DNA from: Clostridium sp. UBA701
GTDB lineage: Bacteria; Bacillota; Clostridia; Clostridiales; Clostridiaceae
Direction of reading: 5' to 3'
Length of the DNA stretch: 64,000 nt
Assembly: GCA_002298125.1 (NCBI GenBank)
Contig: DBMJ01000016.1
Coordinates: 1-64,000, forward strand
Made by a program: the position numbers and the translations under genes. The notes beneath the pieces were generated by a model. The model ran no database searches, was not told the DNA's origin, and saw only the letters and a program-made list of their open reading frames with translations. Positions 1 through 64,000 of this stretch are shown in pieces. The first letter of the stretch is position 1, and each line of letters opens with the position of its first letter.

Positions 1-144
1 AACCTTAACATAGGATGTATTTATATACCATTTTGCCTATAGCAAGATAGCCAACAATTTAACTACAAACAATCAAACCCACCATAGTCCTTTGATTTAA
101 ATTTCAACAATTTGGATATAAATTTATAAGAAAGGGGTAATAGT

Positions 145-366
145 ATGCCAGACATAAAATTTGAAATAAAAGAAACCTTCGGAGTGCTTTCAGAATCAGC
201 TAAGGGCTGGAAGAAAGAATTAACTCTTATCAGCTGGAACGATAGGGAGCCTAAGTATGACATCAGGGATTGGGATTTAGGGCATGAGAAAATGGGAAAG
301 GGAGTCACCTTAACATTGGAGGAGCTTAGAAGTCTTAAAGAAATTTTAAACAGCATAAACTTATAA
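145..366 (+). CDS. YdbC-like PC4-type ssDNA-binding protein (bacterial transcriptional coactivator p15 fold)
   Basis: 73 aa; motif KFEI..E..VLSE.AKGW.KEL..ISWND.EPKYDIR.W...HEKMGKG.TL matches the Lactococcus YdbC family as recalled; GGGG RBS 8 nt upstream. Confidence 0.8.
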   Translation: MPDIKFEIKETFGVLSESAKGWKKELTLISWNDREPKYDIRDWDLGHEKMGKGVTLTLEELRSLKEILNSINL

Positions 367-400
367 AAAGGTGCAGAAGTTTTCTCCTGCACCTTTTATC
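366..400. terminator. bidirectional intrinsic terminator (aaaaaGGTGCAGaagttttctcCTGCACCtttt)
   Basis: GC-rich stem flanked by A-run and T-run, between convergent genes. Confidence 0.6.
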
Positions 401-2524
401 TTACTTCTCCTCAGCTATATCCTTAGCTCTCATCTTACTTAAAATCTCATCTCTTAGCTTCTTTAGCTCTGGAGAGGATTCATTCTCCACTCCCTTAGAG
501 AGAGCTACCTTGTCACTTAAAAGCAGCATAACTAGACTTTCGAAGGCATTTGGAACGTTGCTTTCTCCATCCTTTCCTCCTGCAGCTATGACGGTCTTTG
601 GAACTATGTCTACGCCGGAGGTCTTTACTGCGTCTGCGAAGGAGGTCATAATATCCTGCATAATCTTGTATTGTGCTCCTCCGTATGCATTAACCTGCTC
701 GCGAGCAGCAATAGCCTTAGATATACCAACTCTTGCTTCTCTATCAGCTTCAGCTTCACCCACAGTCTTAGTCTTGTAAGCATCAGCTTCACCAGTCTGT
801 TTAGTCTTGTAAGCCTCTGCCTCTGCCTGCTGTTTTACTCTATAGGCTTCAGCTTCCGCCTGCTGTTTTACCTTGTAGGCATCAGCTTCAGAAAGTCTTT
901 GAATCTTCTCGGCATCCTGTCTGGATTTCATAAGATCTGCCTTACCATGGTTTTCCTGAATCCTGATGTTGATATCGGATTCTGTAAGGGAGGTCTGCTG
1001 CTTGGCTATGGCTTCAGCTTCTCTTAGCTCTTTTTCTTTCTCTGCTGCAGTCTGCTGGTTTTCATAGGTTTGAAGCTGTTCCTTAGCCAGCTGTCTGCTT
1101 CTGAGCTGAGTTAGAATCTGCTCAATGTTGTTGTCATTTTTAGAGCTGGTTGGAGTACCTATTAATACTTCCTCAAGCTCCAGATTGTAGTGATCAAATT
1201 TGCCCTTCATTTCACTAGAGGAAAGGTCTTGAATCTCATTTCTCTGCTGAATAAGCTCTATTAAGGTCTTTGTTTGTCCTATGTTTTTAAAGTAAGCAGA
1301 TACCATTGGGTCCAAGGTCTGGTCAACCAGCATTTTTACGTCTCCAAATCTCTGTATTACAAGAGGTGCTTTTCTGTAGTCTATGTGGAACACCACAGAT
1401 AGAGGAAGGGATGGCTCGAAGGCATCCTTTGTGATTAAGCTTACTTCCTTTAGATTTTCATCATACTTATGGGTTCCATTTTGATTGGAAATCCACTTTA
1501 ATATTACGTTGGTGGTAGGTACTTGAATTATGCTACCTGCATAGGTGTTAAAGGCATATTTACCAGGCATTAATGGATCGCTCCATACTCCTCTAAAGCC
1601 TGCCTTTACCAGCTCACCATGTTTGTAATCTGTTCCAGAGCTGTCCTCACCCTTAAGGCCTGTATAAGAAACTACAACTCCAACAAAACCCACTGGAATA
1701 ACTGTTTTCTTAATATATTCCACCGTAGCAAAGAGCCTGTTAATAAAGTAAGTACCATCTGCCAGCACTTGGTATTGTCTGCCTCTAAAACCGCCAGCCT
1801 TAAGGAAGCTCTCAGGGTCCTGGAAGTTATTGTGATAATGCTCTGCTGTAGCATCATCGCCAACTGTAGGACATATTATATTGTCCTTACCAAGAGATGG
1901 ACCGTCATGTACAGTCACTATTCCAACTAGATCTGATTCACCCTGTATTATTACTGGGTCAAAGCCTCTTCTTTCACTAATCTTCTGAGCCATTTCCATT
2001 ATGGTCTGCTGCTCGGACTTGGTTCCAAGTGGAAGATAGTAGGTCTGACGCTCTGTGATGATTATAAATTGTGCTAGGTTAAAGGCATAAGTACCTTCAC
2101 GGATGACTCCTCTTTGAGGCCCCTTTTGTCCGCCATTTTTCAAAAATGCTCGTACATCTTGAAAGTTGTTGCACTCAGGAATGATTTTGCCCAGTGTTTG
2201 AGTAGGCTCTAGGGATTTACCGTCTCGTGAAAACACATAGGCTATCTTTCCCTGAGGGATGGTAACCAGTGGTACGGTGTGTACCTTGTAAACAAGTGGT
2301 GAAAGAAAGTGAATACCTCCTCTAACCAGGTCAGGTTGATAACCAGCCTCTCCATTTAACGCTATGATCTGCTCCTTTAAGGACCCCTTGGCGGACCACC
2401 ATTTTTCCACAATAGCAACCTGGTTGTTGGGGATAATCTTAAGACCTATTATCCATAGAAACAGTAGGAAGCCTACAACTCCAACTCCTACCCAAATTAG
2501 TGTGTTTAGCATTGCTGCATCCAT
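401..2524 (-). CDS. flotillin-like SPFH/band-7 domain protein (YqiK/FloT family) with C-terminal coiled-coil AEAEAY(K/R)VKQQ repeats
   Basis: 707 aa; N-terminal TM helix, SPFH-like core, long Ala/Glu/Lys-rich heptad repeats; AAAGGGGG RBS. Confidence 0.8.
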   Translation of the reverse strand: MDAAMLNTLIWVGVGVVGFLLFLWIIGLKIIPNNQVAIVEKWWSAKGSLKEQIIALNGEAGYQPDLVRGGIHFLSPLVYKVHTVPLVTIPQGKIAYVFSRDGKSLEPTQTLGKIIPECNNFQDVRAFLKNGGQKGPQRGVIREGTYAFNLAQFIIITERQTYYLPLGTKSEQQTIMEMAQKISERRGFDPVIIQGESDLVGIVTVHDGPSLGKDNIICPTVGDDATAEHYHNNFQDPESFLKAGGFRGRQYQVLADGTYFINRLFATVEYIKKTVIPVGFVGVVVSYTGLKGEDSSGTDYKHGELVKAGFRGVWSDPLMPGKYAFNTYAGSIIQVPTTNVILKWISNQNGTHKYDENLKEVSLITKDAFEPSLPLSVVFHIDYRKAPLVIQRFGDVKMLVDQTLDPMVSAYFKNIGQTKTLIELIQQRNEIQDLSSSEMKGKFDHYNLELEEVLIGTPTSSKNDNNIEQILTQLRSRQLAKEQLQTYENQQTAAEKEKELREAEAIAKQQTSLTESDINIRIQENHGKADLMKSRQDAEKIQRLSEADAYKVKQQAEAEAYRVKQQAEAEAYKTKQTGEADAYKTKTVGEAEADREARVGISKAIAAREQVNAYGGAQYKIMQDIMTSFADAVKTSGVDIVPKTVIAAGGKDGESNVPNAFESLVMLLLSDKVALSKGVENESSPELKKLRDEILSKMRAKDIAEEK

Positions 2525-2952
2525 TTAAATAACCCCCTTTAATTTATTGTAATAAATATTATCTATTACTATGAAAATAATTATATTATGTGGTAATAAA
2601 TAACTCAAAGCCTCTTTTTAATGTTTTTTATTCACGGCAGTTAATGGAAGGCAGAGTAACCTATTAACTCTTTTACTATCGCTATTTATCTCATCTTTGC
2701 TATGGTGTACAAGATATTTTCAGCCCTACTGCTATATTATTAAACTTCACTAGAAGATATGAGAAGAATTTTCAAATATACTTTTTCCGTAATATATGTT
2801 ACCGATTTATTTTTAACCCTTAAGTAATATATATATATGAGTAAAATATAATTAATTAAAACACAACCCAGAAACATACCTGCCCTGTCCAGCCCATATG
2901 AGGCGTTTGGGAAGGTATTAAAGGGAGAAATAATTTTTAGGAGGTATTTTAA

Positions 2953-4641
2953 ATGATAAATGAAGTTAACACAGGCTGCAGCAGCTGCAGTGGATGTCAA
3001 AGTGCAATGTTTTGCTATCAATGTGAGCAGACCGTAAAGGGTACAGGATGTACAACCATGGGTGTATGCGGAAAGGACCCTGAGGTAGCAGCACTACAAG
3101 ACCTTATGATCCATGAACTAAAGGGCATTGGAGTACTAGGACAAAAACTAATTGAAAGAGGAGAGACATTAACAGAAAAATTACACAAGTTTGTAATGGA
3201 TGGATTATTCTCCACCTTGACCAATGTAAACTTTTCTCCAGCAAGATTTGTAGAGCTGATTCATGAAGCTGAGGAACATAAAACAGAGCTTATTTCAAAG
3301 TTTGGGGAAGAAAAGCTCCCAGAGGCTGCACTATATAGAGCACCAGAGAGCAGAAGTGAAATGGTTAGAGAGGGAAGAAGACTAGGTGTATTTAGCAATC
3401 CAGAGCTTAATGAGGATGTAAGAGCTACTAAGGAGCTTGCAATTTATGGCTTAAAGGGTGTTGCAGCATATGCTCATCATGCATATGTGTTAGGCAAGAG
3501 TGACCTTGAGGTTAATAATTTCTTCTATAAGGTATTGTCTGCAGCAGCAGTGGATGATAAGGACTTAAACTTCTGGGTTAACATGAGCCTTGAGCTTGGA
3601 CGAGTTAACTTCAGATGCATGGAGCTCTTAAGTGAAGCAAACAGCGGAACCTATGGAACTCCTACTCCAACCAATGTTGTGATTACTAAGAAAAAAGGTC
3701 CAGTAATCGTTGTATCAGGACATGACTTAAAGGATCTTAAGGAGCTTTTAGAGCAGACAGAGGGTAAGGGCATAAACATCTATACTCATGGAGAAATGCT
3801 TCCTGCTCATGCTTATCCAGAGCTTAAGAAATATCCTCATCTTGTAGGAAACTACGGCGGAGCTTGGCAGGATCAGCAGAAGGAATTTGACAGCCTCCCA
3901 GGCTGCATATTAATGACTACAAACTGCATTCAAAAGCCAAGAGAAAGCTACAAGGACAGGATTTTTACCTCAAGTGTAGTAGGCTGGCCAGATGTAGCTC
4001 ATATAGAGGATGCTAAGGAAGGTAAGGCTAAGGACTTTTCTGCTATCATAGAAAAAGCACTTTCATTAGGTGGATGGACTGAGGATGAAGAGGAAAAGAC
4101 TATTATGGTAGGCTTTGGTCACTCAGCAGTGCTTAGTCATGCAGATAAGATTATTGAGGGCGTAAAGAGCGGAGCAATAAAGCACTTCTTCCTAATTGGC
4201 GGCTGCGATGGAGCAAAACCAGGAAGAAATTACTATACTGATCTTGCAACCTCCTTGCCAAAGGATACTATAATCCTTACTCTTGCCTGTGGAAAGTACA
4301 GATTTAACAAGCTGGACTTTGGTAATATAGGAGAGCTTCCAAGATTATTAGATGTAGGTCAGTGTAATGACGCCTATTCTGCAGTAAAGATAGCTCTTGC
4401 ACTAGCAGAGGCCTTCAACTGCGGCGTAAACGACCTGCCCCTATCTCTTATCCTATCCTGGTATGAGCAGAAGGCAGTATGTATACTACTATCCTTACTG
4501 GCACTTGGAATAAAGAATATAAAGCTAGGGCCATCACTTCCAGCCTTTATATCTCCAAATGTACTAAAGGTATTGGTTGAAAACTTTGGAATAAAGCCAA
4601 TCTCCACTCCAGAAGAGGACATAAAAGAGATTTTAGGATAA
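2953..4641 (+). CDS. hcp: hydroxylamine reductase / hybrid-cluster protein Hcp, with an 18-aa Cys-rich N-terminal extension
   Basis: Canonical MFCYQCEQT motif begins at residue 19; the conserved C-terminal half is present; strong GGAGG RBS supports the upstream ATG at 2953. Confidence 0.9.
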   Translation: MINEVNTGCSSCSGCQSAMFCYQCEQTVKGTGCTTMGVCGKDPEVAALQDLMIHELKGIGVLGQKLIERGETLTEKLHKFVMDGLFSTLTNVNFSPARFVELIHEAEEHKTELISKFGEEKLPEAALYRAPESRSEMVREGRRLGVFSNPELNEDVRATKELAIYGLKGVAAYAHHAYVLGKSDLEVNNFFYKVLSAAAVDDKDLNFWVNMSLELGRVNFRCMELLSEANSGTYGTPTPTNVVITKKKGPVIVVSGHDLKDLKELLEQTEGKGINIYTHGEMLPAHAYPELKKYPHLVGNYGGAWQDQQKEFDSLPGCILMTTNCIQKPRESYKDRIFTSSVVGWPDVAHIEDAKEGKAKDFSAIIEKALSLGGWTEDEEEKTIMVGFGHSAVLSHADKIIEGVKSGAIKHFFLIGGCDGAKPGRNYYTDLATSLPKDTIILTLACGKYRFNKLDFGNIGELPRLLDVGQCNDAYSAVKIALALAEAFNCGVNDLPLSLILSWYEQKAVCILLSLLALGIKNIKLGPSLPAFISPNVLKVLVENFGIKPISTPEEDIKEILG

Positions 4642-4650
4642 TATCCATAA

Positions 4651-4682
4651 CAAAAACTCTCAGTTTTATCTGAGAGTTTTTT
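4651..4682 (+). terminator. intrinsic terminator after hcp (AAAAACTCTCAGttttatCTGAGAGTTTTTT)
   Basis: perfect 9-bp stem followed by T6. Confidence 0.65.
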
Positions 4683-4759
4683 GCTGTACTGTGTAACTAT
4701 TTGAATTGTTTACCGTATACTAGGTATACTAAGTTTCCACCAAAAGGGGGTCAGGTGGC

Positions 4760-5188
4760 ATGTCCAAATATGATGCAATAGTAATTATAAGCTTGGCACT
4801 GGTTTTCTATAATGTATATTTTGTAATAAAGAACTTTTTAATAAAGTTTATAGCTAGTGACCACGGTTTTCTTAATGTGGCTATAATTTTATTATTCGTG
4901 GTCTCTTTATGCGGAGCCCTAATAGCAGGCTGTGATGCTCTTTATGCACAAAATATCATAGACTATCTAGCTTCAAAGAAGTACATTGGCGATAAGGAGC
5001 TTGATTATCTTCAGAAGGAGCTTATTAGGTTGTCCACCCAAATTAATATATCCTTAATAACAGGGTATGTAGCTGCCCTATTGGGACTTGGTGGACATCA
5101 GTTAATCAAGAGGGAAATTAAAAGGGCTAATGAAAGACCTAAAAGGCTATGGAATTGGGAAAAGGTAACTAGTAAGGATAATAGGTAA
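4760..5188 (+). CDS. hypothetical membrane protein (2-3 TM helices)
   Basis: ORF with GGGGG RBS, hydrophobic segments, no recognisable family. Confidence 0.4.
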   Translation: MSKYDAIVIISLALVFYNVYFVIKNFLIKFIASDHGFLNVAIILLFVVSLCGALIAGCDALYAQNIIDYLASKKYIGDKELDYLQKELIRLSTQINISLITGYVAALLGLGGHQLIKREIKRANERPKRLWNWEKVTSKDNR

Positions 5189-5550
5189 GACCTCTAGGAG
5201 ACTTTCTTTTTTTTCTTCAGTACCCATATACACTCCCACCACTCCTTTTTACCTATATTTTAATTATATATGGCTATGAATTATAAAGAGTTAATTTAAT
5301 ACAACAAAAACATTACAAATGAGTAACACTTTACATATTAGACTGTATTTAAAGCATAGTGGTTTTATCTTTATCTAAAACTATTAAAATATTTAAGGTT
5401 TAGTAAAGATAAGCTTAATAATTTCTGTAGACAGCTTAAAAATATATATAAGATTTGTTCACCATAAAAGCACCCTTGTAATATTATGTAGCAGGCGAAC
5501 AAAAGATATCTCCATAGTTTTACTTATTCTTAAAATGGAGGTAGATATTT

Positions 5551-5922
5551 ATGGCTATCCATGTAATAAAAAATCAACAGGTGTCACCCTGCCAAGATAC
5601 TTCAGATTCCCAGACTCACGTTCATGAATTTGAAGGAAGCACAAAATTAGCTGAAACAGGAGCTGACACGCACAATCATAGATTTGCAGGAGTAACAGGA
5701 GAAGTCGTTCCTAGACCTAATGGAAGACACGTGCATGCTCTGCTCACTAACACAGATTTTTTTGACCATCATCATGATATTGGAGGCTTTACGGAGCTAG
5801 ATACTCCTATTCCTAACAGTGATAAGCACGTTCACTTGGTTCAGGGCACCACATCCATGGTAGAAGGACATGTTCATGATTTTATTTTTACAACTTTAAT
5901 TAATAGTCCATTAGAACCTTAA
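5551..5922 (+). CDS. YmaF-family histidine-rich protein (spore-associated family in Bacilli/Clostridia)
   Basis: 123 aa; repeated HVH / HxH motifs (HVHEFEGST, HNHRFAG, RHVHAL, HHHD, HVHLVQGTT, GHVHDF) typical of YmaF; GGAGG RBS. Confidence 0.6.
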   Translation: MAIHVIKNQQVSPCQDTSDSQTHVHEFEGSTKLAETGADTHNHRFAGVTGEVVPRPNGRHVHALLTNTDFFDHHHDIGGFTELDTPIPNSDKHVHLVQGTTSMVEGHVHDFIFTTLINSPLEP

Positions 5923-5928
5923 TAATAA

Positions 5929-5956
5929 GGGCTGCTGACTTGTAAGTCAGCAGCCT
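5929..5956. terminator. bidirectional terminator (GGGCTGCTGACTtgtaAGTCAGCAGCC)
   Basis: 12-bp perfect stem between convergent ymaF-like and patB-like genes. Confidence 0.65.
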
Positions 5957-5964
5957 GTTTAAAT

Positions 5965-7137
5965 TTAGAGCTTTTTAATGGCGTATTCAAGTCTCTCTAG
6001 AGCTTCCTTTAGAATATGACGAGGACAAGCTAAATTTATCCTTTGGAAGCCTTCTCCTCCTGGCCCAAAGATTATACCCTCATCAAGGGCTAGCTTAGCT
6101 TTATTTACTATAAAGCTCTTAAGAGCCTCATCTGAAAGCTTCAAGGCATTAAAGTCCACCCATAGAAGATAGGTACCCTCTGGCACAAGGGGCTTTAGCA
6201 TAGGAAGTCTTTCTTTTATAAAATTTATGGCATAATCGCAATTTCCCTTAAGATAAGGCAGCAGTGCCTCAAGCCAAGGCTCCCCATGGGTATAAGCAGC
6301 TTCAAAGGCCGTTATGCCAAAGATATTTGACATGATTAGTCCAAGGCTATCAATAGTTTTGTTAAACTGTGCTCTAAGCTTTTCGCTTGGTATTATTATT
6401 GAGGACAGCATAAGCCCTGCCAGGTTGAAGGTTTTACTAGGAGCCATACAGGTTATGGTGTTTTGGGCTAACTCCTCTGATAATGAGGCAATGGGAATGT
6501 GCACCTTGGGCTTAAAAATTAAATCACAGTGGATTTCATCAGATACTATTAAAATATTGTGTTTTAAACAGATATCTCCGAGAGATAGCAGCTCTTCTCT
6601 TGTCCAAACTCTCCCTACAGGGTTGTGAGGGTTGCAGAGTATAAGCATTTTGGTCTTAGGAGTTATAAGTTTTTCAAGTCCTTCAAGGTTCATCCTATAG
6701 CTTTTTCCATCAAATATAAGGGGATTATAAACAAGCTCCCTGTCATTATTATTAATTGAAGACATGAAGGGATAATAAACGGGAGACTGTACCACTATCT
6801 CATCCCCAGGTCTAGTATAGGATAAAATTGCAAGGTTAAGTGCAGTAACTACTCCAGGTGTAAAGCATAGCCATTCCTTTTCAAGGCTCCAGCTATGTCT
6901 TTTATTTACCCAGTTTATAAAGGAGGTATAAAATGCTTCTGGCATAGCAGTATAGCCATAGGCACCATGCTTAGCCCTTTCTACAATTGCTGAAACTACT
7001 TCTTTAGGGGCTTCAAAATCCATATCTGCTACCCATAGAGGAAGTAAATCCACTCCGCCATAAAAGGAGTCTACAAAATCCCACTTAAGACAAGCTGTAT
7101 TATGTCTATTAATACCTTTATCAAAATTATAATCCAT
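5965..7137 (-). CDS. patB: PLP-dependent C-S lyase / cystathionine beta-lyase PatB (MalY family aminotransferase class I/II)
   Basis: 390 aa; N-terminus MDYNFDKGINRHNTACLKWDF is typical of the PatB/MalY family; AAGAGG RBS. Confidence 0.8.
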   Translation of the reverse strand: MDYNFDKGINRHNTACLKWDFVDSFYGGVDLLPLWVADMDFEAPKEVVSAIVERAKHGAYGYTAMPEAFYTSFINWVNKRHSWSLEKEWLCFTPGVVTALNLAILSYTRPGDEIVVQSPVYYPFMSSINNNDRELVYNPLIFDGKSYRMNLEGLEKLITPKTKMLILCNPHNPVGRVWTREELLSLGDICLKHNILIVSDEIHCDLIFKPKVHIPIASLSEELAQNTITCMAPSKTFNLAGLMLSSIIIPSEKLRAQFNKTIDSLGLIMSNIFGITAFEAAYTHGEPWLEALLPYLKGNCDYAINFIKERLPMLKPLVPEGTYLLWVDFNALKLSDEALKSFIVNKAKLALDEGIIFGPGGEGFQRINLACPRHILKEALERLEYAIKKL

Positions 7138-7282
7138 AGCTTTAAACCTCTTTCCATTATAATTGAAGTATAAATAAATAATTCTACTAAGAATGCAAAT
7201 TTCCTTTATATTGATAATTACACTAGCAAATAAAGTAGCTGCTTCATACTATAAACTGAAGTAAATTTTATGGAGGAGCTCT

Positions 7283-8296
7283 ATGAAGAAAAAATTATGT
7301 GTATTTTTGACAGCACTGCTTACACTTACCTCACTTGCAGGCTGTAGCAGCACAAAGGATAAGAGCCTTGTAAAGGTAAAGCTAAATGAAGTTGTACGTT
7401 CTGTTTTCTATGCTCCTATGTATGCAGCCATTTCCCAAGGCTTCTTTAAGGAGGAGGGAATAGAAATTGATCTTTCCACAGGACAAGGGGCAGACAAAAC
7501 CATGCAGCAGGTGTTAAGCGGCAGCGATGATATTGGCTTCTGCGGACCTGAACAGGTAATCTATATCCATAATCAACATAGAGATGACTACCCTGTAATC
7601 TTTGCACAGCTCACTCAAAGAGATGGGTCTTTTATGGTAAGCAGAAAGGATGAGAAGGATTTTACTTGGGAATCCTTAAAGGGAAAGACTATAATTGGGG
7701 GAAGACCTGGTGGAGTTCCAGAGATGGCACTAGAATATGTGCTTAGAAACCATGGACTAAACCCTGCTACAGATGTTAATCTCATCACAAACCTGGCCTT
7801 TACGGCTACAGCTGGAGCCTTTAAGGCAGGCACTGGAGACTATGTTGCTCTCTTTGAGCCCACCGCCTCCATGCTGGTAAAGGATGGCTCAGGCTATATT
7901 GTATCCTCTGTAGGAAAATCTGCAGGGACCCTACCCTACACCTGCTTCTTTACAACTAAATCCTATATGGATAAGAACCCAGATATAATTGAAAAGTTCA
8001 CAAGAGCCATATACAAGGGACAGCTCTGGGTTGACAAAAAGAGCGACAAGGAAGTAGCTCAAGCCATAATATCCTATTTCCCAGGCACAGATGAGGAGTT
8101 AATAGCTCAGGTTGTAAAAAATTATAGAGATGTAGATGCCTTTGCCAAGAATCCAATTTTAAAGGAGGAGGAAATGTCAAGATTAATGGACATTATCCAG
8201 TCCTACAAGGGAGACCTTATAAAGGAAAGACCAGCCTTTAACAAGATGGTAAATAACAGCTTTGGAGAAAAGACCATAGAAAATATAAAGAAGTAA
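7283..8296 (+). CDS. ABC transporter substrate-binding lipoprotein, NMT1/THI5-like (NitT/TauT-type)
   Basis: 337 aa; signal peptide plus lipobox LAGC; SsuA/NMT1-like fold signatures. Confidence 0.75.
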   Translation: MKKKLCVFLTALLTLTSLAGCSSTKDKSLVKVKLNEVVRSVFYAPMYAAISQGFFKEEGIEIDLSTGQGADKTMQQVLSGSDDIGFCGPEQVIYIHNQHRDDYPVIFAQLTQRDGSFMVSRKDEKDFTWESLKGKTIIGGRPGGVPEMALEYVLRNHGLNPATDVNLITNLAFTATAGAFKAGTGDYVALFEPTASMLVKDGSGYIVSSVGKSAGTLPYTCFFTTKSYMDKNPDIIEKFTRAIYKGQLWVDKKSDKEVAQAIISYFPGTDEELIAQVVKNYRDVDAFAKNPILKEEEMSRLMDIIQSYKGDLIKERPAFNKMVNNSFGEKTIENIKK

Positions 8297-8301
8297 GCTA
8301 A

Positions 8302-8327
8302 AGGGTGCCGTTTGGTGCCCTTTTAAA
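8302..8327 (+). terminator. intrinsic terminator (AAGGGTGCCgtttGGTGCCCTTTT)
   Basis: hairpin plus T-run after the SBP gene. Confidence 0.55.
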
Positions 8328-8385
8328 CTTGAGGTCAAGTTTAACCTAACTCATACGTTATATGTAATGTGGACTAGAATAAGGA

Positions 8386-9525
8386 GTGATAATATTGGCA
8401 AATAGCTTTGAAATAGAGATCAATTCCCAAAATAGCTTCTATAAAAAATACCAAGGTTCCTCAGGCTGTGATAGAAAGGTGAAGGTATATTTTTCTGTAC
8501 CTGAAAGGGGAACAGATAGTGATACGGGTTTATTACTTTTTATAGCTGGATTTGGGGGGCAAGCTACCTCAAAGGTATACAAGAAGATGAGAGAAAGCTT
8601 TGCAGATGAATATAACCTGGTGACAATACAGTGTGATTACTTTGGATATGAGTTTATGCAAGAGCCAAAGAACATTTACGTGTTTAAGTCATGGCCAGAA
8701 AAGTTAAGGGGAATCCTTACTGATAAAGAAATTGAGGAAATTAGTGAAGATGGAGGCTTCAATTTAGAAAAATTTTATGAGATAGCCAGTAAATATGAAA
8801 TTACTTTTGAGATTTTCACAGATTTATCAGAAGAAAATACAGATAATTTTAATGATATGGGTTTACTGCAGGCTGTAGACAATATCACTGCTGTACTAAA
8901 TGTGATGAACATTTTATTTGAAAACAGCTGCGAATTTAACACGAAAAAGATAATCATGTATGGACATTCTCATGGAGCTTATCTATCTCATTTGTGTAAT
9001 GCCTTTGCACCTACTCTTTTTTCGCTAATCATTGATAATTCAGCCTGGCTATATCCAGTATATCTAAGGCATGACAGGTTATGGCTTAAACAAGCAAATA
9101 AGTTGACAATACAATGCAGATATAATTACTTAGCAAAAAAGGTGATTAGAGATTTGGAAATTCTAGACCTAGAATATCTTTATACTAAGTTTCATAATAA
9201 CTGCAGCATAATTACCTATCAAGGTACAGAGGATAATCTGATAAATCATAAGCAAAAGCAAAGCCTTTGCAGCAAAATTAAAAAATGCAGCTATAATGAA
9301 GTAGACGAGAGTAAGGTTGATGATATAATCTTCAAGTCCACAAAGCATGGCTTAGATGCAGACTTTTTAAAGCTCTTTGAGTATGCCATGAAGGAATATA
9401 ATAATTCCTTTGAAAAGGATAACCTCTTTCAGCTAGATGAAGAAGTTGTTCTTGAGACAAGTAAATACATATATATCATAGATTACAGCAATATAGCACC
9501 TCATATAAAGATATGGAGAAAATAA
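8386..9525 (+). CDS. DUF2920-family protein, predicted alpha/beta-hydrolase (GHSHG nucleophile elbow)
   Basis: 379 aa; GxSxG motif (YGHSHGAY); family assignment from memory; start probably TTG at 8395 (AAGGAG 8 nt upstream) rather than GTG at 8386. Confidence 0.5.
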   Translation: MIILANSFEIEINSQNSFYKKYQGSSGCDRKVKVYFSVPERGTDSDTGLLLFIAGFGGQATSKVYKKMRESFADEYNLVTIQCDYFGYEFMQEPKNIYVFKSWPEKLRGILTDKEIEEISEDGGFNLEKFYEIASKYEITFEIFTDLSEENTDNFNDMGLLQAVDNITAVLNVMNILFENSCEFNTKKIIMYGHSHGAYLSHLCNAFAPTLFSLIIDNSAWLYPVYLRHDRLWLKQANKLTIQCRYNYLAKKVIRDLEILDLEYLYTKFHNNCSIITYQGTEDNLINHKQKQSLCSKIKKCSYNEVDESKVDDIIFKSTKHGLDADFLKLFEYAMKEYNNSFEKDNLFQLDEEVVLETSKYIYIIDYSNIAPHIKIWRK

Positions 9526-9550
9526 AAGGAGAGCCCAATGGACTCTCCTT
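9524..9550 (+). terminator. intrinsic terminator (AGGAGAGcccaatggaCTCTCCTtt)
   Basis: hairpin immediately after the stop. Confidence 0.5.
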
Positions 9551-9710
9551 TACACTTTTTACTTAAAAACCAGCGTTTTTTACTTTTTTAATTTCATTTA
9601 TTACAAAAAAACAACCAAGTTTTACATAGTTATTGTAATATTTGTAAATAGAGCATATGCTTATTATAATAGCAAATAGTAAAATACTGCATAATTGGAA
9701 GGTGTAGTTT

Positions 9711-10517
9711 ATGATAAATATACTATCAGTAGAGCTAAAAAGGGCAATATTTAACATAAAGTTTTTAATAGCAATAATTGTTGGCCTTGGAATATTGCTT
9801 CTTGGAATGCTTACTAACATAGAAGAGCTAAATAAGTTATATTCCTCTCAAGGTGGTGCTAACGCCTATTTCAATTGGATGGATGTAATGGTAAGAGCTA
9901 ACAGGGGGTACTTTAGTAAAATTGCGCCACTGCTTGCTGCCCTCCCCTTCGCAGATTCTTTTATAAGAGATAAAAATAGTGGTTATATAAGAAGTGTACT
10001 ATATAGAAGCAATATTAAGGAATATAGCTACGCAAAGTTTACAGCAAATGGGGTATGTGGCGGAGCGTCTATTGCCATTCCTTCGCTTATTATGTATTTA
10101 ATCTGCAGTGTACTTTATCAAAATACTCTTCCACCAATTATTGATGGGCACATAAGAGTAGGCTATTACCCTCAAGGAACGGCAGCGTTTTTATTTACTT
10201 CCTATCCTTATCTATACATACTAGCTATGATAATACTTCAATTTATTTTTGGCTTTGTATATGCCAATATAGGCTTTGTGATATCCTTATTTACTGAGAA
10301 GAGAATAAGTGCAATGCTCTCACCTTTATTAATATTTATTGCTCTTAGTATATTATGTGAATTTTTCAATGTAGCCTGGTTTAATCCTGAATATCAGCTT
10401 ATGCCATGGAGAACTGTAAACACTAACTTTTTTAGCACCTATGGTGAACTGATTTTCATAGCAGGTATATGCTTTTATTATACTGTTGCCAATTGTTATA
10501 AGGAGCAAGTGTACTGA
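9711..10517 (+). CDS. polytopic membrane protein, ABC-2-type permease-like (paralogue 1 of 3)
   Basis: 268 aa, ~6 TM helices; first of three consecutive similar permease genes ahead of an ABC ATPase. Confidence 0.5.
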   Translation: MINILSVELKRAIFNIKFLIAIIVGLGILLLGMLTNIEELNKLYSSQGGANAYFNWMDVMVRANRGYFSKIAPLLAALPFADSFIRDKNSGYIRSVLYRSNIKEYSYAKFTANGVCGGASIAIPSLIMYLICSVLYQNTLPPIIDGHIRVGYYPQGTAAFLFTSYPYLYILAMIILQFIFGFVYANIGFVISLFTEKRISAMLSPLLIFIALSILCEFFNVAWFNPEYQLMPWRTVNTNFFSTYGELIFIAGICFYYTVANCYKEQVY

Positions 10518-11302
10518 TGAGTGAATTAATAAATTATACAAAAATACAATATTTAAGAAGTATAAGCTGGAAAAGGATTATATTTACACTATGTATGATA
10601 ATCTTTATGTTTATAGGTTCTTATACCAGTACTAACAGGGATATAAATTACTTGGATTTTTTATTTGTTACCTTGATTTTTCCTCGAAATATTGTGCTAT
10701 GGCTAATTCTTTCCTACATAATTTTTATAAGTAATATTAATTCATCCTCTAGTGCAGCTAGTGAAATGTTTATAAGAATTGGGAGTAGAGCGAAATGGTG
10801 GCAGAGCAAAATATTACTTTTGACTATAAAAACCACGATTTTTAGCTTTACTGTGTTTTTATTAGGCTTCGGATTTTCCCTTACCACTTTTTCTTATGGA
10901 AATAGTTGGAGTGCGAATTTAATCAAATGCGATTATATTATGCTGGAAGAATACTTGAGCGTGCAGCCAGTTAATGCCTTTATATCCATTGGCCTATTAT
11001 TGTTTTTGGGTATGCTTTGCATTGGTATTTTAGGCTTAGTAGCTTCTACCATCATTAAGGGAAGATTTACCTTTGTTATTACAGAATTGCTGCTGTGGGT
11101 GGGCATATCCTCTCAGTTGACACTTACTCCAGGCTCCTTTATACGAAAATTATACTATAACCACATAAACTTTATATATCATAGCTTTGGGTATGGATCA
11201 AGGTACCTGTCTATATCGCAATCCATGCTCTACCTTGCTGTGGTATCACTTATCCTTTATTATCTAGGAAAGCTGTTAAGCTATAAAAAGGACTTATTAT
11301 GA
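10517..11302 (+). CDS. polytopic membrane protein, ABC-2-type permease-like (paralogue 2 of 3)
   Basis: 261 aa; start overlaps upstream stop (ATGA). Confidence 0.5.
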   Translation: MSELINYTKIQYLRSISWKRIIFTLCMIIFMFIGSYTSTNRDINYLDFLFVTLIFPRNIVLWLILSYIIFISNINSSSSAASEMFIRIGSRAKWWQSKILLLTIKTTIFSFTVFLLGFGFSLTTFSYGNSWSANLIKCDYIMLEEYLSVQPVNAFISIGLLLFLGMLCIGILGLVASTIIKGRFTFVITELLLWVGISSQLTLTPGSFIRKLYYNHINFIYHSFGYGSRYLSISQSMLYLAVVSLILYYLGKLLSYKKDLL

Positions 11303-11303
11303 G

Positions 11304-12116
11304 GTGGAAATGAGAAGAAATTATATATTTGAGTTGATAAAATACAATCTTCAAATGCTATCCTTTAAAAGGTTTTTTATAATAACACTGCTATTTAATG
11401 GTATCATGGCGTTTATCAATTATGAAGCATTCAAAGGGGAAGGGCTAAAAAGTGCCTTGGATATACTTTTTGTCACTTTTGCAGGTCCAAGAGCGGATGA
11501 GGTATTTCTATATAAGAATATGGAGTGGTTTTTACTTCAGCTTATAATCATGCTTTTTACCGGAGATTTTTTATATAACCTTATACTTCGGAAAAGCTCC
11601 TTTTTGTTTGTAAGGACGAATAGGAAAAACCTATGGTTATCCTTGATGTTATCTCTTGGTATCATCCTTAGTTTATTTTTTATAGTTTCGTTCTTAGAGG
11701 TGCTTTTTATAGCTCTACTTAAGGCTCCTCTAAATATCACTCAGGGTATTTTTATGGAGAACCTTGAGAGATTTAATAATTTTCAAATCATATTTTGGAT
11801 GTGGTTTTTACTATTTCTGTCCTGTTATGCTATAATGGCTGTACATTTTTTATGCACTCTGTATTTTAGAAGCTTTCTACCTTCATTGATTGGAATAATA
11901 ATACTTCAGGTAATAACAATCTTTTATAAGGGACTAGATATAAAACTTATAAAGTGGCTTCCAGGAAATCAGGGAATCATTATTAGACACAGTTTGTTTC
12001 AAAATTATTCTGCCAGTTTTTCATTAAGCTTTTCTATAGCTTATAGCATAATTTTAATTGCCTTGGTGCTCTTTATAGGTATGAAAAAAATAGAGAGCAT
12101 GGATATCTATATATGA
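11304..12116 (+). CDS. polytopic membrane protein, ABC-2-type permease-like (paralogue 3 of 3)
   Basis: 270 aa, translationally coupled. Confidence 0.5.
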   Translation: MEMRRNYIFELIKYNLQMLSFKRFFIITLLFNGIMAFINYEAFKGEGLKSALDILFVTFAGPRADEVFLYKNMEWFLLQLIIMLFTGDFLYNLILRKSSFLFVRTNRKNLWLSLMLSLGIILSLFFIVSFLEVLFIALLKAPLNITQGIFMENLERFNNFQIIFWMWFLLFLSCYAIMAVHFLCTLYFRSFLPSLIGIIILQVITIFYKGLDIKLIKWLPGNQGIIIRHSLFQNYSASFSLSFSIAYSIILIALVLFIGMKKIESMDIYI

Positions 12117-12132
12117 TGGAGGGGTTAAATCA

Positions 12133-12768
12133 ATGGAAAATATAATAGCTGTAAAAAATTATAATAAAAGAATAGGAAGTCAAGTGGTGCTTAAGGATAT
12201 AAATATGCAGCTTGAAAAGGGAAAGATATATGGACTTAAGGGGAGAAATGGGTCTGGGAAAACTATGCTTTTAAGAGCTATGTGTGGACTCATATTCCCT
12301 GACAGTGGAGAGGTATGCATTAAGGGGAAACCTATTAGTATAAGAGATGTTATCCCTCCAAGCATTGGTGCAGTAATTGAAGCTCCAGGCTTTATACTGG
12401 AATATTCAGGCTATAGGAATTTGAAGCTATTGGCAAGTATAAAAAATACCATAGATAGCAAGCGTATTGAAGAGGCTATGGTGATGGTTGGGCTAGATCC
12501 TCATGATAAGAAAAGGGTTAAAGCATATTCCCTAGGCATGAAGCAGCGTTTAGGAATTGCCCAAGCAATAATGGAATACCCTGAGCTAGTTTTATTAGAC
12601 GAGCCAACCAATGCTCTAGATACTGATGGAGTGGAGATTTTAAGAGCATTGCTTTTGGATTTAAAGGGAAAGGGTGTTACCGTTGTAATTGCAAGCCACA
12701 ATCAGGAGGACTTAAATTTACTCTGTGATGAAGTGTTCTTAATTGAAAAGGGCTGTATAACTACTTGA
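12133..12768 (+). CDS. ABC transporter ATP-binding protein (short, 211 aa)
   Basis: Walker A GRNGSGKT, signature LSLGMKQRL, Walker B LVLLDEPTNALD, H-loop. Confidence 0.85.
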   Translation: MENIIAVKNYNKRIGSQVVLKDINMQLEKGKIYGLKGRNGSGKTMLLRAMCGLIFPDSGEVCIKGKPISIRDVIPPSIGAVIEAPGFILEYSGYRNLKLLASIKNTIDSKRIEEAMVMVGLDPHDKKRVKAYSLGMKQRLGIAQAIMEYPELVLLDEPTNALDTDGVEILRALLLDLKGKGVTVVIASHNQEDLNLLCDEVFLIEKGCITT

Positions 12769-12773
12769 AATAT

Positions 12774-12800
12774 GAAAGCTTCGGAAACTCCGAAGCTTAT
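12774..12800. terminator. bidirectional terminator (AAAGCTTCGGAaactCCGAAGCTT)
   Basis: perfect palindromic stem between convergent genes. Confidence 0.6.
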
Positions 12801-13309
12801 TTAATAACATCAAAGCCATATTTCCTATCTATAATATAGCTGTCAAAGCCATATCTTATAAGTGCTAAAGCCATAATTATATCCCCTGTGCTGCCCGTAA
12901 GATTTATTATAAAAATCATGCCTCCAAGATATAGGGGCAGCAGCAGTGAAAGCAATGATATTATGGTGAGTGGTGCAAGCAGTATTATTAAAAAGGCAAT
13001 TCTTTCAATAGGCTTGCCGGAGGTTTCCTCTGTATAAGCATAAATCAGCTTAAAGCCATAGCGCACCCTTCCACCAAAGAGTTTGTAGAACAGCCCATGG
13101 ATAAGCTCGTGAAAAAGAGAAACCTTTGCCACCATAAGTAATAGACTCAGTAGACAAAAGATCATTAGGAACTCTTTTGGAACTAAGACTGCCACCCGTT
13201 CAACATATTCCTTCATTATAAAGTAGAAGGTATCATAGAGACAAAGAGTTAGTAACAGGGAGAGAACAAAGCTTAGTAAATGAGTTTTCCAGGTGATTTT
13301 AAAACACAT
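12797..13309 (-). CDS. DUF3267-family membrane protein (putative zincin-like, HELIH motif)
   Basis: 170 aa; FHELIHGLFYKLFGG motif and TM helices; AAGGAG RBS. Confidence 0.5.
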   Translation of the reverse strand: MCFKITWKTHLLSFVLSLLLTLCLYDTFYFIMKEYVERVAVLVPKEFLMIFCLLSLLLMVAKVSLFHELIHGLFYKLFGGRVRYGFKLIYAYTEETSGKPIERIAFLIILLAPLTIISLLSLLLPLYLGGMIFIINLTGSTGDIIMALALIRYGFDSYIIDRKYGFDVIK

Positions 13310-13379
13310 GATAACACTCCTTAGTTATTGAACTTTGAACATATAGTCCCCAATAAACACATAAATATGCATTTGGCAA

Positions 13380-13410
13380 AAAAGCACCTGGGGAAATAAC
13401 CAGGTGCATC
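13380..13410 (-). terminator. intrinsic terminator downstream of permease B (GCACCTGGggaaataaCCAGGTGC, T-run on minus strand)
   Basis: 8-bp GC-rich stem, A6 on plus strand corresponds to T6 after the hairpin on the minus strand. Confidence 0.55.
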
Positions 13411-13414
13411 AAAG

Positions 13415-14626
13415 CTAGGAATAGACCTCCTTCCTTCTAAAAATAAAGAAGGAAGCAATTGCAAACAGTAAAGAGGTTGCTATAAACACTATAATACAAT
13501 TAGAAAGGCATAGACTGCTCTTTATCTGCTGCAAATTTCCGCTAAGCACAGCCCAAATATCTCCATAGGATATATAAGCATATTGCTGCAGAGGAACAGG
13601 CTTTTTTGTGGAGATAAAAATATAGTAAAGAACCATAGAGAAACAGCAGCCTGTGGTGAGAGATAGAGTACTCTTAGTAAAAAGTGAAGACATAAAGAAT
13701 GCCCCAGAGGCAAGGGCTGCAATATAAAGAATCTCTAATAACGCATAGTAAAGTATAAAGCTGTATGCTGGAATAAGGCTTTGAGAGCCTGCAGCATAAG
13801 CTGGAATACTATCCTTTAATATAAAACTAGCACCGTATTCTGTGGGTGAATTTAAAGGCCCCCAACCGTTTAGTACTCCTGTTGCAATAAAAAATATAAA
13901 TTGTACACCAAGTACCAGTATTACTGAGGAAATTATTGAAGCAACGTACTTAGAGATAAATACCTCAGTTTTAGAAAGAGGTTGGGAAAGATATAATCTC
14001 ATGGTACCCTCACTATGCTCTACAGATACTATATCAGCCACAAGCAGGGTGACTACAATGAGTAAAAACAGTGGGGATATCTCCTCAGAAAAGGTATTTA
14101 AGAACTTAGTAGCAGTGAGCTTCATTTCATCTGGTACTATTCCAGTTTCCTTATAGGCAGTAAGTCTTTCATAATTCTTAATTTGAAGACTCCCCTTGTC
14201 TACAGCACTTCCTTCTAATAGGGTATCCTTAGGATTAAAGCCGTCTGTTGAGCCCTTATCAATATTATCCTTTAGCATATTTAGATCTATGTTAAGTTTT
14301 TTATATTTGTCGCTTAGACTAGCAAGCTTAGTCTGAAGGTCAGTCTGTTTTTTTTCTTCCTCTGCTATCTGCAGCTTAATAGACTCATAGGTCTCAAGCT
14401 CACCCTTACTTTTCATGCTTTCACTATAATCCTTAAGGCTTGTAAGCTTCATATCTATGGCATCTATTTTATTAACAAGCTCCTTACGGCTAGAATACAC
14501 ATTTCCCTCATAGGTAGAATTTACTCTATAGCATACGATGATGCAAAGTACTGCCAAAAGTGCTGCAATAACCAGAGTTTTAACCTTTAATTGTTTATAT
14601 AACTCAATGTTAATTAGCTTAAGCAC
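13415..14626 (-). CDS. ABC-2 family permease with large extracytoplasmic coiled-coil loop (NatB-like), copy B
   Basis: 403 aa; N-terminal TM, ~170-aa Lys/Glu-rich coiled-coil, then 5 TM helices; probable GTG start with GGGGGGAG RBS. Confidence 0.6.
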   Translation of the reverse strand: MLKLINIELYKQLKVKTLVIAALLAVLCIIVCYRVNSTYEGNVYSSRKELVNKIDAIDMKLTSLKDYSESMKSKGELETYESIKLQIAEEEKKQTDLQTKLASLSDKYKKLNIDLNMLKDNIDKGSTDGFNPKDTLLEGSAVDKGSLQIKNYERLTAYKETGIVPDEMKLTATKFLNTFSEEISPLFLLIVVTLLVADIVSVEHSEGTMRLYLSQPLSKTEVFISKYVASIISSVILVLGVQFIFFIATGVLNGWGPLNSPTEYGASFILKDSIPAYAAGSQSLIPAYSFILYYALLEILYIAALASGAFFMSSLFTKSTLSLTTGCCFSMVLYYIFISTKKPVPLQQYAYISYGDIWAVLSGNLQQIKSSLCLSNCIIVFIATSLLFAIASFFIFRRKEVYS

Positions 14627-14650
14627 ATTACTCCCCCCTTAAAAGTGTCG

Positions 14651-15364
14651 TCATCTTATATCACCTTTCATCAGGGCTTTGTAGCACTCTGAAATGCCCT
14701 CATATTTCTGGAAAATCTCTTCCTTGGTATAATTAGCTATGAGCTGTCCTTCTTTAATAAAAATGAATCTGCTGCATATCTCCTCTATATCCAGTAAATG
14801 GTGGGAGGATACCAACACTGCAGTATTTTTAGACTTTGCAGTATCAATTATAAATTGTTTTAAATCAATTATTCCTGTGGGGTCAAGACCATTGGTAGGC
14901 TCGTCTAAAATAAGCAGCTTTGGATTGCCAAGTATGGCTATGCCAAATGCCAAGCGCTGTTTCATGCCATAAGAATACTTATATACCCTATCTTTAATTC
15001 TTTTTTGCAGACCAATCTGCCCTATTACCTCAGGAGTTGCTGATTTAGGAAGCTTACGCACCTTCCTAATCATTTCAAGATTTCCGTAGCCATTTAAGTA
15101 TTTATACAGAGAGGGGCTTTCAATGATAGCTCCAGCATACTTTAAGGCTTCCTCTCTGTTTTCTTTTACCTTGATGTTGTTAATTATGACCTCTCCGCTG
15201 CTCGCTTTTACTATGTCCATGATAATCTTTATTGTGGTACTCTTCCCTGCGCCATTAGGTCCAATAAAGCCAACTATTTCTCCCTCTGAAAGAGAAAAGG
15301 TTATATCCTCAAGTATCTTTACAGATTTAATAGACTTTGAGATGTGATTGACCTCTAGTATCAT
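14651..15364 (-). CDS. ABC transporter ATP-binding protein (NatA-like)
   Basis: 237 aa; Walker A GPNGAGKST, signature YSYGMKQRL, Walker B LLILDEPTNGLD. Confidence 0.85.
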   Translation of the reverse strand: MILEVNHISKSIKSVKILEDITFSLSEGEIVGFIGPNGAGKSTTIKIIMDIVKASSGEVIINNIKVKENREEALKYAGAIIESPSLYKYLNGYGNLEMIRKVRKLPKSATPEVIGQIGLQKRIKDRVYKYSYGMKQRLAFGIAILGNPKLLILDEPTNGLDPTGIIDLKQFIIDTAKSKNTAVLVSSHHLLDIEEICSRFIFIKEGQLIANYTKEEIFQKYEGISECYKALMKGDIR

Positions 15365-15381
15365 AATAAACCTCCTTGAAA

Positions 15382-16569
15382 TTAATATATCTGTTGTTTT
15401 TTAAATATAAAATGAGACAATAAATAGCACACCACACAGGTGACACCCATAGTAATAATAGCGGTAGGTATAGTTAAAGCATTATTTCTCATATCTGGCC
15501 GAAGATTTCCTGTAAGCAGTCCTGTTATGTCTCCATAGCTTGAGAATAAGAAGCTATGAACTGCTTTAAAGGCCTTGATATTATAGATTATGGTATATAT
15601 CATGAGCAGCAGACACACGTTAAAGCTTAGGGATACAGCAGGCTTCTTAAAGATTACTGAAATTAAGAAGCCCAAGGAAGCAACTGCTGCAATATACAAA
15701 CATTGAAGAAGGAGAGAGTATATCATAAAAATATATCCTGGGACAAAGTACTGTGTACCTTTGATATATACAAGAGAGGAGGAGTTCTTAATATAGCTTG
15801 CCCCAAGCTCCATAGGGGCATTAAGAGGACCCCAGCCATATAGAAGACCTAAGATAACAAAATAAAATAGCTCTATAAATAGAAACAGTACAATGGATAC
15901 AATAATCGCTGCCAGATATTTTGCAAGCAGGACCCTTCCTCTTTTTACTGGCTGGGATAAATATACCCTTAAGGTGCCTGAGCTGTGCTCTGAGGATACA
16001 GCATCACCTACAAGCAGGAGTATGAATATTGCCATGTAGAGAATGCACATATTTGTAGGAAATTCTCTTATATAGCGAAGAGCTGTAAATCTATCATCAT
16101 CAGGTATGATTCCTGAAGCTTTATAGGCTTTATATATCTCCAATTGCTTTTCCATCTCTTGAATATTTCTATAATTTACTGTATCTAAGGCCTTGTTCTT
16201 CAATTGAAGCTCAAGCTCCTTTATACTATAATCCATCCGGGAAAGCTTATCCTTTGCAGAGGTTCTTTTTGCATAAAGTAGGTCTAAAGCTTCGTTATTA
16301 TTTGTAATACGTTCCTCTGTTCTTTGAATTCCTGCAATATCACCATTTTTCTTATACCTCTCAAGGTCTTCTAAAAAATTCTTATTCAAGTTTTCACGGC
16401 TTTTTATAACAATGTCTGAAGCAGAACCATTGGAGTTTTTAACAGCAACCTGGATATGACAATAAGCATTGTATACCAATTTACCACAGAGAATGAAGAA
16501 GAGGAGTATAACAATAAGAGTCTTTAGCCTTAAGAATTTCTTTAATTCAATTCCCAATAGCTTTATCAT
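15382..16569 (-). CDS. ABC-2 family permease with coiled-coil loop (NatB-like), copy A, paralogue of 13415..14626
   Basis: 395 aa, same architecture and conserved motifs (SSEHSSGTLRVYLSQP.. / GWGPLN..) as copy B; AGGAGG RBS. Confidence 0.6.
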   Translation of the reverse strand: MIKLLGIELKKFLRLKTLIVILLFFILCGKLVYNAYCHIQVAVKNSNGSASDIVIKSRENLNKNFLEDLERYKKNGDIAGIQRTEERITNNNEALDLLYAKRTSAKDKLSRMDYSIKELELQLKNKALDTVNYRNIQEMEKQLEIYKAYKASGIIPDDDRFTALRYIREFPTNMCILYMAIFILLLVGDAVSSEHSSGTLRVYLSQPVKRGRVLLAKYLAAIIVSIVLFLFIELFYFVILGLLYGWGPLNAPMELGASYIKNSSSLVYIKGTQYFVPGYIFMIYSLLLQCLYIAAVASLGFLISVIFKKPAVSLSFNVCLLLMIYTIIYNIKAFKAVHSFLFSSYGDITGLLTGNLRPDMRNNALTIPTAIITMGVTCVVCYLLSHFIFKKQQIY

Positions 16570-16720
16570 AATAACCTCCTTAAAAATAGGGGATGGATTA
16601 AATCCTCACTTATATATACGATTTCTATATACTGAGAGTTCAAACAATTATTACCTGTATACAGTCTTTTACGTCAAAACAAAAAGCAGTTTTTACAAAA
16701 AAAGCAGCACTTTTTACAAA

Positions 16721-16752
16721 AACAAAAAAATGGCTTGATTTTGCCATTTTTT
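16721..16752. terminator. A/T-flanked hairpin terminator (AAAAAAATGGCttgattttGCCATTTTTT), probably bidirectional
   Basis: seen in sequence between permease A stop and kinase-like gene stop. Confidence 0.5.
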
Positions 16753-16765
16753 CACTGACTATTGT

Positions 16766-17353
16766 TTATTTAATTTTATAGGTTAAGTATCTGTTCATGT
16801 TTGAGCGCCAGGACTTAAAATTTTGTGAAACTGTCTCAGCTGTTTGTAGAAATTCTTCCAGTACATGAAGGTTGTTTAACCCTTTCATTAGGTGTCTTGG
16901 ATAGTTTACCTGCTTTGTATAATTCTTTTTGGGATCTATTACTATAAGGGATAAATCTTCTTGCACATAGATGTCTTTACAGCGTATATCTAATCTACTA
17001 AAGCCTATTTCCTTAAACTCAAGGATTAAACTAACTAGGTTTTCTGCAAGCTTTTTGCATAATCCACTTTCCCTGATATAATGATCGAGTCTTTTACCCC
17101 CCACATAATCTCTCACTATATAATAGTCACCATGCTCATATACCCTTGGGAAATGTCTGCTTAACTTTCCTGCTCTTTGAAGTATTTCATATTCACCCTT
17201 GCAGACCCTTTCACTTTTAAACACCTTTAGAATCTTACATTCAGGCAGCATATATATTATTCCGTTATGACCGCTATCAAGATATTGTCCCTTCTTAAGA
17301 TACCTTTCAAGATTTGCATCTCCTCCTATGAAGTACCCAAGCATATTACCCAA
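16766..17353 (-). CDS. small protein-kinase-like fold protein (RIO/Kdo-kinase-like, atypical)
   Basis: 195 aa; Gly-rich N-terminus (GYFIGGDANLE), conserved K in ILKVFK, IVIDPKK catalytic-loop-like segment; weak recall-based assignment; TTG start. Confidence 0.4.
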   Translation of the reverse strand: MGNMLGYFIGGDANLERYLKKGQYLDSGHNGIIYMLPECKILKVFKSERVCKGEYEILQRAGKLSRHFPRVYEHGDYYIVRDYVGGKRLDHYIRESGLCKKLAENLVSLILEFKEIGFSRLDIRCKDIYVQEDLSLIVIDPKKNYTKQVNYPRHLMKGLNNLHVLEEFLQTAETVSQNFKSWRSNMNRYLTYKIK

Positions 17354-17547
17354 AGCTATAACCTCAACTTACATTGTTTATCTATATATTATTCAAAAAA
17401 ACTGCATAGGTTACTAGTTTTTTGAAGCCTTAATATAATATTAACGTGATCTTGTCAACATATTTTATCATTGGGATTCCATATTATTGAAATATTCATG
17501 GAAAAGTTGTAGAGTATAATTATTATGAAGAATGGAAAGGGGTTAAA

Positions 17548-18144
17548 TTGATGAAAGAAAAAATAGCAAAGCTTATAAGCATAGTAACCGTTGCTCCCAT
17601 TGTTGCTTTTATTTCTTTGACCTTACTATACTCTAGTGATAAAGGCATGTTTAATAACAATGTATTGTGGTATATAATTTCAGTGGTTTTCTTGACATTG
17701 CTACCCATTTCAGCCTATGCCTTAAAACCTGTATTGCCTAATTATAAAGATAAGGGCAGAGAGGGTGAGAGAAAATTAGCTTTTATATTAGCCGTTATAG
17801 GATATGTTTTAGGAACCTTATGGGCAGTGATTTTCAATGCACCCAAGGATGTGAAGATTATCTTTATAATTTACTTGTTATCCGGTGTTGTACTCTCGTT
17901 TTTAAACAAGGTATTAAAGATAAAAGCAAGCGGACATGCCTGTGGGGTTTCCGGCCCTGTGACATTTCTTTTGTTTTTTATGGGCGCTAAGCTATGGTAC
18001 ATAATAATTGTGCTTCCACTAGTTTTTTTTGCTAGAGTAAGTCAGAAGCGGCATACCTACAAGGAACTGCTGCTAGGCACAGCTGTAGGGGTATTTTCAG
18101 CACTGATGGTATTAGGTGCTTACTTCTTGACACTCAAAATATAA
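17548..18144 (+). CDS. hypothetical polytopic membrane protein (5-6 TM)
   Basis: 198 aa hydrophobic ORF. Confidence 0.4.
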   Translation: MMKEKIAKLISIVTVAPIVAFISLTLLYSSDKGMFNNNVLWYIISVVFLTLLPISAYALKPVLPNYKDKGREGERKLAFILAVIGYVLGTLWAVIFNAPKDVKIIFIIYLLSGVVLSFLNKVLKIKASGHACGVSGPVTFLLFFMGAKLWYIIIVLPLVFFARVSQKRHTYKELLLGTAVGVFSALMVLGAYFLTLKI

Positions 18145-18222
18145 AAAAATAATAACTAGTAATGTAATTATCTATATTTGTATATTAAGCAATTGTTGCA
18201 CTATAAAATACCTGATATATAA

Positions 18223-18849
18223 TTGAAATATAGTAATTATAATACAATATTTTCTGGAAGCATACAAAAAGGAGTTGAAGGAATGTCTGGTGAATTATGC
18301 AAGAAGGTTTTCTCTATTATTTTTTTAATTCTTGTTCTATTTTCTTCTACTGCATGCGACAAAAAACAAAAGGACCCGATTATAGATAAAGCAGCTTCTT
18401 ACAAGTTCGCAATTTACTATAAGAGTTTTGACTCTGCACCAAATTCTCCAGAAGATCGAAAGATAAGTGAAAAACCGCTGATAACTGAACATGACATTAA
18501 AAATTACTACTGGACTAGTCATAAAATTGAATTTACAGATGAGTTCTTAAAAAATCATAATTTTGATATAGATAATGATTTTGAATTATTTAGCACTAGT
18601 GATAAGCTTGGGATATCTGACCTAGATACTGCTCTCATAGTGGTAAAGGGGAAGCTTATTTATGAAGCAGGCTTTCCACTAAAACCGTACAGGTCTTCTT
18701 ATAGTGGGGATGAAATTGTTTTAGAGGTTGCTCCTAAAAGTAACATGCTTCACATTGCGTTAAATGATCCAAGTAAATCAAAGGATTTACGTAAAGACGA
18801 TAGAATATATAATGCGTTAAAAGAAGCCGGGGTTTTAGTGGAGAAATAA
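18223..18849 (+). CDS. hypothetical lipoprotein (signal peptide + LFSSTAC lipobox)
   Basis: 208 aa; GGAG RBS; lipobox Cys at ~residue 45 if the 18223 start is used, or a shorter signal from internal M (MSGELCKK..). Confidence 0.45.
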   Translation: MKYSNYNTIFSGSIQKGVEGMSGELCKKVFSIIFLILVLFSSTACDKKQKDPIIDKAASYKFAIYYKSFDSAPNSPEDRKISEKPLITEHDIKNYYWTSHKIEFTDEFLKNHNFDIDNDFELFSTSDKLGISDLDTALIVVKGKLIYEAGFPLKPYRSSYSGDEIVLEVAPKSNMLHIALNDPSKSKDLRKDDRIYNALKEAGVLVEK

Positions 18850-18852
18850 TAT

Positions 18853-18893
18853 AATCCCCTAGGATAGAAAATTTTGTTATCCTAGGGGATTTA
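18853..18893. terminator. bidirectional terminator (AATCCCCTAGGATAGaaaattttgtTATCCTAGGGGATT)
   Basis: 15-bp near-perfect stem between convergent genes. Confidence 0.65.
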
Positions 18894-19688
18894 CTATATT
18901 GTCTTCACAGCTTTAGTAGGACATTTCTCTGTGCAAGCCTTGCACTGAGTACATTTCTCGTAGTCCACAGCTGCAAGGTTGTCCTTTACATGTATGGCGT
19001 CATAGTCACAGCTTTTTTCACATATCCTGCAGGAAATGCAGCCTGCAGAGCAGCTCTCTCTCACAGCCTTTCCTATATCCTTGGAGTTACACTGCACTCT
19101 AACCTTCTTCTGAATAGGAACGGCCTCAATAAGGTTTCTAGGACATACCCTCATACAGGCACCACAGTTTACACACTTTTCTTCAACTATTCTTGCAATA
19201 CCATTTTCCAGTACTATAGCACCAAATTTGCATGCCTCATAGCAGCTTCCAAGACCAAAGCATCCATAACCGCAGCCCAAGGGATTTTCCTTCCACAGCT
19301 TTTCTGCTGAAATACAATCATTTATTCCACCATAATCAGCCTTGATTTTAGTATTGTCACAGCTGCCATTACATTTGACAAAGGCTATCATTTCCTCTTT
19401 TGCTTCTACCTTAACACCTAGAATATCTCCTATGGAGGAGGCTACGGAGGCACCGCCTACAGTACAGGCATCAGCTGCTGCACCTTCCTCTACTACTGCC
19501 CTGGCATAAGCGTCGCAGCCAGTATAACCGCAGCCGCCGCAATTTGCCCCGGGGAGCACTTCTCTTATACTTGTTATTTTTGGATCTACTTCTATTTCAA
19601 ATTTCTTGGAGGCATAGCCTAGCAATGTGCCAAAGACCATTCCAAGACCTCCAAGGGTCAAGGCTGAATATATAAAAGTCATCTGCAT
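18894..19688 (-). CDS. rnfB: Rnf electron-transport complex subunit B (polyferredoxin)
   Basis: 264 aa; N-terminal TM, multiple CxxCxxCxxxCP 4Fe-4S motifs; last gene of the rnf cluster. Confidence 0.85.
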   Translation of the reverse strand: MQMTFIYSALTLGGLGMVFGTLLGYASKKFEIEVDPKITSIREVLPGANCGGCGYTGCDAYARAVVEEGAAADACTVGGASVASSIGDILGVKVEAKEEMIAFVKCNGSCDNTKIKADYGGINDCISAEKLWKENPLGCGYGCFGLGSCYEACKFGAIVLENGIARIVEEKCVNCGACMRVCPRNLIEAVPIQKKVRVQCNSKDIGKAVRESCSAGCISCRICEKSCDYDAIHVKDNLAAVDYEKCTQCKACTEKCPTKAVKTI

Positions 19689-19702
19689 ATCTCACTCACC
19701 CC

Positions 19703-20281
19703 CTAATGTATAAGTCCCTGGAAGGACATAAATGCTATGGACATAAGCCCTGCAGTTACAAGGGAGATGGGAAGGCCTCTTAGAAATACTGGAATGCTTT
19801 CGTTGTTGTCAATTTTTTCTCTAATACCTGCCAGTAAAACTATTGCCAACATATATCCAAGTGCAGAGCCAACTCCATTAACTACGGATTCTAAAAAGTT
19901 GTAGTTTTGTTGAATATTGATAACGGTCATTCCCAGTACGGCACAGTTTGTAGTTATCAGCGGGAGGTAGATACCAAGAGCCTTATACAGAGAGGGGCTC
20001 TTCTTTTGTATTACCATCTCAACAAACTGCACCAGGGCGGCAATTACAAGTACAAAGGCTATAGTGGATAGATACTCTATGCCAAGAGGCTTTAGCAGCC
20101 AGTTATAGACCATATAGGACATGGTGGAGGCTAGAGTCATAACAAAGGTAACAGCCAAGCCCATGCCCACTGCTGCATTTAGTTTTTTGGAAATGCCAAG
20201 GAAAGAGCAGATACCCAAAAACTTTGTAAGGACAAAGTTGTTAATCAGCATAGCGCTTATAAATATCAATAGTATCTTCAA
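19703..20281 (-). CDS. rnfA: Rnf complex subunit A
   Basis: 192 aa polytopic; RnfA/NqrE family pattern. Confidence 0.9.
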   Translation of the reverse strand: MKILLIFISAMLINNFVLTKFLGICSFLGISKKLNAAVGMGLAVTFVMTLASTMSYMVYNWLLKPLGIEYLSTIAFVLVIAALVQFVEMVIQKKSPSLYKALGIYLPLITTNCAVLGMTVINIQQNYNFLESVVNGVGSALGYMLAIVLLAGIREKIDNNESIPVFLRGLPISLVTAGLMSIAFMSFQGLIH

Positions 20282-20304
20282 AATTTCACCTTCCTTCTCT
20301 CACA

Positions 20305-20973
20305 TTAAGCATTAGTGGCTTTGCTGCAGCCTACAGCGCATCTGCTGCAGTCATGCTCCACCAGAGTGCAATTATCTTTATTTCTTTTAAGCTTAACTGC
20401 ATTTAATATTGCCATCAATATACCCAGAGTAAAGAAGGCTCCTGGTGCTAGCACCATTATGGAGGCTGGTTTATAGGCCTCTGGCATTACAGCTATTTCA
20501 AAGATAGTTCCTGCTCCTAAAAGCTCTCTTATCACACCTAGTATAGCAAGGGAGCAAGTAAAGCCCAAGCCCATTCCAATGGCGTCAAAGAGAGAGGCTA
20601 TAACTCCGTTCTTTGATGCATAGGCCTCGGCTCTGCCAAGGATTATACAGTTAACCACTATTAGTGGGATGAAAATTCCAAGAGACTTATAAAGTGCAGG
20701 TACGTAGGCCTGCATAAGCATGTCTATTATGGTAACAAAGCTTGCAATAACTACTATATAGGCAGGTATTCTAATCTTTGAGGGTATTAGCTTTCTAAGC
20801 AGGGATATAGCTATGTTGGAAGCAATAAGTACCACTAAGGTGGCAGCTCCCATGCCAAAGGCATTTTTAGCAGAAGAGGTAACCGCAAGGGTTGGACACA
20901 TAGCTAGTACTTGAACAAAGATTGGATTTTCTGTGATGACTCCATTTTTTATTCTCTCAAATATAACGGACAT
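20305..20973 (-). CDS. rnfE: Rnf complex subunit E
   Basis: 222 aa polytopic RnfE/NqrD-like. Confidence 0.9.
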   Translation of the reverse strand: MSVIFERIKNGVITENPIFVQVLAMCPTLAVTSSAKNAFGMGAATLVVLIASNIAISLLRKLIPSKIRIPAYIVVIASFVTIIDMLMQAYVPALYKSLGIFIPLIVVNCIILGRAEAYASKNGVIASLFDAIGMGLGFTCSLAILGVIRELLGAGTIFEIAVMPEAYKPASIMVLAPGAFFTLGILMAILNAVKLKRNKDNCTLVEHDCSRCAVGCSKATNA

Positions 20974-20975
20974 GG

Positions 20976-21542
20976 CTATTTGCCTCCCTTCAGGTTTGTT
21001 TTGTAGAAGCTTATGGCTTCATTTACTCCGCTATTTACAGCTGTAGAGGACACTGTGGCTCCTGATACAGCCTCTATCTCACTGTCTGAAGAGGCAGGAA
21101 GCTTAACAAGCTTTAAAGCTGTCTTAATAGATTTATCCTTAAACTTATCTGTAAAGCTCTCCTTTTCTATTTTAGAGCCTACCCCAGGAGTTTCAGAGTG
21201 GGACAACACCTTTACGCCGCTTAGCTTATCATCACTGGTTATGCCCACTAGTAAACCAATATCGCCATGAAAGCCCTTAGTGGTAACCTTAATTAAATAC
21301 CCAGCGTGCTCCTCCCCCCTGTAGGCCTCATAGACCTCTTTTACATTACTTCCTTCAATAATAGAGACCGGGATTTCACGAACCTTATCTGCACCAGGCA
21401 TTATTATACTTATCTGTTCCTTTGAGAGCTTCCCGTTTTGTGCTATGACGTCTTTTGTATTCTCATAGGCAAAACCTAAAAGCAGTCCTGCAATAGCAGT
21501 AATAAGTGCCAATATTAAACCTAGCTTTATATTTTCCTTCAT
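20976..21542 (-). CDS. rnfG: Rnf complex subunit G (FMN-binding)
   Basis: 188 aa; N-terminal TM, FMN-binding motif region (..AVSGATVSS..). Confidence 0.85.
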   Translation of the reverse strand: MKENIKLGLILALITAIAGLLLGFAYENTKDVIAQNGKLSKEQISIIMPGADKVREIPVSIIEGSNVKEVYEAYRGEEHAGYLIKVTTKGFHGDIGLLVGITSDDKLSGVKVLSHSETPGVGSKIEKESFTDKFKDKSIKTALKLVKLPASSDSEIEAVSGATVSSTAVNSGVNEAISFYKTNLKGGK

Positions 21543-22520
21543 TTATATGGCCTCCTTTACTGAAGCATTAAAAGCTCTTCTGCTAAATAATTTATCTATG
21601 AGTGGCACAAATAGATTCATTACAATTATGGCGTAGTAAGCACCCTCTCCATTGTAACCGTACACCTTAAATACCACCGCTAGGCTTCCGCATAGGGCAC
21701 CAAAGAGGAGCTGACTTCCAAAGTGAGAAGGAGAAGAAGCAGGATCACTTGCCATAAATAATGCAGCCATAAATAATACACCGCTTAAGGTTCCTGTAAT
21801 AACATCTCCTGTGAACATGCCCTCCTTTCCTCCTATAAACCAGGTCATAAGAGCATAGGAGGCTATAAAGGACAGAGGAATTTTATAGCTTATTACTCTT
21901 CTTATTAGAAGATAAAGTCCACCTAAAAGCAGTGCTGCTACAGAGGCCTCTCCTATATTTTGAGCACTTTGATTCAAAAACAGCTTCCATACACTATCTA
22001 GTGTTAGTGCGGATTGTACAACGGCTTGGCTAGCACTTGAAACTGCCTCCGCAGCGCCGCTGGCGGCAGAAACTGCCTCAGCTGCACTTGCACCTCCAAC
22101 AGCATCTACAGCTGGCTTAATTAATACAGCAGTCCAAGAGGTCATTAAAAATACCTTAGCAGCAATGGCTGGATTCATAAAATTACTGCCCACTCCTCCA
22201 AAGAACTGCTTTACCACTAAGGTGGCAAAGATACTTCCTAGGGCTGGAATCCAAAGAGGTACATGAACCGGCAGTATAAGAGCCAGTATAAGGCCTGTAA
22301 CTACTGCACTTAGATCAGAAATGGTGATTGTCCTATGGCAAATTAGCTCCCAGATAAGCTCTGAAAGCACAGAGCCTGCCACAGATACTAGAATTATTAA
22401 AGCTGCCGGTACCTTATTTTGATAAATTCCAAAGGCCGCGGCAGGTAATAAAGCTATGAGCACGTCTCTCATTATGCTTTGAGTACTTCTTGCAGAAATG
22501 ATTTTTTTTGATTTACTCAT
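21543..22520 (-). CDS. rnfD: Rnf complex subunit D
   Basis: 325 aa RnfD/NqrB family; no ORF for RnfC lies upstream (a 467-bp AT-rich non-coding gap follows). Confidence 0.9.
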   Translation of the reverse strand: MSKSKKIISARSTQSIMRDVLIALLPAAAFGIYQNKVPAALIILVSVAGSVLSELIWELICHRTITISDLSAVVTGLILALILPVHVPLWIPALGSIFATLVVKQFFGGVGSNFMNPAIAAKVFLMTSWTAVLIKPAVDAVGGASAAEAVSAASGAAEAVSSASQAVVQSALTLDSVWKLFLNQSAQNIGEASVAALLLGGLYLLIRRVISYKIPLSFIASYALMTWFIGGKEGMFTGDVITGTLSGVLFMAALFMASDPASSPSHFGSQLLFGALCGSLAVVFKVYGYNGEGAYYAIIVMNLFVPLIDKLFSRRAFNASVKEAI

Positions 22521-22987
22521 TTTTTAATGCATACCCCCTTATTAATGTAAACAGCTGGATATAGGTTTATATTTACCATATAACATAACCTATTATAACA
22601 TATCATAAAATGGATAAGTATTCAAGAATAGTTTAGTTGTTCACAAAGGGAAGCTTTGTACACATTACGAAACTTTGTTAATTAAATAACATTATGTATT
22701 GGAATAAATTTATAAATATACAAAATAATAAATATTTATAAAATAATTACAATTCCTAAGATGACAACTAAGTGGTATTACCAATACTGTGAATAGAAAT
22801 ATTAAAAGTATATTCAAAGTGGAGCTGAATTTTTGTAACAAAGTTGTTTAAAAATATATTTTGATTTTTCACTCTTTTTTAAGCTTACTGTATAACATTG
22901 TTAAATAATATATTATTTTTAAAACAGTAATTAATTGAGGGCACCTCTAATATAATTAATGGAAAATATTATTAATGGGGGAGTATA

Positions 22988-24811
22988 ATGAAAAAAACAC
23001 TCAGTGTTTTACTTTCAGCAATGCTTTGCATATCCTTCTTTAGGGTGCTGCCTGAAAAGAAGGCCTATGCAGCAGTAGATGCACTGAAGGTTCAGGATAT
23101 GAAAACTGGAGGAGTTACAAAGGAGCTTATGGTAGAAAAGCTTTTAGGAAAAGATGTGGTGGCAAGCAATATACAATACAGAGGAGTACCTGTAGCAGCA
23201 GGACTGTTTCAGGGAGGAAAGAACATCATAGGCATAGAGGAAGGCATAATATTAAGTACAGGGAAGGCAGCAGATGTCATAGGCCCAAATGATACCCCCA
23301 GTAAGAGTGCAATGAGTGGTATGCCTGGTGACCCAGACCTAGACAAATTGGGTTTAGGTGGTCATACTTATGATGCTGCTGTGCTGGAGTTTGACTTTGT
23401 GCCTAAGGGAGACAGCGTATCCTTCCAATATGTTTTAGCATCAGAGGAATACAATGAATTTCTTAAATACAGTGATATAGTAGGTCTTTTTGTAAACGGC
23501 GCTAACACAGCATGGCTACCTACTAATCCACCAGTAGCAGTTAATATTTCAAATGTTAATCTTGGAAAGAACCCACAGTATTATATCAATAATGAAAACG
23601 GTAAATTAAACACTCAGATGGATGGCATGACAGTGGTATTATCAGCTCAAGCTGCTGTAAAACCAAATGAGATAAATCACCTTAAGCTTGCTGTTGCAGA
23701 CTATGGGGATGATAAGCTCGACACAAATGTATTTTTCAAGGCTGGAAGCCTTAACAGCAAACCAGTCACTCCAGGGCAATTTGCCTTTGGTGAACCACAA
23801 ATAAAGCCTGAGAACAATGGTCTTAGAGCCAAAGTAGAGGTAAAAAGAGCTAATGGTAGTGATGGTACTGCATCTGTACAGTGGACTGCATCTGGCAATG
23901 CTTCTGAAGACAGCACAAATACTCTTACCTTTGGAGATGGAGAAACAAGCAAAATTGTTGAACTTCCTATAATTCCAGGAGAGACAATTTATTTGCAGCT
24001 TGAAAATCCTACAGGTGGAGCCACTATTGATGAAGAACACAGTTATGTGGAAATACATGCACCTGTTACTGTGGTTAAGGTGGTGGCAGATAAAGAAAAT
24101 GGCAGCTATAAGGCAGGAGTGGAGATACCTATAACCGTATACTTTAATGGAGATATATTTTTACAAAGTGAGCTGCCAACTCTTATGAAGATACCTGAAA
24201 AAGAGCTCGGTGAACTTATTTTAAACTCTGGAGCAACGGTTAAGTGTACAGGTAAGGTAGGGAAAAATGCCATAAGCTTTTTATACACCATAAAGGAAGG
24301 GGAGAATGCCAAGTATCTAGATTATTTAAATATGGATTCCTTGGTTTTACAGGATAATTCACTATTTGATATTTCCTATAAAAATGTAATCCCAAAGCTC
24401 CCTTTACCAGGAAGTGTTAACTCTATTTCAGGGACTAAAAAGATAATTGTAGATACTACAGCACCAGTAATTATCCTAACAGGCGGCAGTGAAACAAAGA
24501 CCGTGCTAAGTAAGACCTTTACGGACCCTGGCTACAAGGTTACAGATAACTTCGATGAGAATTTAGGTTCCAAGGTAGTTGTTTCAGGTTCAGTAGATAC
24601 CAGTAAGAAGGGAAAATACCTATTAAAGTATAATGTGCTAGATGCTGCAGGAAACCCTGCCTTAGAGGTAATAAGAACTGTGGAGGTAGTAGATGCACTA
24701 GAACTTCCAAAGACAGGAGCTCAGATGGATTACAATGTACTCCTTTCAATAGGTATCCTTATAATGGCTGCAGGAGCAGTGACTCTTATATACAAAAAGA
24801 AAAATGAATAA
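22988..24811 (+). CDS. LPXTG-anchored cell-surface protein with choice-of-anchor-like N-terminal domain and Ig-like (DUF5011-type) domain
   Basis: 607 aa; signal peptide; C-terminal LPKTG + hydrophobic stretch + KKKNE; F.YVLASEEY motif; DUF5011-like TAPVI.L.G...TV..G..YTDPG segment. Confidence 0.75.
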   Translation: MKKTLSVLLSAMLCISFFRVLPEKKAYAAVDALKVQDMKTGGVTKELMVEKLLGKDVVASNIQYRGVPVAAGLFQGGKNIIGIEEGIILSTGKAADVIGPNDTPSKSAMSGMPGDPDLDKLGLGGHTYDAAVLEFDFVPKGDSVSFQYVLASEEYNEFLKYSDIVGLFVNGANTAWLPTNPPVAVNISNVNLGKNPQYYINNENGKLNTQMDGMTVVLSAQAAVKPNEINHLKLAVADYGDDKLDTNVFFKAGSLNSKPVTPGQFAFGEPQIKPENNGLRAKVEVKRANGSDGTASVQWTASGNASEDSTNTLTFGDGETSKIVELPIIPGETIYLQLENPTGGATIDEEHSYVEIHAPVTVVKVVADKENGSYKAGVEIPITVYFNGDIFLQSELPTLMKIPEKELGELILNSGATVKCTGKVGKNAISFLYTIKEGENAKYLDYLNMDSLVLQDNSLFDISYKNVIPKLPLPGSVNSISGTKKIIVDTTAPVIILTGGSETKTVLSKTFTDPGYKVTDNFDENLGSKVVVSGSVDTSKKGKYLLKYNVLDAAGNPALEVIRTVEVVDALELPKTGAQMDYNVLLSIGILIMAAGAVTLIYKKKNE

Positions 24812-24814
24812 AAT

Positions 24815-24845
24815 AAAAACTCCGGATTTTCCGGAGTTTTACTTT
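24815..24845. terminator. bidirectional terminator (AAAACTCCGGAttttCCGGAGTTTT)
   Basis: palindromic stem with A/T flanks. Confidence 0.65.
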
Positions 24846-25129
24846 TTATTCTTAATTATAGGAGTGTACTGAAAAACCAAGGGCTCAATTATTAAAAAGG
24901 AAAGGGCAACCCAAACAACACTAACCCAGACTTGGCATTTCCACAAGGAATATATAAAGGGAAGTGCAAATATCACCATGAAAATAAATTTTGATTTGTT
25001 GGTAACACAGTATTCTGCACCACAATTTGGACAAGTATACTTATAATTATTCTTCATGGTTATTTTATAGAATTCCACGAAATTAATTTTTTTCTTACAA
25101 TGACTGCACTCTTTTAACATGAATTTCAT
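24839..25129 (-). CDS. small zinc-ribbon (CxxC...CPxC) membrane protein
   Basis: 96 aa; CSHCKK...CPNCG then two TM helices. Confidence 0.4.
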   Translation of the reverse strand: MKFMLKECSHCKKKINFVEFYKITMKNNYKYTCPNCGAEYCVTNKSKFIFMVIFALPFIYSLWKCQVWVSVVWVALSFLIIEPLVFQYTPIIKNKK

Positions 25130-25287
25130 CCTTCCCGTTGATAACTAATCTTTATTTAACTATAGCAGATTTTCTAATGCTTTTGCAGTAGTTTATCAAA
25201 TAATTAAGCAAAACCGGAATATTTATTAACCGTCCCCAATTCTCACTCATATACTAAAGTAGTTAATTTAGATGAGGAGATGAGAGT

Positions 25288-26058
25288 ATGGAAAAGCTTA
25301 GAGTAGAGGATATCAGTATGAATTATCACTCCCTGCAGGGAGAAACGCCTACTCTTTTAAATATATGCTTCTCTTTAGATGAAGGAGAATTTGTAAGTAT
25401 AGTGGGTCCCTCAGGCTGTGGCAAGTCTACTATTCTAAACATAATAGCGGGACTTATAAAACCCTCTTTTGGGGATATATATATAGACAATGAAAAGGTC
25501 ACAGGCTGCAGCACCAGAATAGGCTATATGTTTCAAAAGGATCACCTCTTTGGATGGCTAAGTGTATGGGAAAATGTAACCCTAGGGCTTAAGGTAAAGG
25601 GAAGGGTAACAAAGGAACAGGAGGAGCAGGTAAAGGGGCTTCTTGAAAAATACAAGCTATGGGAGTTTAAAAATCACTTTCCAAGACAGCTCTCAGGAGG
25701 TATGAGGCAGAGGGTTGCCCTTATTAGGACCCTCACTTTAAACCCTGAGCTACTGCTTTTAGATGAGCCCTTTTCTGCACTGGATTATCAGACAAGACTT
25801 AACCTAAGCAGTGAGATAGGAGAGATAATAAAGAAGGAAAAAAAGACTGCCCTCATGGTAACCCATGACATATCTGAGGCTGTGTCCATGAGTAATAGGG
25901 TACTAGTGCTCTCTAAAAGACCTGCCGCCATAAAGTTTAACCTGGCTATAGATTTCCCTCCACATTTAAACTCCTTAGAGAGAAGGGAACATGAGAACTT
26001 TAAGGAATATTTCAAAAAAATCTGGAAGGAGATGGACAGCAATGAGGAAAGAGAATAG
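25288..26058 (+). CDS. ABC transporter ATP-binding protein, NitT/TauT (SsuB-like) family
   Basis: Walker A GPSGCGKST, LSGGMRQR signature, Walker B LLLLDEPFSALD; GAGGAG RBS. Confidence 0.85.
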   Translation: MEKLRVEDISMNYHSLQGETPTLLNICFSLDEGEFVSIVGPSGCGKSTILNIIAGLIKPSFGDIYIDNEKVTGCSTRIGYMFQKDHLFGWLSVWENVTLGLKVKGRVTKEQEEQVKGLLEKYKLWEFKNHFPRQLSGGMRQRVALIRTLTLNPELLLLDEPFSALDYQTRLNLSSEIGEIIKKEKKTALMVTHDISEAVSMSNRVLVLSKRPAAIKFNLAIDFPPHLNSLERREHENFKEYFKKIWKEMDSNEERE

Positions 26059-26869
26059 TAGCATAAACCAAGCAGTGATAAGTGATGAGCATAAAGCTTA
26101 TATAAGCTCCATTAAAAGACAAAATCGCAGAGTAACCCTAAATAGATTGGCAATCCTAGTGCTGTTCTTTGCGCTTTGGGAGCTTGCTGGAGACCTAAAG
26201 TGGATAGACCCTTTCTTAACCAGTACTCCTTCTAGGATGGTAAAGAGTCTTATCACCATATATGGAGAGGGGACCTTATTTAAGCATATCTTTGTAACCT
26301 GCTATGAAACTATTTTGGGTTTTGTTTTAGGTACCATACTAGGCACCATAATCGCGGTGCTGCTTTGGTGGTCAGATTTTGTATCTAGGGTGATGGAGCC
26401 TTACCTTGTAGTGCTAAATGCACTGCCAAAGGTAGCCCTTGCACCAATAATCATCTTTTGGGCCGGTAATGGCATAAAAGCTATAATAATAATAGCTCTT
26501 TTAATATCTATAATAGTCACTATTATAGGGGTACTTTCAGGCTTTAAAGAGGTGGATGAAGATAAGATTAAGCTTATGAAGACCTTTGGAGCTTCTAAGC
26601 TTCAGATACTTAGAAAGCTTATAATTCCAGCCTCTATGCCTACCATGATTTCTGCCCTAAAGATCAATGTAGGACTGTCCTGGGTTGGAGTAATAATGGG
26701 TGAGTTTTTGGTGGCAAAGGATGGACTTGGATTTCTCATAGTGTTTGGAGGACAGATATCACAGCTGGACATGGTAATGATGAGCATAATAATTTTATCC
26801 TTTTTAGCCTATCTTATGTATGCCTTAGTCTCAGTAGTTGAAAAGAGGTTTATGAAGAGATTTGAGTAA
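26042..26869 (+). CDS. ABC transporter permease, NitT/TauT (SsuC-like) family
   Basis: polytopic; EAA-like loop region; start chosen at ATG 26042 overlapping the ATPase stop (the ORF track extends to 25991). Confidence 0.75.
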   Translation: MRKENSSINQAVISDEHKAYISSIKRQNRRVTLNRLAILVLFFALWELAGDLKWIDPFLTSTPSRMVKSLITIYGEGTLFKHIFVTCYETILGFVLGTILGTIIAVLLWWSDFVSRVMEPYLVVLNALPKVALAPIIIFWAGNGIKAIIIIALLISIIVTIIGVLSGFKEVDEDKIKLMKTFGASKLQILRKLIIPASMPTMISALKINVGLSWVGVIMGEFLVAKDGLGFLIVFGGQISQLDMVMMSIIILSFLAYLMYALVSVVEKRFMKRFE

Positions 26870-26871
26870 AG

Positions 26872-26905
26872 CAGAAGGCAGTCTGTGCACAGACTGCCTT
26901 TTAAA
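26872..26905. terminator. bidirectional terminator (AGGCAGTCTGtgcaCAGACTGCCTTTT)
   Basis: 10-bp stem. Confidence 0.6.
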
Positions 26906-26911
26906 ATTTTA

Positions 26912-28120
26912 CTAAATGATATCTTTTTTATAAATCCTGAAGGTCTTATTTATCTTGCCTCCTAATTTCTCTATGTCTCTTCTCATAGCTACGTTGTATT
27001 CCCATATGGTAGAGCCCTCTACAGCATCATAACCATGTCGCTTAAAGGCATCCTCACAATGTACATAAATAGCAGCAGTAACACCCTTCTTTCTATATTC
27101 AGGCACCACGAAGAGCACAAAGAGTCTGCAGCGGTTTATTTTTTTCTTCCCAAAGAGATATTTAAATACTCCAAAGGGGAATTTCTTGCCGTCCATGGAT
27201 TTTAGCACCTGGTTATAATCTGGCATAGCAATGTTAAAGCCAATAGGTCGTCCTTCTTTAGTTCTAGCAATGTAAATTAAATCAGGTACTGCCACAGGCA
27301 CCAGGTTTTTTGCCATAAGCTCAATTTCTTCGTCGGTAGGGGGTACAAAATCCTCCCACTCCTCCGGCATGGCTTCATCTAGAATACGCTTTATATCTGC
27401 CATATCCCTTTGAATATTCTCCAGGTCTATCATGTCCACTTTAAAGCCATATTTCTCCATGGCATAGGGCACCATTCTCTTATATCTCTCAGGAGCACCC
27501 TGCTTTACCTCTAGATGATAAGCATAGCAGTCCCAGTACTTATAAAAACCGTACTGTTCAAAGAAATCTACATAATAAGGCGGGTTATACACATTCATTA
27601 CATAGGGATCATCATCATAGCAGTCTATAAGAAGTCCTCTGCAGTCATCTCCGTCTGGAGGAGCAAGAGGCCCTATAATTTTAGTCATGCCTCTCTTTTT
27701 AAGCCAGGAGTTGGCATAGTCAAAGAGAGCCTTACAAACGGAATAGTCCTCTATGCATTCAAACAGTGAAAGGTATCCCTCTGCATAGTTTTTAGCATTA
27801 TTTAGAACATTGTTTATACCCACGCATAGTCTTCCACAGAGCACATCCTCCTTATAGGCAAGGAGCAGGGTGTAGGGGCCGCTTTCCTTTAGGGTATTAT
27901 TCTCTCCGCGAATGGTTTTTAAGCTATCACTTATTAGAGGAGGTACCCAGTAAGGATTGTCTTTATAAACCTTCCAGGGGAATTTAACAAAGTCCTTTTC
28001 CCCTTTTTTATCACAAACCTCCACTATTTTTATATTTTCAGTATTTACAGAGGGTTTAGTATTAAGCTCTGTTCTATTATTTATATTAGTTTTCTGTAAC
28101 TCCAATTTTTTCACTCCCAT
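26912..28120 (-). CDS. acyl-CoA N-acyltransferase (GNAT)-fold protein of unknown specificity
   Basis: 402 aa; C-terminal GNAT-like core (RCRLFVLFVVPEYRKKGV); 5' end overlaps MFS gene by ~35 nt so the true start is uncertain. Confidence 0.4.
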   Translation of the reverse strand: MGVKKLELQKTNINNRTELNTKPSVNTENIKIVEVCDKKGEKDFVKFPWKVYKDNPYWVPPLISDSLKTIRGENNTLKESGPYTLLLAYKEDVLCGRLCVGINNVLNNAKNYAEGYLSLFECIEDYSVCKALFDYANSWLKKRGMTKIIGPLAPPDGDDCRGLLIDCYDDDPYVMNVYNPPYYVDFFEQYGFYKYWDCYAYHLEVKQGAPERYKRMVPYAMEKYGFKVDMIDLENIQRDMADIKRILDEAMPEEWEDFVPPTDEEIELMAKNLVPVAVPDLIYIARTKEGRPIGFNIAMPDYNQVLKSMDGKKFPFGVFKYLFGKKKINRCRLFVLFVVPEYRKKGVTAAIYVHCEDAFKRHGYDAVEGSTIWEYNVAMRRDIEKLGGKINKTFRIYKKDII

Positions 28121-29309
28121 CTAAATTGCTCATAGGTTTAACCCTGCTGATAAAAAACAGGGCTAGAGCAAAGAAAAGTGTTCCATATAGGAACATGTAT
28201 TTATAGCCAATAATATCTATTACCCCGCCCAGTAGTGGAGGAGAGATGATATTGGCTATGGAGGAGAATAGGTAATATAGTCCTGTGTAGGTACCAATTA
28301 AACCTAGTGGCGCCATTTCAGCTACAAAGGGATAGGAGTTAATATTGATAAATGCCCAGAAAATTCCAAGCACAACGAATACAGCTCTTATTGCCCAGAG
28401 GTCTCTTAGAAAAGCAGCAACTATAAATCCTGCTATAATACCGATTATCCCAAGGATTATGGTTTTTTTCTTGCCAAGCTTTGTGCCTACAATTCCTGCA
28501 GGTACTGCAAAAATTAGAAAACTTATTGATATAAAGGCAAAGGATATGGCAGAGGCACTTTCTGTAGCTCCAATGAACTTTGTTCCATATCTTGTGAAAA
28601 AGGTCTCTATGCCATTAAAGCCTATAAACCAGCAGCAGATTGCCAGCAGTAGGTTTCTTGTAGCGGGATTTTTCAATCCATTTGCCAAGCCTTCAAAAAA
28701 ACCTACATTTTTTTCGGATTTTTCGTAGTAAAGAACATCTCTTTTTTCCTTAACGAAATTAAATAGTACAATAAAGGATAAGATCATAAGCCCTGAAGCC
28801 AAATAAAAAGGGTATCCATTATTATACTTCCAAAGGATGCCTCCTACCAAAAAGGCTATTACAGAGCCGACACCACCCATTAGGTTGATTATACTATTAG
28901 CCTTGCTCCTTTTCTCCTTTGGAGTGATGTCTGGCATAAGTGCCACCACAGGAGAGCGAAAAATGCTCATAGATAGGTTCATCAATACCAAAAAGGTGAT
29001 TAAGGTCCACAAATTAAAATGTTGAGGAATTAAAAATATAAATACCGTTGCTATAGGCATGCCTATCATAATAAAGGGCATACGTTTTCCATAACGAGTG
29101 TTTACCTCGTCACTATAGGCTCCTACCATAGGCTGAATAAAAAGCGCCAGGTAGTTGTCAATAGTCATTATAAAACCTATAATTGTAGAGCTTTCAATGA
29201 ATTTTCCAAGAAGTAAGGGCATAAAGGAATTGTAAACTGACCAGGTAATGCTTATGGCAAAAAAGCCAAAGCCTAAAAGAAATACCTTCCCATAATTAAA
29301 TTTTTTCAT
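28086..29309 (-). CDS. MFS transporter (12 TM; possibly lysophospholipid/LplT-like or sugar-phosphate type)
   Basis: 407 aa with typical MFS topology and G-rich loop motifs. Confidence 0.8.
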   Translation of the reverse strand: MKKFNYGKVFLLGFGFFAISITWSVYNSFMPLLLGKFIESSTIIGFIMTIDNYLALFIQPMVGAYSDEVNTRYGKRMPFIMIGMPIATVFIFLIPQHFNLWTLITFLVLMNLSMSIFRSPVVALMPDITPKEKRSKANSIINLMGGVGSVIAFLVGGILWKYNNGYPFYLASGLMILSFIVLFNFVKEKRDVLYYEKSEKNVGFFEGLANGLKNPATRNLLLAICCWFIGFNGIETFFTRYGTKFIGATESASAISFAFISISFLIFAVPAGIVGTKLGKKKTIILGIIGIIAGFIVAAFLRDLWAIRAVFVVLGIFWAFININSYPFVAEMAPLGLIGTYTGLYYLFSSIANIISPPLLGGVIDIIGYKYMFLYGTLFFALALFFISRVKPMSNLDGSEKIGVTEN

Positions 29310-29340
29310 AATAACCCCCTTAAAAACTTATTACTTTACC

Positions 29341-30063
29341 CTATTTCTTTAGAATTGCTTTAACCCTGTCTGGATAATTTGTTATAATTCCATCCACCCC
29401 CATGGATATGCAGTGCATAATATGAGGCTCCTCATCCACAGTAAAGGGATTGACAAAGATTCCTTCCCTATGAGCCTTTTCCACCACCTCTTTTCTTACT
29501 GCGTAGAAAAAGGGATGCAGGCCATCTGCCTTTAAGGTTTTGCAGTAGTTCTGAGGTTCATAGATGCCTTCCATGTAAAGAACAGCGGTTTTAATTGAAG
29601 GACACAGCTCCTTACAATGGGCTAGGGAATAATGATTAAAGCTTGATAGCATCACTCTCTTTTCCATACCCTCCTTATGAATAAGCTCCATAAGCTTTTC
29701 CTCTATCTGAGGATAAATCACTATACCGCTTTTAATCTCCAGGTTCAAATTTACCTTTGTTGGCTTTACTAGGTCTAAAAGCTCTTTTAGTGTTGGTATT
29801 TTACACTGGGAAAAGCTCTTATCCTTAAAGCTGCCAGCATCCAACCCTCGAAGCTCCTTTAAGCTGTAATCCTTCACAAGGCCTGTACCATTTGTGGTTC
29901 TGTTTACATATTCATCGTGAATTAGTACTAATTCTCCATCCTTAGTTAGCTGTACATCTGTTTCTATGGCATCACAGTCTAATTCTATGGCTTTTTCAAA
30001 GGCCAACAGGGTGTTTTCAGGATAATATGAGCTGGCACCTCTATGGGCATAGACTACCGTCAT
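29341..30063 (-). CDS. glycerophosphodiester phosphodiesterase (GDPD/UgpQ family)
   Basis: 240 aa; HRG..........ENT...F......D.IE.D...T.DG..V..HD motif at N-terminus. Confidence 0.85.
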   Translation of the reverse strand: MTVVYAHRGASSYYPENTLLAFEKAIELDCDAIETDVQLTKDGELVLIHDEYVNRTTNGTGLVKDYSLKELRGLDAGSFKDKSFSQCKIPTLKELLDLVKPTKVNLNLEIKSGIVIYPQIEEKLMELIHKEGMEKRVMLSSFNHYSLAHCKELCPSIKTAVLYMEGIYEPQNYCKTLKADGLHPFFYAVRKEVVEKAHREGIFVNPFTVDEEPHIMHCISMGVDGIITNYPDRVKAILKK

Positions 30064-30355
30064 GTCTTTCCCTCCTTCTCTATAATGTAAATATTTGTAG
30101 TTTAATTATAATATTCTCTAGGAATTTGTAAATTCCTTTTATTTTTACGCTTTTATAAAGATTATTCTATTAAAATTTACTAAAGAACCAGAATATTTGG
30201 TATAATTAAATTAGGTATATATTAAATTACATAGAAGGATATTTTCACTTCATTAGGGATATATAAATAGTAGGGTGTAAAACTCCTAAAGAGAAGAGAT
30301 AATTTAATGTTATGACAGAAATAATAGTATTAAATATTATATATGGAGGTATTTT

Positions 30356-32692
30356 ATGGTACAAAGGTATGGACTCAAAAATAAAGAGTCAGAAGAAAAG
30401 GTTATATTAAGAGAGGTGAGAATCAGCGGAAATGTCTGCGGAGAATTTGTTGAGCTATCCATGTCCCAAATATTTGAAAATACTGGAGATAAGGACATTG
30501 AAGGGGTATACATCTTCCCAATACCAGATACTGCTGTAATAACCGATTTTGAAGCTAATCTAGGGGGAAGAACCCTAAAGGCCAGAGTTGAAGAGAAGGA
30601 AAGAGCTCAGGAGGCCTATGAAGCCGCATTAGAAAGAGGAGACCGTGTACTCTCCTTAGAGGAAATAGATGATAATGTATTTAGAATAAATATCGGCAAG
30701 GTTTTAAGCAGTGAAAAGGTAAAGATAAAGGTTACCTACATAGATCAGCTTATATATGAAGAAGAAAATCTGATGCTTGTAGTACCTGCCATATTAAGCC
30801 CAAGACATGCCAGCTGTGGAGAGGAATTTATGGAAGAGTGTGAAGAGCAGGAGGAGGACTACAAGGTAAGCCTTAACTTATTAGTAGAACCCCTAAGCAG
30901 ACTTGATATAGAATCTCCTTCCCATGACATAGAAGTAGAATGGGATGAGGAAAAAAATCTTGCCAGAGTTAACCTGAAAAATGAAGAAACCTATCTTGAT
31001 GAGGATCTTGTGCTTTTACTTAAGGAAAGAGAACTGGTGGAAGCTAGCGGCATGCTCTATGAATATGAAGGTGAAGAAGAAAACAAGGGTGTACTGTATC
31101 TTAGAATAATACCAGATCTTGAGCAGGAGGAAAATGAGGAGCCAAATCACTATATATTTTTAATTGACATTTCTGAGACCATGGAGGGAGAAAAGCTGGA
31201 GGAGGCAAAGAATGCTCTTAGGCTTTGCATAAGAAATCTATCAGAGGGAGATACCTTTAATATAATAGCGGCAGAGGCTGAAAATCACCTCTTCTCAAAG
31301 AGTGGAAAGGTTCCCTTTAACCAGGAAAACCTTCAGCTTGCCTCTGATTGGATAGATAACCTTGAGGTTAAGGAAGATGCAGAAATCTTTGAAGCCTTAA
31401 AATACTGCTTAAGTGAAAAAAGTGAAAACGGCATAGGCACAATACTTATCTTTACTGACGACGAGGGAGAGCAGGACGAGGAGATAATTGAATATGTTAG
31501 AGAGAACATTAAGGATAATAGAATATTCCCCTTTGGTATAGATTCCTCTGCTAGCAGCTATCTCATAAACAAATTGGCTGAGGTAGGTCATGGAAGACCA
31601 GAATTTATTTATCAGGGTGAGAGAATTGACGACATGGTTATTAGACAATTTAGCAGGATTGAGAATCCCCAGATAGATGTTACAGAGATAAATTGGGGCT
31701 CCATGAAGGTAGAGAGAACCTATCCTAGAACTATTTCCTATCTGTACAACAATGAACCCTTCTCCATATTTGCCACAGTGGCTGGAGAGATTGAAGGGAA
31801 AATTACCCTTAAGGGCATGGTTTATGATAAGCCCTATGAAAAGGTAATAAACCTTGACGTTCTGGACCTTGAAGAAAATGCTGATCTAGTTCAGAAGGTA
31901 TGGATGAGAAAGAGAATTGAATCCATAGAAGAGAGACTAAGAGGAGAAAAGGGCCAAGTGGCACAGGCTATGAAGGATAAGATCATAGAGCTGTCTCAGG
32001 AATCTGGAATAATAAGTACCTATACCTCCTTCGTAATGGTGGAGCAGATGGAGGAGCCTCTTTTAGGAATGGTTATGAGCCACATAATACCTATGGAAAT
32101 CTCTGAGGAAGCCTTAAAAAACATTACAGAAGCTTACTTTATTGAATCTCCAAGCTTCATATATAAGTCTCTATATAACGGAAGAACAGCTGTTAAACAG
32201 GATAAGAGCTCAGAGTCTAATAAATATAGAAGAGATAATATCCTAAGAACCCTTGCAAGAAATCAATTTGCAGATGGAGCCTTTGCAAACTACCATGATA
32301 AGGATGAGGATATTGTTCTTGAGACCACCTCAGCTGCTGTGCTGGCCTTTACCCTAGGTAAGGAGGATTTATCCCTATATAGCAATCAGATATTAAAGTC
32401 CGTTAAGTTTATAGTAAAGACTTTAGAGGAGAAGACTGTAAGTGAAAAGACCAAGGAGCTTGCTATATTAGCCTTAAAGTCTGCAGCAGACAGAAACTTA
32501 GCAAAGGGAGGCTTTAAGCAGGCAATAGGAGAAAAGTACACCTCAAGCCTTTCTGGCATCAATATAAAGGAAAAGGTGGCTGCTCTGCTGGAGCTAGTGG
32601 ATGAAGACGACATAATAGAGAGAGCTATAATGGAGGAGAAATTTGCCATTAATACCCTGGCGAAGCTGGCAATTTTAAGAGCCCTCAAATAG
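30356..32692 (+). CDS. cytoplasmic VIT (vault/inter-alpha-trypsin) + von Willebrand A domain protein with C-terminal alpha/alpha-toroid-like repeats
   Basis: 778 aa; no signal peptide; VIT-like N-terminus; vWA MIDAS motif DISET; C-terminal FADGAF..TSAAVLAF.. repeats reminiscent of prenyltransferase/terpene-cyclase folds. Confidence 0.7.
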   Translation: MVQRYGLKNKESEEKVILREVRISGNVCGEFVELSMSQIFENTGDKDIEGVYIFPIPDTAVITDFEANLGGRTLKARVEEKERAQEAYEAALERGDRVLSLEEIDDNVFRINIGKVLSSEKVKIKVTYIDQLIYEEENLMLVVPAILSPRHASCGEEFMEECEEQEEDYKVSLNLLVEPLSRLDIESPSHDIEVEWDEEKNLARVNLKNEETYLDEDLVLLLKERELVEASGMLYEYEGEEENKGVLYLRIIPDLEQEENEEPNHYIFLIDISETMEGEKLEEAKNALRLCIRNLSEGDTFNIIAAEAENHLFSKSGKVPFNQENLQLASDWIDNLEVKEDAEIFEALKYCLSEKSENGIGTILIFTDDEGEQDEEIIEYVRENIKDNRIFPFGIDSSASSYLINKLAEVGHGRPEFIYQGERIDDMVIRQFSRIENPQIDVTEINWGSMKVERTYPRTISYLYNNEPFSIFATVAGEIEGKITLKGMVYDKPYEKVINLDVLDLEENADLVQKVWMRKRIESIEERLRGEKGQVAQAMKDKIIELSQESGIISTYTSFVMVEQMEEPLLGMVMSHIIPMEISEEALKNITEAYFIESPSFIYKSLYNGRTAVKQDKSSESNKYRRDNILRTLARNQFADGAFANYHDKDEDIVLETTSAAVLAFTLGKEDLSLYSNQILKSVKFIVKTLEEKTVSEKTKELAILALKSAADRNLAKGGFKQAIGEKYTSSLSGINIKEKVAALLELVDEDDIIERAIMEEKFAINTLAKLAILRALK

Positions 32693-32716
32693 TATTGGTG
32701 TATATCTTAGACAGCT

Positions 32717-32748
32717 TATTATGAAATAGGCTGTCTTTTTACGTCAAT
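32717..32748 (+). terminator. intrinsic terminator (AGACAGCttattatgaaatagGCTGTCTTTTT)
   Basis: stem + T5. Confidence 0.6.
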
Positions 32749-32898
32749 AACAATTTACAGAATATTACGAAAAATTACAATATTATATTAAACATACAAA
32801 TTTTATAAAATATTCTTGTATTTTTCAAAAAAAATAGCAGGAATTAGAATATTTATGTATAATATATTATGGAATACTTGGTGAATAATTGTATTTAA

Positions 32899-34170
32899 TT
32901 GTTAGGACAATGGGATGGAGATGAGCTAGGAGTGCTTGGTCAATACAATATCATGGAAGAGAAGACAGTGTCAAAGCCTTTAGGATATAAGGACTCTAAT
33001 GAATTAAACATGGAGCTGCTCTATAAAGCCTATATGGCAATACCAACTCCTCTTCTGGTAATAGATGAGAAAATGGATATCATTTTTATCAATCCAGAAG
33101 GGGATAAATTACTTTTTAACTATCGCCATGGAGAGGCTAAGGGAAATGTATGTAAGCTTTTCCTCTCAGATGTGACCTTTCTCCTCAGTGATTCTATGGA
33201 GGAAGAGGAGATAAGCTACTGCAAGTCTTTTTTTGTAGGTGAAAGCAAGAGATATTTTGAAGTAATCCTAAAAAGACTGTCTACCTTTAATAAAAGGAAT
33301 TACTATCTGCTTCTGTTACATGAGTTGAGTCCCTCACTTAACACCTCTGATGATGAACGTGAAAAGGAGCTCATGGAGAAGGTTCAATATGAGAAAATAA
33401 AAAATGAATTCTTTGCAAATATATCCCATGAATTTAGAACCCCGCTAAATATTATTTACAGCTCCCTGCAGGTAATGGACTTATATGTGATGAAAAACCC
33501 ATTGTTATCAAATATGAAAAAGTATCTATCTGTTATGAAAAAGAACTGCTTTAGGCTGCTGCGCCTTACCAGGAATCTTATGGATATAACCAGCATGGAT
33601 GTAGGTTTTTTTGAAATTCATCCCTGTAATTTAAATATTGTAAGCATAGTTGAGGATGTAACCTTATCCGTGGTAAAGTACTGCAAGAACAAAGAAATTG
33701 ACTTGGTTTTTGACACTGACGTGGAGGAGAAGGTTATTGCTTGTGATGAAGATGTTGTAGAGAGGATAATGTTAAATTTAATTTCTAATGCTCTTAAATT
33801 CACTCCAAGAAAAGGAACTATTGAGGTTAATCTTAAGGATAAGGGCAAGTGGATTAGTATTTCTGTTAAGGACAATGGAATGGGTATTGAAGAGTGCAAG
33901 CAAAAGTGTATCTTTGAGAGATTTAGACAGGTGGACAAGTCTTTTACCCGTAATACAGAAGGCAGTGGTGTTGGACTTTCTATTGTAAAACAACTTGTAG
34001 AATTACACGGCGGCACCATAACTTTAAATAGTAAATATGGCAAGGGCAGTGAATTCATAGTAGAGCTTCCGGCAAGGTATTTAAAGGAAGAGGAGATGGA
34101 CTGCAGCTTCGAGAGAGAAAGCTTTACAGAAAAAAATATAAACATAGAGCTTTCAGATTTATATGAATAG
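32899..34170 (+). CDS. soluble PAS-domain sensor histidine kinase (HisKA + HATPase_c), orphan
   Basis: H-box FANISHEFRTPLN; N, G1 (VKDNGMGI) and G2 (GSGVGLSIV) boxes; no TM; no response regulator nearby; ORF-track start is TTG, true start uncertain (ATG at 32953 possible). Confidence 0.8.
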   Translation: MLGQWDGDELGVLGQYNIMEEKTVSKPLGYKDSNELNMELLYKAYMAIPTPLLVIDEKMDIIFINPEGDKLLFNYRHGEAKGNVCKLFLSDVTFLLSDSMEEEEISYCKSFFVGESKRYFEVILKRLSTFNKRNYYLLLLHELSPSLNTSDDEREKELMEKVQYEKIKNEFFANISHEFRTPLNIIYSSLQVMDLYVMKNPLLSNMKKYLSVMKKNCFRLLRLTRNLMDITSMDVGFFEIHPCNLNIVSIVEDVTLSVVKYCKNKEIDLVFDTDVEEKVIACDEDVVERIMLNLISNALKFTPRKGTIEVNLKDKGKWISISVKDNGMGIEECKQKCIFERFRQVDKSFTRNTEGSGVGLSIVKQLVELHGGTITLNSKYGKGSEFIVELPARYLKEEEMDCSFERESFTEKNINIELSDLYE

Positions 34171-34177
34171 TAAAAGT

Positions 34178-34218
34178 GTTAACTCATACCCAGAGGACTA
34201 ACTTTGAGTATGAGTTAA
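34178..34218 (+). terminator. intrinsic terminator after the kinase gene (GTTAACTCATAC...GTATGAGTTAAC)
   Basis: 12-bp stem followed by TTTTATTT. Confidence 0.6.
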
Positions 34219-34226
34219 TTTTATTT

Positions 34227-34280
34227 AAAAATGCCAGAAGAGAAGTACGAGGGGGACTCATAACATTTCTTCTGGCAGGG
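34227..34280 (-). terminator. intrinsic terminator for the PilZ gene (TGCCAGAAG...CTTCTGGCA, with T-run on minus strand)
   Basis: 9-bp stem with A5 on plus strand immediately 5' of it. Confidence 0.5.
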
Positions 34281-34298
34281 GGGGAATGTGAAATTCAT

Positions 34299-34952
34299 TT
34301 ACTCTAATTTGGCAATTACATAGGCTGAGAGAGCTTGTCTTTGTTCATCTATTAAATTGACAAATTGAAGGGCTGTCCTATATATAAAGGTTCTGGCAGC
34401 TTCAGTTCTCACTACTCTAGCCATTAGTAGTATATTGCTCTCAAGAGGTATCTGAAGCAAAACTAAATCCCCTTCCTTATACTCTATATGGGTTTGTATT
34501 CTAATGCCTCCTGCACTTAAGTCGATTGCAGGAGTTCTTATCATGTTGTTTGTGCTTTTAAATCTCTTTGGTATAGCTTCAATGGAGGAGCTTTCAAGAT
34601 ACCCTGGAAGCAGTGCGTAATAAATCGGAGCTTCATAGGTTACTCTTATATAGTTTCTTCTCTCTACCCTGCTCTCTACATTGGGATCGCTAAATACAAG
34701 GGTGAGCTCATCATTTCCATGCTTAATTCCAATAATTTTGGAGCTAAAGCATACATATTCCTCCTCCAGGTGTGCAGAAAAGCCTACCATCTCACCATTT
34801 TCTATGTTGGTAAGCACTTCATCCTTGGGTATATCAAAGGTAGCTAAAAAGAAATAGGGAAATATCCTTATTATGGTACCTTCATAAATTTTCTGCTTAT
34901 AAGAAAGCATAATTATGAGCTGTTCTTTAAGACTGTTACTGCCTAATACCAT
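34299..34952 (-). CDS. PilZ-domain c-di-GMP-binding protein (YcgR-like flagellar brake architecture)
   Basis: 217 aa; RRNYIR (RxxxR) and D.SAGG(IR) PilZ motifs. Confidence 0.7.
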   Translation of the reverse strand: MVLGSNSLKEQLIIMLSYKQKIYEGTIIRIFPYFFLATFDIPKDEVLTNIENGEMVGFSAHLEEEYVCFSSKIIGIKHGNDELTLVFSDPNVESRVERRNYIRVTYEAPIYYALLPGYLESSSIEAIPKRFKSTNNMIRTPAIDLSAGGIRIQTHIEYKEGDLVLLQIPLESNILLMARVVRTEAARTFIYRTALQFVNLIDEQRQALSAYVIAKLE

Positions 34953-35152
34953 TTTTCATCACCACCCAATATTTATAGTTAAATTATACCACACATAAGT
35001 TAAATGTAAAATTAAATTTCATTAAATATTTAATTAAAAATAAAAAAATATACAAAATCTTTGCTTTTGGGGTTCTTGTAGGGAAAGATAAATATTGGTA
35101 ACATATAAGTATATGATTAATTTGAGGTTTTTGTTTTACAGGAGATGGAGTA

Positions 35153-35926
35153 ATGATAAGAAGAATTGAAAAGGCTCATTATGAGGTGCTTGTAGATTTT
35201 TTAAGCACAGCTAAAGAATATAATCAGTATCCCTTAGGCTATCTATATCAATATGGACTTGAGGACCCTAAGCTAAGCTTCTACGGCGATTTTACTGAAG
35301 ATGAGCTTAAAGCTGTGGTGATGAAGTATTTTGACTATGTGGTATTTTATGGACATAACTGTGACTATGAAGGTATTGGAGATCTCATTATGAAGCTGGG
35401 CTTTACCATGCTTGGAGGGAAAGCGGAGCTTATGGTGCCACTAGAGCCTTACATAAAATATGGAGAACATGAAAATGCTCACTACTGTAAGCTTGAAAAG
35501 CTAAGCTTAGAAAAAAAGGATTCTAAGGGAAGGGTTAAGGCCATGAAGGGCAGAGAACTCTTAGGGGTTATTGAGCATTATAATCTAATAAAAGAATTTC
35601 ATAACACCAAAAGAGATAATGAAGCATTAAGATATAAGCTTGAAAAGGGCTGTGACAGGGGATATTACTATGAGGAGAATGGTGAGGTTACAGCAGCGGT
35701 GCAAAGTGCTGCAGAATATGCCGAAGGAGCCATGGTGGTATGGGTGAGCAGCAGTCCAAGACATAGAGGAAGGGGACATCTTTCTGCTTGTCTATATAAA
35801 CTTTGTGCAGAACTTAGAGCTGAAAATAAAAATGTATATCTTTATTATTATAATGAAAAAGCAGGTTCAATCTATAGACGCCTAGGCTTTAACACCATAG
35901 GATACTGGGCTCTTTATATGAACTAA
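35153..35926 (+). CDS. GNAT-family N-acetyltransferase-like protein
   Basis: 257 aa; C-terminal motif A-like RHRGRGHLSA and YRRLGF. Confidence 0.5.
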   Translation: MIRRIEKAHYEVLVDFLSTAKEYNQYPLGYLYQYGLEDPKLSFYGDFTEDELKAVVMKYFDYVVFYGHNCDYEGIGDLIMKLGFTMLGGKAELMVPLEPYIKYGEHENAHYCKLEKLSLEKKDSKGRVKAMKGRELLGVIEHYNLIKEFHNTKRDNEALRYKLEKGCDRGYYYEENGEVTAAVQSAAEYAEGAMVVWVSSSPRHRGRGHLSACLYKLCAELRAENKNVYLYYYNEKAGSIYRRLGFNTIGYWALYMN

Positions 35927-36021
35927 AGTATTATATTAGAATAGTCTTTCATTACACGGGGTAATTTAAGTAATAATCCCGTTTGATAGATAAATAATTT
36001 AAAGCTAAAGGGGGCTAAATT

Positions 36022-38949
36022 ATGATACCAGTAATAGGACAGAGCATGGAAGGCTTCAAATTGATATCCAAGGAGAAGGTCAATGAAATAAATTCTACCT
36101 CCTGGATTTTTCTACACGAAAAAAGTGGGGCAAAACTCATGTTTCTTCAAAATGAAGAGGATAATAAAGTATTCTCTATAGCCTTTAGAACACCACCAGA
36201 GGATAGCACAGGAGTGGCCCATATACTAGAGCACTCTGTACTATGCGGCTCTAGAAAGTTTCCTGTAAAGGAACCCTTTGTGGAGCTTATTAAGGGCTCA
36301 CTTAATACCTTTTTAAATGCCATGACCTTTTCTGACAAGACCATGTATCCTGTGGCCAGCAGAAATGAAAAGGACTTTTACAATCTCATGGATGTATATC
36401 TTGATGCTGTTTTTTATCCAAACATCCATGAGGTGCCAGAGATTATGCTGCAGGAGGGCTGGCATTACCATATTGAAAAGCCAGAGGATGAAATTACCAT
36501 AAAGGGTGTAGTATACAATGAAATGAAGGGTGCCTTCTCTTCTCCTGAGGGAATTTTAATGAGAAAGATTCAGGAGTCGCTTTTCCCAGATACCCCCTAT
36601 GGAGTGGAGTCTGGCGGAGATCCAGAGGTGATACCTAATCTTACTCAGGAGCAGTTTAATTCCTTCCATAAGAAGTATTACCATCCATCCAATAGCTACA
36701 TCTATCTCTATGGGAACATGGATATGGAAAAGACCCTAAAGTTTATAAATGACAATTATCTTTCAGCTTTTGACAAGCTTGAGATACATTCAGAAATTGG
36801 TCTTCAGAAGCCCTTTGAGAATATGAGGACTATGTTAGTTGATTACCCTGTATCCTCCAATGAAAAATTAGAGGATAAAACCTTTATGAGCTTAAACTTC
36901 TGTACAGGCAGCTCCACCAACCCAGAGGAATATCTTGCCCTTGATATTTTAGAGCATTTGCTTTTAGAGACACCTGCTTCCCCTCTAAAAAAGGCCCTGC
37001 TGGAGGCTAAGCTTGGCAAGGATGTATTTGGGATATATGACAACAGCATTCGTCAGCCCTACCTTGGAGTAGTTGTTAAAAACTCTAATGAGGCCGAGGC
37101 GGAGACCTTCAAAACTGTGGTAATGGATTGCTTAAGAGACCTAGTAAATAAGGGTATAGATAAAAAAATGCTGGAGTCTGTTATAAATATAAAGGAATTT
37201 GCCCTTCGTGAAGCAGATTACAGTGGATATCCAAAGGGCTTAGTCTACCACATTAAGACCATGGACAGCTGGCTCTATGACAGTGATCCAAATATGCATT
37301 TAAAGTATGAAAATATACTAAAGACCATAAAGCAGGGTGCGAAGGAGAGATATTTTGAAGAGCTAATTGAAAAATATATCTTAAAGAATCCTCACAGCTC
37401 TATGGTAATTGTAAGACCTGCAAGAGGCATAGAGGAGAGAAAATCTGAAGAGATGAGACAAAAGCTTTCAGCCTTTAAGGCCTCCCTATCAAAGGAACAG
37501 CTCCTAGACCTTGTTAAAAACACTGAGAAGCTTTTAAGCAGGCAGAATGCTCCAGACAGCAAGGAAGCTTTAGAGAGCATTCCACTGCTTTCACTAGAGG
37601 ATATAAATAAGAACATAGAGGTGCTGCCTATTGAGGATAGGAGCATTAAGGGAAGTAAGCTCCTATATCATGATGTGTTTACCAGCGGCATAGCCTATAT
37701 TAATTTATACTTTGATGGAGCGGTGCTTCCGGAGGAGCTCATACCCTATGGCTCGCTGCTATGCTACTGTCTAGGAAAGGTTGCAACGGATAAGAGAAGC
37801 TATGAGGACCTATCTCAGGAGATAAACCTTCATACGGGAGGTATAAATTTCAATTTAAGAGCCTTTAGCGCAGCCTATGCAGATGAAAGATATTATCCTA
37901 AGGCAGTGGTGAGCTCAAAGGTCATGGTAGAAAAGCTTCCAAGGCTTATGGAGCTTTTAGCAGAGCTGTTATCAGACAGCAACTTTGAGGATACCAGCAG
38001 GCTAAAGGAAATCATCATGGAAGTTCGTTCTAGAATGGAAATGGGGATAATCCAAGCTGGCCACAGGATAGCAGCAAATCATACCCTATCTTATTTCTCT
38101 CCTGTGGGAGCCTATGAAGAAAAGGTTAAGGGCTTAGATTTTTACAAATTTGTGGAGGGACTTGAGAAGAGCTTTGAGGAAAGAGCAATAGATATAAGTG
38201 ATAAGCTTAAAAAGACCATGAGCTATCTATTTAATACACATAACCTAATCATAGGAGTAACCATAGATAGAGCTGAGTACCACAAGGTGGAGGAGGTACT
38301 TCCTACGTTGCTTTCAAAGCTTGGGAAGGTTATTCATCCAAAGCAGAGCTATGTACTAAACCCTGTTAACAAAAATGAAGGTTTGATTACCTCCTCTAAG
38401 GTGCAATATTGTGCTAAGGCCTATAACTTTATAAGAATGGGCTATGAATATAGTGGAGTGCTTCAGGTAGTGAGAACTATAGGCAGTTTAGATTATCTGT
38501 GGAACATAGTGAGAGTAAAGGGTGGAGCCTATGGCTGCAGTGCCTCCTTTAGCAGAAATGGAAACATGTTTATGACCTCTTACCGTGACCCTAACCTATC
38601 TGACACCTTTAAGGCCTATGATGAAATGGCAAATTATCTGGAGGCTTTTGAACCAGATGAAAGAGAAATGACAAAATACATCATTGGTACCATAAGTGAT
38701 TTAGATTCACCCCTAAGTCCAGCCATGAAGGGTGAAGTGTCTGATGCTCGATATATCAGTGGAATCACTGAGGAGAATCTTCAGAAGGAAAGAGATGAAG
38801 TGCTCTCTGCTAATGTAGATAAGATTCGCGGAGCCGCAGCACTAATACGTGACTGTATGGCAAAGAACTATGTTTGTGTTATTGGCAGTGAGGAAAAGCT
38901 AAAGAAGGAAAAGGACCTCTTTGAAGTATTAATAGACCTGTTTGAATAG
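36022..38949 (+). CDS. M16-family zinc metallopeptidase, insulinase/presequence-protease (PreP)-like, ~975 aa
   Basis: Inverted zinc motif HILEHSVLCGSRKFP (HxxEH) near N-terminus; length and domain order match M16C. Confidence 0.85.
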   Translation: MIPVIGQSMEGFKLISKEKVNEINSTSWIFLHEKSGAKLMFLQNEEDNKVFSIAFRTPPEDSTGVAHILEHSVLCGSRKFPVKEPFVELIKGSLNTFLNAMTFSDKTMYPVASRNEKDFYNLMDVYLDAVFYPNIHEVPEIMLQEGWHYHIEKPEDEITIKGVVYNEMKGAFSSPEGILMRKIQESLFPDTPYGVESGGDPEVIPNLTQEQFNSFHKKYYHPSNSYIYLYGNMDMEKTLKFINDNYLSAFDKLEIHSEIGLQKPFENMRTMLVDYPVSSNEKLEDKTFMSLNFCTGSSTNPEEYLALDILEHLLLETPASPLKKALLEAKLGKDVFGIYDNSIRQPYLGVVVKNSNEAEAETFKTVVMDCLRDLVNKGIDKKMLESVINIKEFALREADYSGYPKGLVYHIKTMDSWLYDSDPNMHLKYENILKTIKQGAKERYFEELIEKYILKNPHSSMVIVRPARGIEERKSEEMRQKLSAFKASLSKEQLLDLVKNTEKLLSRQNAPDSKEALESIPLLSLEDINKNIEVLPIEDRSIKGSKLLYHDVFTSGIAYINLYFDGAVLPEELIPYGSLLCYCLGKVATDKRSYEDLSQEINLHTGGINFNLRAFSAAYADERYYPKAVVSSKVMVEKLPRLMELLAELLSDSNFEDTSRLKEIIMEVRSRMEMGIIQAGHRIAANHTLSYFSPVGAYEEKVKGLDFYKFVEGLEKSFEERAIDISDKLKKTMSYLFNTHNLIIGVTIDRAEYHKVEEVLPTLLSKLGKVIHPKQSYVLNPVNKNEGLITSSKVQYCAKAYNFIRMGYEYSGVLQVVRTIGSLDYLWNIVRVKGGAYGCSASFSRNGNMFMTSYRDPNLSDTFKAYDEMANYLEAFEPDEREMTKYIIGTISDLDSPLSPAMKGEVSDARYISGITEENLQKERDEVLSANVDKIRGAAALIRDCMAKNYVCVIGSEEKLKKEKDLFEVLIDLFE

Positions 38950-38957
38950 CTTGCAAA

Positions 38958-38990
38958 AAGTCTGCAGAGAAATCTGCAGGCTTTTTTATT
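38958..38990 (+). terminator. intrinsic terminator (CTGCAGAgaaaTCTGCAGgcTTTTTTATTT)
   Basis: stem + T-run. Confidence 0.6.
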
Positions 38991-39101
38991 TAAAACTATT
39001 ATATAGCCATTAATTATTTGGTATACTTATTGCCACAAGTTAGTGGAAAAAGAATGCCCTTTTAATACTGAAGGGGTAAATATATAATTTAGATAAAGAG
39101 G

Positions 39102-41219
39102 GTGATCACCATTTTAGATGAAAGAACTTTTAAAATCTTAAAAATGCTGCTAGATTCTAATGCACCTATTAAAATTTCAGAAATTTCAAAAACATTAGGG
39201 GTTAGCAACAGGACTTTAAGATATGATTTAGACCGCATAGATGACTTTCTAAATGATAAAAAATTGCCACAACTAAACAGAAAGCCCGGTCTTGGCATTG
39301 AGTACTCTCCTTCGCCCGAAAAAAGACAGTTGGTGAAGGATATATTGAGGGAGCTCAATGTAAACTCATACATCCTCTCCAAGCAAGAAAGGGTAAACAT
39401 AATATTAAGTGAGCTTCTGCAGCAGAAAAATTATATAACAATTGATTATATTGCAGATAAGCTTATGGTAAGCAGAAGTACTGTACTAAAGGATCTTGAG
39501 GAGATAAGGGAGTGGCTGAAAAAGTATAATTTAAATTTAAAATCTACTCCTAGGCATGGAATAATGGCAGAGGGTGAAGAAAAAAGATTAAGAAGGGCTG
39601 CCATGAGACTTTTGATAGAGGCTATGGACATAGACAGCGCTTTGGATTTTGTAAAATCTCCTGTATATATGAAAAACCATTCTAAAGTGGAAGGCACTAT
39701 AGCAAATCTTTTCAGTGATATGGATATACCCTTTATTGAAATTGCAGTACAGGAGTCAGAAAGGGAGCTTAATACAGTATTTTCCGATGAAGCCTATTCA
39801 AACTTAGTTTTGCATATAGCAATAGCTATAAAGAGGATACAACAGGGCAGAGACATAGCTATGCCCCGGGAGGAGCTTAATGCGCTAAAGAGTACTAGAG
39901 AATATAAGGTAGCCTGCAGTTTAGTAGATAAGCTATCAAAGGGTTTTAAAATAATCATTCCAGAAGAGGAGATTGGATACATTACTGTGCACTTTTTGGG
40001 CAGCAGTATAACAAAGATTAATCGAGCTGAGGCCGAGAATTGGCTGGAGCTGCACCTTATTACTAATGAAATACTAAAAAGAGCAGCAGAAGAATTAGGG
40101 CAGGAGATGGGGAAGGATGAGCAGCTATTTAGGGGGTTATTAGAGCACTTAAGGCCTGCAGTCTATAGATTAAAAAATGACCTCACACTTAAAAATCCTC
40201 TTCTTAAGGAAATAAAACGTGATTATAGTGAACTCTTTACACAGGTTAAAGGCTTTATGTTACCCTTTGAGCAATATGTTGGTAAGAGCTTAAACGAAGA
40301 AGAAATTGGATATCTAACTATGCACTTTGGAGCTGCACTAGAGAGGGTACTTAACAGAAACACCCATAGGATGAATATTCTATTGGTATGTGGTACAGGG
40401 CTTGGGACAGCTAAGCTGCTAGATACCAGGATAAGAGCTCACTTTAATGTGAATATTGTAGATACAGTATCCTATAGGCAGATTGATGAGGCAGCCATTA
40501 ACAAGGCCGTAGATTTGATTGTTACTACGGTTCCGCTTAACAAACAGGAGATTCCATGGGTTAAGGTGAATGCACTTTTACCGGAAGAGGATGTTAAAAT
40601 ACTGAGCACCTATATTAACACTCCTAAAAGCTTCAGTAAGGAGCTGGATGAGCTTATAAGCATAATTGAAAGCTACTGTGAGGTGAAGGATTACAACCAA
40701 CTAAACACAAGACTGTCAACTTTTTTAAATATCAGTAATAAGGAAGTGGAAAGGAGAACCATAACACCTATGCTAAAAGAGGTATTAAAAGCTGAATATA
40801 TAGAACTAAACGTTGTTGCAAATAACTGGGAAGAAGCAGTAAGAGCAGGAGGTGAGCTATTAAGAAAAAATGATTGCATAGAGAGCAGATATATCGATGA
40901 AACCGTAAAAGCTGTAAAGGAGATTGGCCCATATATTGTAATTGCCCCAGGCATTGCCATGCCTCATGCCAGGCCAGAATTGGGTGTGAAGAAAATTGGG
41001 ATGAGCCTTATTTCTTTAAAGGAGCCAGTATGCTTTGGTAATAAGGATAATGACCCAGTGAGAATAGTCATAACAGTATGTGCTGTAGACCATTCCTCTC
41101 ACCTTAAAGCGTTATCTGAGCTGGTAGAATTCCTGCGAGATGAGAAATTTATAGATACTGTACTGAATACTATGGACAAGGAACACATTGTAAGCTATAT
41201 AAACTCAAAAAGTAATTAA
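39102..41219 (+). CDS. PRD-domain transcriptional regulator (BglG/MtlR/LicR family: HTH, Mga-like, 2x PRD, EIIB-like, C-terminal EIIA-like domain)
   Basis: 705 aa; PRD His motifs (LHIAIAI, LTMHFGAA), EIIB(Gat)-like CGTGLGTAKLL, EIIA(Mtl/Fru)-like C-terminus; GTG start. Confidence 0.8.
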   Translation: MITILDERTFKILKMLLDSNAPIKISEISKTLGVSNRTLRYDLDRIDDFLNDKKLPQLNRKPGLGIEYSPSPEKRQLVKDILRELNVNSYILSKQERVNIILSELLQQKNYITIDYIADKLMVSRSTVLKDLEEIREWLKKYNLNLKSTPRHGIMAEGEEKRLRRAAMRLLIEAMDIDSALDFVKSPVYMKNHSKVEGTIANLFSDMDIPFIEIAVQESERELNTVFSDEAYSNLVLHIAIAIKRIQQGRDIAMPREELNALKSTREYKVACSLVDKLSKGFKIIIPEEEIGYITVHFLGSSITKINRAEAENWLELHLITNEILKRAAEELGQEMGKDEQLFRGLLEHLRPAVYRLKNDLTLKNPLLKEIKRDYSELFTQVKGFMLPFEQYVGKSLNEEEIGYLTMHFGAALERVLNRNTHRMNILLVCGTGLGTAKLLDTRIRAHFNVNIVDTVSYRQIDEAAINKAVDLIVTTVPLNKQEIPWVKVNALLPEEDVKILSTYINTPKSFSKELDELISIIESYCEVKDYNQLNTRLSTFLNISNKEVERRTITPMLKEVLKAEYIELNVVANNWEEAVRAGGELLRKNDCIESRYIDETVKAVKEIGPYIVIAPGIAMPHARPELGVKKIGMSLISLKEPVCFGNKDNDPVRIVITVCAVDHSSHLKALSELVEFLRDEKFIDTVLNTMDKEHIVSYINSKSN

Positions 41220-41238
41220 TGGATAAGGGGGAAAAAGA

Positions 41239-41526
41239 ATGAAGGTTTTGACTGTATGCGGCATGGGAATGGGAACAAGCTTAATGCTCCTCATGGAAAT
41301 ACAATCTGTGGCCAAGAAGCATGGCATTGCAATTGAAGGAGAGGCGATAGACTTGGGTTCTGCCAAAGGAAGGACCTGTGATTTAATCGTAGCCTCTGCT
41401 GAAATAGCTAACGAGTTAAGCGATGTAAATGCAGAAATAGTTGGAATCAAAAATATCATTGACAGAGTGGAGATTGAACAAAAGGTAATGCCGGTTATCC
41501 AAAATATAATAAATAGGGGGAAATAA
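41239..41526 (+). CDS. PTS EIIB component, L-ascorbate (UlaB/SgaB) family
   Basis: 95 aa; MKVLTVCGMGMGTS active-site Cys motif. Confidence 0.85.
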   Translation: MKVLTVCGMGMGTSLMLLMEIQSVAKKHGIAIEGEAIDLGSAKGRTCDLIVASAEIANELSDVNAEIVGIKNIIDRVEIEQKVMPVIQNIINRGK

Positions 41527-41529
41527 AAT

Positions 41530-42792
41530 ATGTTAAATATCATTGTTGCGATTTTGAGTAATCCTGCTATAATAATTGCTTTAATTGCACTGATTGGACT
41601 TATTGCTCTTAGAAAAAATACATCTGACATTATAAAGGGTACTCTTAAGACATTACTGGGATTTTTAATTCTACAAGCTGGAGCAGGCATAATAGTTAAT
41701 GCACTGATACCCTTTAGTACAATGTTTACCAGTGCTTTTGGACTTACAGGCATAGTTGCAGAGGACAATTCCCTTGTGGCAGCTGTACAGACCATCTTAG
41801 GCACAGAAACTGCTCTTATCATGGTTTTTTCGTTCTTAATTAATTTAGTACTAGCTAGAGTTACAAAGTTCAAATATATATTCCTAACAGGACACATGAT
41901 GTTTTCCTTTGCAGGAACCATGGCCATAGTACTAGATCAGATGGGTATGCGCGGATGGAAGGCAATTCTAATAGGAAGTATCGTTCAAGGTATTTCTATG
42001 GTGTTGTTCCCAGCTATATCTCAATCCTCTGTACGTAAGGTAACTGGAAATGACAATGTAGCCTTTGGCTTCTGGGGAAGCTCCTGGATATCTCTTTCAG
42101 GCTGGCTTGGAGGGAAACTTGGGGACAAGTCCAAGAGCACTGAGGACATAAAGGTTCCAAAGTCAATAGACTTCTTAAAGGATATGTCTATATTAATGTC
42201 CATAGTAATGATAGTAGTTTATGTTGTTACTGCTATATTCGTTAATCCTGAGGAAGCAGCAAAGATTAGCAATGGTCAGAACATATACCTATTCTCTGTA
42301 ATGCAAGCCTTCACCTTTGTAGCAGGTATTTTAGTGCTGCTGCAGGGCGTTAGAATGTTCCTAGGTGAAATAGTTCCTGCCTTTAAGGGTATAGGAGAAA
42401 AGCTTGTTCCAGGTGCAAAGCCTGCACTGGATGTTCCAATATTCTATTCCTTCGCTCCAGTAGCTGTAACCTTTGGTTTCTTGTCTGCTGTTGTAGGAGG
42501 ACTTATAGTGACCTTTATTTCCAGCTGGCTGCCTGTTGTAGTACTACCATCAGTAATAGGCTTGTTCTTTATGGGAGGAGCAGCAGGAGTATTTGGCAAT
42601 GCTAGAGGAGGAAGAAGAGGCGCAATAATATCAGGCTTTATCCTTGGCTTTTCCTGGTCACTGCTTATTGCTCTTGCCTATCCACTGGTTGACATGGCAA
42701 AATATGGAGTACAGGGATTGTGGTTTGCTTCCCCTGATGCCATAATTGTTGTGATAATTATGAAGCTGGCAGGTATGATCTTTGGTGTATAA
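41530..42792 (+). CDS. PTS EIIC component, L-ascorbate (UlaA/SgaT) family
   Basis: 420 aa polytopic; UlaA-like pattern. Confidence 0.85.
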   Translation: MLNIIVAILSNPAIIIALIALIGLIALRKNTSDIIKGTLKTLLGFLILQAGAGIIVNALIPFSTMFTSAFGLTGIVAEDNSLVAAVQTILGTETALIMVFSFLINLVLARVTKFKYIFLTGHMMFSFAGTMAIVLDQMGMRGWKAILIGSIVQGISMVLFPAISQSSVRKVTGNDNVAFGFWGSSWISLSGWLGGKLGDKSKSTEDIKVPKSIDFLKDMSILMSIVMIVVYVVTAIFVNPEEAAKISNGQNIYLFSVMQAFTFVAGILVLLQGVRMFLGEIVPAFKGIGEKLVPGAKPALDVPIFYSFAPVAVTFGFLSAVVGGLIVTFISSWLPVVVLPSVIGLFFMGGAAGVFGNARGGRRGAIISGFILGFSWSLLIALAYPLVDMAKYGVQGLWFASPDAIIVVIIMKLAGMIFGV

Positions 42793-42811
42793 AATTCTAT
42801 AGCCATAAAAT

Positions 42812-42838
42812 AGCAAGCCCTCATTGTACATGAGGGCT
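42812..42838 (+). promoter_or_regulatory. intercistronic hairpin (AGCCCTCATgtacATGAGGGCT) between IIC and hydrolase genes
   Basis: 10-bp perfect palindrome without a clear T-run; possible processing/partial-termination element. Confidence 0.4.
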
Positions 42839-42857
42839 GCGCTATATCTTAAGGAGA

Positions 42858-43781
42858 GTGATAAATATGAAAAAAGTAAGGACAGTATTAGGGGATATCC
42901 CAATGGAGAACTTAGGTTTTACCTATTCCCATGAACATCTATGGTGTTATCCTCCAGAACATCAAAAGGACAGAGATTTGGAAATTTCAGATTATAATAA
43001 ATCCATTGGAGAATTAAATAATTTCAAGGCTGTTGGGGGAAAAACCCTGGTAGAGGCTTCTACCCTAGACTATGGCCGCAATGGAGCAAAGCTAAAGGCC
43101 ATGTCTCAAGAGACAGGAGTAAATGTAGTAGCCACCACAGGCTTTAACAAACATATTTACTTTCCAAAGTGGGTGGAGGAGGAATCCATTGAGCAGATAA
43201 AAGAAAGGCTTGTAAGAGATATTACCGTGGGTATGGATGGAAGCGATGCTAAGGCAGGGTTTTTTAAATCTGGTGCCTGGTATAACATGGTTCATCCCCT
43301 TGAAGATAAGGTTACAAGAGCCATAGCAAAAGCACACCTTGAAACTGGTGCTCCCATATGGCTGCATACAGAGGCTGGTACCATGGGCATGGAAATGCTA
43401 GACATACTTCAAGAGGAGGGAGTAGATCTAACCAAGGTAGCAGTAGGACATAGTGACAGAAATGCGGATCCTTATTATCACTTGAAGCTAGCGGAAAGAG
43501 GAGCCTATGTACAATTTGATGGGCCAGGAAAGGTGAAATATTATCCAGACAGCACCAGAGTAATGCTAATAAAGAATCTAATAGAGCATGGGTATTTAGA
43601 CAAGCTTCTTATCTCAGGAGATATGGGGCGTAAATCCTATTTAGAGGCCTATGGCGGAGGGCCAGGCTTTAGATTTATAGCTACTAAGTTTATAGCTAGA
43701 TTGCTGGATGAAGGTATAACACAGAAGGAGATTGATACAATCTTTGTGCACAATCCTGCACAATGGTTAGCTCAGTTCTAA
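42858..43781 (+). CDS. phosphotriesterase-family (PTE/Php, amidohydrolase) protein, probable lactonase
   Basis: 307 aa; GFTYSHEHL N-terminal His-His motif and conserved metal ligands of the PTE family. Confidence 0.85.
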   Translation: MINMKKVRTVLGDIPMENLGFTYSHEHLWCYPPEHQKDRDLEISDYNKSIGELNNFKAVGGKTLVEASTLDYGRNGAKLKAMSQETGVNVVATTGFNKHIYFPKWVEEESIEQIKERLVRDITVGMDGSDAKAGFFKSGAWYNMVHPLEDKVTRAIAKAHLETGAPIWLHTEAGTMGMEMLDILQEEGVDLTKVAVGHSDRNADPYYHLKLAERGAYVQFDGPGKVKYYPDSTRVMLIKNLIEHGYLDKLLISGDMGRKSYLEAYGGGPGFRFIATKFIARLLDEGITQKEIDTIFVHNPAQWLAQF

Positions 43782-43795
43782 GAGGAGGAATATGC

Positions 43796-44404
43796 ATGGG
43801 AAAGGGTAAGATAGTTGCCATAATGAGAGGTGTAGAGCCTGAGAATGCTGTGATGGTTGCAGGGGTTCTTTTGGAGGAGGGTATAAACTCCATGGAGGTC
43901 TCCTTAAGTGATGAGGAAAAGGGACTTCAATGCATAAGGGCAATAGCTGAGGCTTTTAAGGATAGGATTGATATTGGAGCAGGCACAGTAATTAATGAAG
44001 CTCAGGTTGACAAGGTAATAGCAGCAGGAGCAAGGTTTGTTATTACTCCTGGATGGGACAAAGAGCTGGTAAGATATATTATGCAGAAGGGTCTAAGGGT
44101 GTTTCCGGGAGTTTTTTCACCGGGGGAGATAATGGCAGCCATAAATGAAAAAGTAGAGATAATGAAGCTTTTTCCAGCTGGTACCCTTGGTACAGATTAT
44201 ATAAAAAATCTATTTGGACCATTTCCTAAGCTTAAACTAATGGCTGTTGGAGGAGTAAATAAGTCAAATATAAAAGCCTTCTATGCTGCAGGCTGTAGCT
44301 TTTTTGGAATTGGCAGTGACCTCATACCAAGAGGAGCAGGAGAAAGGGATCTAGAGTACATCAGAAAATCAGCTCAAGAGTACATGAGTATACTAAAGGA
44401 GTAG
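43796..44404 (+). CDS. KDPG/KHG aldolase (Eda) family protein
   Basis: ~203 aa from ATG 43796 (GAGGAGG RBS 8 nt upstream); IVAIMRGV..E.TL motifs. Confidence 0.75.
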   Translation: MGKGKIVAIMRGVEPENAVMVAGVLLEEGINSMEVSLSDEEKGLQCIRAIAEAFKDRIDIGAGTVINEAQVDKVIAAGARFVITPGWDKELVRYIMQKGLRVFPGVFSPGEIMAAINEKVEIMKLFPAGTLGTDYIKNLFGPFPKLKLMAVGGVNKSNIKAFYAAGCSFFGIGSDLIPRGAGERDLEYIRKSAQEYMSILKE

Positions 44405-44411
44405 AGGTTAA

Positions 44412-45158
44412 ATGTGTATTGTAAAAGAATTGATATTGATGAACCGAGATGAAGCAGCAGAGGCAGTAAGTGAATTTCCTGTGGCAGTGCTGCCCTTAGG
44501 TGCTACGGAGCAGCATGGCCATCATCTTCCTCTTGGAACAGATGTGTTTCTTGCAGAGGGTATTGCACGTAGGCTTTGTGCAAACACGGGAGCACTTTTG
44601 CTTCCCTCAATACCCTTTGGATATTCATGGGTGTGGAGAGATATTCCAGGCACAGTAACCATCGAAGAGGATATGGAGGAGGAGCTCATAAAGCAGGTAG
44701 CTCACAGCGTATCAAGATACGGAATAAAGCTTCTTATATTGGTAAACGGCCATGATGCAAATAATGCTGCTATGAAGTATGCCACCAGAGAGCTAATGGA
44801 TGAGCTTCAAATGCCAGTGGTATATCTATTCTATCCAAACCTGCAAAAGATAATTGATCAGTATTGTGAATCACCTACCTGGCATGGAATGATTCACGCT
44901 TGTGAATTTGAGACTTCACTTATGTTAGCTATAAAGCCTGAGCTTGTGAAAATGCATAGAGCAGTAAGGGAGTATCCTGAAAAGCCAATGCTCTATGGAA
45001 AGTCCACCATATCACTAGGAAACTTAAGTGCAAGCGGGGTATATGGAGATCCAACCTTAGCTACAAGGGAAAAAGGAGAATTAATGCTAGATAGCTTTGT
45101 AAACTCTATGACAAGCTTGGTAATGGAGGCAATAAAGACTCTTAAGTGTCCAAAATAG
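44412..45158 (+). CDS. creatininase-family (creatinine amidohydrolase-like) metal-dependent hydrolase
   Basis: 248 aa; LPLGATEQHGHHLPLGTD signature. Confidence 0.8.
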   Translation: MCIVKELILMNRDEAAEAVSEFPVAVLPLGATEQHGHHLPLGTDVFLAEGIARRLCANTGALLLPSIPFGYSWVWRDIPGTVTIEEDMEEELIKQVAHSVSRYGIKLLILVNGHDANNAAMKYATRELMDELQMPVVYLFYPNLQKIIDQYCESPTWHGMIHACEFETSLMLAIKPELVKMHRAVREYPEKPMLYGKSTISLGNLSASGVYGDPTLATREKGELMLDSFVNSMTSLVMEAIKTLKCPK

Positions 45159-45191
45159 AGTGACAGAGATAGGATTTTAGGAGGATGCAAC

Positions 45192-45455
45192 ATGGTTTCA
45201 AAAGACATTTTAGTTCGTAACAGTACAGGTATTCATACTAGACCGGCCTCCTTATTTGTCAAGGCTGCATCTCAATTCCAATCCGATATATATGTGGAAA
45301 AGGAAGATAAAAGTGCAAACGGCAAATCTATGCTAGGAGTGCTTTCACTGTGTATAAATTGTGGTTCGATAATAAAGATAAGAGCAGAGGGACCCGATGA
45401 GAAAGCAGCAGTTTATAAGCTAGTGGAGCTTGTAGAGACCGGTTTAGAGGAGTAA
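45192..45455 (+). CDS. ptsH: phosphocarrier protein HPr
   Basis: 87 aa; active-site GIHTRPA (His15) and regulatory Ser (KSxxGVL) present. Confidence 0.85.
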   Translation: MVSKDILVRNSTGIHTRPASLFVKAASQFQSDIYVEKEDKSANGKSMLGVLSLCINCGSIIKIRAEGPDEKAAVYKLVELVETGLEE

Positions 45456-45551
45456 GGTTTTTCATTTGAGCAGTAAAAAAATGTAGACCGTTATAGTTAA
45501 AACAATATTGAAATGGGTAAGAGGGTGATGGTATAATATAAATACAAATAA

Positions 45552-45626
45552 GGCTCCTTGGTCAAGCGGTTAAGACACCACCCTCTCACGGTGGTATCAG
45601 GGGTTCGAGTCCCCTAGGAGTCACCA
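45552..45626 (+). tRNA. tRNA-Glu with anticodon CUC (includes encoded CCA)
   Basis: Cloverleaf by eye: acceptor GGCTCCT/AGGAGTC, anticodon stem CCACC/GGTGG with loop CTCTCAC, T-arm AGGGG-TTCGAGT-CCCCT; aligns to bacterial tRNA-Glu except position 34 is C rather than U. Confidence 0.8.
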
Positions 45627-45659
45627 TAAAAAACCTGCAGTATTTCTGCAGGTTTTTTG
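45627..45659 (+). terminator. intrinsic terminator after tRNA (AAAAAACCTGCAGtatttCTGCAGGTTTTTTG)
   Basis: perfect stem + T6. Confidence 0.7.
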
Positions 45660-45733
45660 TTGCTTACATATTGTTTATATTTTACATATATAGATATATA
45701 ATAGTATATATCTATATATTGGGGGATGCGAGA

Positions 45734-45937
45734 ATGAAAAGAAGAATATTAATGTCTTTAGCTGTTATAGCACTTCTATTATCTGTCTATATAGTTTACG
45801 TTAATTCTAAGTCAGTATTATATGTGGGGAAAGTGAATACAGCCCTGGTAAACCACAGGGGGATTCAAACAGGAGACAAAACCTTTTATTTAAGGCTATT
45901 ATTATTGGAAGTGAAAAGCTGGTGCTTAAATATATAA
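45734..45937 (+). CDS. small hypothetical protein with N-terminal signal/TM segment (67 aa)
   Basis: ATG with GGGGG RBS; MKRRILMSLAVIALLLSVYIV..; no family recognised. Confidence 0.3.
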   Translation: MKRRILMSLAVIALLLSVYIVYVNSKSVLYVGKVNTALVNHRGIQTGDKTFYLRLLLLEVKSWCLNI

Positions 45938-46127
45938 ATACAGACAATTCAGAGGTTGACAATGAAATTGTACTTAATATTACTGTAAAGTAATTGCTAA
46001 TAGGATAAAGTCTTCTATTGTAGATTAAAAAACTGCAATAGAAGACTTTATTGTTTAAAATGAATAGATTTACGTAACCTTTCTATTGTCCTATAATTAA
46101 AATAGTGAAATCTGGGAGGTAAATTCC

Positions 46128-49067
46128 ATGGATAAGATAATATATTTTTTGCCACTGTATTCAGATAATAGGGAGCAGCTTATAGATAAGTGCTGCAAGC
46201 TTCAGAATAAAGGACAGAATTTTTTATACATACTGCCCTCAAGAGGGGCTTTGTCCTCAGTAAGACAGAGCTTTTTAGATAAAAGAGGGGGACTTATTAA
46301 CAGCTCCATTATAATGTTTGATGAGCTAGAGAGACTTTTATGCAGGGAAGTCCTAGCTGAGAGCAGGATAATAAATTCCAGGGTGAAGGAGGAGCTTCTT
46401 CAAGAGAGTGTTGAAAGAAATAGAGACAAGCTCTTATATTTTAAAAAACTAAGCAGCAGTATGGGCTTTATAAGAGAGCTGTCCTCTCTTATCTCTCGCA
46501 TGAAAAGGGAGTGCAAAACTTGGGAGGAGCTTATTATTCTCTCAAGCAGCTATGCCAATTCTCCTCTTAGTAAAAAGCTTCAGGACATAGCAATGCTTTA
46601 TAGGGCTTATGAGGATATAAAAAAAGCTAAGAGACTTTACGATAGCGAAGATATTTCTAAGTTTGCAATAGAGGAGGCAGCCGCAAATCCTATATGGCAA
46701 AGCATAGATACTATAGTTATAGATGGCTTTATAAACATAGACAGGGTAAATAAAGAGCTTATAAAAACCATAGCTAAGCAGGATAGGGTTAGTATATACA
46801 TAAACCTTCCTTATAGAAATGAGCTTCTAGAGCCTTTTTTAAATAGTGAAATTAATGAGGAGCTATTATCTTTAGGCTTTCAGCTTGTAACTAATGAAAC
46901 ATCTCAGCATAAGGCAGCAGCCGCCTTAAAGGAGCTTTCTCTGGGGCTCTATAGTGGAGAAAAATGCAACTCCTCCTGTGATGGTATAGTGCTTAGAAGC
47001 TTTCCCTGTGTGGAAGCTGAGGTGAGAGAGGCTGCGCGCTGCATAAAGAAGAGTCTTATGGAGGGTATGGAACCATCTCATATAGCTCTATATGTAAATA
47101 ATCTAGACCTATATGAAAAATCCATAACCTCAATATTTAGTGAATATAATATACCTCATAATTTAGGTCAGCGGGAAAAGCTTATAAATGTGCGTTTCGT
47201 AAGAGAGCTTATAACTGACTGCACCTGGCTCCAAGAGGAGGACACTATAGAAAAGCATCTCTTAAAGCTTGAGGATAGGCTTAGGGAGGAAAGAGAAAAA
47301 TTAAATAATGCTGCAGAAGCAATGCTTTTGGGAAATTTGACTAACACTGAAGCCATTTACCTAAGAGGGTATAAGGGGCTGCAAGGCATAATTGCTCTTT
47401 GGAGGAGTCAAAATTACCTACTGCAGCAAGGAAATAAAATTATTTCCCGGGAAAAGTTTGTAGAACAGATGAGGCAGTGGGTGGAGGAGGCTACAGTTAC
47501 CCTTAAAAAAGGCTTTAATACTGGAGTAAATATTTTAAATACAGATCTTGCTAAGGGAATATATTTTAAGGAAGTGTATATTCTTGGCCTAAATGAGGGA
47601 GAGGTGCCTAAGGCTGCTGAAAAGTCTGTGATATTTAATGGTGAAGAGAAGAGAAGACTTATGGAGGAGGGCTTTACGCTAAGAAGCGGAAGCTATGAAC
47701 AGTATAGAGAAAAGATAAGATTCAATCTAGCATTAGCTTCAGCTGAAGAAAGGCTCTACCTAAGCTGTAGAAATGCAGGAGAAAAGGGAGAGTTTGCAAT
47801 ACCCTCCTCTTTTATGGAGGAGGTATGCTATCTAACCTCAAGGTCAATTGTAAAATATTCTATGAAGGACAGGTTTTATAAGAATTTTTCAGAGCTAATG
47901 AGCAGGAGAGAGCTTGAAGAAAGCAGTCTAGTAAGCTACTGTGAAGCTCTTTATGAGGGCAGTATTACTGTAGAGGATCTAAGCTGTGGACTTTCAAGCC
48001 TATGCTCAAAGGGAGACATCTCCTCCACTCTTGTGGAATATCACAGGGAGTATGAGGAGGACTTTGACAGCTATGAGGGAATGGTGGGAGGAGCTTTTCT
48101 ACCTCAGGTGAGCAGCTTTTTCACCTATAGCGGCAGCAGCTTCAACGGCTATTTTCAATGTCCCTTTAGATATATGCTGGACAATATTTTTAAGCTACAG
48201 GAGTTTGAAGAAGAGGAGGAGGAGTTCTCCGCCATAGAGCTTGGACAACTATACCATAGGGTACTTGCAGCCTATTACAAAGAGGCAGACTATTGGCATA
48301 GTGTAAATGAGAAGCTCCTAAGTGAAAAATATGATGAGGAATACAGCAAGCTAAGACCCTTAGAGCTGCCAAAGCTTGTACTTGATACCTTAAGGGAAAA
48401 ATATTATAAAATCCTTAAGGACTTTATAGCTGCAGACCTAACTAGGCTTTCGGGCTATGAAAAGCTTACAGGAAGGGTACTAAGACCCTATAGGCTTGAG
48501 TGGTCTCTTCAAAATTATGACTTTTTAGGCATTCCCTTAAAAGGTATAGTGGATAGAGTGGATTTAGAATATGAGAAGGTAGAGGGAGGTTTAAAGCCTA
48601 CAGGAGCTTATGTCATCTATGATTATAAGAGGAAGTCGAGCTCCTCCTCCCCTAAAAATCTCAAGGATATAGTGTCAGGCAGGGATTGTCAGCTTCCCAT
48701 TTACTACTACCTGGCAGAAGAGCAGCTTAAAAACATTCTTAAGCTAGAGAATATAAGGTGCATGGGGCTTTTATATATGTATGTGGAAAATTTGAATAAG
48801 ACTGCCCCCAAGGCTTCAGGGATACTTTTAAATGAAGATAAAAAGGCCTTAGGCTATTCAAGAAGTGAAGGGATAAGTACACCAGCCTTTAAGGTAGTAG
48901 TGCAGCAGGTTCAGGATTTGGTTAAAGAGGCTCTTACCAAAATTAAAAGCGGAAGCTTTAACTATAAGCCATACTGTTATCACAAAGAGAGCAGCTTTGC
49001 CTATCCATGCAGATATGGAAATCTATGCCGCTATAGCAAAAATAAAATACGAAGGGGAGGGATTTAA
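46128..49067 (+). CDS. rexB: helicase-nuclease subunit B, RexB/AddB type (inactive helicase-like N-terminus, C-terminal RecB-type nuclease with Fe-S Cys staple)
   Basis: 979 aa; N-terminus LYILPSRGALSS resembles RexB (no Walker A); nuclease motif GIVDRVD..YVIYDYK; Cys pattern C(FQCPF)...YCYHKESSFAYPCRYGNLC. Confidence 0.8.
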   Translation: MDKIIYFLPLYSDNREQLIDKCCKLQNKGQNFLYILPSRGALSSVRQSFLDKRGGLINSSIIMFDELERLLCREVLAESRIINSRVKEELLQESVERNRDKLLYFKKLSSSMGFIRELSSLISRMKRECKTWEELIILSSSYANSPLSKKLQDIAMLYRAYEDIKKAKRLYDSEDISKFAIEEAAANPIWQSIDTIVIDGFINIDRVNKELIKTIAKQDRVSIYINLPYRNELLEPFLNSEINEELLSLGFQLVTNETSQHKAAAALKELSLGLYSGEKCNSSCDGIVLRSFPCVEAEVREAARCIKKSLMEGMEPSHIALYVNNLDLYEKSITSIFSEYNIPHNLGQREKLINVRFVRELITDCTWLQEEDTIEKHLLKLEDRLREEREKLNNAAEAMLLGNLTNTEAIYLRGYKGLQGIIALWRSQNYLLQQGNKIISREKFVEQMRQWVEEATVTLKKGFNTGVNILNTDLAKGIYFKEVYILGLNEGEVPKAAEKSVIFNGEEKRRLMEEGFTLRSGSYEQYREKIRFNLALASAEERLYLSCRNAGEKGEFAIPSSFMEEVCYLTSRSIVKYSMKDRFYKNFSELMSRRELEESSLVSYCEALYEGSITVEDLSCGLSSLCSKGDISSTLVEYHREYEEDFDSYEGMVGGAFLPQVSSFFTYSGSSFNGYFQCPFRYMLDNIFKLQEFEEEEEEFSAIELGQLYHRVLAAYYKEADYWHSVNEKLLSEKYDEEYSKLRPLELPKLVLDTLREKYYKILKDFIAADLTRLSGYEKLTGRVLRPYRLEWSLQNYDFLGIPLKGIVDRVDLEYEKVEGGLKPTGAYVIYDYKRKSSSSSPKNLKDIVSGRDCQLPIYYYLAEEQLKNILKLENIRCMGLLYMYVENLNKTAPKASGILLNEDKKALGYSRSEGISTPAFKVVVQQVQDLVKEALTKIKSGSFNYKPYCYHKESSFAYPCRYGNLCRYSKNKIRRGGI

Positions 49068-49068
49068 T

Positions 49069-52000
49069 ATGGCCTTTCCATTAAATGATGAACAGCTTCA
49101 GGCACTAAATATAGAAGAAAACATTTCACTATCAGCAGGAGCAGGTTCAGGGAAAACCAGGGTGCTTACAGAGAGATATATAAAGCTTCTAGAGGAGGAC
49201 AGTGAGGCTGATATTCTAAACATAGTGGCCATAACCTTCACCAATAAGGCTGCCCTAGAGATGAAGGACAGGGTGAGAAAGGCTATCCTCGTAAAGCTTG
49301 AGGAGTCTAAGAGTGAGGAGAGAAAGCTTTGGCAGCAAAGACTAGATGCGCTTAGTGAAGCACATATTAATACCATCCACGGGTTCTGTGGAGAAATAAT
49401 AAGAGAGCAGGCAGAAGAGCTAAACATAAGCCCAAGCTACTCTATTATAGATGCTGTAGAAAAGGAGCTGCTGCTTAGAGAAATCTTCACTAAGGTGGTA
49501 GCGGAAAGTCTTATTAAGGAGGACTTTAAAGAGGCTGTGGCAGAAATGGTGGAGCTCTATGGAGGAGAGTACCTTCAAAGGAAGGGCAGCTGTAATATTT
49601 ATAAAGATCTTCATAGGCTTCGGGAAAAGCTTTTAGAGAGAGGTCAGCTTAACAAAGAGCTTTTAAAAGCAGTTCAGCCTGAAAGCATGGAGCATTTTGT
49701 AATTTATATTCTGCTTAAGGTAGAGGAGCGCTATACAAAGAGCAAGAGAGAAAAAGACCTAATGGACTTTAATGATATGGAGCTTTTGTGTTATTCTGCT
49801 ATGCAGATAAAGGACATTAAAGAATACTATAAAAATAGATATAAAAGATTTCTAGTAGATGAATTTCAGGATACCAATGAACTTCAAAAGAAGATATTAT
49901 TTTCCTTTATTGAGGATGAGGATGGAATGCCTATGGATAAACGCCTCTTTGTAGTAGGAGATGTAAAGCAGTCCATATACCGCTTCCGTGGAGCAGATAT
50001 GCAGGTGTTTAATAGGGTAAGGGCAGAGCTTCCTGAAAACAGCAGAAAAAGTCTTCATATCTGCTACAGATGCCACCCCTCTATTGTAAAGGGAGTAAAC
50101 CAAATATTTAAAAAGCTTATGGCAGGCTATGAAGAACTTCAATCTGAAAGCGTGGAAGAGGATAAAAGAATTACCCTGCTCACCTATGAGGAGGAAGCAG
50201 AGGAAAAAGCAGATATCTACAGTGGCATAAAGGAGCTATATAAAACAGAGGATGAAGAGCATATGGAGGAGCTTAAGCTCAAGCTTAAGACCTTTTTAGA
50301 GGATATTAAAAATACAAAGCCCACAGAAGCTAAGGAAGGAGAGGCAGTGTTAAAGGCTGTCTATCATCTTAGAAATTGCGGCTTAGCCTATAGAGATATG
50401 GCGGTGCTTGTACGAAGCCGCTCCTCCCTGGCTGTACTGGAGGAGACTTTTATCAAGTATAAAATACCTTACTGTATCATAGGAGGAAAGGGCTTTTACA
50501 ATAAACAGGAGGTAATAGATATATTAAATCTATATAAGCTATCCATAGGGGATACTATTTCTAACGCAGAGCTTATTAGTGTGCTTAGAAGCCCCTTGTT
50601 TTCCATATCTGATGCAGCCCTTCTAAGAGGCAGGGTAGAGGCCATAGAACAGAAGGATATGGAGTTTTTAGAGGCTTTGGATTTAGCCTCGGAAACCCTT
50701 GAAGAAGAGAAGGAAAAGATTAATGCTGCCATAGGGGTCATTAGAGATTTACGCAGGGAGAGTGCAAATTGCAGTACTGTGCAGCTTCTAAAGTATATCT
50801 ATGATAAGACAGGAGTATGGAATAGATATATCTCACTAGAGCAGGGACTTCAGAAATACAGAAATCTAGAACAGCTATTACAGTGTGCAGAGGAATTTGA
50901 TAATAGGAAGCTGTTTTCACCTCAGGAGTTTATGGAATATATGACTCTTATGGCGGAGTACAGCAAGGAAGATGGAGAAGCTGCCCTAGACACAGAGGAT
51001 TCAGAGGCAATTAAGGTAATGACCATTCATGCCTCAAAGGGGTTGGAGTTTAAGGGAGTTATAATGCCCTCTCTAAACAAGAATTTACTGTATAATATAA
51101 ACAATGGGAAAAACAATTTTCTATACCAGGAGGATAATATAATAGCCTTTGACCGTTCAGCTAAGCAGGATGAAGCTTCTGACTTTCAGACTGGCAAGGC
51201 TCAAGAGGTTGAAAAGGAACTGCAGGAAGCAGTAAGAGTTTTTTATGTGGCTGTAACTCGTGCCATAGAACAGGTGGTGCTCATAGCACAGAGAGATGAA
51301 AAGTTGGAGGAGAAGCTTCAAAATGAAGCCTCCCTTAAGCCTGAGGACATCTATGGAAGCTACTATGCACAGCTTCTTTATGCCATTAATAGTGCTGGGG
51401 ATATTCCTGGTTTTCAAAGCCTAAGCATAGATGAGGTAGAGCTTAGGGAAGAAGCAGCTAAGGAGTACTATTTGCCTCAGGAGGATATTATAGTGCCAGA
51501 AGGAGTTGATTATAACTGTGAGGTGGTGCCACGTATTTTTTCCTCTGCCAGCAGCTATATGAGCTATAAACGCTGCCCTCTGGAGTATTATCTTAGTCGT
51601 GAATTGGCCTTTGCCCTGGACTTTTTAGAGGACAACAATGGTGAAGAGGAAAAGGAAGCTATAGAGGAGAGAGAACAGTCTTATGAGGGACTTACGGCAA
51701 TTGAGAAGGGACACATTATCCACAGTGTGTTAGAGCAGCTTGCAGTTAAGCCTGAATTAAGGGAGGAGGAGCTTCAGGAGTTTATTATAAGAGCTTCAGA
51801 GGAGGAGCTTGGTTATGAAAGCTATAATGAAGATATAGCCTCTGAAATAAAGCCCTATATTGATAGCTTTGTGAAGCTTGAAAAAAGCAGCAGGTTTAGT
51901 GCATTTACTCCCCTTTCAATCTTGTGTGAGGCTCAGTATACCTTTGCTCCACTTGAGGATAGGAAGCTAATATTAACTGGTGCCATAGATCGCCTTAGGC

Positions 52001-52326
52001 TTTATGAAATGGATGGAAAACTTGTGGCGGTTATTACGGATTATAAGAGTAACAACCTAAGAGATAGAGAGGAAGCAGAAATCACTGCTAAAAAATATCT
52101 TCCACAGATGCTCTTATACGGCCTTGCAGTTAAGACACTGTTTTCACATAAGGGAAGAAGTGTGGATGAGATTATTCTGCAGCTTTATTTCTTGAAGCCT
52201 GGAGAGGAAATTAAATTGAATTTTGATGAAAAAGAAGCACTGGTGCTGGTTGATGAGATGGATAGGATATTTAAGTCCATGGCGTTAAATAAGATAGAGG
52301 ATTTACAAGTGACAAGTGACAAGTGA
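49069..52326 (+). CDS. rexA: helicase-nuclease subunit A, RexA/AddA type (UvrD-like SF1 helicase + C-terminal PD-(D/E)xK nuclease)
   Basis: Start at ATG 49069 with GGGGAGGG RBS (ORF track extends to 48997); Walker A AGAGSGKTRVL, UvrD motifs, C-terminal GAIDRL..ITDYK nuclease motif; the stop codon lies inside the heptamer repeat. Confidence 0.85.
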   Translation: MAFPLNDEQLQALNIEENISLSAGAGSGKTRVLTERYIKLLEEDSEADILNIVAITFTNKAALEMKDRVRKAILVKLEESKSEERKLWQQRLDALSEAHINTIHGFCGEIIREQAEELNISPSYSIIDAVEKELLLREIFTKVVAESLIKEDFKEAVAEMVELYGGEYLQRKGSCNIYKDLHRLREKLLERGQLNKELLKAVQPESMEHFVIYILLKVEERYTKSKREKDLMDFNDMELLCYSAMQIKDIKEYYKNRYKRFLVDEFQDTNELQKKILFSFIEDEDGMPMDKRLFVVGDVKQSIYRFRGADMQVFNRVRAELPENSRKSLHICYRCHPSIVKGVNQIFKKLMAGYEELQSESVEEDKRITLLTYEEEAEEKADIYSGIKELYKTEDEEHMEELKLKLKTFLEDIKNTKPTEAKEGEAVLKAVYHLRNCGLAYRDMAVLVRSRSSLAVLEETFIKYKIPYCIIGGKGFYNKQEVIDILNLYKLSIGDTISNAELISVLRSPLFSISDAALLRGRVEAIEQKDMEFLEALDLASETLEEEKEKINAAIGVIRDLRRESANCSTVQLLKYIYDKTGVWNRYISLEQGLQKYRNLEQLLQCAEEFDNRKLFSPQEFMEYMTLMAEYSKEDGEAALDTEDSEAIKVMTIHASKGLEFKGVIMPSLNKNLLYNINNGKNNFLYQEDNIIAFDRSAKQDEASDFQTGKAQEVEKELQEAVRVFYVAVTRAIEQVVLIAQRDEKLEEKLQNEASLKPEDIYGSYYAQLLYAINSAGDIPGFQSLSIDEVELREEAAKEYYLPQEDIIVPEGVDYNCEVVPRIFSSASSYMSYKRCPLEYYLSRELAFALDFLEDNNGEEEKEAIEEREQSYEGLTAIEKGHIIHSVLEQLAVKPELREEELQEFIIRASEEELGYESYNEDIASEIKPYIDSFVKLEKSSRFSAFTPLSILCEAQYTFAPLEDRKLILTGAIDRLRLYEMDGKLVAVITDYKSNNLRDREEAEITAKKYLPQMLLYGLAVKTLFSHKGRSVDEIILQLYFLKPGEEIKLNFDEKEALVLVDEMDRIFKSMALNKIEDLQVTSDK

Positions 52327-52838
52327 CAAGTGGCAAGTGGCAAGTGGCAAGTGACAAGTGGCAAGTGACAAGGGAGAAGGGACAAGTTACAAGTGACAAG
52401 TTAAAAGTGAAGAAGTGACAAGTTACAAGTGAAGAGGGAAGAGGGACAAGGGACAAGTGAGAAAGTGACAAGTGGGAAAGTGACAAGTGACAAGTTACAA
52501 GTGAAGAAGTGAAGAAGTGGAGAAGTGGCAAGTGACAAGTGACAAGTGAAGAGTGAAGAGTGAAGAAGTAAGAAGTTATGAAGTGACAAGTGACAAGTGA
52601 CAAGTGACAAGTGACAAGTTATGAAGTGACAAGTGACAAGTGACAAGTGGCAAGTGACAAGTGAGAAAGTGACAAGTGACAAGTGACAAGTGGCAAGTTG
52701 CAAGTTGCAAGTTAAAAGTGAAGAAGTGAAGAAGTGAAGAAGTGAAGAAGTAAGAAGTAAGAGGTAAGAAGGAAGAGGGAAAAGTTAAGAGGGAAAAGTT
52801 AAGAGGGAAAAGTTAATAGTTAAAAGTGACAAGTTGTG
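52305..52838. repeat. ~530-bp microsatellite of heptamer/octamer units (GACAAGT, GGCAAGT, GAAGAAGT, GAAGAGT, GGGAAAAGTTAAGAG x3), ~75 units
   Basis: seen directly: long runs gacaagtgacaagtgacaagt..., gaagaagtgaagaagt...; plus strand is almost devoid of C; minus strand open in all frames. Confidence 0.9.
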
Positions 52839-53153
52839 GGTTGTGCAAATAATTTTGTGTATTCTATTTCTATTGGCAAATAATTAGGATATCAAATTGT
52901 TTGACCGTAATGTTAAATTTTGTCGATAAATCTTTAGCTGCATCATTAATATTATAGTAGATTATTCTTACTGCTTAAGTTAATATACAACATCTTTACC
53001 ATTAACAGGATAGGCCAATGCTGAGGAGCAACCTGAGCGGTTACTGGAGTTCTCTGAATAGGAACGGATGGTCTTTTGATCATCCTTTTCTCGTTCCTGG
53101 GAGAACTAAAGCGATAAACCTCTGGGGTTTGGGGACAGAGTCCCCAAGTTATG

Positions 53154-53472
53154 CCTACTTTCTTAAGATATCTTCAAATAGGATATTGAGTTGACTTACT
53201 ACAAGATCCCAGTTTGAACACACTCTACTCCACTTGTTGCTAATCTTTTCAGTAGATAGATATAGCATCTTCATAAGACTCTCGTCATTAGGGAATATAA
53301 GCTTTGTCTTAGTAACCTTTCTAAATTGGCTATTAAGGCCTTCTATAGCATTTGTGGTATTATCCCGATATCGGTATAGTTATTTTTTTGGCATTAGAGG
53401 TATACATAATCGTACGAATATATTCACAATGGAGAATACTACCATAGAATTCTTGAGGAAAAGGTTTAGTAT
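53154..53472 (-). pseudogene. IS256-family transposase, 3'-terminal remnant (~105 codons, one frameshift)
   Basis: Minus-strand translation gives EYIRTIMYTSNAKK / YRYRDNTTNAIEGLNSQFRKVTKTKLIFPNDESLMKMLYLSTEKISNKWSRVCSNWDLVVSQLNILFEDILRK*, matching the conserved IS256 C-terminus (IYTTNAIE.LN..R...K....FP...L.K.LYL.....KW....W) as recalled; no N-terminal DDE region, no inverted repeats. Confidence 0.7.
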
Positions 53473-53482
53473 AAAGTAAAGG

Positions 53483-53592
53483 GCCTGTTTAGAGGATTTG
53501 CTCGCTAAACAGGCTCTGTTCTTTAACAGGCCATGCTCTCTAAACAAGCTCTGCACTCTAAACAAGCTCTGCTCTCTAAACAGGCACTGCTA
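53483..53592. repeat. 3' UTR element: three perfect + two degenerate 18-bp direct repeats (CTCTAAACAAGCTCTGCW) and a 10-bp-stem hairpin (GCCTGTTTAG/CTAAACAGGC)
   Basis: seen directly at 53538-53591 (3x18 bp) and 53483-53514 (hairpin); lies immediately 3' of the minus-strand small-protein gene stop, so the hairpin probably acts as its terminator. Confidence 0.6.
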
Positions 53593-53990
53593 ATACAAGG
53601 GGGCTTTGCGGTTTAATTCCATTTGATTTTTTCTGTGCTCTTGTTTTTCCTTGGTGCTTTCAAGGGTTAATTCGTCCATTCGGGAGGCATTGTGATCTAG
53701 GTAGTTGTTAGCGTAGGTGTAATTTTTCAGCAGGTTATCATTTTCATCCACCTGCTCATGGATACCATAGGCGATGATGTTTTTTAGGTTTGCAATTTCA
53801 GCTTTTCTCTCCTCTTGAATTTTTAAGGTATGCTTTACGTCATCAAGAGTAGATTTTGCCAGATTTTCTTCTAGATGTTTTTCTGTACGAGTATATTTTT
53901 CCACTACATCGATAAGCTGCTCAATTCTTCTAGCATTGGATTTTTTATGCTCCTTATAAGAATCAGGCTGCTCTTTGTCACCATTCATAT
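53590..53990 (-). CDS. small highly charged coiled-coil protein (possible spore-associated/Tlp-like small protein)
   Basis: Start chosen at ATG 53990 (MNGDKEQPDSYKEHKK...), with AGGAGG RBS 8 nt upstream; the ORF-track extension to 54099 is unsupported; Lys/Glu-rich, no family confidently recognised. Confidence 0.45.
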
Positions 53991-54055
53991 AAATCCTCCT
54001 TTGACCCACTGTACTGCTTAGATATATGAAAAAAAGTGAAGAATGAAAATAAATA

Positions 54056-54100
54056 GAGGGCTCACTTATATTTTTAGCATAAGGAGCCCTAAAATACATG
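54056..54100 (-). terminator. probable nagA terminator hairpin (AGGGCTC...GAGCCCT)
   Basis: 7-bp stem with A/T flanks downstream of nagA and of the 15-bp repeats. Confidence 0.4.
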
Positions 54101-54120
54101 GGAAATATTGTTTTTTCAAA

Positions 54121-54255
54121 TTATAAATTATAGCTTTATAAACTATATCTTTATAAACTGTTGCTTTACAAACTGTTGCTTTACAAACTATAGCTTTATA
54201 AGCTGTTGCTTTATAAACTATAACTTTATAAGCTTTCCATTTACAATAACAAGCT
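54121..54255. repeat. nine tandem copies of a 15-bp AT-rich unit (TTATAAACTATAGCT consensus)
   Basis: seen directly: ttataaattatagct ttataaactatatct ttataaactgttgct ttacaaactgttgct ttacaaactatagct ttataagctgttgct ttataaactataact ttataagctttccat ttacaataacaagct; overlaps last ~12 codons of nagA. Confidence 0.85.
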
Positions 54256-55351
54256 TAATGTTTATATCCTCATCAAAGAGCACTAAGTCTGCATCATAAC
54301 CCTCTGCTATCAGTCCCTTTTGGTTTTCTACTCCACAGTGTACTGCAGCATTGTAGGTAGCCATTTTAACCACCTCATAAAGAGGATAATTGGTATTTTT
54401 GTATACGTTGGAGATAGCTTTATCTAAAGTGAGAATGGAGCCTGCCAGTGAACCAGTAGCAATTCTTGCAGCACCTTCCGTTACAAATACGTCTTGACCG
54501 CCAAGGGAGTATTTGCCCTCACCTAAGGTACATGCCATCATGGCATCTGTAACCAATATGGTCTTATCAAGGCCTTTTTGCTTAAAGGCTACTCTAAGAG
54601 ATGGGTATGCTATATGAATGCCGTCTGCAATGGTCTCTGTGGTTATATCACTATCAAATATTGCACCTACCACTCCAGGCTTTCTATGATGAAGAGGAGT
54701 CATGGCATTAAATAAATGAGTGGAGTGGCTAACTCCCTTTGCTATTGCAGAAGAGGCTTCTTCGTAGGTAGCATTTGTATGTCCCATGGATACCACTACA
54801 CCAAGGGAATGGGCATATTCAATGAGTTCAAGTGCACCCTCTACCTCTGGAGCTAGGGTTATACAGCTAATATCCTCTATATGCTCCTTGGCAATATAGT
54901 CAAAGGTCTCCTTTGAGGGCTTTTCTACGTATTTAGGGTTTTGTGCACCTATCATATTGGGACTAATAAAGGGGCCTTCAAGGTGAAGTCCCAATATTTG
55001 AGCTCCTTCTGTACCCACCTTCTTAGCTTCTGCTGCTGCTTCTACAGAATTTTTAATATCCTCTAAGGCTACCGTCATAGTAGTTGGAAGAAAGGAAGTG
55101 GTACCGTGCTTTACAATGGCCTTTGAAATTTCATTTAATGCTTCATAGGTACCATCCATGGTATCATATCCTGCGGCTCCATGAATATGCACATCTATAA
55201 AGCCAGGAGAGAGATAATTACCTTGGCCGTCAATTATTTCTTCACCATATAAGTCTGTGGGATTAAGCTCTACTATCTTTCCATTTCTTACTCTAAGAGC
55301 TCCTTCTTCTATTCCATCCTTTAAAATCAGTTTACAATTAGTTATTATCAT
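54218..55351 (-). CDS. nagA: N-acetylglucosamine-6-phosphate deacetylase
   Basis: 377 aa; GFIDVHIHGAAG metal-binding motif and overall NagA pattern. Confidence 0.85.
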   Translation of the reverse strand: MIITNCKLILKDGIEEGALRVRNGKIVELNPTDLYGEEIIDGQGNYLSPGFIDVHIHGAAGYDTMDGTYEALNEISKAIVKHGTTSFLPTTMTVALEDIKNSVEAAAEAKKVGTEGAQILGLHLEGPFISPNMIGAQNPKYVEKPSKETFDYIAKEHIEDISCITLAPEVEGALELIEYAHSLGVVVSMGHTNATYEEASSAIAKGVSHSTHLFNAMTPLHHRKPGVVGAIFDSDITTETIADGIHIAYPSLRVAFKQKGLDKTILVTDAMMACTLGEGKYSLGGQDVFVTEGAARIATGSLAGSILTLDKAISNVYKNTNYPLYEVVKMATYNAAVHCGVENQKGLIAEGYDADLVLFDEDINIKLVIVNGKLIKL

Positions 55352-55523
55352 AATATGTGGGAAAAACCCGCACCTCCTTTAATTAAACCTGATGTCTAAT
55401 TAAATTATACTCCTATTTTTATATAGATGTCTAGACCAGTTGTTTACAATAAAAATGCAAAGTGTTATAATTATTTTAAAATAATATGTAATTTGCACCG
55501 GTATATTGCTGGGAGGGAAGATT

Positions 55524-56246
55524 ATGATTGATAAATACAGTGCTATTCCCGTGTATTTTCAAATTAAAGAGGATATAAAAAATAAAATTCTTCAAGGTCA
55601 TTGGGGTCCTGGACAATGTATAGATAGTGAAAGAGAAATTTCAGAGCATTACGGTGTCAGCCGAATGACTGTAAGACAGGCTATAGGTGAGCTGGTGAAG
55701 GAAGGAATACTTCTTCGAGAAAAGGGAAGAGGAACCTTTGTATGTGAAACTAGGATAACTCAGCACAACATCATGAGCTTTACGGAAATGACTGAGAAAA
55801 GCGGGCTTACGGCAGAAACAGTACTGCTTGATGTGTGCGCCTTAGAAGGGGACGAGGAGCTAGCAGAGCTCTTTGGAACAAAAGAGCTTCTTAGGATTCA
55901 GAGACTAAGGAAGGCAGATGATACAGTCATAGGCTTTGAGCAGGTGTATATACCAGAAAAAACACTAGGAGATACTAAGAAAGAGGAACTACAAGGCTCA
56001 CTCTTTAAGCTTTTAGAGGAAAGAGGAAGATTAATTGCAACCTCCCATGCCTTTATTAAGGCTGTGGAAACTCCAGCCTCTCTTTTGGAGATTTTTAGTG
56101 CTGAGGAAGTAAGTGCACTGCTTATGACCAACAGCTCCTATTATGATGAGGGCGGAGAGCTTATTTTTGTAGAGGAATCCTACTATAATGGTGAAAAATT
56201 TACCTTGGAGGTTAATATAGCAAAAAAGCAGGGAATGATACTTTAA
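55524..56246 (+). CDS. GntR-family transcriptional regulator with UTRA effector domain (NagR/YvoA-like)
   Basis: HTH SEREISEHYGVSRMTVRQAIGELVKEG; ATG 55524 with GGGAGGG RBS (the ORF track starts at TTG 55506). Confidence 0.8.
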   Translation: MIDKYSAIPVYFQIKEDIKNKILQGHWGPGQCIDSEREISEHYGVSRMTVRQAIGELVKEGILLREKGRGTFVCETRITQHNIMSFTEMTEKSGLTAETVLLDVCALEGDEELAELFGTKELLRIQRLRKADDTVIGFEQVYIPEKTLGDTKKEELQGSLFKLLEERGRLIATSHAFIKAVETPASLLEIFSAEEVSALLMTNSSYYDEGGELIFVEESYYNGEKFTLEVNIAKKQGMIL

Positions 56247-56328
56247 GCATAAGAGGTTAAATTAAAATTTTTATATAAAAAGAGGTATAGACATCTATAA
56301 TACTAGAGTGAAATAGGAGGAAAAAATC

Positions 56329-57099
56329 ATGAAATTGATAATTACGAAGAACTACGAAGAGATGAGCTTATATGGAGCAAAGCAAATAGTGGAGCTGGTA
56401 TCAAAAAAGCCGGATTGTATATTAGGACTTGCCACTGGCAGCACTCCTGAAGGACTATATGCAAAGGTTATAGAGGCCTATAAAAGAGGAGAGGTGGATT
56501 TTTCAAAGGTCAGCAGCTTTAATCTGGATGAATATGTGGGCCTTAGCGGAGAGCATCCTCAAAGCTATAGGTATTTTATGAATGATAAGCTTTTTAATCA
56601 TGTAAATATAGATAAGAGTAAGACTCGTGTGCCTAACGGAAAGACAGACAATGCAGAAGAGGAATGTTTAAGCTATGATAGAAGCATAACAGAAGCAGGG
56701 GGCATAGACCTTCAGCTCCTAGGCATAGGTACTAATGGACACATAGGCTTTAACGAGCCCTCAGACTCCTTAAACTTATGCACTCATGTAACCAATCTAG
56801 CACTAGATACTATAAAGGCTAATTCTAGATTCTTCTCAAGTGAGGCGGAGGTTCCAAAGCAGGCTATCACTATGGGACTTGGAAGCATAATGCAGGCCAA
56901 GAGCATATTGCTTTTAGCTAGCGGAGTAAAAAAGGCTCCAATTATTTCAAAGCTTGTAGCTGGAAGTATCAGCACCCAGGTACCTGCCTCAGTGCTGCAG
57001 CTTCATAAGGATGTAACTGTAATAGTAGATACTGATGCAGCCTCAGAGCTAAACCTTGAGGAAATCCCGGAAAATGTAGAGATAATAAGGGTTAAATAA
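56329..57099 (+). CDS. nagB: glucosamine-6-phosphate deaminase
   Basis: 256 aa; LGLATGSTP and GIGTNGHIGFNEP motifs. Confidence 0.9.
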   Translation: MKLIITKNYEEMSLYGAKQIVELVSKKPDCILGLATGSTPEGLYAKVIEAYKRGEVDFSKVSSFNLDEYVGLSGEHPQSYRYFMNDKLFNHVNIDKSKTRVPNGKTDNAEEECLSYDRSITEAGGIDLQLLGIGTNGHIGFNEPSDSLNLCTHVTNLALDTIKANSRFFSSEAEVPKQAITMGLGSIMQAKSILLLASGVKKAPIISKLVAGSISTQVPASVLQLHKDVTVIVDTDAASELNLEEIPENVEIIRVK

Positions 57100-57599
57100 A
57101 AGTAGGATGCCTTTTCAATTTATCCCAACAATTAAACCATTGACACCTTCTGCCTTATATATCTTTAGCCAACTTTAATTAGCTTCTCCGTATGTTTAAA
57201 CAACACTATTTTCGTATTTTAAGGATGTGAGGTGCAATATCAATTTCTAGAAGATGTTGTATAATGCCCCAAAATAATGCTCAATAAATAGTAAGAATAT
57301 TATGAATAGTAATTGTAAATATTTGTCTTATACGTTATTATTAGCATAAGAGAATGCGAAGGAGTTGATTAAATGTAACTCATTTTGCAAGGAAAACAGG
57401 AACGAATACAATTGAATCAAAATGGGGAAGTTATGAGGCAGTCAAAAACAATTGTATAGGAACGTTTGATGCATTTCTTACTGCTGATTATGGAAAGCCT
57501 TTAGCATATTTCAAATTTCAATAATATCATGTAATAGAGTTTCAAAATTAAAAGGATGAATTTTTATATTTACGAAAATTATTATGAGGAGGTTAGTAT

Positions 57600-57758
57600 A
57601 TGATAAAAAAGTTAAATTTGAAAGTTGTTCTGATTACCTTTTCTATTATAACGTTAGGTATATTTGCAGGCTTCAAATATACTCAAACCTTAGCCTCAAG
57701 AAATATTGATAATGAAATGAAGAGTTTAGTTAATAAAAAAAGGTACAGGCATGGATAA
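57600..57758 (+). CDS. N-terminal signal-peptide segment (52 aa) of a gene interrupted at a poly-A(7) tract
   Basis: GAGGAGG RBS 7 nt upstream; MIKKLNLKVVLITFSIITLGIFAGFK signal/TM; frame ends 5 codons after A7 at 57735-57741. Confidence 0.35.
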   Translation: MIKKLNLKVVLITFSIITLGIFAGFKYTQTLASRNIDNEMKSLVNKKRYRHG

Positions 57759-57787
57759 CCTATTATGAAAGTAATGATAGAATATTA

Positions 57788-58348
57788 ATGTCTAGTAATC
57801 CATATGCCTATTTGCAAAATGAAAAATTTGAAGAGATTAAAAATTTAGGGCCAGAGTACATGCCATATATTTTAAAGGAAATAGGTGAGAATCCAGCTGC
57901 AGTGTTTGCATTATGGGAAATAAAAGATATTTCTAAAGCTTATAACTTACCCAAATGGGACAGTGATGACCAGTGTGTTAGCATTTGGAATCAATATGTG
58001 GAGAATTTTCCAGAGGAGTTTAACAAATTAAAAAAAGAGTTGTATTCTGAAACTGATACCGAAAAAATCAAATTAAAGTCTCAAGAAATAAAGGATTTAG
58101 GATATTTAGCTTTACCATTTATTGTAGAAGAAAACAATGAAAGGATGGATACAATAGCGAAACAATTATTTAGAGATAATATTAATCAAGTATCATATTC
58201 TGAATCTAACATGAATAGCTCTGAAAGTGAAAATACAACTATAGAGGAAAAAATAGATTCTAAACTTAAAAATTACAAAGCATTGGTGGAACTCAATAAA
58301 AATGTAAGCAGTTTAAATAAATTCAAAATAAATATAAAGTATAAGTAA
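57788..58348 (+). CDS. hypothetical protein (C-terminal segment; +1 frame relative to 57600 ORF)
   Basis: 186 aa ORF; its frame is open back to the stop at 57734-57736, i.e. into the A-tract, so one extra A would fuse it to the signal-peptide ORF. Confidence 0.5.
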   Translation: MSSNPYAYLQNEKFEEIKNLGPEYMPYILKEIGENPAAVFALWEIKDISKAYNLPKWDSDDQCVSIWNQYVENFPEEFNKLKKELYSETDTEKIKLKSQEIKDLGYLALPFIVEENNERMDTIAKQLFRDNINQVSYSESNMNSSESENTTIEEKIDSKLKNYKALVELNKNVSSLNKFKINIKYK

Positions 58349-58452
58349 ATTCAATATATAATAGTGAGTCAAATATAAAGTATTTTATAATATTTAAAAA
58401 ATGTGCAAGGGACTGGCAACTAACTGAATTAATAGTTGCCAGTCCCTTGTTT

Positions 58453-61008
58453 TTACATTAAATGAGTTTTTATTACTTCCTCCTTGGAGGCTTGTTTTTC
58501 AATATTGTTTACTACCTTTACAGAGTCATTAGTGCTGCCAAGGAGAATTCCACCCACCAGCCTTCTGTTTTTTAAGAATAGCTTTTTATATTGAAGCTTT
58601 CCAGCGGTCTTATAGCCAAGCTCCTCAAAGCTTTCATCCTTTGCACACACATCTCCTGCAGAGAACAGATTGATATTTAGTGCATTAAACATTATGGAGG
58701 AAACAAAATCTGCAAATTCCTTTTCATCTCCTACGGCCGCTGCTCCTGCTACCTTGCCCATCTCTGTAGCTGCAGGCCAGTTTCCAAATACCCTTCCATT
58801 ATATTCAGCCACATCTCCGCAGGCATATATATTAGGTATATTGGTCTCCATTTTCTTATTGACTATTATTCCCCTATTTACTGCTATTCCTGCATTTTCT
58901 GCCAGGGCTTTATTAGGACGAATGCCCACAGATAAAAGCACCATATCTCCCTGAAGTACCTTTCCGCTCTTTAATCTTACTCCGCTTACAGAGTCTTCTC
59001 CAAGGATTTCTTCCACAGCCTCGTTAAGGTATATGTCTACACCACAGCTGTCTATGAAAGGCTTTGCCAGAGAAGAACCCTCATCATCAAGCTGCATAGG
59101 CAAAAGTCTAGGAGCAAGCTCCACTACAGAAACCTTAATACCAAGCTTTTTCATCTCCCAAGCTGCCTCTAAACCCAGCACTCCACCGCCAATTATTACT
59201 GCACTCTTGCTTTCCTCTAGTGCAGTCTTTATTTTAGTTGCATCCTCAAAGGTTCTAAGTACAAATACATTTTTGTGCTCTGCACCCTTTATAGGTGGAA
59301 CAAAGGCACTGCTGCCATTTGCCAAAATAAGCTTGTCATAGGATATCTCCATACCATTATTAAGCACTAAAAGCTTATTTTCTGGTTTTAGCTCTTTTAC
59401 AACAACTCCAAGGGTAAGAGTAATATTATTTTCACTATACCAGTTTTTGTTTACTAGATAGAAATCTCTTTCTGGAATTTCTGAGCTTAAATAATCAGAA
59501 AGCTGAGGCTTGTAGTAGGTAAGCTCACTCTCAGAGGAGATAATCTCTATATCTGCTGCAGAGTTTCTCTTTCTTATGGCATCTGCTGCATAAAAGCCTG
59601 CAGCACCATTACCTATTATTATAAACTTTTCTTTTTTGTCACTGTGGAAGCTTATTATTTCCTCAGATACCTCTACAAATTGGTCTGAGCCTGCACCACA
59701 TGCTGGACAAACCTCTGGAGGAACCTCTCCTTCTAATATAAGCCCGCATACTATGCATTTCCACTTCTTTTTAGGCTTTTTATCTGCCTTTTCTGAGCTC
59801 TTATTTAGTTTTAATAGCAGCTCCTCCCCAAAGCCTTTCCCAAAGCTTACACACTGCTTAAGCTCCTCATAAGAAGGCTTAAAGTTTATTTTTAAACCCG
59901 GTATTAGCTTCATTCTAAGCTCTTTTAGCCTATTAATAATATTATCCACAGCTTCTCCACTCCAGCCATAGGAACCAAAGGCTGAGCAAAGCTTATCACC
60001 ATGGACTATAGGGCTTAAGCTTATGAGTAAATCCATCACAGGTAAAAGAGCATCACTGTTTATGGTAGGAGAACCAAAAATAATGCCGTCAGCATTTAAC
60101 ATATCCCCTAGAATATCCTCTTTTTTCTCTTTAATAATATCGTAGAGGTGAATTTCAAAGGGGTGGACTTCTTTTAAGCCCTCTGCTATCTTCATGGCCA
60201 TGCTCTCTGTATAGCCATAGGCAGATACATAGGGGATTACTATTTTGGGTTCAGGGTTCTTTTCTAAGGGTTCACTCCACTGTCTGTAAAGCTCTACTAT
60301 CTTCCAGGGGTCCTGTCTTAAAATAGGTCCGTGACCAGGGCAGATTATTTCTATATCAAGGTTTTTTATCTTATCGTAAGCCCTTAATAGGTGAGGCTTA
60401 AAGGGAGATATTATCATGTCATAGTAATATCTAAGGGCAGTGTTATAATCCTCAATATTTGGAATGAGGTCATTATACATCTCCTCAAAGCAGTAGTGAC
60501 TGCCGAAGGAATCACAGGTTAATAGAAGCTTATCCTCCTCCACATAGGTGTAGATGGAATCTGGCCAATGTAAAAAGGGTGCATTGATAAACTTTAAGGT
60601 CTTATCACCAAGGGATAAGGTATCCCCATCTTTTACAGTAATGGCCTCAAAGCTTCTGTTGGCAATGGCTTTTAGAAATTGTATTGCCATGGCAGATCCC
60701 ACTACCTTAGCCTTTGGAGCTAGTTCTAGAAGCTTTGCCACGGAACCTGCATGGTCAGGCTCTGTATGGTCTACTACAATGTAGTCTATACTGCTTATAT
60801 CAATATCAAGGGATTGAAGCCTTTCTAGATATTCAGGGAAAAATTTTTCCTTTACGGTTTCAAAGATAGCAGTTTTTTGCGAACCCTTTACTACATAAGA
60901 ATTGTAGGTAGTACCAAAGGGTGTGTACATGATTATATCAAACACTCTCAGGTTAAAGTCCTGGGCCCCGACCCAATAAATATCCTTTTTAATCTCTAAG
61001 GATTTCAT
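58453..61008 (-). CDS. multidomain flavodiiron protein: metallo-beta-lactamase-like diiron + flavodoxin + rubredoxin + NAD(P)H:rubredoxin oxidoreductase (class-F-type FDP fusion)
   Basis: H.E.DH diiron motif ([11 protein letters not shown]), flavodoxin segment, rubredoxin CxxC...CPxC (CIVCG...CPACG), two Rossmann GxGxxG motifs; start set at third ATG (MKSLEIKK) with GGAGGAG RBS. Confidence 0.85.
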
Positions 61009-61310
61009 CATATCTCCTCCATACATATGTTAATAAATTATTAATAAATAACAATTGTCCGTTATTTTTATTATAATACAGCTTAGCTCATACTTCAATT
61101 CTTTAGTAGTATTACTATTAGCTCATAATTCAATTATTTAGTAGTATTACTATTAGCGCATAATTCAAATATTTATTAGTATTACTATATGTAAAATCAT
61201 CTTACCTTATATTTCCCGTTATAAAAGTAAAAAAATTCATACTACTTCACAATTTTAGTGTTATAATTTTACCATAATGCATAATTAAAACCCGCGGGGA
61301 GGAATTAACT

Positions 61311-62267
61311 ATGAACGTAGAGAAATTTGTGGACTTTAGAGAAAGACTTACGGAAAACATCGGGGAAGTAATAGTAGGAAAGAAAGATAGGATTGACAAG
61401 ATAATTGTAGCCTTTATATGTTCTGGTCATGTACTATTAGAGGATGTACCAGGTCTTGGCAAAACAAAGCTGGCAAAGGCTCTATCAAAATCCTTAAACT
61501 GCAGCTTCAAAAGAATTCAATTTACCCCAGATTTATTGCCTTCAGATCTTACAGGAATATATTTTTACAACCAAAAGACCTCAGAATTTGAATTTAGAAA
61601 GGGGCCCCTTTTAAGTCAGCTTGTACTTGCAGATGAAATAAACAGAGCAACCCCAAGAACTCAATCTGCACTACTAGAATGTATGGAAGAGAGACAAATA
61701 ACTGTAGAGGGAAATACCGTTATTCTAGAAAGCCCATTTTTCGTTATTGCAACACAAAACCCAGTGGAGCAGTTTGGAACCTTCCCACTGCCAGAGGCTC
61801 AGCTGGATAGATTTTTCATGAGATTATCCATGGGCTATCCAGATTATCAAGAAGAAAAGACTATGATGAAGAGATTCAAGGAAGAGGATCCACTAGATTC
61901 ACTGCAGGCTATTATGTCCATGGAAGATATACACTATGTTCAAAACAATTATCATAAGGTACATTTAAGCGAAGAGGTAATGGAATACATTCTAAATATA
62001 GTATTAAGCACAAGGGATCATAGAGAGCTAGAGCTTGGGGCAAGTCCAAGAGCAAGTCTTAATCTCATGAGGGGAAGTCAGGCCTTGGCAGCAATAAAGG
62101 GACGAGATTACGTACTGCCAGAGGATGTTAGAGAGCTTGCTGTGCCAATCCTATCCCATAGATTAATTTTAAAGAGCTCCATGAATTCTACCATAAATGG
62201 AGGAGAAGAAATAGTAGAAGAAATTCTGCAGAAGGTGGAGGCTCCACTAGAAGCCATCAGGGAGTGA
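61311..62267 (+). CDS. MoxR-family AAA+ ATPase
   Basis: 318 aa; Walker A PGLGKT, Walker B LLADEINR; typical MoxR length. Confidence 0.9.
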   Translation: MNVEKFVDFRERLTENIGEVIVGKKDRIDKIIVAFICSGHVLLEDVPGLGKTKLAKALSKSLNCSFKRIQFTPDLLPSDLTGIYFYNQKTSEFEFRKGPLLSQLVLADEINRATPRTQSALLECMEERQITVEGNTVILESPFFVIATQNPVEQFGTFPLPEAQLDRFFMRLSMGYPDYQEEKTMMKRFKEEDPLDSLQAIMSMEDIHYVQNNYHKVHLSEEVMEYILNIVLSTRDHRELELGASPRASLNLMRGSQALAAIKGRDYVLPEDVRELAVPILSHRLILKSSMNSTINGGEEIVEEILQKVEAPLEAIRE

Positions 62268-62271
62268 TAGC

Positions 62272-63399
62272 ATGAGTAATTACCTAATCTTCGTGGTGAT
62301 TTCAGGGCTTCTGATTATTATAGGGAGAGTTACCCGAGCTAAGGGTTTTAATAAATTGACTATAAGGCGCCAAAGTGACAAGGTGCTGGTAAATCAGGGA
62401 GATACCTTTAAGATAACCACCATAATAGAAAACAATAAACTCTTACCCTTGTCCTTTATGGTGATGAAGGAGAAGATTCCAGGGAATATTCCAAGATGTA
62501 AGGCAGATTATGACTTTTCTGAAAGAGGGCTATACCTATATTACTTAAGTAAGTTCACTGTGCTTTGGTATGAGAGAATGAAGAGAACCTATGAGTATAA
62601 AGCTGAGAAAAGGGGTACCTATCTTTTAAAGGAAATTGAGGTAGCCATAGGTGATATATTTGGTTTTTCTTCTACCACTGAGGATCTAGAGGACTTTCTA
62701 GAGGTGGTGGTACTTCCAAGGGTGGTTCCGCTGAAACAGCTAAAGTTTGAAAGTACAAGCATTACAGGAGACAATATAGTAAAGAGATGGATATATAGAG
62801 ACCCTCTATATATAAAAGGAATTAGAGAATATAACAAGGAAGACAGAATGAAGGACATACATTGGAAATCCAGCCTAAAGATGAATAAGCTCATGGTTAA
62901 GGACTATGACTTCACCTCAGAAAGTGAATTTGTGGTGATTTTAAGCGTTCAGTGTGGTGAACCCTACTGGGCAAAGATCAATCCTGACACTGTGGAGAGA
63001 GGAATTACCCTTGCTGCAGCCTTCACCTCTGCTATCTTAGAAAATGGATTTCCTGTAGGCTTTTGGACAAATGCCCAGATTTCTGCCTTTCATTCAAAAA
63101 ACATTAACTCTGTAGCTCCCTCCATGAACTCTATGAGAACTATACTGGAGATGCTTGGGAGGGCAGATTACACCCCTAGAAAGGAATTTGGGGATTTTCT
63201 ACTTGAAAAGCAAAGGGATTTTAATCATCACTGTACCTATATTATGCTGCTGCCCTACCTTAATGAAGAGGATGCAGCAGTTATTACAAAGCTAATTAAG
63301 GCTGGATATATGCTAAAGGTTATAGACATCTCAAAGGATGGAGATTTAACTGTTCCTCATGGCGTGGAAAAAATAGTTTTCAGGGGGGATAGTCTATGA
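62272..63399 (+). CDS. DUF58-family protein (vWA-like, MoxR partner)
   Basis: 375 aa, N-terminal TM; conserved position after MoxR. Confidence 0.75.
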   Translation: MSNYLIFVVISGLLIIIGRVTRAKGFNKLTIRRQSDKVLVNQGDTFKITTIIENNKLLPLSFMVMKEKIPGNIPRCKADYDFSERGLYLYYLSKFTVLWYERMKRTYEYKAEKRGTYLLKEIEVAIGDIFGFSSTTEDLEDFLEVVVLPRVVPLKQLKFESTSITGDNIVKRWIYRDPLYIKGIREYNKEDRMKDIHWKSSLKMNKLMVKDYDFTSESEFVVILSVQCGEPYWAKINPDTVERGITLAAAFTSAILENGFPVGFWTNAQISAFHSKNINSVAPSMNSMRTILEMLGRADYTPRKEFGDFLLEKQRDFNHHCTYIMLLPYLNEEDAAVITKLIKAGYMLKVIDISKDGDLTVPHGVEKIVFRGDSL

Positions 63400-64000
63400 G
63401 TTGGTCAAGACAGGTAAGGATATTTTATACAGTTTTAGCTGCTATGTTTTTATATATGTTTTGGGGTGTGGCCTCAAATGTAATACTTGGCAATCCCACA
63501 GATTATAGGCTGTATCCCCTTCTAGTGGCCTTAGCTTTTTTACTTCAGTTTGTAAACAGCAGGATGGCTAATGTAAAAAGAGAAAACAGGCAGCTTGTGG
63601 CCATGGGGATATCAGGAGCCCTTGGAGCTTTATACGTATTTTATCAGTATTCAGGTTTGTACATCTTATATAACCTCTTCTTTATGGCTTTGGCAATGTT
63701 CCTTTTCTTTGTGATGGAGGAGGAGGAGGTTAGCTACGATTTGTACAGGGATAGGATAATACAGTCAATTCTTGCACTGGCAGTGGGAGGAATAATGCTT
63801 CTATTTGCCTCAGAGAACACTCTAAATCAGGTGCTGAGATTTTATATATTCTATCTAATATTAGCCGTTATTACCCTAAGAGAGGTTCGAAACTACTCCA
63901 ATAGGATTAGAAATAGAAAAAGCTTTTACACAAACATTGGCTTAGCAGTATTAATAGTGCTTTCCTCTACAAGTATAGTCTATAAATTCTTCTCTAAAAT
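63396..64000 (+). CDS. polytopic membrane protein, third gene of the MoxR-DUF58 triad (probably transglutaminase-like/DUF4129-type); 3' end outside window
   Basis: ATGA start/stop overlap with DUF58 gene; ≥6 TM helices; truncated by window end. Confidence 0.45.
   Translation, partial: MSWSRQVRIFYTVLAAMFLYMFWGVASNVILGNPTDYRLYPLLVALAFLLQFVNSRMANVKRENRQLVAMGISGALGALYVFYQYSGLYILYNLFFMALAMFLFFVMEEEEVSYDLYRDRIIQSILALAVGGIMLLFASENTLNQVLRFYIFYLILAVITLREVRNYSNRIRNRKSFYTNIGLAVLIVLSSTSIVYKFFSK

Follow-up and report, generated by a model that had tools for sequence, protein, structure and literature searches.

An rnfDGEAB operon without rnfC in Clostridium sp. UBA701 suggests a derived Rnf-type complex that has lost its NAD+-reducing subunit

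The 64-kb stretch of Clostridium sp. UBA701 DNA analysed here (contig DBMJ01000016.1, positions 1 to 64,000; hereafter the window) carries an rnfDGEAB operon from which rnfC is absent. The operon probably encodes a functional Rnf-type complex composed of RnfD, RnfG, RnfE, RnfA and RnfB only, a derived form in which the NAD+-reducing RnfC has been deleted and from which electrons would leave one way, outward.

Results

Five intact rnf genes form a compact operon

As stated in the preliminary description, rnfD, rnfG, rnfE, rnfA and rnfB are contiguous: they are minus-strand open reading frames within 18894-22520, and all five score above the curated cut-off (NCBIfam or Pfam) for the subunit concerned.

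21543-22520, minus strand: rnfD, 325 aa, membrane subunit, first gene of the operon
20976-21542, minus strand: rnfG, 188 aa, membrane-anchored FMN-binding subunit of the outer face
20305-20973, minus strand: rnfE, 222 aa, C-terminal tail rich in Cys (NCTLVEHDCSRCAVGCSK)
19703-20281, minus strand: rnfA, 192 aa, TTG start
18894-19688, minus strand: rnfB, 264 aa, ferredoxin-side polyferredoxin subunit
18854-18890, minus strand: hairpin, ATCCCCTAGGATA-(11 nt)-TATCCTAGGGGAT, just past the rnfB stop

In profile searches, RnfD matched PF03116 (289 bits) over residues 2-317 of 325 as its sole domain, PF00175 being absent, and scored 209.3 bits with TIGR01946 (cut-off 207.05). RnfG (TIGR01947, 133.6 bits, and PF04205, with one FMN_bind domain), RnfE (TIGR01948, 276.6 bits, and PF02508) and RnfA (TIGR01943, 281.8 bits, and PF02508) are all above their cut-offs. 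RnfB combines PF04060 with Fer4 domains and scores 114.7 bits with TIGR01944 against a cut-off of 68.7; it has 25 Cys residues, and a count in two canonical relatives gave 26. Judged by its sequence, this ferredoxin-side module is of fully canonical build.

The rnfD TAA is followed directly by the rnfG ATG, and the G/E, E/A and A/B junctions leave gaps of 2, 23 and 14 nt, the Shine-Dalgarno sequence of each downstream gene sitting within the preceding gene. This tight arrangement is compatible with translational coupling. The hairpin beyond rnfB, read directly from the sequence and not picked up by a simple terminator scan, is likely a two-way terminator common to the operon and the convergent gene. 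The same layout, with an identical RnfD, occurs in a 794-kb JGI contig and in an independent Logan assembly, ruling out an assembly artefact as the cause of the arrangement.

rnfC is absent and a divergent promoter region precedes rnfD

The absence of rnfC at the operon, claimed previously, was borne out: when seven RnfC proteins of canonical, degenerate and short types served as tblastn queries, no RnfC, intact or decayed, was detected in the 64-kb window of this contig of at least 794 kb, the sole matches being ferredoxin-type Cys motifs inside rnfB. The same seven queries found no RnfC in the other loci without rnfC (hereafter C-less) or their flanks, and a search of limited sensitivity listed no RnfC-like protein akin to the short form described below from the contigs of 794 kb and 692 kb. 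Since rnfC lies directly upstream of rnfD in 68 of 70 informative unrelated RnfD loci, the C-less layout is rare. With RnfC absent, the window complex would be devoid of the NADH/FMN site and of the RnfC pair of 4Fe-4S clusters.

22521-22987, no strand: intergenic region of 467 bp, 22.5% GC, between rnfD and the divergent LPXTG gene
22988-24811, plus strand: LPXTG surface-protein gene, transcribed divergently from rnfD
22597-22647, minus strand: conserved rnf promoter, with box TTTGTGAA from 22647, -35 TTGAAT at 22620-22625 and TG-extended -10 TATGTT at 22597-22602

The 467 bp upstream of rnfD were indeed found to hold no coding ORF (the longest stop-free stretch is 45 codons), and neither an Rfam match nor an rnfC remnant was detected in 22521-22987. 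Their description as a leader did not hold, for this is a divergent promoter region with the rnf promoter only some 75-105 nt ahead of the rnfD ATG. The composite promoter pattern occurs once in the window, where 0.03 matches are expected by chance. It occupies the same position upstream of rnfD in L007/L008, L012 and L013, and stands upstream of a short rnfC in the sister loci L009/L010 and L014; elsewhere among 99 loci, only 2 matches were found. The promoter with its box, TTTGTKAA, is common to C-less rnfD and sister short-rnfC loci. Deletion of rnfC would have left its old promoter directly before rnfD.

RnfD has lost the motif of its RnfC-facing arm and retains most ion-path residues

22473-22520, minus strand: RnfD N-terminal cytoplasmic arm, residues 1-16, MSKSKKIISARSTQSI, without the conserved S-S-P-H-x-R
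22029-22106, minus strand: RnfD outer loop (residues 139-164), in which DAVGGAS, EAVSAAS and EAVSSAS make up three motifs resembling flavin-attachment sites

The closest PDB sequence match of RnfD is 7ZC6_D (E=9e-61), and its AF2 model (pLDDT 83) superimposes on 9ERI_D and 7ZC6_D with TM-scores of 0.76-0.81. Among the Na+/riboflavin residues (7ZC6 numbering), N124, E185 and D248 are kept and N90 is replaced by Ile. The retained residues form part of the inward path for riboflavin and Na+, which could mean that the way back towards the cytoplasm is still in use.

In the 7ZC6 structure, the N-terminal 20 residues of RnfD sit buried in RnfC (PMC9588780). The HMMER alignment places KSKKII (residues 3-8 of the window RnfD) opposite SSPHIR of 7ZC6_D. 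The arm motif is kept in 109 of 120 homologues and missing from all nine C-less clade members (P0001-P0009). Counted by locus, S-P-H is missing in 7/7 C-less loci and kept in 70/70 loci with any RnfC, including one with a PMPH variant (L017), a correlation that is phylogenetically shallow because the seven C-less loci represent only two independent losses.

On the outer face, this loop of canonical RnfD contains D-x-x-[ST]-x-A-T only once. In the window, the putative covalent-FMN site reads DAVGGAS, with Ser where the canonical site has Thr, and across the window-type clade the loop holds 2-4 copies in an Ala/Ser-rich insert. The extra copies are putative flavin sites within a low-complexity stretch, and the AF2 model is of low confidence over residues 139-164. 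RnfG of the window has one flavin-attachment motif, EAVSGAT, of the [ST]GA[ST] type; thermarum-type C-less operons have 2-4 motifs on the RnfG tail, the RnfD FMN site being gone. Such duplication also occurs outside the C-less operons: RnfD has two motifs in a canonical operon with full RnfC (L019).

RnfC decays stepwise among the relatives of the window operon

The rnfDGEAB layout recurs in four other loci (L007/L012 and L011/L013), making three neighbourhoods with the window. Identity between the window and its C-less relatives is 79-84% for RnfA and 62-64% for RnfD, the fastest-evolving subunit. All five genes give dN/dS values of 0.01-0.13 in those C-less pairs whose divergence is low enough for an estimate, indicating purifying selection, and all five are well conserved in the window. 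No neighbour gene is common to the C-less loci, and neither an ApbE gene nor an extracellular reductase was found nearby.

The sister operons L009 (Clostridium sp. MSJ-4) and L014 encode an RnfC of 349-350 aa without the RnfC_N domain, in which EINSLK-DS replaces GMGGAGFP and NALDNDP replaces NGAECEP; both 4Fe-4S Cys motifs are retained. Their Complex1_51K scores, 24.7 and 30.6 bits, fall under the 31.2-bit cut-off, versus 140-192 bits for canonical RnfC, and profile searches of the C. paraputrificum and C. gasigenes RnfC gave no Complex1_51K match. The short sister RnfC is nonetheless under selection (dN/dS ~0.14). As the sisters' RnfC is selected without an NADH/FMN site, the ancestor of the window operon was probably not an NAD+ reductase.

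Bootstrapped neighbour-joining on RnfA+E+B+G recovers the reduced-RnfC clade, with the operons of C. paraputrificum, C. gasigenes, MSJ-4 and the window, at 100%; within it, window-type C-less and short-RnfC operons group at 98% and the thermarum-type C-less operons, including that of the cultured C. thermarum, form a separate group at 100%. Relatives of RnfD from C. septicum and C. fallax also surfaced in the search for relatives and were left out of the clade assignment. Because the tree splits the two C-less groups, we infer two independent complete losses of rnfC. In thermarum-type RnfD, the FMN site is lost and D248 is changed to E, so that the RnfD path looks dismantled.

All four named relatives follow the same trend as the window, loss of the NAD+ module and gain of outer flavin motifs. 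Unlike the window, C. paraputrificum, C. gasigenes and MSJ-4 have an Fe-S-only RnfC of 340-387 aa and keep the RnfD arm, whereas C. thermarum differs by its independent loss of rnfC, by an RnfD whose arm and FMN site are wholly gone, and by carrying its extra motifs on the RnfG tail. Among these reduced-RnfC and C. thermarum relatives, only the MSJ-4 and L014 operons have the window promoter. We found no paper on the reduced-RnfC or C. thermarum C-less operons, which are known from database annotations.

Discussion

The window operon shares the D, G, E, A, B order of the canonical Na+/H+-translocating RnfCDGEAB complex (7ZC6, C. tetanomorphum; 9ERI, Acetobacterium woodii), together with the full set of RnfB Fe-S Cys motifs, the covalent-FMN motif of RnfG, and the RnfD fold with N124, E185 and D248. 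It differs from canonical Rnf by the absence of RnfC, the lost arm motif, the N90 to Ile change, and an RnfD flavin-attachment residue that is Ser rather than Thr and is followed by an insert with two more motif copies. Its membrane core is homologous to that of Na+-NQR (NqrABCDEF), NqrB, NqrC, NqrD and NqrE corresponding to RnfD, RnfG, RnfE and RnfA. Unlike Na+-NQR, its input is RnfB rather than NqrF, NqrA is absent, and it has no known link to quinone; no NqrF or NqrA was found in the window, and the Nqr NCBIfam models score far under their cut-offs (for example, NqrB 121 bits versus 349.9).

In two-subunit NQR/RNF-like systems, NqrB/RnfD is fused to a C-terminal NqrF-type PF00175 NAD-binding domain and paired with an RnfG-like subunit, the donor being NAD(P)H (Meheust et al. 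2021, eLife; PMC8238504); these have been proposed to act as one-way electron carriers to outer flavins (PMC8238504). The window operon would likewise be a partial Nqr/Rnf, reduced to a single route for electrons across the membrane, but the other half has been kept: RnfB, RnfA and RnfE, with ferredoxin as presumed donor, and no PF00175. Multi-flavinylated RnfG in RNF clusters has been proposed to provide a second route, leading to extracytosolic acceptors (PMC8238504). The window resembles such clusters in its extra putative covalent-flavin sites on the outer face, and differs in that its RnfG is single-site and its extra motifs are short tandem copies in the RnfD loop; the window has no RnfC.

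Under the reading that we favour, reduced ferredoxin would deliver electrons to the canonical RnfB. RnfA/E would carry them across the membrane to the outer face, first to the covalently bound FMN of RnfG and next to the FMN or FMNs of the enlarged RnfD outer loop. Without RnfC there would be no return to NAD+, and the exit would most likely be to an acceptor outside the cytoplasm, making the complex a one-way ferredoxin-to-outside device. The preliminary description had offered two readings, a split operon or a C-less variant with a different electron-input module. The first half of the latter is favoured by the decay of RnfC in the sisters, the two independent losses and the loss of the RnfD arm motif; its second half is not supported, since RnfB, the input, is canonical and what is missing is the NAD+ end, which is the output when electrons run from ferredoxin to NAD+.

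Three other explanations have to be considered. The operon may be split, with a canonical rnfC elsewhere, alone or in a second rnfCDGEAB, whose product would complete RnfDGEAB as an ordinary ferredoxin:NAD+ oxidoreductase. The tblastn search covered 64 kb of a contig of at least 794 kb, RnfB is fully canonical, and RnfD retains its FMN site, D248, E185 and N124, all of which suit this explanation. Yet the arm that is buried in RnfC lacks its motif in every C-less locus and keeps it wherever an RnfC-like gene exists; the RnfC of the closest sisters has already lost the NADH/FMN site while under selection; and the 794-kb and 692-kb contigs, within the limited sensitivity of that search, listed no relative of the short form. 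As far as sequences can tell, the evidence favours a true C-less variant, and we regard a split operon as distinctly unlikely. Most improbable is that the operon is a decaying, non-functional rnfCDGEAB remnant or that rnfC was left out by faulty assembly. RnfD does lie barely above its TIGR01946 cut-off and evolves fastest, but none of the five ORFs is disrupted in any of five divergent C-less loci, purifying selection acts in the close pairs, RnfB keeps all 25 Cys, the promoter is conserved and the layout is repeated in the independent JGI and Logan assemblies, so that this explanation is already contradicted.

Alternatively, a C-less complex could deliver electrons inward or within the membrane, from RnfD FMN to riboflavin and then to a cytoplasmic-face quinone or a non-homologous soluble partner, in parallel with Na+-NQR. 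NqrA, the RnfC-type subunit of that enzyme, has lost its redox cofactors, the output having moved elsewhere, and the decay of the sister RnfC mirrors this RnfC-to-NqrA history (PMC9588780, PMC12174285). The conservation of D248, E185 and N124 and the purifying selection on rnfD in C-less pairs also agree with an inward output. Against it, the surroundings of the C-less loci contain no conserved gene that could encode such a partner, and thermarum-type operons have no RnfD FMN site and carry the D248 to E change. To our knowledge, quinone synthesis is not known in Clostridium sensu stricto, which counts against an inward quinone output. We therefore consider this route unlikely, and return to the outward-directed RnfDGEAB complex: given the stepwise decay of RnfC in the lineage, ferredoxin electrons probably go elsewhere than to NAD+, perhaps outside the cell.

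More tentatively, RnfDGEAB might represent an unrecognised class of Gram-positive electron exporter, with no NAD+ module and an outer string of covalent flavins (in the RnfD loop or, in C. thermarum, on the RnfG tail), passing low-potential electrons from ferredoxin straight to extracellular or cell-wall acceptors, and arisen at least twice in a Clostridium clade that includes the gut species C. paraputrificum. The question is directly testable because cultured carriers exist, C. thermarum being C-less and C. paraputrificum having a degenerate RnfC. PGAP and IMG label such subunits ferredoxin:NAD+ oxidoreductase, and annotation and metabolic models treat Rnf likewise; if the clade of C. paraputrificum, C. 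gasigenes, MSJ-4 and C. thermarum is without the NAD+ site or RnfC, the redox and energy balances inferred for it would be wrong. If our reading is true, the operon would provide a natural half-Rnf in which to study ion coupling and the way electrons travel outward, an independent replay of the RnfC-to-NqrA cofactor loss that gave Na+-NQR, and possibly a means for ferredoxin to feed extracellular electron transfer.

Organization of an rnfDGEAB operon devoid of rnfC

Five open reading frames, arranged head to tail on the minus strand, match the subunit models of RnfD, G, E, A and B above threshold, in line with the contiguous cluster of the preliminary description. The RnfD pass is narrow (TIGR01946, 209.3 bits for a cut-off of 207.05).

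Genes of the rnf operon (window coordinates)
21543-22520, minus strand, rnfD, above curated model threshold
20976-21542, minus strand, rnfG, above curated model threshold
20305-20973, minus strand, rnfE, above curated model threshold
19703-20281, minus strand, rnfA, above curated model threshold
18894-19688, minus strand, rnfB, above curated model threshold

The TAA of rnfD is directly followed by the ATG of rnfG, and the remaining genes are separated by 2, 23 and 14 nt, their ribosome-binding sites being located within the preceding gene in each case. In tblastn searches, RnfC queries of canonical, degenerate and short form detected no RnfC-like sequence in the 64-kb window, the only matches being the ferredoxin Cys motifs in rnfB and a Rossmann motif at 59.5 kb, and Pfam scans of the larger remaining window ORFs revealed ordinary chromosomal genes, and neither RnfC nor ApbE. 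These searches bear out the earlier observation that rnfC is missing upstream of rnfD. The weak match at 59.5 kb was rejected as an RnfC-like candidate, since it corresponds to the Rossmann motif of an 857-aa fusion (58453-61026, minus strand) comprising a flavodiiron core (beta-lactamase-like and flavodoxin domains), a rubredoxin and an NAD(P)H:rubredoxin reductase, a one-chain O2/NO-detoxifying enzyme. A hybrid-cluster (prismane) protein gene (2953-4641, plus strand) and further redox and stress genes are found elsewhere in the window, none of them tied to the rnf operon by conservation. The window falls within the 794-kb JGI contig Ga0243509_100003, and an independent Logan assembly shows an identical RnfD and the same rnfDGEAB layout, which rules out misassembly.

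The spacer upstream of rnfD is a divergent promoter region

The 467 bp preceding rnfD have a GC content of 22.5% and are indeed non-coding, with stop-free stretches of at most 45 codons; beyond them, a divergent gene encodes an LPXTG-anchored 'choice-of-anchor L' surface protein. No rnfC pseudogene was found in this spacer or in the upstream regions of other C-less loci (that is, without rnfC), nor was any riboswitch or other known RNA found in the spacer (no Rfam match at E<=1). A promoter preceded by a box lies on the rnf strand.

Promoter elements upstream of rnfD (window coordinates)
starting at 22647, minus strand, box TTTGTGAA ahead of the rnf promoter
22620-22625, minus strand, rnf promoter -35 element TTGAAT, ~75-105 nt upstream of the rnfD ATG
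22597-22602, minus strand, rnf promoter -10 element TATGTT, TG-extended, ~75-105 nt upstream of the rnfD ATG

The composite of box and promoter occurs once in the window, with 0.03 chance matches expected, a post hoc statistic as the pattern was derived partly from the window sequence itself. It recurs at the same position ahead of rnfD in the C-less loci L007/L008, L012 and L013, also precedes the short rnfC of the related loci L009/L010 (L009 being Clostridium sp. MSJ-4) and L014, and has only 2 matches elsewhere in the 99 loci. Given this recurrence and a promoter just ~75-105 nt before the ATG, the 467-bp spacer is a divergent promoter region and not the leader initially described. The C-less rnf promoter appears to be the same as that driving rnfC-DGEAB in the sister group, which fits an in-place deletion of rnfC.

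A conserved box, TTTGT[GT]AA, is located ~14 nt upstream of the rnf -35 element (22629-22647, minus strand), and also in L007 (7883-7929), L012 (7891-7937), L013 (7886-7932), L009 (6836-6883) and L014 (6831-6878). Its left half is a clostridial Rex half-site (consensus TTGTTAANNNNTTAACAA) and its right half is degenerate; a full Rex operator was rejected, the match being confined to the left half-site. The box could be a regulator site retained by an operon that possibly no longer handles NAD(H). The Shine-Dalgarno sequence AAGGGGG stands rather distant, 13 nt ahead of the rnfD ATG (22500-22540, minus strand), with a two-codon mini-ORF, ATG CAT TAA, in between. In some gene calls RnfD begins only at Met17, which gives the 309-aa form (P0001); the S-P-H arm motif described below is absent with either start. 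On the other side of the promoter region, a block of 1,795 bp (window 22974-24768) that comprises nearly all of the LPXTG gene is missing from a strain of 98% identity (locus L002, Logan SRR31637312). This gene is therefore a presence/absence polymorphism and does not belong to the rnf system.

The C-less layout is conserved and under selection

A small group of RnfD homologues is closest to the window RnfD (58-64% identity), and the four loci inspected (L007, L012, L011 and L013) all carry rnfDGEAB without rnfC. An amino-acid ABC transporter adjoins the operon in L007 and L012, and prkA, DUF444 and spoVR do so in L011 and L013; no conserved neighbour gene was found as an RnfC substitute, the window, L007/L012 and L011/L013 having only the five rnf genes in common. 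Every rnf gene displays a dN/dS of 0.01-0.13 in two close C-less pairs (dS is saturated in deeper comparisons), and all 25 Cys of RnfB are retained, showing that selection preserves the operon, which is no remnant.

Eighty loci with canonical RnfD (37-46% identity), taken among the matches listed in a metagenome scan with the clade alignment, served as a background set; the contig of the window itself was not among these matches. Among these matches, rnfC lies directly upstream in 68 of the 70 informative loci, and a second C-less type came to light within the set. A scan of species genomes with RnfD returned four canonical relatives only (36-37% identity), closer relatives being missed because exact 8-residue words are required.

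RnfC is degenerate in sister operons

The next relatives, L009 and L014, possess an RnfC-like gene of 349-350 aa without the N-terminal barrel-sandwich domain, from which the glycine-rich GMGGAGFP and NGAECEP motifs are gone and in which Complex1_51K scores 24.7 and 30.6 bits, below the Pfam cut-off, compared with 140-192 bits for canonical RnfC. Both CxxCxxCxxxCP motifs are retained, and a dN/dS of ~0.14 indicates purifying selection, though dS is saturated. A search with the short RnfC yielded more degenerate RnfC proteins encoded directly upstream of rnfDGEAB, among them those of C. gasigenes (340 aa) and C. paraputrificum (387 aa, RnfC_N kept, Complex1_51K match absent), the latter form occurring in >1,200 index blocks. 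In L016, a C. paraputrificum-type contig whose operon has a degenerate RnfC, an ECF-type riboflavin transporter S-component gene (11917-12468) lies directly downstream of rnfB, and RnfG bears a second flavin-attachment-like motif at its extreme C-terminus (EVDSTTSATQ).

A second C-less type

The second C-less type comprises the two rnfC-free background loci, L077 and L096, and the cultured C. thermarum (L100, GCA_010367625.1). Its RnfD, of 274 aa, starts at the first helix (M-[LI]-DV) and has thus lost the N-terminal arm; it has no flavin-attachment motif, and D248 is replaced by Glu. Its RnfG has a C-terminal tail in which D-x-T-S-G-A-[ST] is repeated 2-4 times in tandem; the C. thermarum tail is ETDGTSGASESDATSGASGSDATSGASEAGASDGTSGASE, with four tandem D-[GA]-T-S-G-A-S motifs. 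At L100 3806-13683, gcvT-gcvH-gcvPA-gcvPB, a dihydrolipoamide-dehydrogenase-like gene and, directly after them, the C-less rnfDGEAB are all encoded on one strand.

Concatenated RnfA, RnfE, RnfB and RnfG (833 columns, 200 bootstraps) were placed in a tree by neighbour-joining only.

Bootstrap support of the groups
Whole reduced-RnfC clade, 100%
Window-type C-less, 100%
Window-type C-less with short-RnfC group, 98%
Thermarum-type C-less, 100%
Thermarum type with C. paraputrificum/C. gasigenes, 70%

Outside the clade, the nearest locus of known state, L019, encodes a complete RnfC of 445 aa; L018, near the clade base, was left out of scoring because only 136 nt of its contig precede rnfD. The clade as a whole shows a trend from RnfC without an NADH site to no RnfC, and the simplest history would be a single loss of the NADH/FMN module followed by two losses of the whole rnfC. 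The RnfE C-terminus (window ~20314-20370, minus strand) forms a Cys-rich tail, NCTLVEHDCSRCAVGCSK (C-x7-C-x2-C-x3-C), common to the window and the short-RnfC operons, with a related form in the thermarum type and C. paraputrificum; it is lost in the other window-type C-less loci, L007, L012, L011 and L013.

RnfD has lost the RnfC anchor

The C. tetanomorphum structure accounts for the anchoring of RnfC at the membrane: the first 20 residues of RnfD are 'completely buried inside RnfC', and the C-terminal arm of RnfD rests against the RnfC surface (PMC9588780). The N-terminal arm motif, S-S-P-H-x-R, is found in 109/120 RnfD homologues and is missing in nine window-clade members, one truncated gene call and the homologue P0017. 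In all loci with scorable context, RnfC and the motif are either both present (70 loci, including one PMPH variant) or both absent (7 loci), with 0 discordant cases, and the arm is absent from 10/10 thermarum-type RnfD proteins. Since operons with a degenerate or short RnfC retain the arm, what the motif tracks is the existence of an RnfC-like partner rather than NAD+ chemistry.

The AF2 model of the window RnfD (pLDDT 83.4; TM-score 0.76-0.81 against RnfD of A. woodii 9ERI and C. tetanomorphum 7ZC6) is of low confidence at residues 1-6 and ~131-170 only. The latter region contains the predicted flavin-attachment site DAVGGAS, in which Ser replaces the usual Thr, and an insert with two extra copies, EAVSAAS and EAVSSAS, resembling RnfG's own EAVSGAT. 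Clade members have 2-4 such flavin-attachment-like motifs in RnfD, and just 3/108 more distant homologues have two; because one of these three, L019, combines two motifs with a full RnfC, the duplication is enriched in the window clade yet also occurs outside it. The window RnfD retains N124, E185 and D248. N90, a proposed Na+-path residue in 7ZC6 (PMC9588780), is replaced by Ile in the C-less operons and by Val in those with a short RnfC.

Function of the C-less operon

By every subunit test the operon encodes an Rnf core, yet both RnfC and its anchor, two defining features of the Rnf ferredoxin:NAD+ oxidoreductase, are missing from it. It differs from Na+-NQR by the absence of NqrF and NqrA, and from the published two-subunit NQR/RNF-like system by the absence of a PF00175 fusion. 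We found no description of C-less or NADH-site-less clostridial Rnf operons in the literature; an ANME-3 paper mentioning RnfC was discarded as a precedent, as it concerns domain variation, not loss.

Taken together, these results show that RnfDGEAB is conserved and under selection, that its ferredoxin-side subunit is canonical, that the 64-kb window contains no RnfC and that the RnfC anchor is lost; the complex probably does work without RnfC. The alternative that rnfC is supplied from elsewhere in the genome, beyond the 64 kb searched, is improbable: the main argument against it is the association between arm motif and RnfC, the anchoring arm being lost in every C-less locus, which represents two independent losses only, and the short-RnfC search listed nothing from the 793,766- or 691,785-bp contigs, a weak negative. 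A non-functional remnant or an artefact is hardly credible in view of the low dN/dS of all rnf genes in close pairs, the intact RnfB Cys set and the independent Logan assembly.

The best-supported reading of these sequences is a one-way outward electron path, in which electrons from reduced ferredoxin would pass through RnfB and RnfA/E to the FMN on RnfG at the outer face, and from there to the FMN or FMNs on the outer-face loop of RnfD, without return to NAD+. It is favoured because outer flavin motifs were gained convergently in both C-less lineages, and because the RnfD redox path looks dismantled in the thermarum type. A similar idea has been proposed for other partial Nqr/Rnf systems and multi-flavinylated RnfG (PMC8238504, PMC10979944). 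We nevertheless consider the extracytosolic output itself as tentative. An NQR-like output, in which the riboflavin site of RnfD would serve an acceptor located inward or within the membrane, is rather unlikely, though it constitutes a serious alternative for the window type, which retains D248, E185 and N124.

Databases label these subunits RnfABCDGE-type or ferredoxin:NAD+ oxidoreductase. The function of the operon is probably mis-annotated across a clade with cultured, partly gut-associated members, in which the question of an Rnf complex without RnfC is directly testable.

Follow-up and report, generated by a model that had tools for sequence, protein, structure and literature searches.

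A conserved PTS cassette in Clostridium sp. UBA701 that pairs PTE-family and creatininase-family hydrolases with a KDPG-type aldolase, and a candidate route for lactone-like sugar acids

Described relatives of the cassette

The nearest characterised enzyme to the PTE-family protein of the operon studied here is Lmo2620 of Listeria, a phospho-sugar lactonase. The in vitro substrates reported for its hydrolytic activity are D-lyxono- and L-ribono-1,4-lactone-5-phosphate, five-carbon lactone phosphates that reportedly came from a synthetic library of limited size (Xiang et al. 2012). The Lmo2620/Bh0225 cassette (Listeria "type B", our locus L092) has EIIA/B/C-GAT, and it shares with our operon a PRD regulator, EIIB/C-GAT, a PTE-family protein, a creatininase-family protein (CRE) and a KDPG-type aldolase. 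However, its aldolase is of the unrelated PF07071/DgaF-like type and it has an extra SIS_2 (PRK02947) protein. Lmo2620 is a paralogue of our PTE protein (about 44% identity, with a 22-residue insertion) and falls in a separate orthogroup, and the L092 CRE is 33% identical to ours.

An orthologous cassette with the same core content and order, from EIIB and EIIC-GAT through PTE and the aldolase to CRE, is lmo1968-lmo1974 of Listeria monocytogenes, where identity to our proteins is 74% for PTE, 51% for the Eda-type aldolase and 66% for CRE. It has a GntR/UTRA repressor and a free EIIA but no HPr, whereas in our operon the regulator is a PRD activator fused to an EIIA domain and an HPr gene is present. 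In pan-genome papers lmo1968-lmo1974 appears at the annotation level only, as a lineage II-specific accessory cluster (PMC2996996, PMC3692452).

The E. coli Ula (SgaT) system has the same EIIC/EIIB family and the same opening moves, with uptake and phosphorylation of a lactone followed by a metal-dependent lactonase. Its end product is xylulose-5-P, in contrast to the pyruvate and triose phosphate that we predict for our operon.

The operon and its PTS genes

We analysed a 64-kb stretch of DNA from Clostridium sp. UBA701 (the window). Seven tightly packed plus-strand genes with gaps of 3-74 nt are directly seen at 39102-45455, in the order PRD/Mga regulator, EIIB, EIIC, PTE, aldolase, CRE and HPr. 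The flanking genes are an M16 peptidase on the 5' side and, on the 3' side, tRNA-Glu and then AddB/AddA.

Upstream of the regulator, an inverted repeat (I1, 38955-38986) with 14-nt arms that are 93% complementary makes a G+C stem, the palindrome CTGCAG...CTGCAG, that lies between A/T runs. This stem is the terminator of the M16 peptidase gene and the 5' boundary of the operon. At the other end, tRNA-Glu(CTC) lies 3' of HPr at 45552-45626 and is followed by a second CTGCAG-stem terminator at 45629-45660. We found no terminator between HPr and tRNA-Glu; the 45629-45660 stem is the first terminator-like structure past HPr and is therefore the probable limit of 3' read-through.

There is also a stable plus-strand stem-loop between EIIC and PTE at 42810-42845 (core 42816-42838; -23.8 kcal/mol, z -3.96), and no U-tract follows it on that strand. 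Comparable hairpins without sequence similarity occupy the same gap in four related loci (L002, L012, L014 and L024). The stem-loop is a candidate element for processing, stability or partial termination. The mechanically assigned GTG/ATG starts of PTE (42858) and of the aldolase (43763) are probably wrong. We prefer 42867 and 43796 because public gene calls and ribosome-binding sites favour both, and with these starts the apparent overlap of the two genes is gone.

The regulator (39102-41219, 705 aa; start codon uncertain within 39102-39144) is of the MtlR/LicR type. It matches PRD (1.8e-43) and PTS_EIIA_2 (2.1e-33) in Pfam, as well as HTH_11/Mga and PTS_IIB, and consists of an HTH_Mga/HTH_11/Mga region, two PRDs, an EIIB(Gat)-like domain with Cys430, and a C-terminal EIIA domain (aa ~555-705, window ~40765-41216) with His622 in GPYIVIAPGIAMPHARPE. 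The residues H238, H297, H349, H408, C430 and H622 are common to this protein and a 42%-identical orthologue in Thermoanaerobacterium. Both the domain set and these conserved His/Cys phosphorylation sites are those of a PRD activator of the MtlR/LicR/ManR type. The EIIA domain is most similar to UlaC.

EIIB (41239-41526, 95 aa) is of the lactose/cellobiose-ascorbate type, with an N-terminal VCGMGMGTS cysteine motif and matches to PTS_IIB (PF02302, 5.9e-16) and NF007586. EIIC (41530-42792, 420 aa) is an ascorbate/galactitol permease (EIIC-GAT, SgaT/UlaA) that matches PF03611 at 9.9e-122 and scores above cut-off for both NF009553 (513 bits, cut-off 423) and NF006919, "PTS ascorbate transporter subunit IIC" (459 bits, cut-off 380). 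HPr (45192-45455, 87 aa) has His15 and Ser46 and is matched by Pfam PTS-HPr (2.6e-30) and TIGR01003 (91.9 bits, cut-off 47.9). When we searched the whole 64 kb by tblastn with eight free EIIAs, we found no free-standing EIIA, and the sole match was the regulator C-terminus (40770-41216). The initial annotation had given this gene order, these families and the trailing HPr, had placed the only EIIA-like domain at the regulator C-terminus, and had noted that the usual ula enzymes are replaced. All of this agrees with the open reading frames, the Pfam matches and the tblastn search, and neither the seven genes nor their neighbours include UlaG (metallo-beta-lactamase fold), UlaD, UlaE, UlaF or UlaR (DeoR).

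These PTS genes could suggest an alternative operon for L-ascorbate (or erythorbate/dehydroascorbate), with PTE standing in for UlaG, and CRE and the aldolase for UlaD/E/F. The PTS would then deliver ascorbate-6-P, and PTE would convert it to 3-keto-L-gulonate-6-P. The NF006919 score of EIIC and the UlaC-like EIIA domain fit this idea, and a PTE-family gene has been proposed in place of UlaG in Mycoplasma ula operons (PMC4866288). We nevertheless think it distinctly improbable. A KDPG-type Schiff-base aldolase would have no obvious substrate unless there were also a deoxygenation step, since 3-keto-L-gulonate-6-P does not belong to the 2-keto-3-deoxy acids. In addition, UlaD/E/F genes are absent in or near every version of the cassette, and in many hosts the cassette is presumed to be additional to canonical ula genes.

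The hydrolase pair, the aldolase and their conservation

PTE (cog1735; 42867-43781, plus strand, 304 aa) belongs to a family of binuclear-metal hydrolases and is the orthologue of Listeria lmo1970. It matches Pfam PTE at 7.9e-70, and its top PDB match is 3PNZ, the Lmo2620 structure (1.8e-81). In the HMMER alignment to 3PNZ the metal ligands (HxH, Lys, His, His, Asp) are aligned and identical, and so are 4/4 of the Lmo2620 distal-phosphate ligands (K242, K244, R275, Y278), while E. coli Php deviates at two of these four positions. The roles of these metal and phosphate ligands are those reportedly assigned in Xiang et al. 2012. The protein is below the equivalog cut-offs for both phospho-furanose lactonase (NF045706, 186.6 vs 630) and Php (NF007373, 228.4 vs 486). 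From its sequence, we predict that PTE is a phospho-sugar lactonase.

CRE (44412-45158, plus strand, 248 aa) is a creatininase-family (PF02633) binuclear-metal enzyme with a Pfam Creatininase match of 3.3e-66 and the orthogroup motif FGYSWVWR. The metal ligands E34, H36, D45, H120 and E183 and the catalytic H178 of creatininase correspond to E33, H35, D44, H114, E167 and H162 of CRE, and the metal ligands and H162 are invariant across our alignment A1. Orthologues in Bacillales and Clostridia are 64-75% identical. The residues that bind creatinine are lost, with E122 replaced by Ala, W174 by His, and the S78 loop deleted, with SWVWR instead. Because of this loss, and because the score for the creatininase equivalog TIGR04448 is 128 against a cut-off of 235, we conclude that CRE is a member of the fold family and not a creatininase. 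The JGI annotation is "creatinine amidohydrolase".

The initial annotation had proposed a genome-context search for co-occurrence of these families. When this was run, PTE adjoined CRE at 24/24 examined distinct loci in which CRE was at least 44% identical to ours, and at 0 of about 60 loci in which it was below 40%, so the pairing is not due to chance. This very strong linkage is directly seen across phyla. We find the full cassette among Bacillales and Clostridia, in Vagococcus and, as lmo1968-1974, in Listeria monocytogenes, with hosts that include Brevibacillus, Virgibacillus, Paenibacillus, Listeria, Clostridium oceanicum, Faecalicatena and Thermoanaerobacterium. The enzyme set is a widespread cassette and is not special to Clostridium sp. 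UBA701.

We see hardly any chance that the two hydrolases are unrelated neighbours, CRE being a true creatinine or small-lactam amidohydrolase and PTE a detoxifying or quorum-quenching lactonase or a phosphotriesterase. The family names and the JGI label point that way, and nothing else does. Against it are the strict PTE-CRE linkage, the swapping of uptake and aldolase modules around the pair (below), the lost creatinine-binding residues and low equivalog score of CRE, and the phospho-sugar lactonase phosphate ligands kept in PTE.

The aldolase (43796-44404, plus strand, 202 aa) is a class I KDPG/KDPGal-type enzyme of a DgoA-like subgroup. It has the carboxylate-binding Arg in AIMRG, the catalytic Glu in EVSLS, the Schiff-base Lys in KLFPA, and the GG and GSDL phosphate motifs, which align to DgoA R14, E37, K126, G155-G156 and GSDL. 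The catalytic Lys/Glu/Arg and the GG and GSDL motifs are directly seen in all of the cassette aldolases. All of them (18/18) also have Val at the DgoA V154 position, a possible stereochemical marker that reportedly (Walters et al. 2008) is Thr161 in Eda (KDPG) and Val154 in DgoA (KDPGal). The Pfam Aldolase match is solid (1.4e-37; 129.5, cut-off 27.8), but the protein is under every equivalog cut-off, just under for TIGR01182 (155.7 vs 156.05) and further below for the DgoA subfamily NF006600 (158 vs 207).

The modules around the hydrolase pair vary. A sugar ABC transporter and an FGGY kinase are found instead of the PTS in Alphaproteobacteria, in Latescibacterota and on an Alicyclobacillus plasmid; Thalassovita and Maritimibacter have PTE-CRE-RpiR-SBP-ABC-FGGY-aldolase, and Latescibacterota have CRE-PTE-FGGY. 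Since the PTS can be swapped for a transporter plus a kinase, we infer that the substrate of the enzymes is a phosphorylated carbohydrate. The ABC version has an RbsB-like binding protein, and its FGGY kinases resemble XylB/GntK, not NagK/ROK. An RbsB-like transporter with a XylB-like kinase is unlikely to take up an anionic reductone, which is a further point against ascorbate. One weak hint the other way is that the Alicyclobacillus plasmid cassette adjoins genes that deal with the breakdown products of ascorbate, namely a four-carbon acid-sugar kinase gene and PdxA-like genes. The RpiR regulator of the alphaproteobacterial cassette is most similar to HexR, a KDPG sensor, although its 167 bits are below the cut-off.

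The aldolase also varies. The unrelated PF07071/DgaF-like KDPG aldolase takes the place of the Eda type in Alicyclobacillus as well as in the Lmo2620 cassette, and there is no adjacent aldolase in Brevinema (L023), Cryobacterium (L025) or loci L020, L027 and L028. The Brevinema version, like Listeria type B, has an extra SIS-domain protein, which our proposed scheme leaves unexplained.

Proposed pathway and comparison with known systems

Our preferred reading, in which we have moderate confidence, is that this is a self-contained and horizontally mobile operon that takes a lactone-like sugar acid through PTE and CRE to a KDPG- or KDPGal-like compound and then to pyruvate and glyceraldehyde-3-P. 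Judging from their family, the ascorbate/galactitol PTS proteins would import the compound and phosphorylate its terminal hydroxyl. The components would be HPr, EIIB and EIIC, and EIIA would be either the well-preserved C-terminal domain of the regulator or a protein encoded elsewhere. PTE would then open the phosphorylated lactone ring by hydrolysis, as its homology to Lmo2620 and its conserved phosphate ligands suggest. The candidate reactions for CRE are hydrolysis of an amide or ester, where the initial annotation had suggested an amide or cyclic amide, or removal of water from the lactone or aldonate, and its product would be a KDPG-like 2-keto-3-deoxy-6-phospho-aldonate, possibly with KDPGal stereochemistry. 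The DgoA/Eda-type class I aldolase would cleave this to pyruvate and glyceraldehyde-3-phosphate, which we propose because its catalytic and phosphate residues are intact and because a DgaF-type KDPG aldolase replaces it in sister cassettes. The PRD regulator would turn the operon on according to the PTS phosphorylation state. What the substrate is, in which order PTE and CRE act, and which reaction CRE carries out are all our inference.

Plain hydrolysis by two hydrolase-fold enzymes cannot convert an ordinary aldonolactone-6-P to a 2-keto-3-deoxy acid. Either CRE catalyses a type of reaction not known among creatininase-family proteins, or the keto-deoxy pattern, or else an N-acyl group, is present in the substrate from the start. 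The last option leads to an oxidised amino-sugar route, in which PTE would open the lactone of a 2-acylamino-2-deoxy-aldonolactone or acid (lytic polysaccharide monooxygenases, LPMOs, acting on chitin would supply GlcNAc- or GalNAc-aldonic acid, for instance) and CRE would be an N-deacylase. The target of CRE would be the amide, or an enamide after beta-elimination; acetate and ammonia would be released, and the resulting KDPG or KDPGal would go to the aldolase.

Such a route would explain the need for two hydrolases without a new class of amidase reaction, and amides are the established targets of creatininase-family hydrolases, among them creatinine itself, a formamide for ArfB and a peptide for MftE. 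The DgaF-like aldolase of the sister cassette belongs to a family linked to D-glucosaminate-6-P catabolism. Some of the hosts, Listeria, Bacillus, Paenibacillus and Enterococcus among them, are chitinolytic LPMO producers, and a chitin oxidation pathway in Pseudoalteromonas reportedly ends in KDPG (Jiang et al. 2022). However, every version of the cassette is without a DgaE/OngC-type ammonia-lyase or PLP enzyme, so the elimination would need to happen spontaneously or as a side activity. The RbsB-like binding protein and the XylB/GntK-like kinases do not fit, the GntR regulators of the cassettes have no specific affinity to NagR/DasR, and LPMO lactones hydrolyse spontaneously, so that a dedicated lactonase would be superfluous. 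On balance we judge the amino-sugar route unlikely.

As for our preferred reading, the lactone uptake and phosphorylation, ring opening and aldol cleavage that the initial annotation suggested are supported by the Lmo2620 ligands, the kinase swap and the use of two aldolase families. We also checked whether this is a described pathway under other names, and found no published description in the searchable literature. Solving the pathway would assign functions to two orphan groups of enzymes, the Listeria genes included.

The final step is like that of Pgl-Edd-Eda and DgoD-DgoK-DgoA, with a class I KDPG/KDPGal aldolase, and the formal sequence that we propose (lactonase, dehydration, aldolase) is that of the Entner-Doudoroff and De Ley-Doudoroff lower pathways. 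The Salmonella dga operon for D-glucosaminate is a precedent for a PTS that leads straight to KDPG, although its PTS is of the mannose family and ours is of the GAT family. Our operon differs from these systems in the middle step. Neither it nor any related cassette has an Edd (IlvD family) or DgoD (enolase superfamily) dehydratase, it has no PLP enzyme (DgaE), and the creatininase-family protein is in that slot. The galactarolactone isomerase and cycloisomerase (Gli/Gci) of Agrobacterium are from unrelated families (cog3618, enolase superfamily) and act on unphosphorylated substrates with no PTS. The resemblance there is of chemistry only: an amidohydrolase-superfamily enzyme handles the lactone, and beta-elimination on the lactone itself turns a sugar-acid lactone directly into the isomeric keto-deoxy acid.

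Gene content and the three enzymes

The region at 39102-45455 contains seven open reading frames on the + strand, with intergenic gaps of 3-74 nt (ORF list; families by Pfam and NCBIfam). They encode a regulator of 705 aa (HTH_Mga/HTH_11/Mga, two PRDs, an EIIB-like stretch and a C-terminal PTS_EIIA_2 domain), a PTS EIIB of 95 aa, an EIIC of 420 aa (EIIC-GAT, 9.9e-122, above the NCBIfam cut-offs for both "PTS sugar transporter IIC" and "PTS ascorbate transporter IIC"), a phosphotriesterase-family protein (PTE, 304 aa, 7.9e-70), a KDPG/KHG aldolase (202 aa, 1.4e-37), a creatininase-family protein (CRE, 248 aa, 3.3e-66) and an HPr of 87 aa with His15 and Ser46 present. Public gene calls on the identical contig start PTE at 42867 and the aldolase at 43796, and with these starts the apparent overlap of the two genes in the mechanical ORF list disappears. 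The initial annotation described the genes, their families and the absence of a free-standing EIIA accurately, as the ORF positions, the Pfam and NCBIfam assignments and a search for EIIA across the 64 kb all agree. It had also said that the usual ula enzymes are replaced; we did not find UlaG, UlaD, UlaE or UlaF genes, and their absence rules out a canonical ascorbate operon. We read it as a PTS operon for the catabolism of a sugar acid, built around two uncharacterised enzymes, and it is present in other genomes as well.

The best solved homologue of PTE is 3PNZ, the phospho-sugar lactonase Lmo2620 (1.8e-81), followed by E. coli Php (4e-58) and true phosphotriesterases (1e-35). A residue-by-residue alignment found the metal ligands kept (HxH, Lys, His, His, Asp), and K, K, R and Y at 242, 244, 275 and 278 are conserved in our protein, while two of the four differ in Php. 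These four residues are said to hold the distal phosphate of the substrate in the 2012 work of Xiang and colleagues. PTE forms an orthogroup apart from Lmo2620: the two are about 44% identical, an insertion of 22 residues is missing from PTE, and neither of the curated equivalog cut-offs is reached.

When we compared CRE with Pseudomonas creatininase, the ligands E34, H36, D45, H120 and E183 and also H178 were all present and invariant in the orthogroup, whereas E122 is replaced by Ala, W174 by His, and the S78 loop by an invariant FGYSWVWR. Because the metal ligands are kept and the creatinine residues are changed, CRE is probably an active binuclear-metal enzyme of this fold with another substrate. 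A genuine creatininase is ruled out, since the substrate-binding residues are not kept and the score stays under the equivalog cut-off. We infer that the Trp/Arg-rich replacement loop, together with several invariant Lys and Arg residues, would suit a phosphosugar acid.

The aldolase falls in the DgoA/Thermotoga subgroup, which has its Arg on strand 1, and it retains the Schiff-base Lys, the catalytic Glu and both phosphate motifs (GG and GSDL). At the position of DgoA V154 and Eda T161, which we take to be a marker of specificity for 2-keto-3-deoxy-6-phosphogalactonate (KDPGal) versus the gluconate compound (KDPG), it has Val, as do all 18 cassette aldolases examined. This is a lead towards KDPGal-type specificity.

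Linkage and exchange of modules in the cassette

CRE has hundreds of close relatives at 64-75% identity (in Brevibacillus, Heyndrickxia, Mesobacillus, Oceanobacillus, Virgibacillus, Paenibacillus and Desulfitobacteriaceae), and the mean column identity of a 19-sequence alignment is 73%. PTE is 80% identical to its counterpart in Clostridium oceanicum, 74% in Listeria monocytogenes and 70% in Faecalicatena. In the gene neighbourhoods of Brevibacillus, Virgibacillus, Paenibacillus, Listeria, C. oceanicum and Faecalicatena the order is regulator-EIIA-EIIB-EIIC-PTE-aldolase-CRE, and in Paenibacillus CRE is followed by HPr and then Enzyme I.

For a survey of linkage, we scanned one genome per species and then ran tblastn with all of the cassette components. 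A PTE gene lies beside CRE in all 24 distinct loci in which CRE shares at least 44% identity with ours (our own locus and an Alicyclobacillus plasmid included), compared with none of about 60 loci with a CRE relative at 31-39% identity. Genome context had been proposed earlier as a check on the co-occurrence of these families, and for the PTE-CRE pair it bears the co-occurrence out. The flanking genes are different in each genome, and the orthologous Listeria cluster lmo1968-1974 (EGD-e numbering) is listed as accessory DNA specific to lineage II (PMC2996996, PMC3692452), so the cassette moves as a unit. The 810 kb L. monocytogenes record NZ_LR134401.1, labelled "plasmid 4", is evidently a chromosome fragment, as it has dinB, lmo1968-1974 and telA in chromosomal order.

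There are cases where the uptake system is exchanged. In the Alphaproteobacteria Thalassovita and Maritimibacter the genes run PTE-CRE-RpiR regulator-RbsB-like binding protein-ABC ATPase-two permeases-FGGY kinase-Eda-type aldolase, one Latescibacterota genome has CRE-PTE-FGGY kinase, and on an Alicyclobacillus dauci plasmid a sugar ABC system stands opposite PTE-CRE-aldolase-GntR-FGGY kinase. A PTS swapped for an ABC transporter plus a kinase is a classic sign that the downstream enzymes act on a phosphorylated compound.

The aldolase is exchanged as well. The Alicyclobacillus cassette has a PF07071 "KDGP aldolase", which is related to DgaF of the D-glucosaminate pathway and has no sequence kinship to Eda or DgoA. 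The same family appears in the paralogous Listeria cassette around Lmo2620 (type B), which reads PRD regulator-EIIA-EIIB-EIIC-PTE-CRE-PF07071 aldolase-SIS protein. Two non-homologous KDPG-type aldolases in one slot argue that the final step is cleavage of a 2-keto-3-deoxy-phospho-aldonate. The regulators are likewise exchanged among GntR/UTRA, PRD activator and RpiR types; the best match of the RpiR regulator is HexR, with a score below the cut-off, and NCBIfam typing places the GntR/UTRA regulators in the generic HutC subfamily, which gives no clue to the effector. Taken together, we consider it quite probable that PTE, CRE and the aldolase belong to one pathway acting on a phosphorylated carbohydrate.

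Two alphaproteobacterial loci carry a second PTE paralogue that is transcribed divergently and is 52% identical to the Lmo2620 type (L021 6494-8889 and L022 6474-8975, minus strand), paired with a second FGGY kinase and directly adjoining the PTE-CRE operon, so both lactonase types coexist with kinases. On the Alicyclobacillus dauci plasmid (NZ_CP104065, L097 13147-16519) the ABC/FGGY cassette is adjoined by genes for a DeoR regulator, a kinase for four-carbon acid sugars and a dehydrogenase resembling PdxA; they make up a threonate/erythronate-type module, tied to ascorbate breakdown products, and as they are seen in this single genome the hint is a weak one. Downstream of CRE, the type B cassette (L092 10435-11178) and the Brevinema locus (L023 10925-11581) also encode a SIS_2 protein from the uncharacterised PRK02947/UPF0309 family, and none of the proposed schemes accounts for it. 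In an Enterococcus avium-type contig (L093 3866-8993) a type B PTE lies behind PRD regulator-EIIA-EIIB-EIIC with no adjoining CRE gene or aldolase, so the type B lactonase is not invariably paired with CRE; a second operon of EIIC-GAT and transketolase is just upstream.

Transcription and the source of EIIA

We favour a single transcript that begins upstream of the regulator and runs through HPr, because the gaps are short and terminators are absent. The upstream M16 peptidase gene is closed by a palindromic, bidirectional terminator with a CTGCAG stem (38955-38986). A tRNA-Glu(CTC) gene (45552-45626) starts 96 nt after HPr. It is served by an extended -10 promoter of its own, close to consensus (45508-45537), and by a bidirectional CTGCAG-stem terminator (45629-45660). 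We found no terminator-like site between HPr and the tRNA gene, and read-through from the operon is possible. The two terminators are very similar (CTGCAG...CTGCAG with A-run/T-run flanks) and bracket the regulator-to-HPr genes plus tRNA-Glu. The motif occurs three times in the window (the third at 2976-2990), where 0.05 would be expected by chance; these hairpins could be this genome's style of terminator, or the borders of an inserted island.

Between EIIC and PTE there is a strong stem-loop at 42810-42845 (core 42816-42838, -23.8 kcal/mol, z -3.96) without a U-tract. Hairpins sit at the same position in Virgibacillus, Heyndrickxia, Robertmurraya and a Bacillota MAG (L002 8257-8406, L012 8365-8448, L014 8368-8450 and L024 8327-8417), and are missing in several other genomes. 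As they are unrelated in sequence across distant lineages, we regard this as an intercistronic structure that is conserved in position. It may set the ratio of transporter to enzymes by processing, stabilisation or partial termination. An Rfam scan of the window matched only the tRNA; neither the leader nor the EIIC-PTE gap holds a known riboswitch or RAT element. A search for cre (CcpA) sites gave one off-consensus match, inside the regulator gene, and the chance expectation is higher than that.

Further downstream are a small ORF with a signal-peptide-like N-terminus (45671-45937), AddB/AddA-type helicase-nuclease genes (46128-52326) and, about 10 kb away, a GntR/UTRA regulator (55527-56201) just 29% identical to the cassette GntR of other species. 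These genes bear no relation to the operon.

No free-standing EIIA is encoded anywhere in the 64-kb window. The C-terminal domain of the regulator has the full EIIA consensus (GPYIVIAPGIAMPHARPE, NDPV). Its identity to free EIIAs from orthologous cassettes is 36-42%, but only 22-24% to the degenerate EIIA domains found in PRD regulators that occur alongside a free EIIA (Faecalicatena, Enterococcus). The same regulator is present in Thermoanaerobacterium (42% identity over 705 aa, phosphorylation sites all conserved), which likewise lacks a free EIIA, so the fused form without a free EIIA is seen in two lineages. These features are compatible with the embedded domain serving as the EIIA of the transporter, and the identity contrast is no more than suggestive of a simple fusion origin. 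Three points stand against taking this as proof. The type B regulator of Listeria has a good EIIA motif despite an adjoining free EIIA, in Brevinema the locus lacks an EIIA of any kind, and the EIIA could be encoded elsewhere in this genome. Metagenome scans with the single sequence and with an alignment (A2) returned no orthologues of the regulator, just two unrelated PRD regulators.

A predicted pathway and its relation to known systems

We propose that the PTS would import a neutral, ring-shaped derivative of a sugar acid and phosphorylate its terminus. Ascorbate is the type substrate of this PTS family, and a 1,4-lactone resembles both ascorbate and the furanoses bound by RbsB/YtfQ-like proteins. 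The PTE lactonase would then open the ring, CRE would perform a second step, and the KDPG/KDPGal-like product would be split into pyruvate and glyceraldehyde-3-P. We lean towards this outline from a lactone to a KDPG-like compound, while any specific substrate would be an improbable guess.

An aldonolactone and the matching 2-keto-3-deoxy acid are isomers, so formally the route needs only one water out and one water in. Elimination at the level of the lactone has a precedent in the reaction of galactarolactone cycloisomerase. CRE might therefore act as an eliminase or dehydratase, an activity that would be new for its fold. In the alternative reading, the substrate would be an oxidised amino sugar and CRE a conventional amidase acting on its N-acyl group. 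The eliminase reading can be extended to a complete model, which we think is unlikely to hold in every part: CRE would be a new kind of phospho-aldonolactone/-aldonate dehydratase (beta-eliminase) and not an amidase. Combined with the PTE lactonase and an aldolase of the KDPGal type, it would make up a hitherto unrecognised Entner-Doudoroff-like "lactone shunt" that is common among Firmicutes (Listeria lineage II among them), marine Alphaproteobacteria and further groups. Under this model the regulator's EIIA domain would also be the sole transporter EIIA here and in Thermoanaerobacterium, driving uptake and reporting it to the regulator.

Among 8 million papers searchable in full text we found none that links the creatininase and phosphotriesterase families, or that names creatininase together with phosphotriesterase. 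The sole co-mention of "creatinine amidohydrolase" with "phosphotriesterase" is a Listeria gene list, and lmo1968-1974 is listed only in Listeria pan-genome tables. Thousands of genomes carry annotated PTE proteins of the Php/Lmo2620 type and members of a large creatininase-family branch to which no physiological role is assigned. Here the two are an obligate pair in what would be a compact three-enzyme pathway with pyruvate and triose phosphate as its predicted end point, so the question is directly testable by reconstitution. The orthologous cluster is among the few gene sets that separate L. monocytogenes lineage II from lineage I and the paralogous cluster is core to the species, so a tractable and ecologically relevant genetic model is at hand. 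If CRE is a dehydratase or eliminase, its fold would gain a new reaction type, and carbon flow of the Entner-Doudoroff type would gain a further variant. The regulator-embedded EIIA is a test case for the coupling of transport and regulation in PRD activators. What makes the cassette noteworthy is that it is compact and occurs widely, that a genetic model organism carries it, and that it can be put to a direct test.

Compared with known systems, the operon would work like a PTS-fed branch of the lower Entner-Doudoroff and De Ley-Doudoroff pathways, although it has neither Edd nor DgoD. The Salmonella dga operon for D-glucosaminate is a precedent for a PTS that leads to KDPG, but our operon lacks DgaE and its PTS is of another family. 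With the E. coli Ula system it has the transporter family in common but not UlaG/D/E/F, and CRE differs from creatininase in failing the tests for that enzyme. The closest characterised protein is Lmo2620, which is a member of the paralogous cassette and not of the orthologous one.

Follow-up and report, generated by a model that had tools for sequence, protein, structure and literature searches.

A very long degenerate heptanucleotide array at the 3′ end of a bacterial addA gene

Among long SSRs, heptamers make up the most abundant class, according to the account that a later paper gives of that work (Mrazek, 2007, via PMC4679880). In Xanthomonas and Nostoc, GGGAATC and GGGGA(C/T)T repeats occupy the coding strand of intergenic DNA, 0–50 bp from the preceding stop codon, at ~90–170 copies per genome; these G4-forming arrays of 39–179 nt lie between the same genes in related species, where their position is conserved and their length and sequence vary, and some of them form inverted pairs (Rehm et al., 2015, PMC4692102). 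The TAACTGA repeats of Beggiatoaceae, Cyanobacteria, and Bacteroidetes consist of one heptamer in tandem, found in distant phyla, with stops in all forward frames and an open reverse strand. Most sets hold 2–6 copies immediately upstream of start codons, where translational control has been suggested, while a few long arrays reach at most 43 copies (MacGregor, 2015, PMC4679880). Contingency SSRs are pure and short tracts of tandem units prone to slippage, located in a promoter or 5′ coding region, where unit number sets expression; heptanucleotide promoter SSRs drive phase variation of HMW1A (hmw1A) in Haemophilus influenzae (PMC8262952).

The LSSR/STRR class, which includes the STRR heptamers of the cyanobacterium Calothrix PCC 7601, is made of head-to-tail 7-nt units that extend beyond chance length in non-coding DNA, in many arrays dispersed through each genome; numerous bacteria contain more of them than expected. 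Here we describe a heptanucleotide array at the 3′ end of addA in a Clostridia chromosome, within a window of 64,000 nt (the whole stretch of DNA that was analysed). It represents a known kind of bacterial microsatellite at an unusually large size and gives no sign of a function of its own. We read it as a very long degenerate heptanucleotide SSR of LSSR/STRR-like class, most likely without dedicated function, and give this reading a probability of roughly 0.6.

Architecture of the heptanucleotide array

The array spans positions 52305–52838 on the + strand, 534 nt that parse into ~74 tandem units, an exact length that rests on the source assembly, the short-read contigs covering the flanks and edge with the middle outside them. 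Tandem Repeats Finder reports a period-7 array at 52305–52721 (58.1 copies, 82% matches, score 415), followed beyond 52721 by 8-nt and 14-nt variant units up to ~52835. In the unit parse, 48 units are 7 nt long, 16 are 8 nt, and 4 are 6 nt, and they include TGACAAG (25 times), TGGCAAG (7), and TGAAGAAG (7), among others. A 43-nt higher-order unit, composed of one 8-mer and five 7-mers, is present three times at 52577–52705 on the + strand (period-43 row of Tandem Repeats Finder), a sign of block duplication, and from 52581 the repeat is perfect over 39 nt, its longest such run. The 3′ part (52716–52816, + strand) is degenerate, with four copies of TGAAGAAG, TAAGAAG-type units, and three copies of the 14-nt unit GAAAAGTTAAGAGG (period-8 and period-14 rows; unit parse), after which one canonical unit closes the array. 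The purine-rich strand, with the consensus (G)TGACAA(G), is the addA sense strand; its 534 nt hold 232 A, 178 G, 83 T, and 41 C (77% purine). With 15–19 stops per frame on the + strand and 2–5 on the − strand, and with 6-, 7-, and 8-nt units mixed, the array has no conserved reading frame and is non-coding. A three-unit pattern allowing ≤3 mismatches gave 29 matches, all of them within the array and on the + strand, and none in shuffled sequence. In the remaining 63.5 kb of the window, no heptamer is repeated three or more times in tandem, and GTGACAA does not occur even twice in a row.

These features adjust the picture drawn by the first-pass annotation. The long tandem array of GACAAGT and variants that it described is confirmed, at ~74 parsed units. 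Its start lies ~20 nt 5′ of the addA stop codon rather than inside it; C makes up 7.7% of a + strand said to have almost none; and TGACA, attributed to every unit, is found in 25 of ~74. The − strand, described as open in all three frames, is indeed the one with fewer stops, but each of its frames is interrupted, although ORFs of 66–110 aa do occur on it. For annotation this is a warning that the addA stop codon and the opposite-strand LVTCHLS-type ORFs are products of the repeat.

How does the array compare with the described systems? It shares with long heptanucleotide SSRs the 7-nt period, the non-coding character, polymorphism at a fixed position, placement at a stop codon, and the position of the repeat on the preceding gene's coding strand. 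STRR2 has the unit TT(G/T)GTCA, one base from the array's CTTGTCA. In contrast to the dispersed STRR arrays, the same heptamer is not scattered through the 64-kb window, where this is the sole heptamer array, and it replaces the end of a coding region and reaches ~74 units (534 bp). It is longer than the largest TAACTGA sets (43 copies, PMC4679880), and unlike them it lies downstream of and inside a gene end. It is also three times longer than the GGGAATC-type arrays (179 nt, PMC4692102), and a G-quadruplex array was rejected because only 9 GGG runs are scattered through it.

The end of addA and its missing cysteine tail

The array adjoins a pair of helicase-nuclease subunit genes in which addB (46128–49067, + strand, 979 aa; Pfam ADDB_N) is followed by addA (49069–52326, + strand, 1085 aa; Pfam UvrD-helicase, UvrD_C, PDDEXK_1). 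AddB has a full PD-(D/E)XK domain (PDDEXK_1 profile positions 3–247 of 247) and retains its C-terminal cysteines, its translation containing C...C-x5-C. AddA is otherwise intact, with an AddA (3U44_A) as its best solved relative and a nearest homologue among 5.8 billion proteins that is 37% identical, but it lacks the conserved C-terminal CxxCx5C tail. The homologues indicate that the lineage stands isolated within Clostridia. In an alignment of 58 homologues, the three C-terminal Cys columns are 93–97% conserved and are missing here, while the upstream Cys is retained; along the 247 positions of the PDDEXK_1 profile, the match extends to 202, and those of five homologues reach 246. Because the addA ORF stops inside the array, at a TGA within the third unit, its last six codons (QVTSDK) are repeat sequence. 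The array provides the stop codon, and the predicted AddA is left without a tail found in nearly all homologues. The AddB nuclease domain ligates an Fe-S cluster through cysteines, and by likeness to it the cysteines lost from AddA may have been ligands of such a cluster.

The array sits in the former 3′ coding end of addA, a placement that is new here. Where this AddA has QVTS, the homologue P0005 has KVTSENCSWC, so that the first array unit aligns with native residues. At the other end, the last canonical unit and a possible remnant of the addA tail lie at 52826–52858 (+ strand), where GTG ACA AGT TGT GGG TTG TGC AAA TAA TTT TGT translates as V T S C G L C K * F C. Appending the post-array codons raises the homologue-tail profile score from 76.6 to 80.4, a level equalled by 60 of 3911 random window segments (p ~0.015). 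This is suggestive only of CGLCK*FC being what is left of the lost tail, and the local duplication GTTGTGG/GTTGTGC, which raises the chance of Cys codons, accounts for part of the match. The locus would be a natural example of a bacterial microsatellite that arose where a coding region ends, probably within it, and grew to satellite size, taking a conserved cysteine tail off a double-strand-break repair enzyme. It offers a test of how far AddA-type nucleases depend on the C-terminal cysteine motif.

Beyond the array, which lies between convergent genes, a terminator-like hairpin with a T-tract (53066–53095, + strand, the addA strand; consensus scan) may be the original addA terminator, such sites being no more frequent than shuffles lead one to expect. 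An IS256-family (Mutator-type) transposase C-terminal fragment of 74 codons (53155–53379, − strand; Pfam PF00872, profile 333–378 of 379, E 4.8e-9) follows ~320 bp past the array. Its blastn matches are exclusively annotated IS256-family transposases, and a BLAST against plasmids for the element end matched the transposase core only. Next come an 18-nt tandem repeat of 5.2 copies ending in an inverted repeat (53499–53591, − strand; Tandem Repeats Finder), which directly follows a conserved hypothetical small ORF of 132 aa convergent with addA (53590–53988, − strand), and a nagA-like amidohydrolase (54218–55351, − strand; Pfam Amidohydro_1), whose cluster members and their contigs served as the anchor for finding relatives. 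Homologues of the small ORF number 56 in Clostridia, and all of them lack a Pfam domain. A tie between it and the array was rejected: homologues of ~65% identity have different neighbours and no array or repeats. Pfam scans of the flanking ORFs from 34.3 to 63.4 kb identified neighbours of an ordinary housekeeping kind, namely AddAB, NagA/NagB/GntR genes, PTS, a peptidase, and MoxR, with no ParA, ParB, RHH, or Rep protein among them and none within ~10 kb of the array.

Relatives and a probable route to the array

An independent short-read contig from the same strain (L002) reproduces the addA/array junction and ends at window position 52336, while a second (L001) breaks on the other side at 53113. 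The array explains why the short-read assemblies of this organism break here. A metagenome contig from a relative (L003), whose flanks are ~96% identical to those of the window, carries an array in the corresponding position. The homologous array measures ≥323 bp there and contains the same rare unit types, with no colinearity: identity between the two arrays is 0.573, against 0.576 ± 0.017 for a unit-shuffled control. The segment 52839–53479, which holds the IS256 fragment, is missing from L003 (blastn against the window stops at 53479) and is replaced by an unrelated 47 bp. At the level of sequence, this comparison demonstrates that the DNA beside the array was rearranged, with the IS256 fragment in one lineage, and that the array itself was reorganised between close relatives. 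With the relative's array scrambled and the IS256 fragment missing there, the array is fast-evolving and not an IS scar. A search with a lineage-specific array marker returned two unrelated contigs only, the junction pattern was absent from metagenome contigs, and no relative free of the array came to light, which leaves the ancestral state unobserved.

How could such a tract have arisen? We infer that the array originated from a short proto-repeat, CAAGTGACAAGT (Q-V-T-S), in the last codons of addA, which would have been duplicated by replication slippage. Because (GTGACAA)n has a TGA in every frame, the first extra units would have ended the ORF, and selection would no longer have acted on the codons beyond. 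Continued slippage, together with unequal duplication of blocks, could then have expanded the tract to ~0.5 kb, with point mutations and 8-nt and 14-nt variant units acquired during growth. The locus may serve as a test case for the start and expansion of heptanucleotide repeats, the preference of bacteria for a 7-nt period being still unexplained. Neutrality of the array is likewise our deduction. A 0.3–0.5 kb array has been kept in two lineages ~4% apart, however, and selection could be the cause.

Alternative readings and heptamer arrays in other genomes

The strongest of the rival accounts, though still unlikely, is that selection maintains the array as a cis-element, a multivalent platform with a reading step of 7 nt, either as DNA or as an RNA sponge in the addA 3′ UTR. 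Omega/ParG-type ribbon-helix-helix proteins bind DNA heptad arrays, the omega heptad being WATCACW, and HutP recognises NAG-N4 spacing. By analogy, the unit read as TGTCACT would be identical to the omega heptad at 6 of 7 positions and (AAG-N4)n would fit the HutP spacing. Binding of heptamer repeats by CspB, mentioned in PMC4679880, could provide a precedent on the RNA side. The array keeps its position in L003, and the GTGACAA heptamer recurs in many phyla. Against such a platform, no par, rep, or hutP-like gene lies nearby, the partition and replication genes that adjoin omega/ParG-type heptad arrays being absent; its units are degenerate (25 canonical of ~74), their order is not preserved in the relative, the rest of the window shows no enrichment of the motif, arrays of arbitrary control heptamers are about as frequent, and homologues of the small ORF in more distant relatives occur without an array. 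Other functional candidates were also rejected. There is no −35/−10 pair in the tract, which removes a promoter array. For a structured RNA, a search of 50000–56000 with Rfam covariance models gave only a chance snoRNA match (E 0.45) outside the array, and the 534-nt fold centroids of −9 and −6 kcal/mol leave both strands unstructured. As for a Chi-like or dispersed motif, the seven unit rotations occur 0–6 times per strand outside the array (mean 3.9), with no strand skew. The first-pass annotation had noted −35-like motifs in the units and offered a protein-binding array as one possibility; no promoter-like site goes with the former, and the latter finds neither partition or replication genes within ~10 kb nor enrichment of unit words elsewhere in the window.

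Ranking behind the platform, and doubtful, is an origin as the surviving and expanded arm of a former inverted heptamer hairpin, acting like a bidirectional terminator between convergent genes. GTGACAA clusters in other genomes do form inverted pairs in 50 of 149 cases, nearly all with the purine-rich arm first and often between convergent genes, whose gaps they fill (L016, L020, L070, L098, and L115 are examples), and the array has the same polarity relative to addA as those pairs. However, no reverse-complement arm lies within ~100 bp, nor is there a TTGTCAC-sense arm anywhere in the window or at the distal end of the L003 array; the array RNA has no stable fold, and the missing AddA tail argues for an origin in coding sequence and not in a 3′ UTR hairpin. 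A contingency locus, in which gain or loss of units would switch expression of addA or a neighbour, is very improbable. In its favour, units of 7 nt do not divide into whole codons, relatives carry different versions of the array, and the heptanucleotide tract of Haemophilus HMW1A would be a precedent by analogy (PMC8262952). In contrast to such loci, the array occupies the 3′ end of addA, in the gap between convergent genes, has no promoter-like site within it, and is impure (82% matches, longest perfect run 39 nt). Moreover, (GTGACAA)3 has a TGA in all three + frames, so that within any 21 nt AddA ends after a few codons whatever the unit number, and its product is constant. The anatomy of the array largely refutes this reading, and the frame switching implied by the first-pass annotation finds no support; the suggestion of a hypermutable slippage locus is weakly borne out by the shuffled L003 array and the threefold 43-nt unit, but not as a switch. 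Least credible of all is that assembly produced the array, or its length, as an artefact, or that the neighbouring IS256 element left it as a scar. Short-read contigs do break on both sides (52336 and 53113) and the IS256 fragment is 320 bp away, but the addA/array junction is reproduced by an independent short-read assembly, and the homologous array of L003 (≥323 bp) occupies this locus with no IS fragment. The scar that the first-pass annotation had considered is refuted by this relative.

The preferred reading, a very long SSR without dedicated function, can be set against heptamer arrays in other genomes. At least 119 stretches of species genomes contain three tandem GTGACAA units, where ~0.3 would be expected, and the arrays, spread over more than 100 species from many phyla, usually have 3–10 units and often form inverted pairs after stop codons. 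Of 193 arms, 119 follow a gene that reads into the purine-rich strand, with a stop codon within or abutting the arm in 45. Among the 212 arms sampled, the longest has 31 units, less than half of the ~74 in the window. As the array exceeds all of these arms and is the sole heptamer array in the window, a genome-wide slippage tendency would be insufficient by itself. In viral contigs, GTGACAA is found in 16 stretches, same-composition control heptamers in 4 and 24, and TAACTGA in 107; with controls about as frequent, the idea of GTGACAA as a special, horizontally spreading element had no evidence behind it and was rejected.

Two bolder possibilities, which taken together we consider improbable, would give the array wider meaning. 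It could be a selected multivalent DNA or 3′-UTR RNA platform for a putative protein that reads in 7-nt steps, or the product of an undescribed, active mechanism that generates 7-nt repeats. If so, the cell might tolerate an AddA without its Fe-S tail, or even take advantage of it. Such a repeat-generating mechanism, if true, would also explain the recurrence of heptamer arrays, often in the form of inverted pairs that abut stop codons and have the purine arm first, across Acidobacteriota, Bacteroidota, Clostridia, Cyanobacteria, and Proteobacteria.

Anatomy and setting of the array

On the plus strand of the window, Tandem Repeats Finder placed a period-7 array at 52305-52721 (58.1 copies, 82% matches, score 415), which extends to about 52835 as 8-nt and 14-nt variants and in which a 43-nt higher-order period was also found. 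When the whole tract (52305-52838) was parsed into units, about 74 were obtained, including 48 of 7 nt, 16 of 8 nt and four of 6 nt, with TGACAAG (25), TGGCAAG (7) and TGAAGAAG (7) the most frequent; its 3′ end consists of three copies of GAAAAGTTAAGAGG, then one final canonical unit (GTGACAA). A triplet of canonical units, allowed at most three mismatches, matched 29 times in the window, always on the plus strand and within the tract, and never in shuffled sequence. Together, these analyses confirm the large tandem heptamer array that the first-pass annotation had described at the end of addA, while some of its details need adjustment. TGACA, assigned there to every unit, was counted in 25 of the roughly 74, and "almost no C" is a slight overstatement for a strand with 7.7% C (A232, G178, T83, C41; 77% purine). 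The minus strand, described as open with artefactual ORFs, does hold ORFs of 66-110 aa, but each frame contains two to five stops. No second array of similar kind was found in the remainder of the 64-kb window.

The junction between addA and the array is not an assembly artefact, because it is also present in L002 (Logan SRR5320859), an independent contig built from short reads of the same strain, which runs through addB and addA and 32 nt into the array before breaking; the internal length is as given by the source assembly. Pfam assigns addB (46128-49067) and, downstream of it, addA (49069-52326), and the best solved relative of the AddA family is 3U44. On the far side of the array lie a conserved hypothetical ORF of 132 aa (53590-53988, minus strand) and a nagA-like gene, both convergent with addA, then a GntR regulator and nagB. 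The wider surroundings are ordinary housekeeping genes (PTS components, an M16 peptidase, a MoxR ATPase); genes for partition, replication or RNA-binding regulators are absent. The source organism belongs to an isolated Clostridia lineage; the closest AddA in a database of 5.8 billion proteins is only 37% identical.

Loss of the AddA cysteine tail

The main new point, and the one consequence of the array that was unexpected, is that AddA has lost its conserved cysteine tail. The protein ends in ...IEDLQVTSDK*, whose final six codons, like the TGA stop, are repeat sequence. In an alignment of 58 full-length AddA homologues, four cysteine columns are 93-97% conserved, one where the nuclease domain begins and three forming a C-terminal CxxCx5C; the window AddA keeps the first and lacks all three of the others. 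Consistent with this, its Pfam PDDEXK_1 match ends at profile position 202/247, while five homologues reach 246/247 and the window AddB 247/247. One cysteine plus CxxCx5C is the pattern of the AddB Fe-S cluster, and by likeness to the AddB nuclease domain we take the four AddA cysteines to be probable Fe-S cluster ligands. The homologues P0002-P0059 of the clostridial group carry one upstream cysteine and CxxCx5C in the nuclease domain; to our knowledge, B. subtilis AddA lacks the four-cysteine pattern.

From the last canonical unit on, the DNA reads GTG ACA AGT TGT GGG TTG TGC AAA TAA TTT TGT (V T S C G L C K * F C). One homologue has KVTSENCSWCNYKEACL in the aligned position, and the TAA falls where the homologues carry a conserved tyrosine. 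A profile of homologue tails scored 80.4 bits with 14 post-array codons appended to ...QVTS and 76.6 without them, and 60 of 3911 random window segments did equally well (p ~0.015). Because the post-array codons fit homologue tails in this way, it is suggested, though not proven, that the first unit (V-T-S) is native addA coding sequence and that the array grew out of an intragenic proto-repeat, CAAGTGACAAGT, leaving the last codons of the gene stranded downstream. Any such expansion ends the reading frame within a few codons, because (GTGACAA)3 has TGA in all three frames, and unit number is therefore unable to alter the AddA protein any further.

Relatives and the wider heptanucleotide class

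Two further samples were obtained by exact-protein look-up of NagA cluster members. One (L004, 99.75% identical) ends short of the array region. The other is L003, a metagenome contig of 7 kb whose flank matches the window at about 96% identity over 5.7 kb. Along it come nagA, the small ORF with its 18-nt repeats, 47 unrelated bp and then a heptamer array, oriented as in the window, that extends over 323 bp or more and runs off the contig end. The unit repertoire of the L003 array is that of the window array, including the rare types TTATGAAG, TAAGAAG, GGACAAG and TGAAGAAG; identity between the two arrays is 0.573, no better than for the unit-shuffled L003 array (0.576 ± 0.017). Window segment 52839-53479 is entirely missing from L003, and within it lies the IS256-family transposase fragment (53155-53379; Pfam PF00872, E 4.8e-9). 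From this comparison we conclude that the array is older than the split between the two lineages and has been retained at the locus, that sequence turnover is much quicker inside it than in its flanks, and that the adjoining DNA has been rearranged. Distant homologues of the small ORF (~65% identity) lie in another gene context, with no repeats.

An exact scan for three canonical units, with one genome per species, gave at least 119 stretches against about 0.3 expected by chance. Matches listed came from Acidobacteriota (many Pyrinomonadaceae), Bacteroidota, Clostridia, Cyanobacteria, Proteobacteria, Planctomycetota and others, and their loci also hold many unrelated heptamer arrays (Tandem Repeats Finder). 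Among the matches listed, the median GTGACAA arm (a single run of units) is 4 units long and the longest has 31. Inverted pairs account for 50 of the 149 clusters; they often occupy the gap between convergent genes, and the purine-rich arm comes first in all but L060 and L094 (48/50). The upstream gene reads into the purine-rich strand for 119 of the 193 arms in this set, 45 of which have a stop codon in or abutting the arm, as at addA. Viral contigs yielded 16 stretches of GTGACAA, 4 and 24 of two same-composition permutations and 107 of TAACTGA; in these control scans GTGACAA does not stand out among heptamers.

In many bacteria, heptanucleotides are described as outnumbering every other class of long SSR, with a proposed link to polymerase slippage (Mrazek 2007, as cited in PMC4679880), and TAACTGA arrays reach 43 copies (PMC4679880). 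The GGGAATC and GGGGAYT repeats of Xanthomonas and Nostoc span 39-179 nt, at times as inverted pairs, lie mostly 0-50 bp past stop codons on the coding strand, and vary in length and sequence but keep the same flanking genes (PMC4692102). The window tract has the defining features of this class and is an exceptionally large, newly found example, differing in being more than twice the longest arm among the matches listed, single-armed, and solitary in an otherwise repeat-poor 64 kb.

In many phyla, inverted pairs of the form (GTGACAA)n-loop-(TTGTCAC)n fill the intergenic space and often abut both stop codons (L016 4255-4460; L020 2615-2855; L049 1279-1481; L070 3094-3305; L098 5330-5529; L115 1127-1339), and many unrelated heptamer arrays at such loci are likewise inverted pairs. 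Two loci of the Clostridia MAG CAZTUB01 (L026 656-796, L065 7879-8000) are nested composite hairpins, with outer (CGTGAAC)n and inner (GTGACAA)n arms mirrored on the opposite side. The longest other GTGACAA array among the matches listed, in Shewanella metallivivens (L010 2516-2753; ~34 units, mixed with GTAACAA and GTAGCAA variants), is single-armed like that of the window. A low-GC JGI metagenome contig (Ga0114932_10072156; L133 530-640) has a repeat of ~15-17-nt period built of CACTTGTCACTTCATAA, apparently interrupting a coding region; it has the TTATGAAGTGACAAG motif in common with the window array and is otherwise unrelated.

Origin of the array and other repeats of the window

We favor, at a probability of roughly 0.6, a slippage-born and essentially neutral satellite. 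The repeat would have arisen in the last codons of addA, truncating the protein, and grown by unit slippage and block duplication, with a new addA stop codon, a long unstructured 3′ region and local rearrangement as side effects. The least unlikely alternative, a selected binding platform that would act on DNA or RNA, drew no support from any test run. The tract has no Rfam match and no internal sigma-70-like promoter (the single match combines the last unit with the flanking AATAAT), and both strands of the 534 nt fold with essentially no structure (centroids -9 and -6 kcal/mol), the plus-strand z-score of -2.8 reflecting many two-base-pair helices. That the tract is instead the decayed arm of an inverted heptamer hairpin, a form common in the class, is also unlikely, with no partner arm in either the window or the L003 lineage. 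A contingency locus is very improbable, being contradicted by the anatomy of the array. An assembly artefact or IS scar is hardly tenable given the independent contigs; the first-pass interpretation, supported in part, fails in its proposal of an IS256 scar, as L003 has the array without the IS256-bearing segment. An array-free relative confirming birth inside coding sequence, or a protein that reads the heptad, would raise the significance of the locus.

Two further candidates were rejected. Elsewhere in the window, counts of the seven unit rotations range from 0 to 6 per strand, against a mean of 3.9, with neither enrichment nor strand bias, which speaks against a dispersed recognition word, Chi-like or otherwise. 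With only nine GGG runs, scattered through it, the tract does not qualify as a G-quadruplex array.

Between array and IS256 fragment lie ~260 bp of unassigned sequence (52853-53113) with a terminator-like hairpin (53066-53095) and no Rfam, Pfam or BLAST match; 53113 is precisely where L001, a short-read contig of the same strain, breaks. The small ORF is followed immediately by an 18-nt tandem repeat (53499-53591, 5.2 copies), which ends in an inverted repeat (CCTGTTTAG...CTAAACAGG) and recurs in L003 with differences. Between the small ORF and the nagA 3′ end, a 15-nt repeat (TTATAAACTATAGCT, 7.4 copies, 54121-54231) carries repeated promoter-like TTGTAA-18-TATAGT sites on the minus strand and is variable in copy number, with only ~4 copies in L003. 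Tandem repeats also occur upstream of the MoxR-like gene (61083-61188; 35 nt x 3.0, 92% matches) and inside the ORF at 401-2524 (746-889; 33 nt x 4.4).
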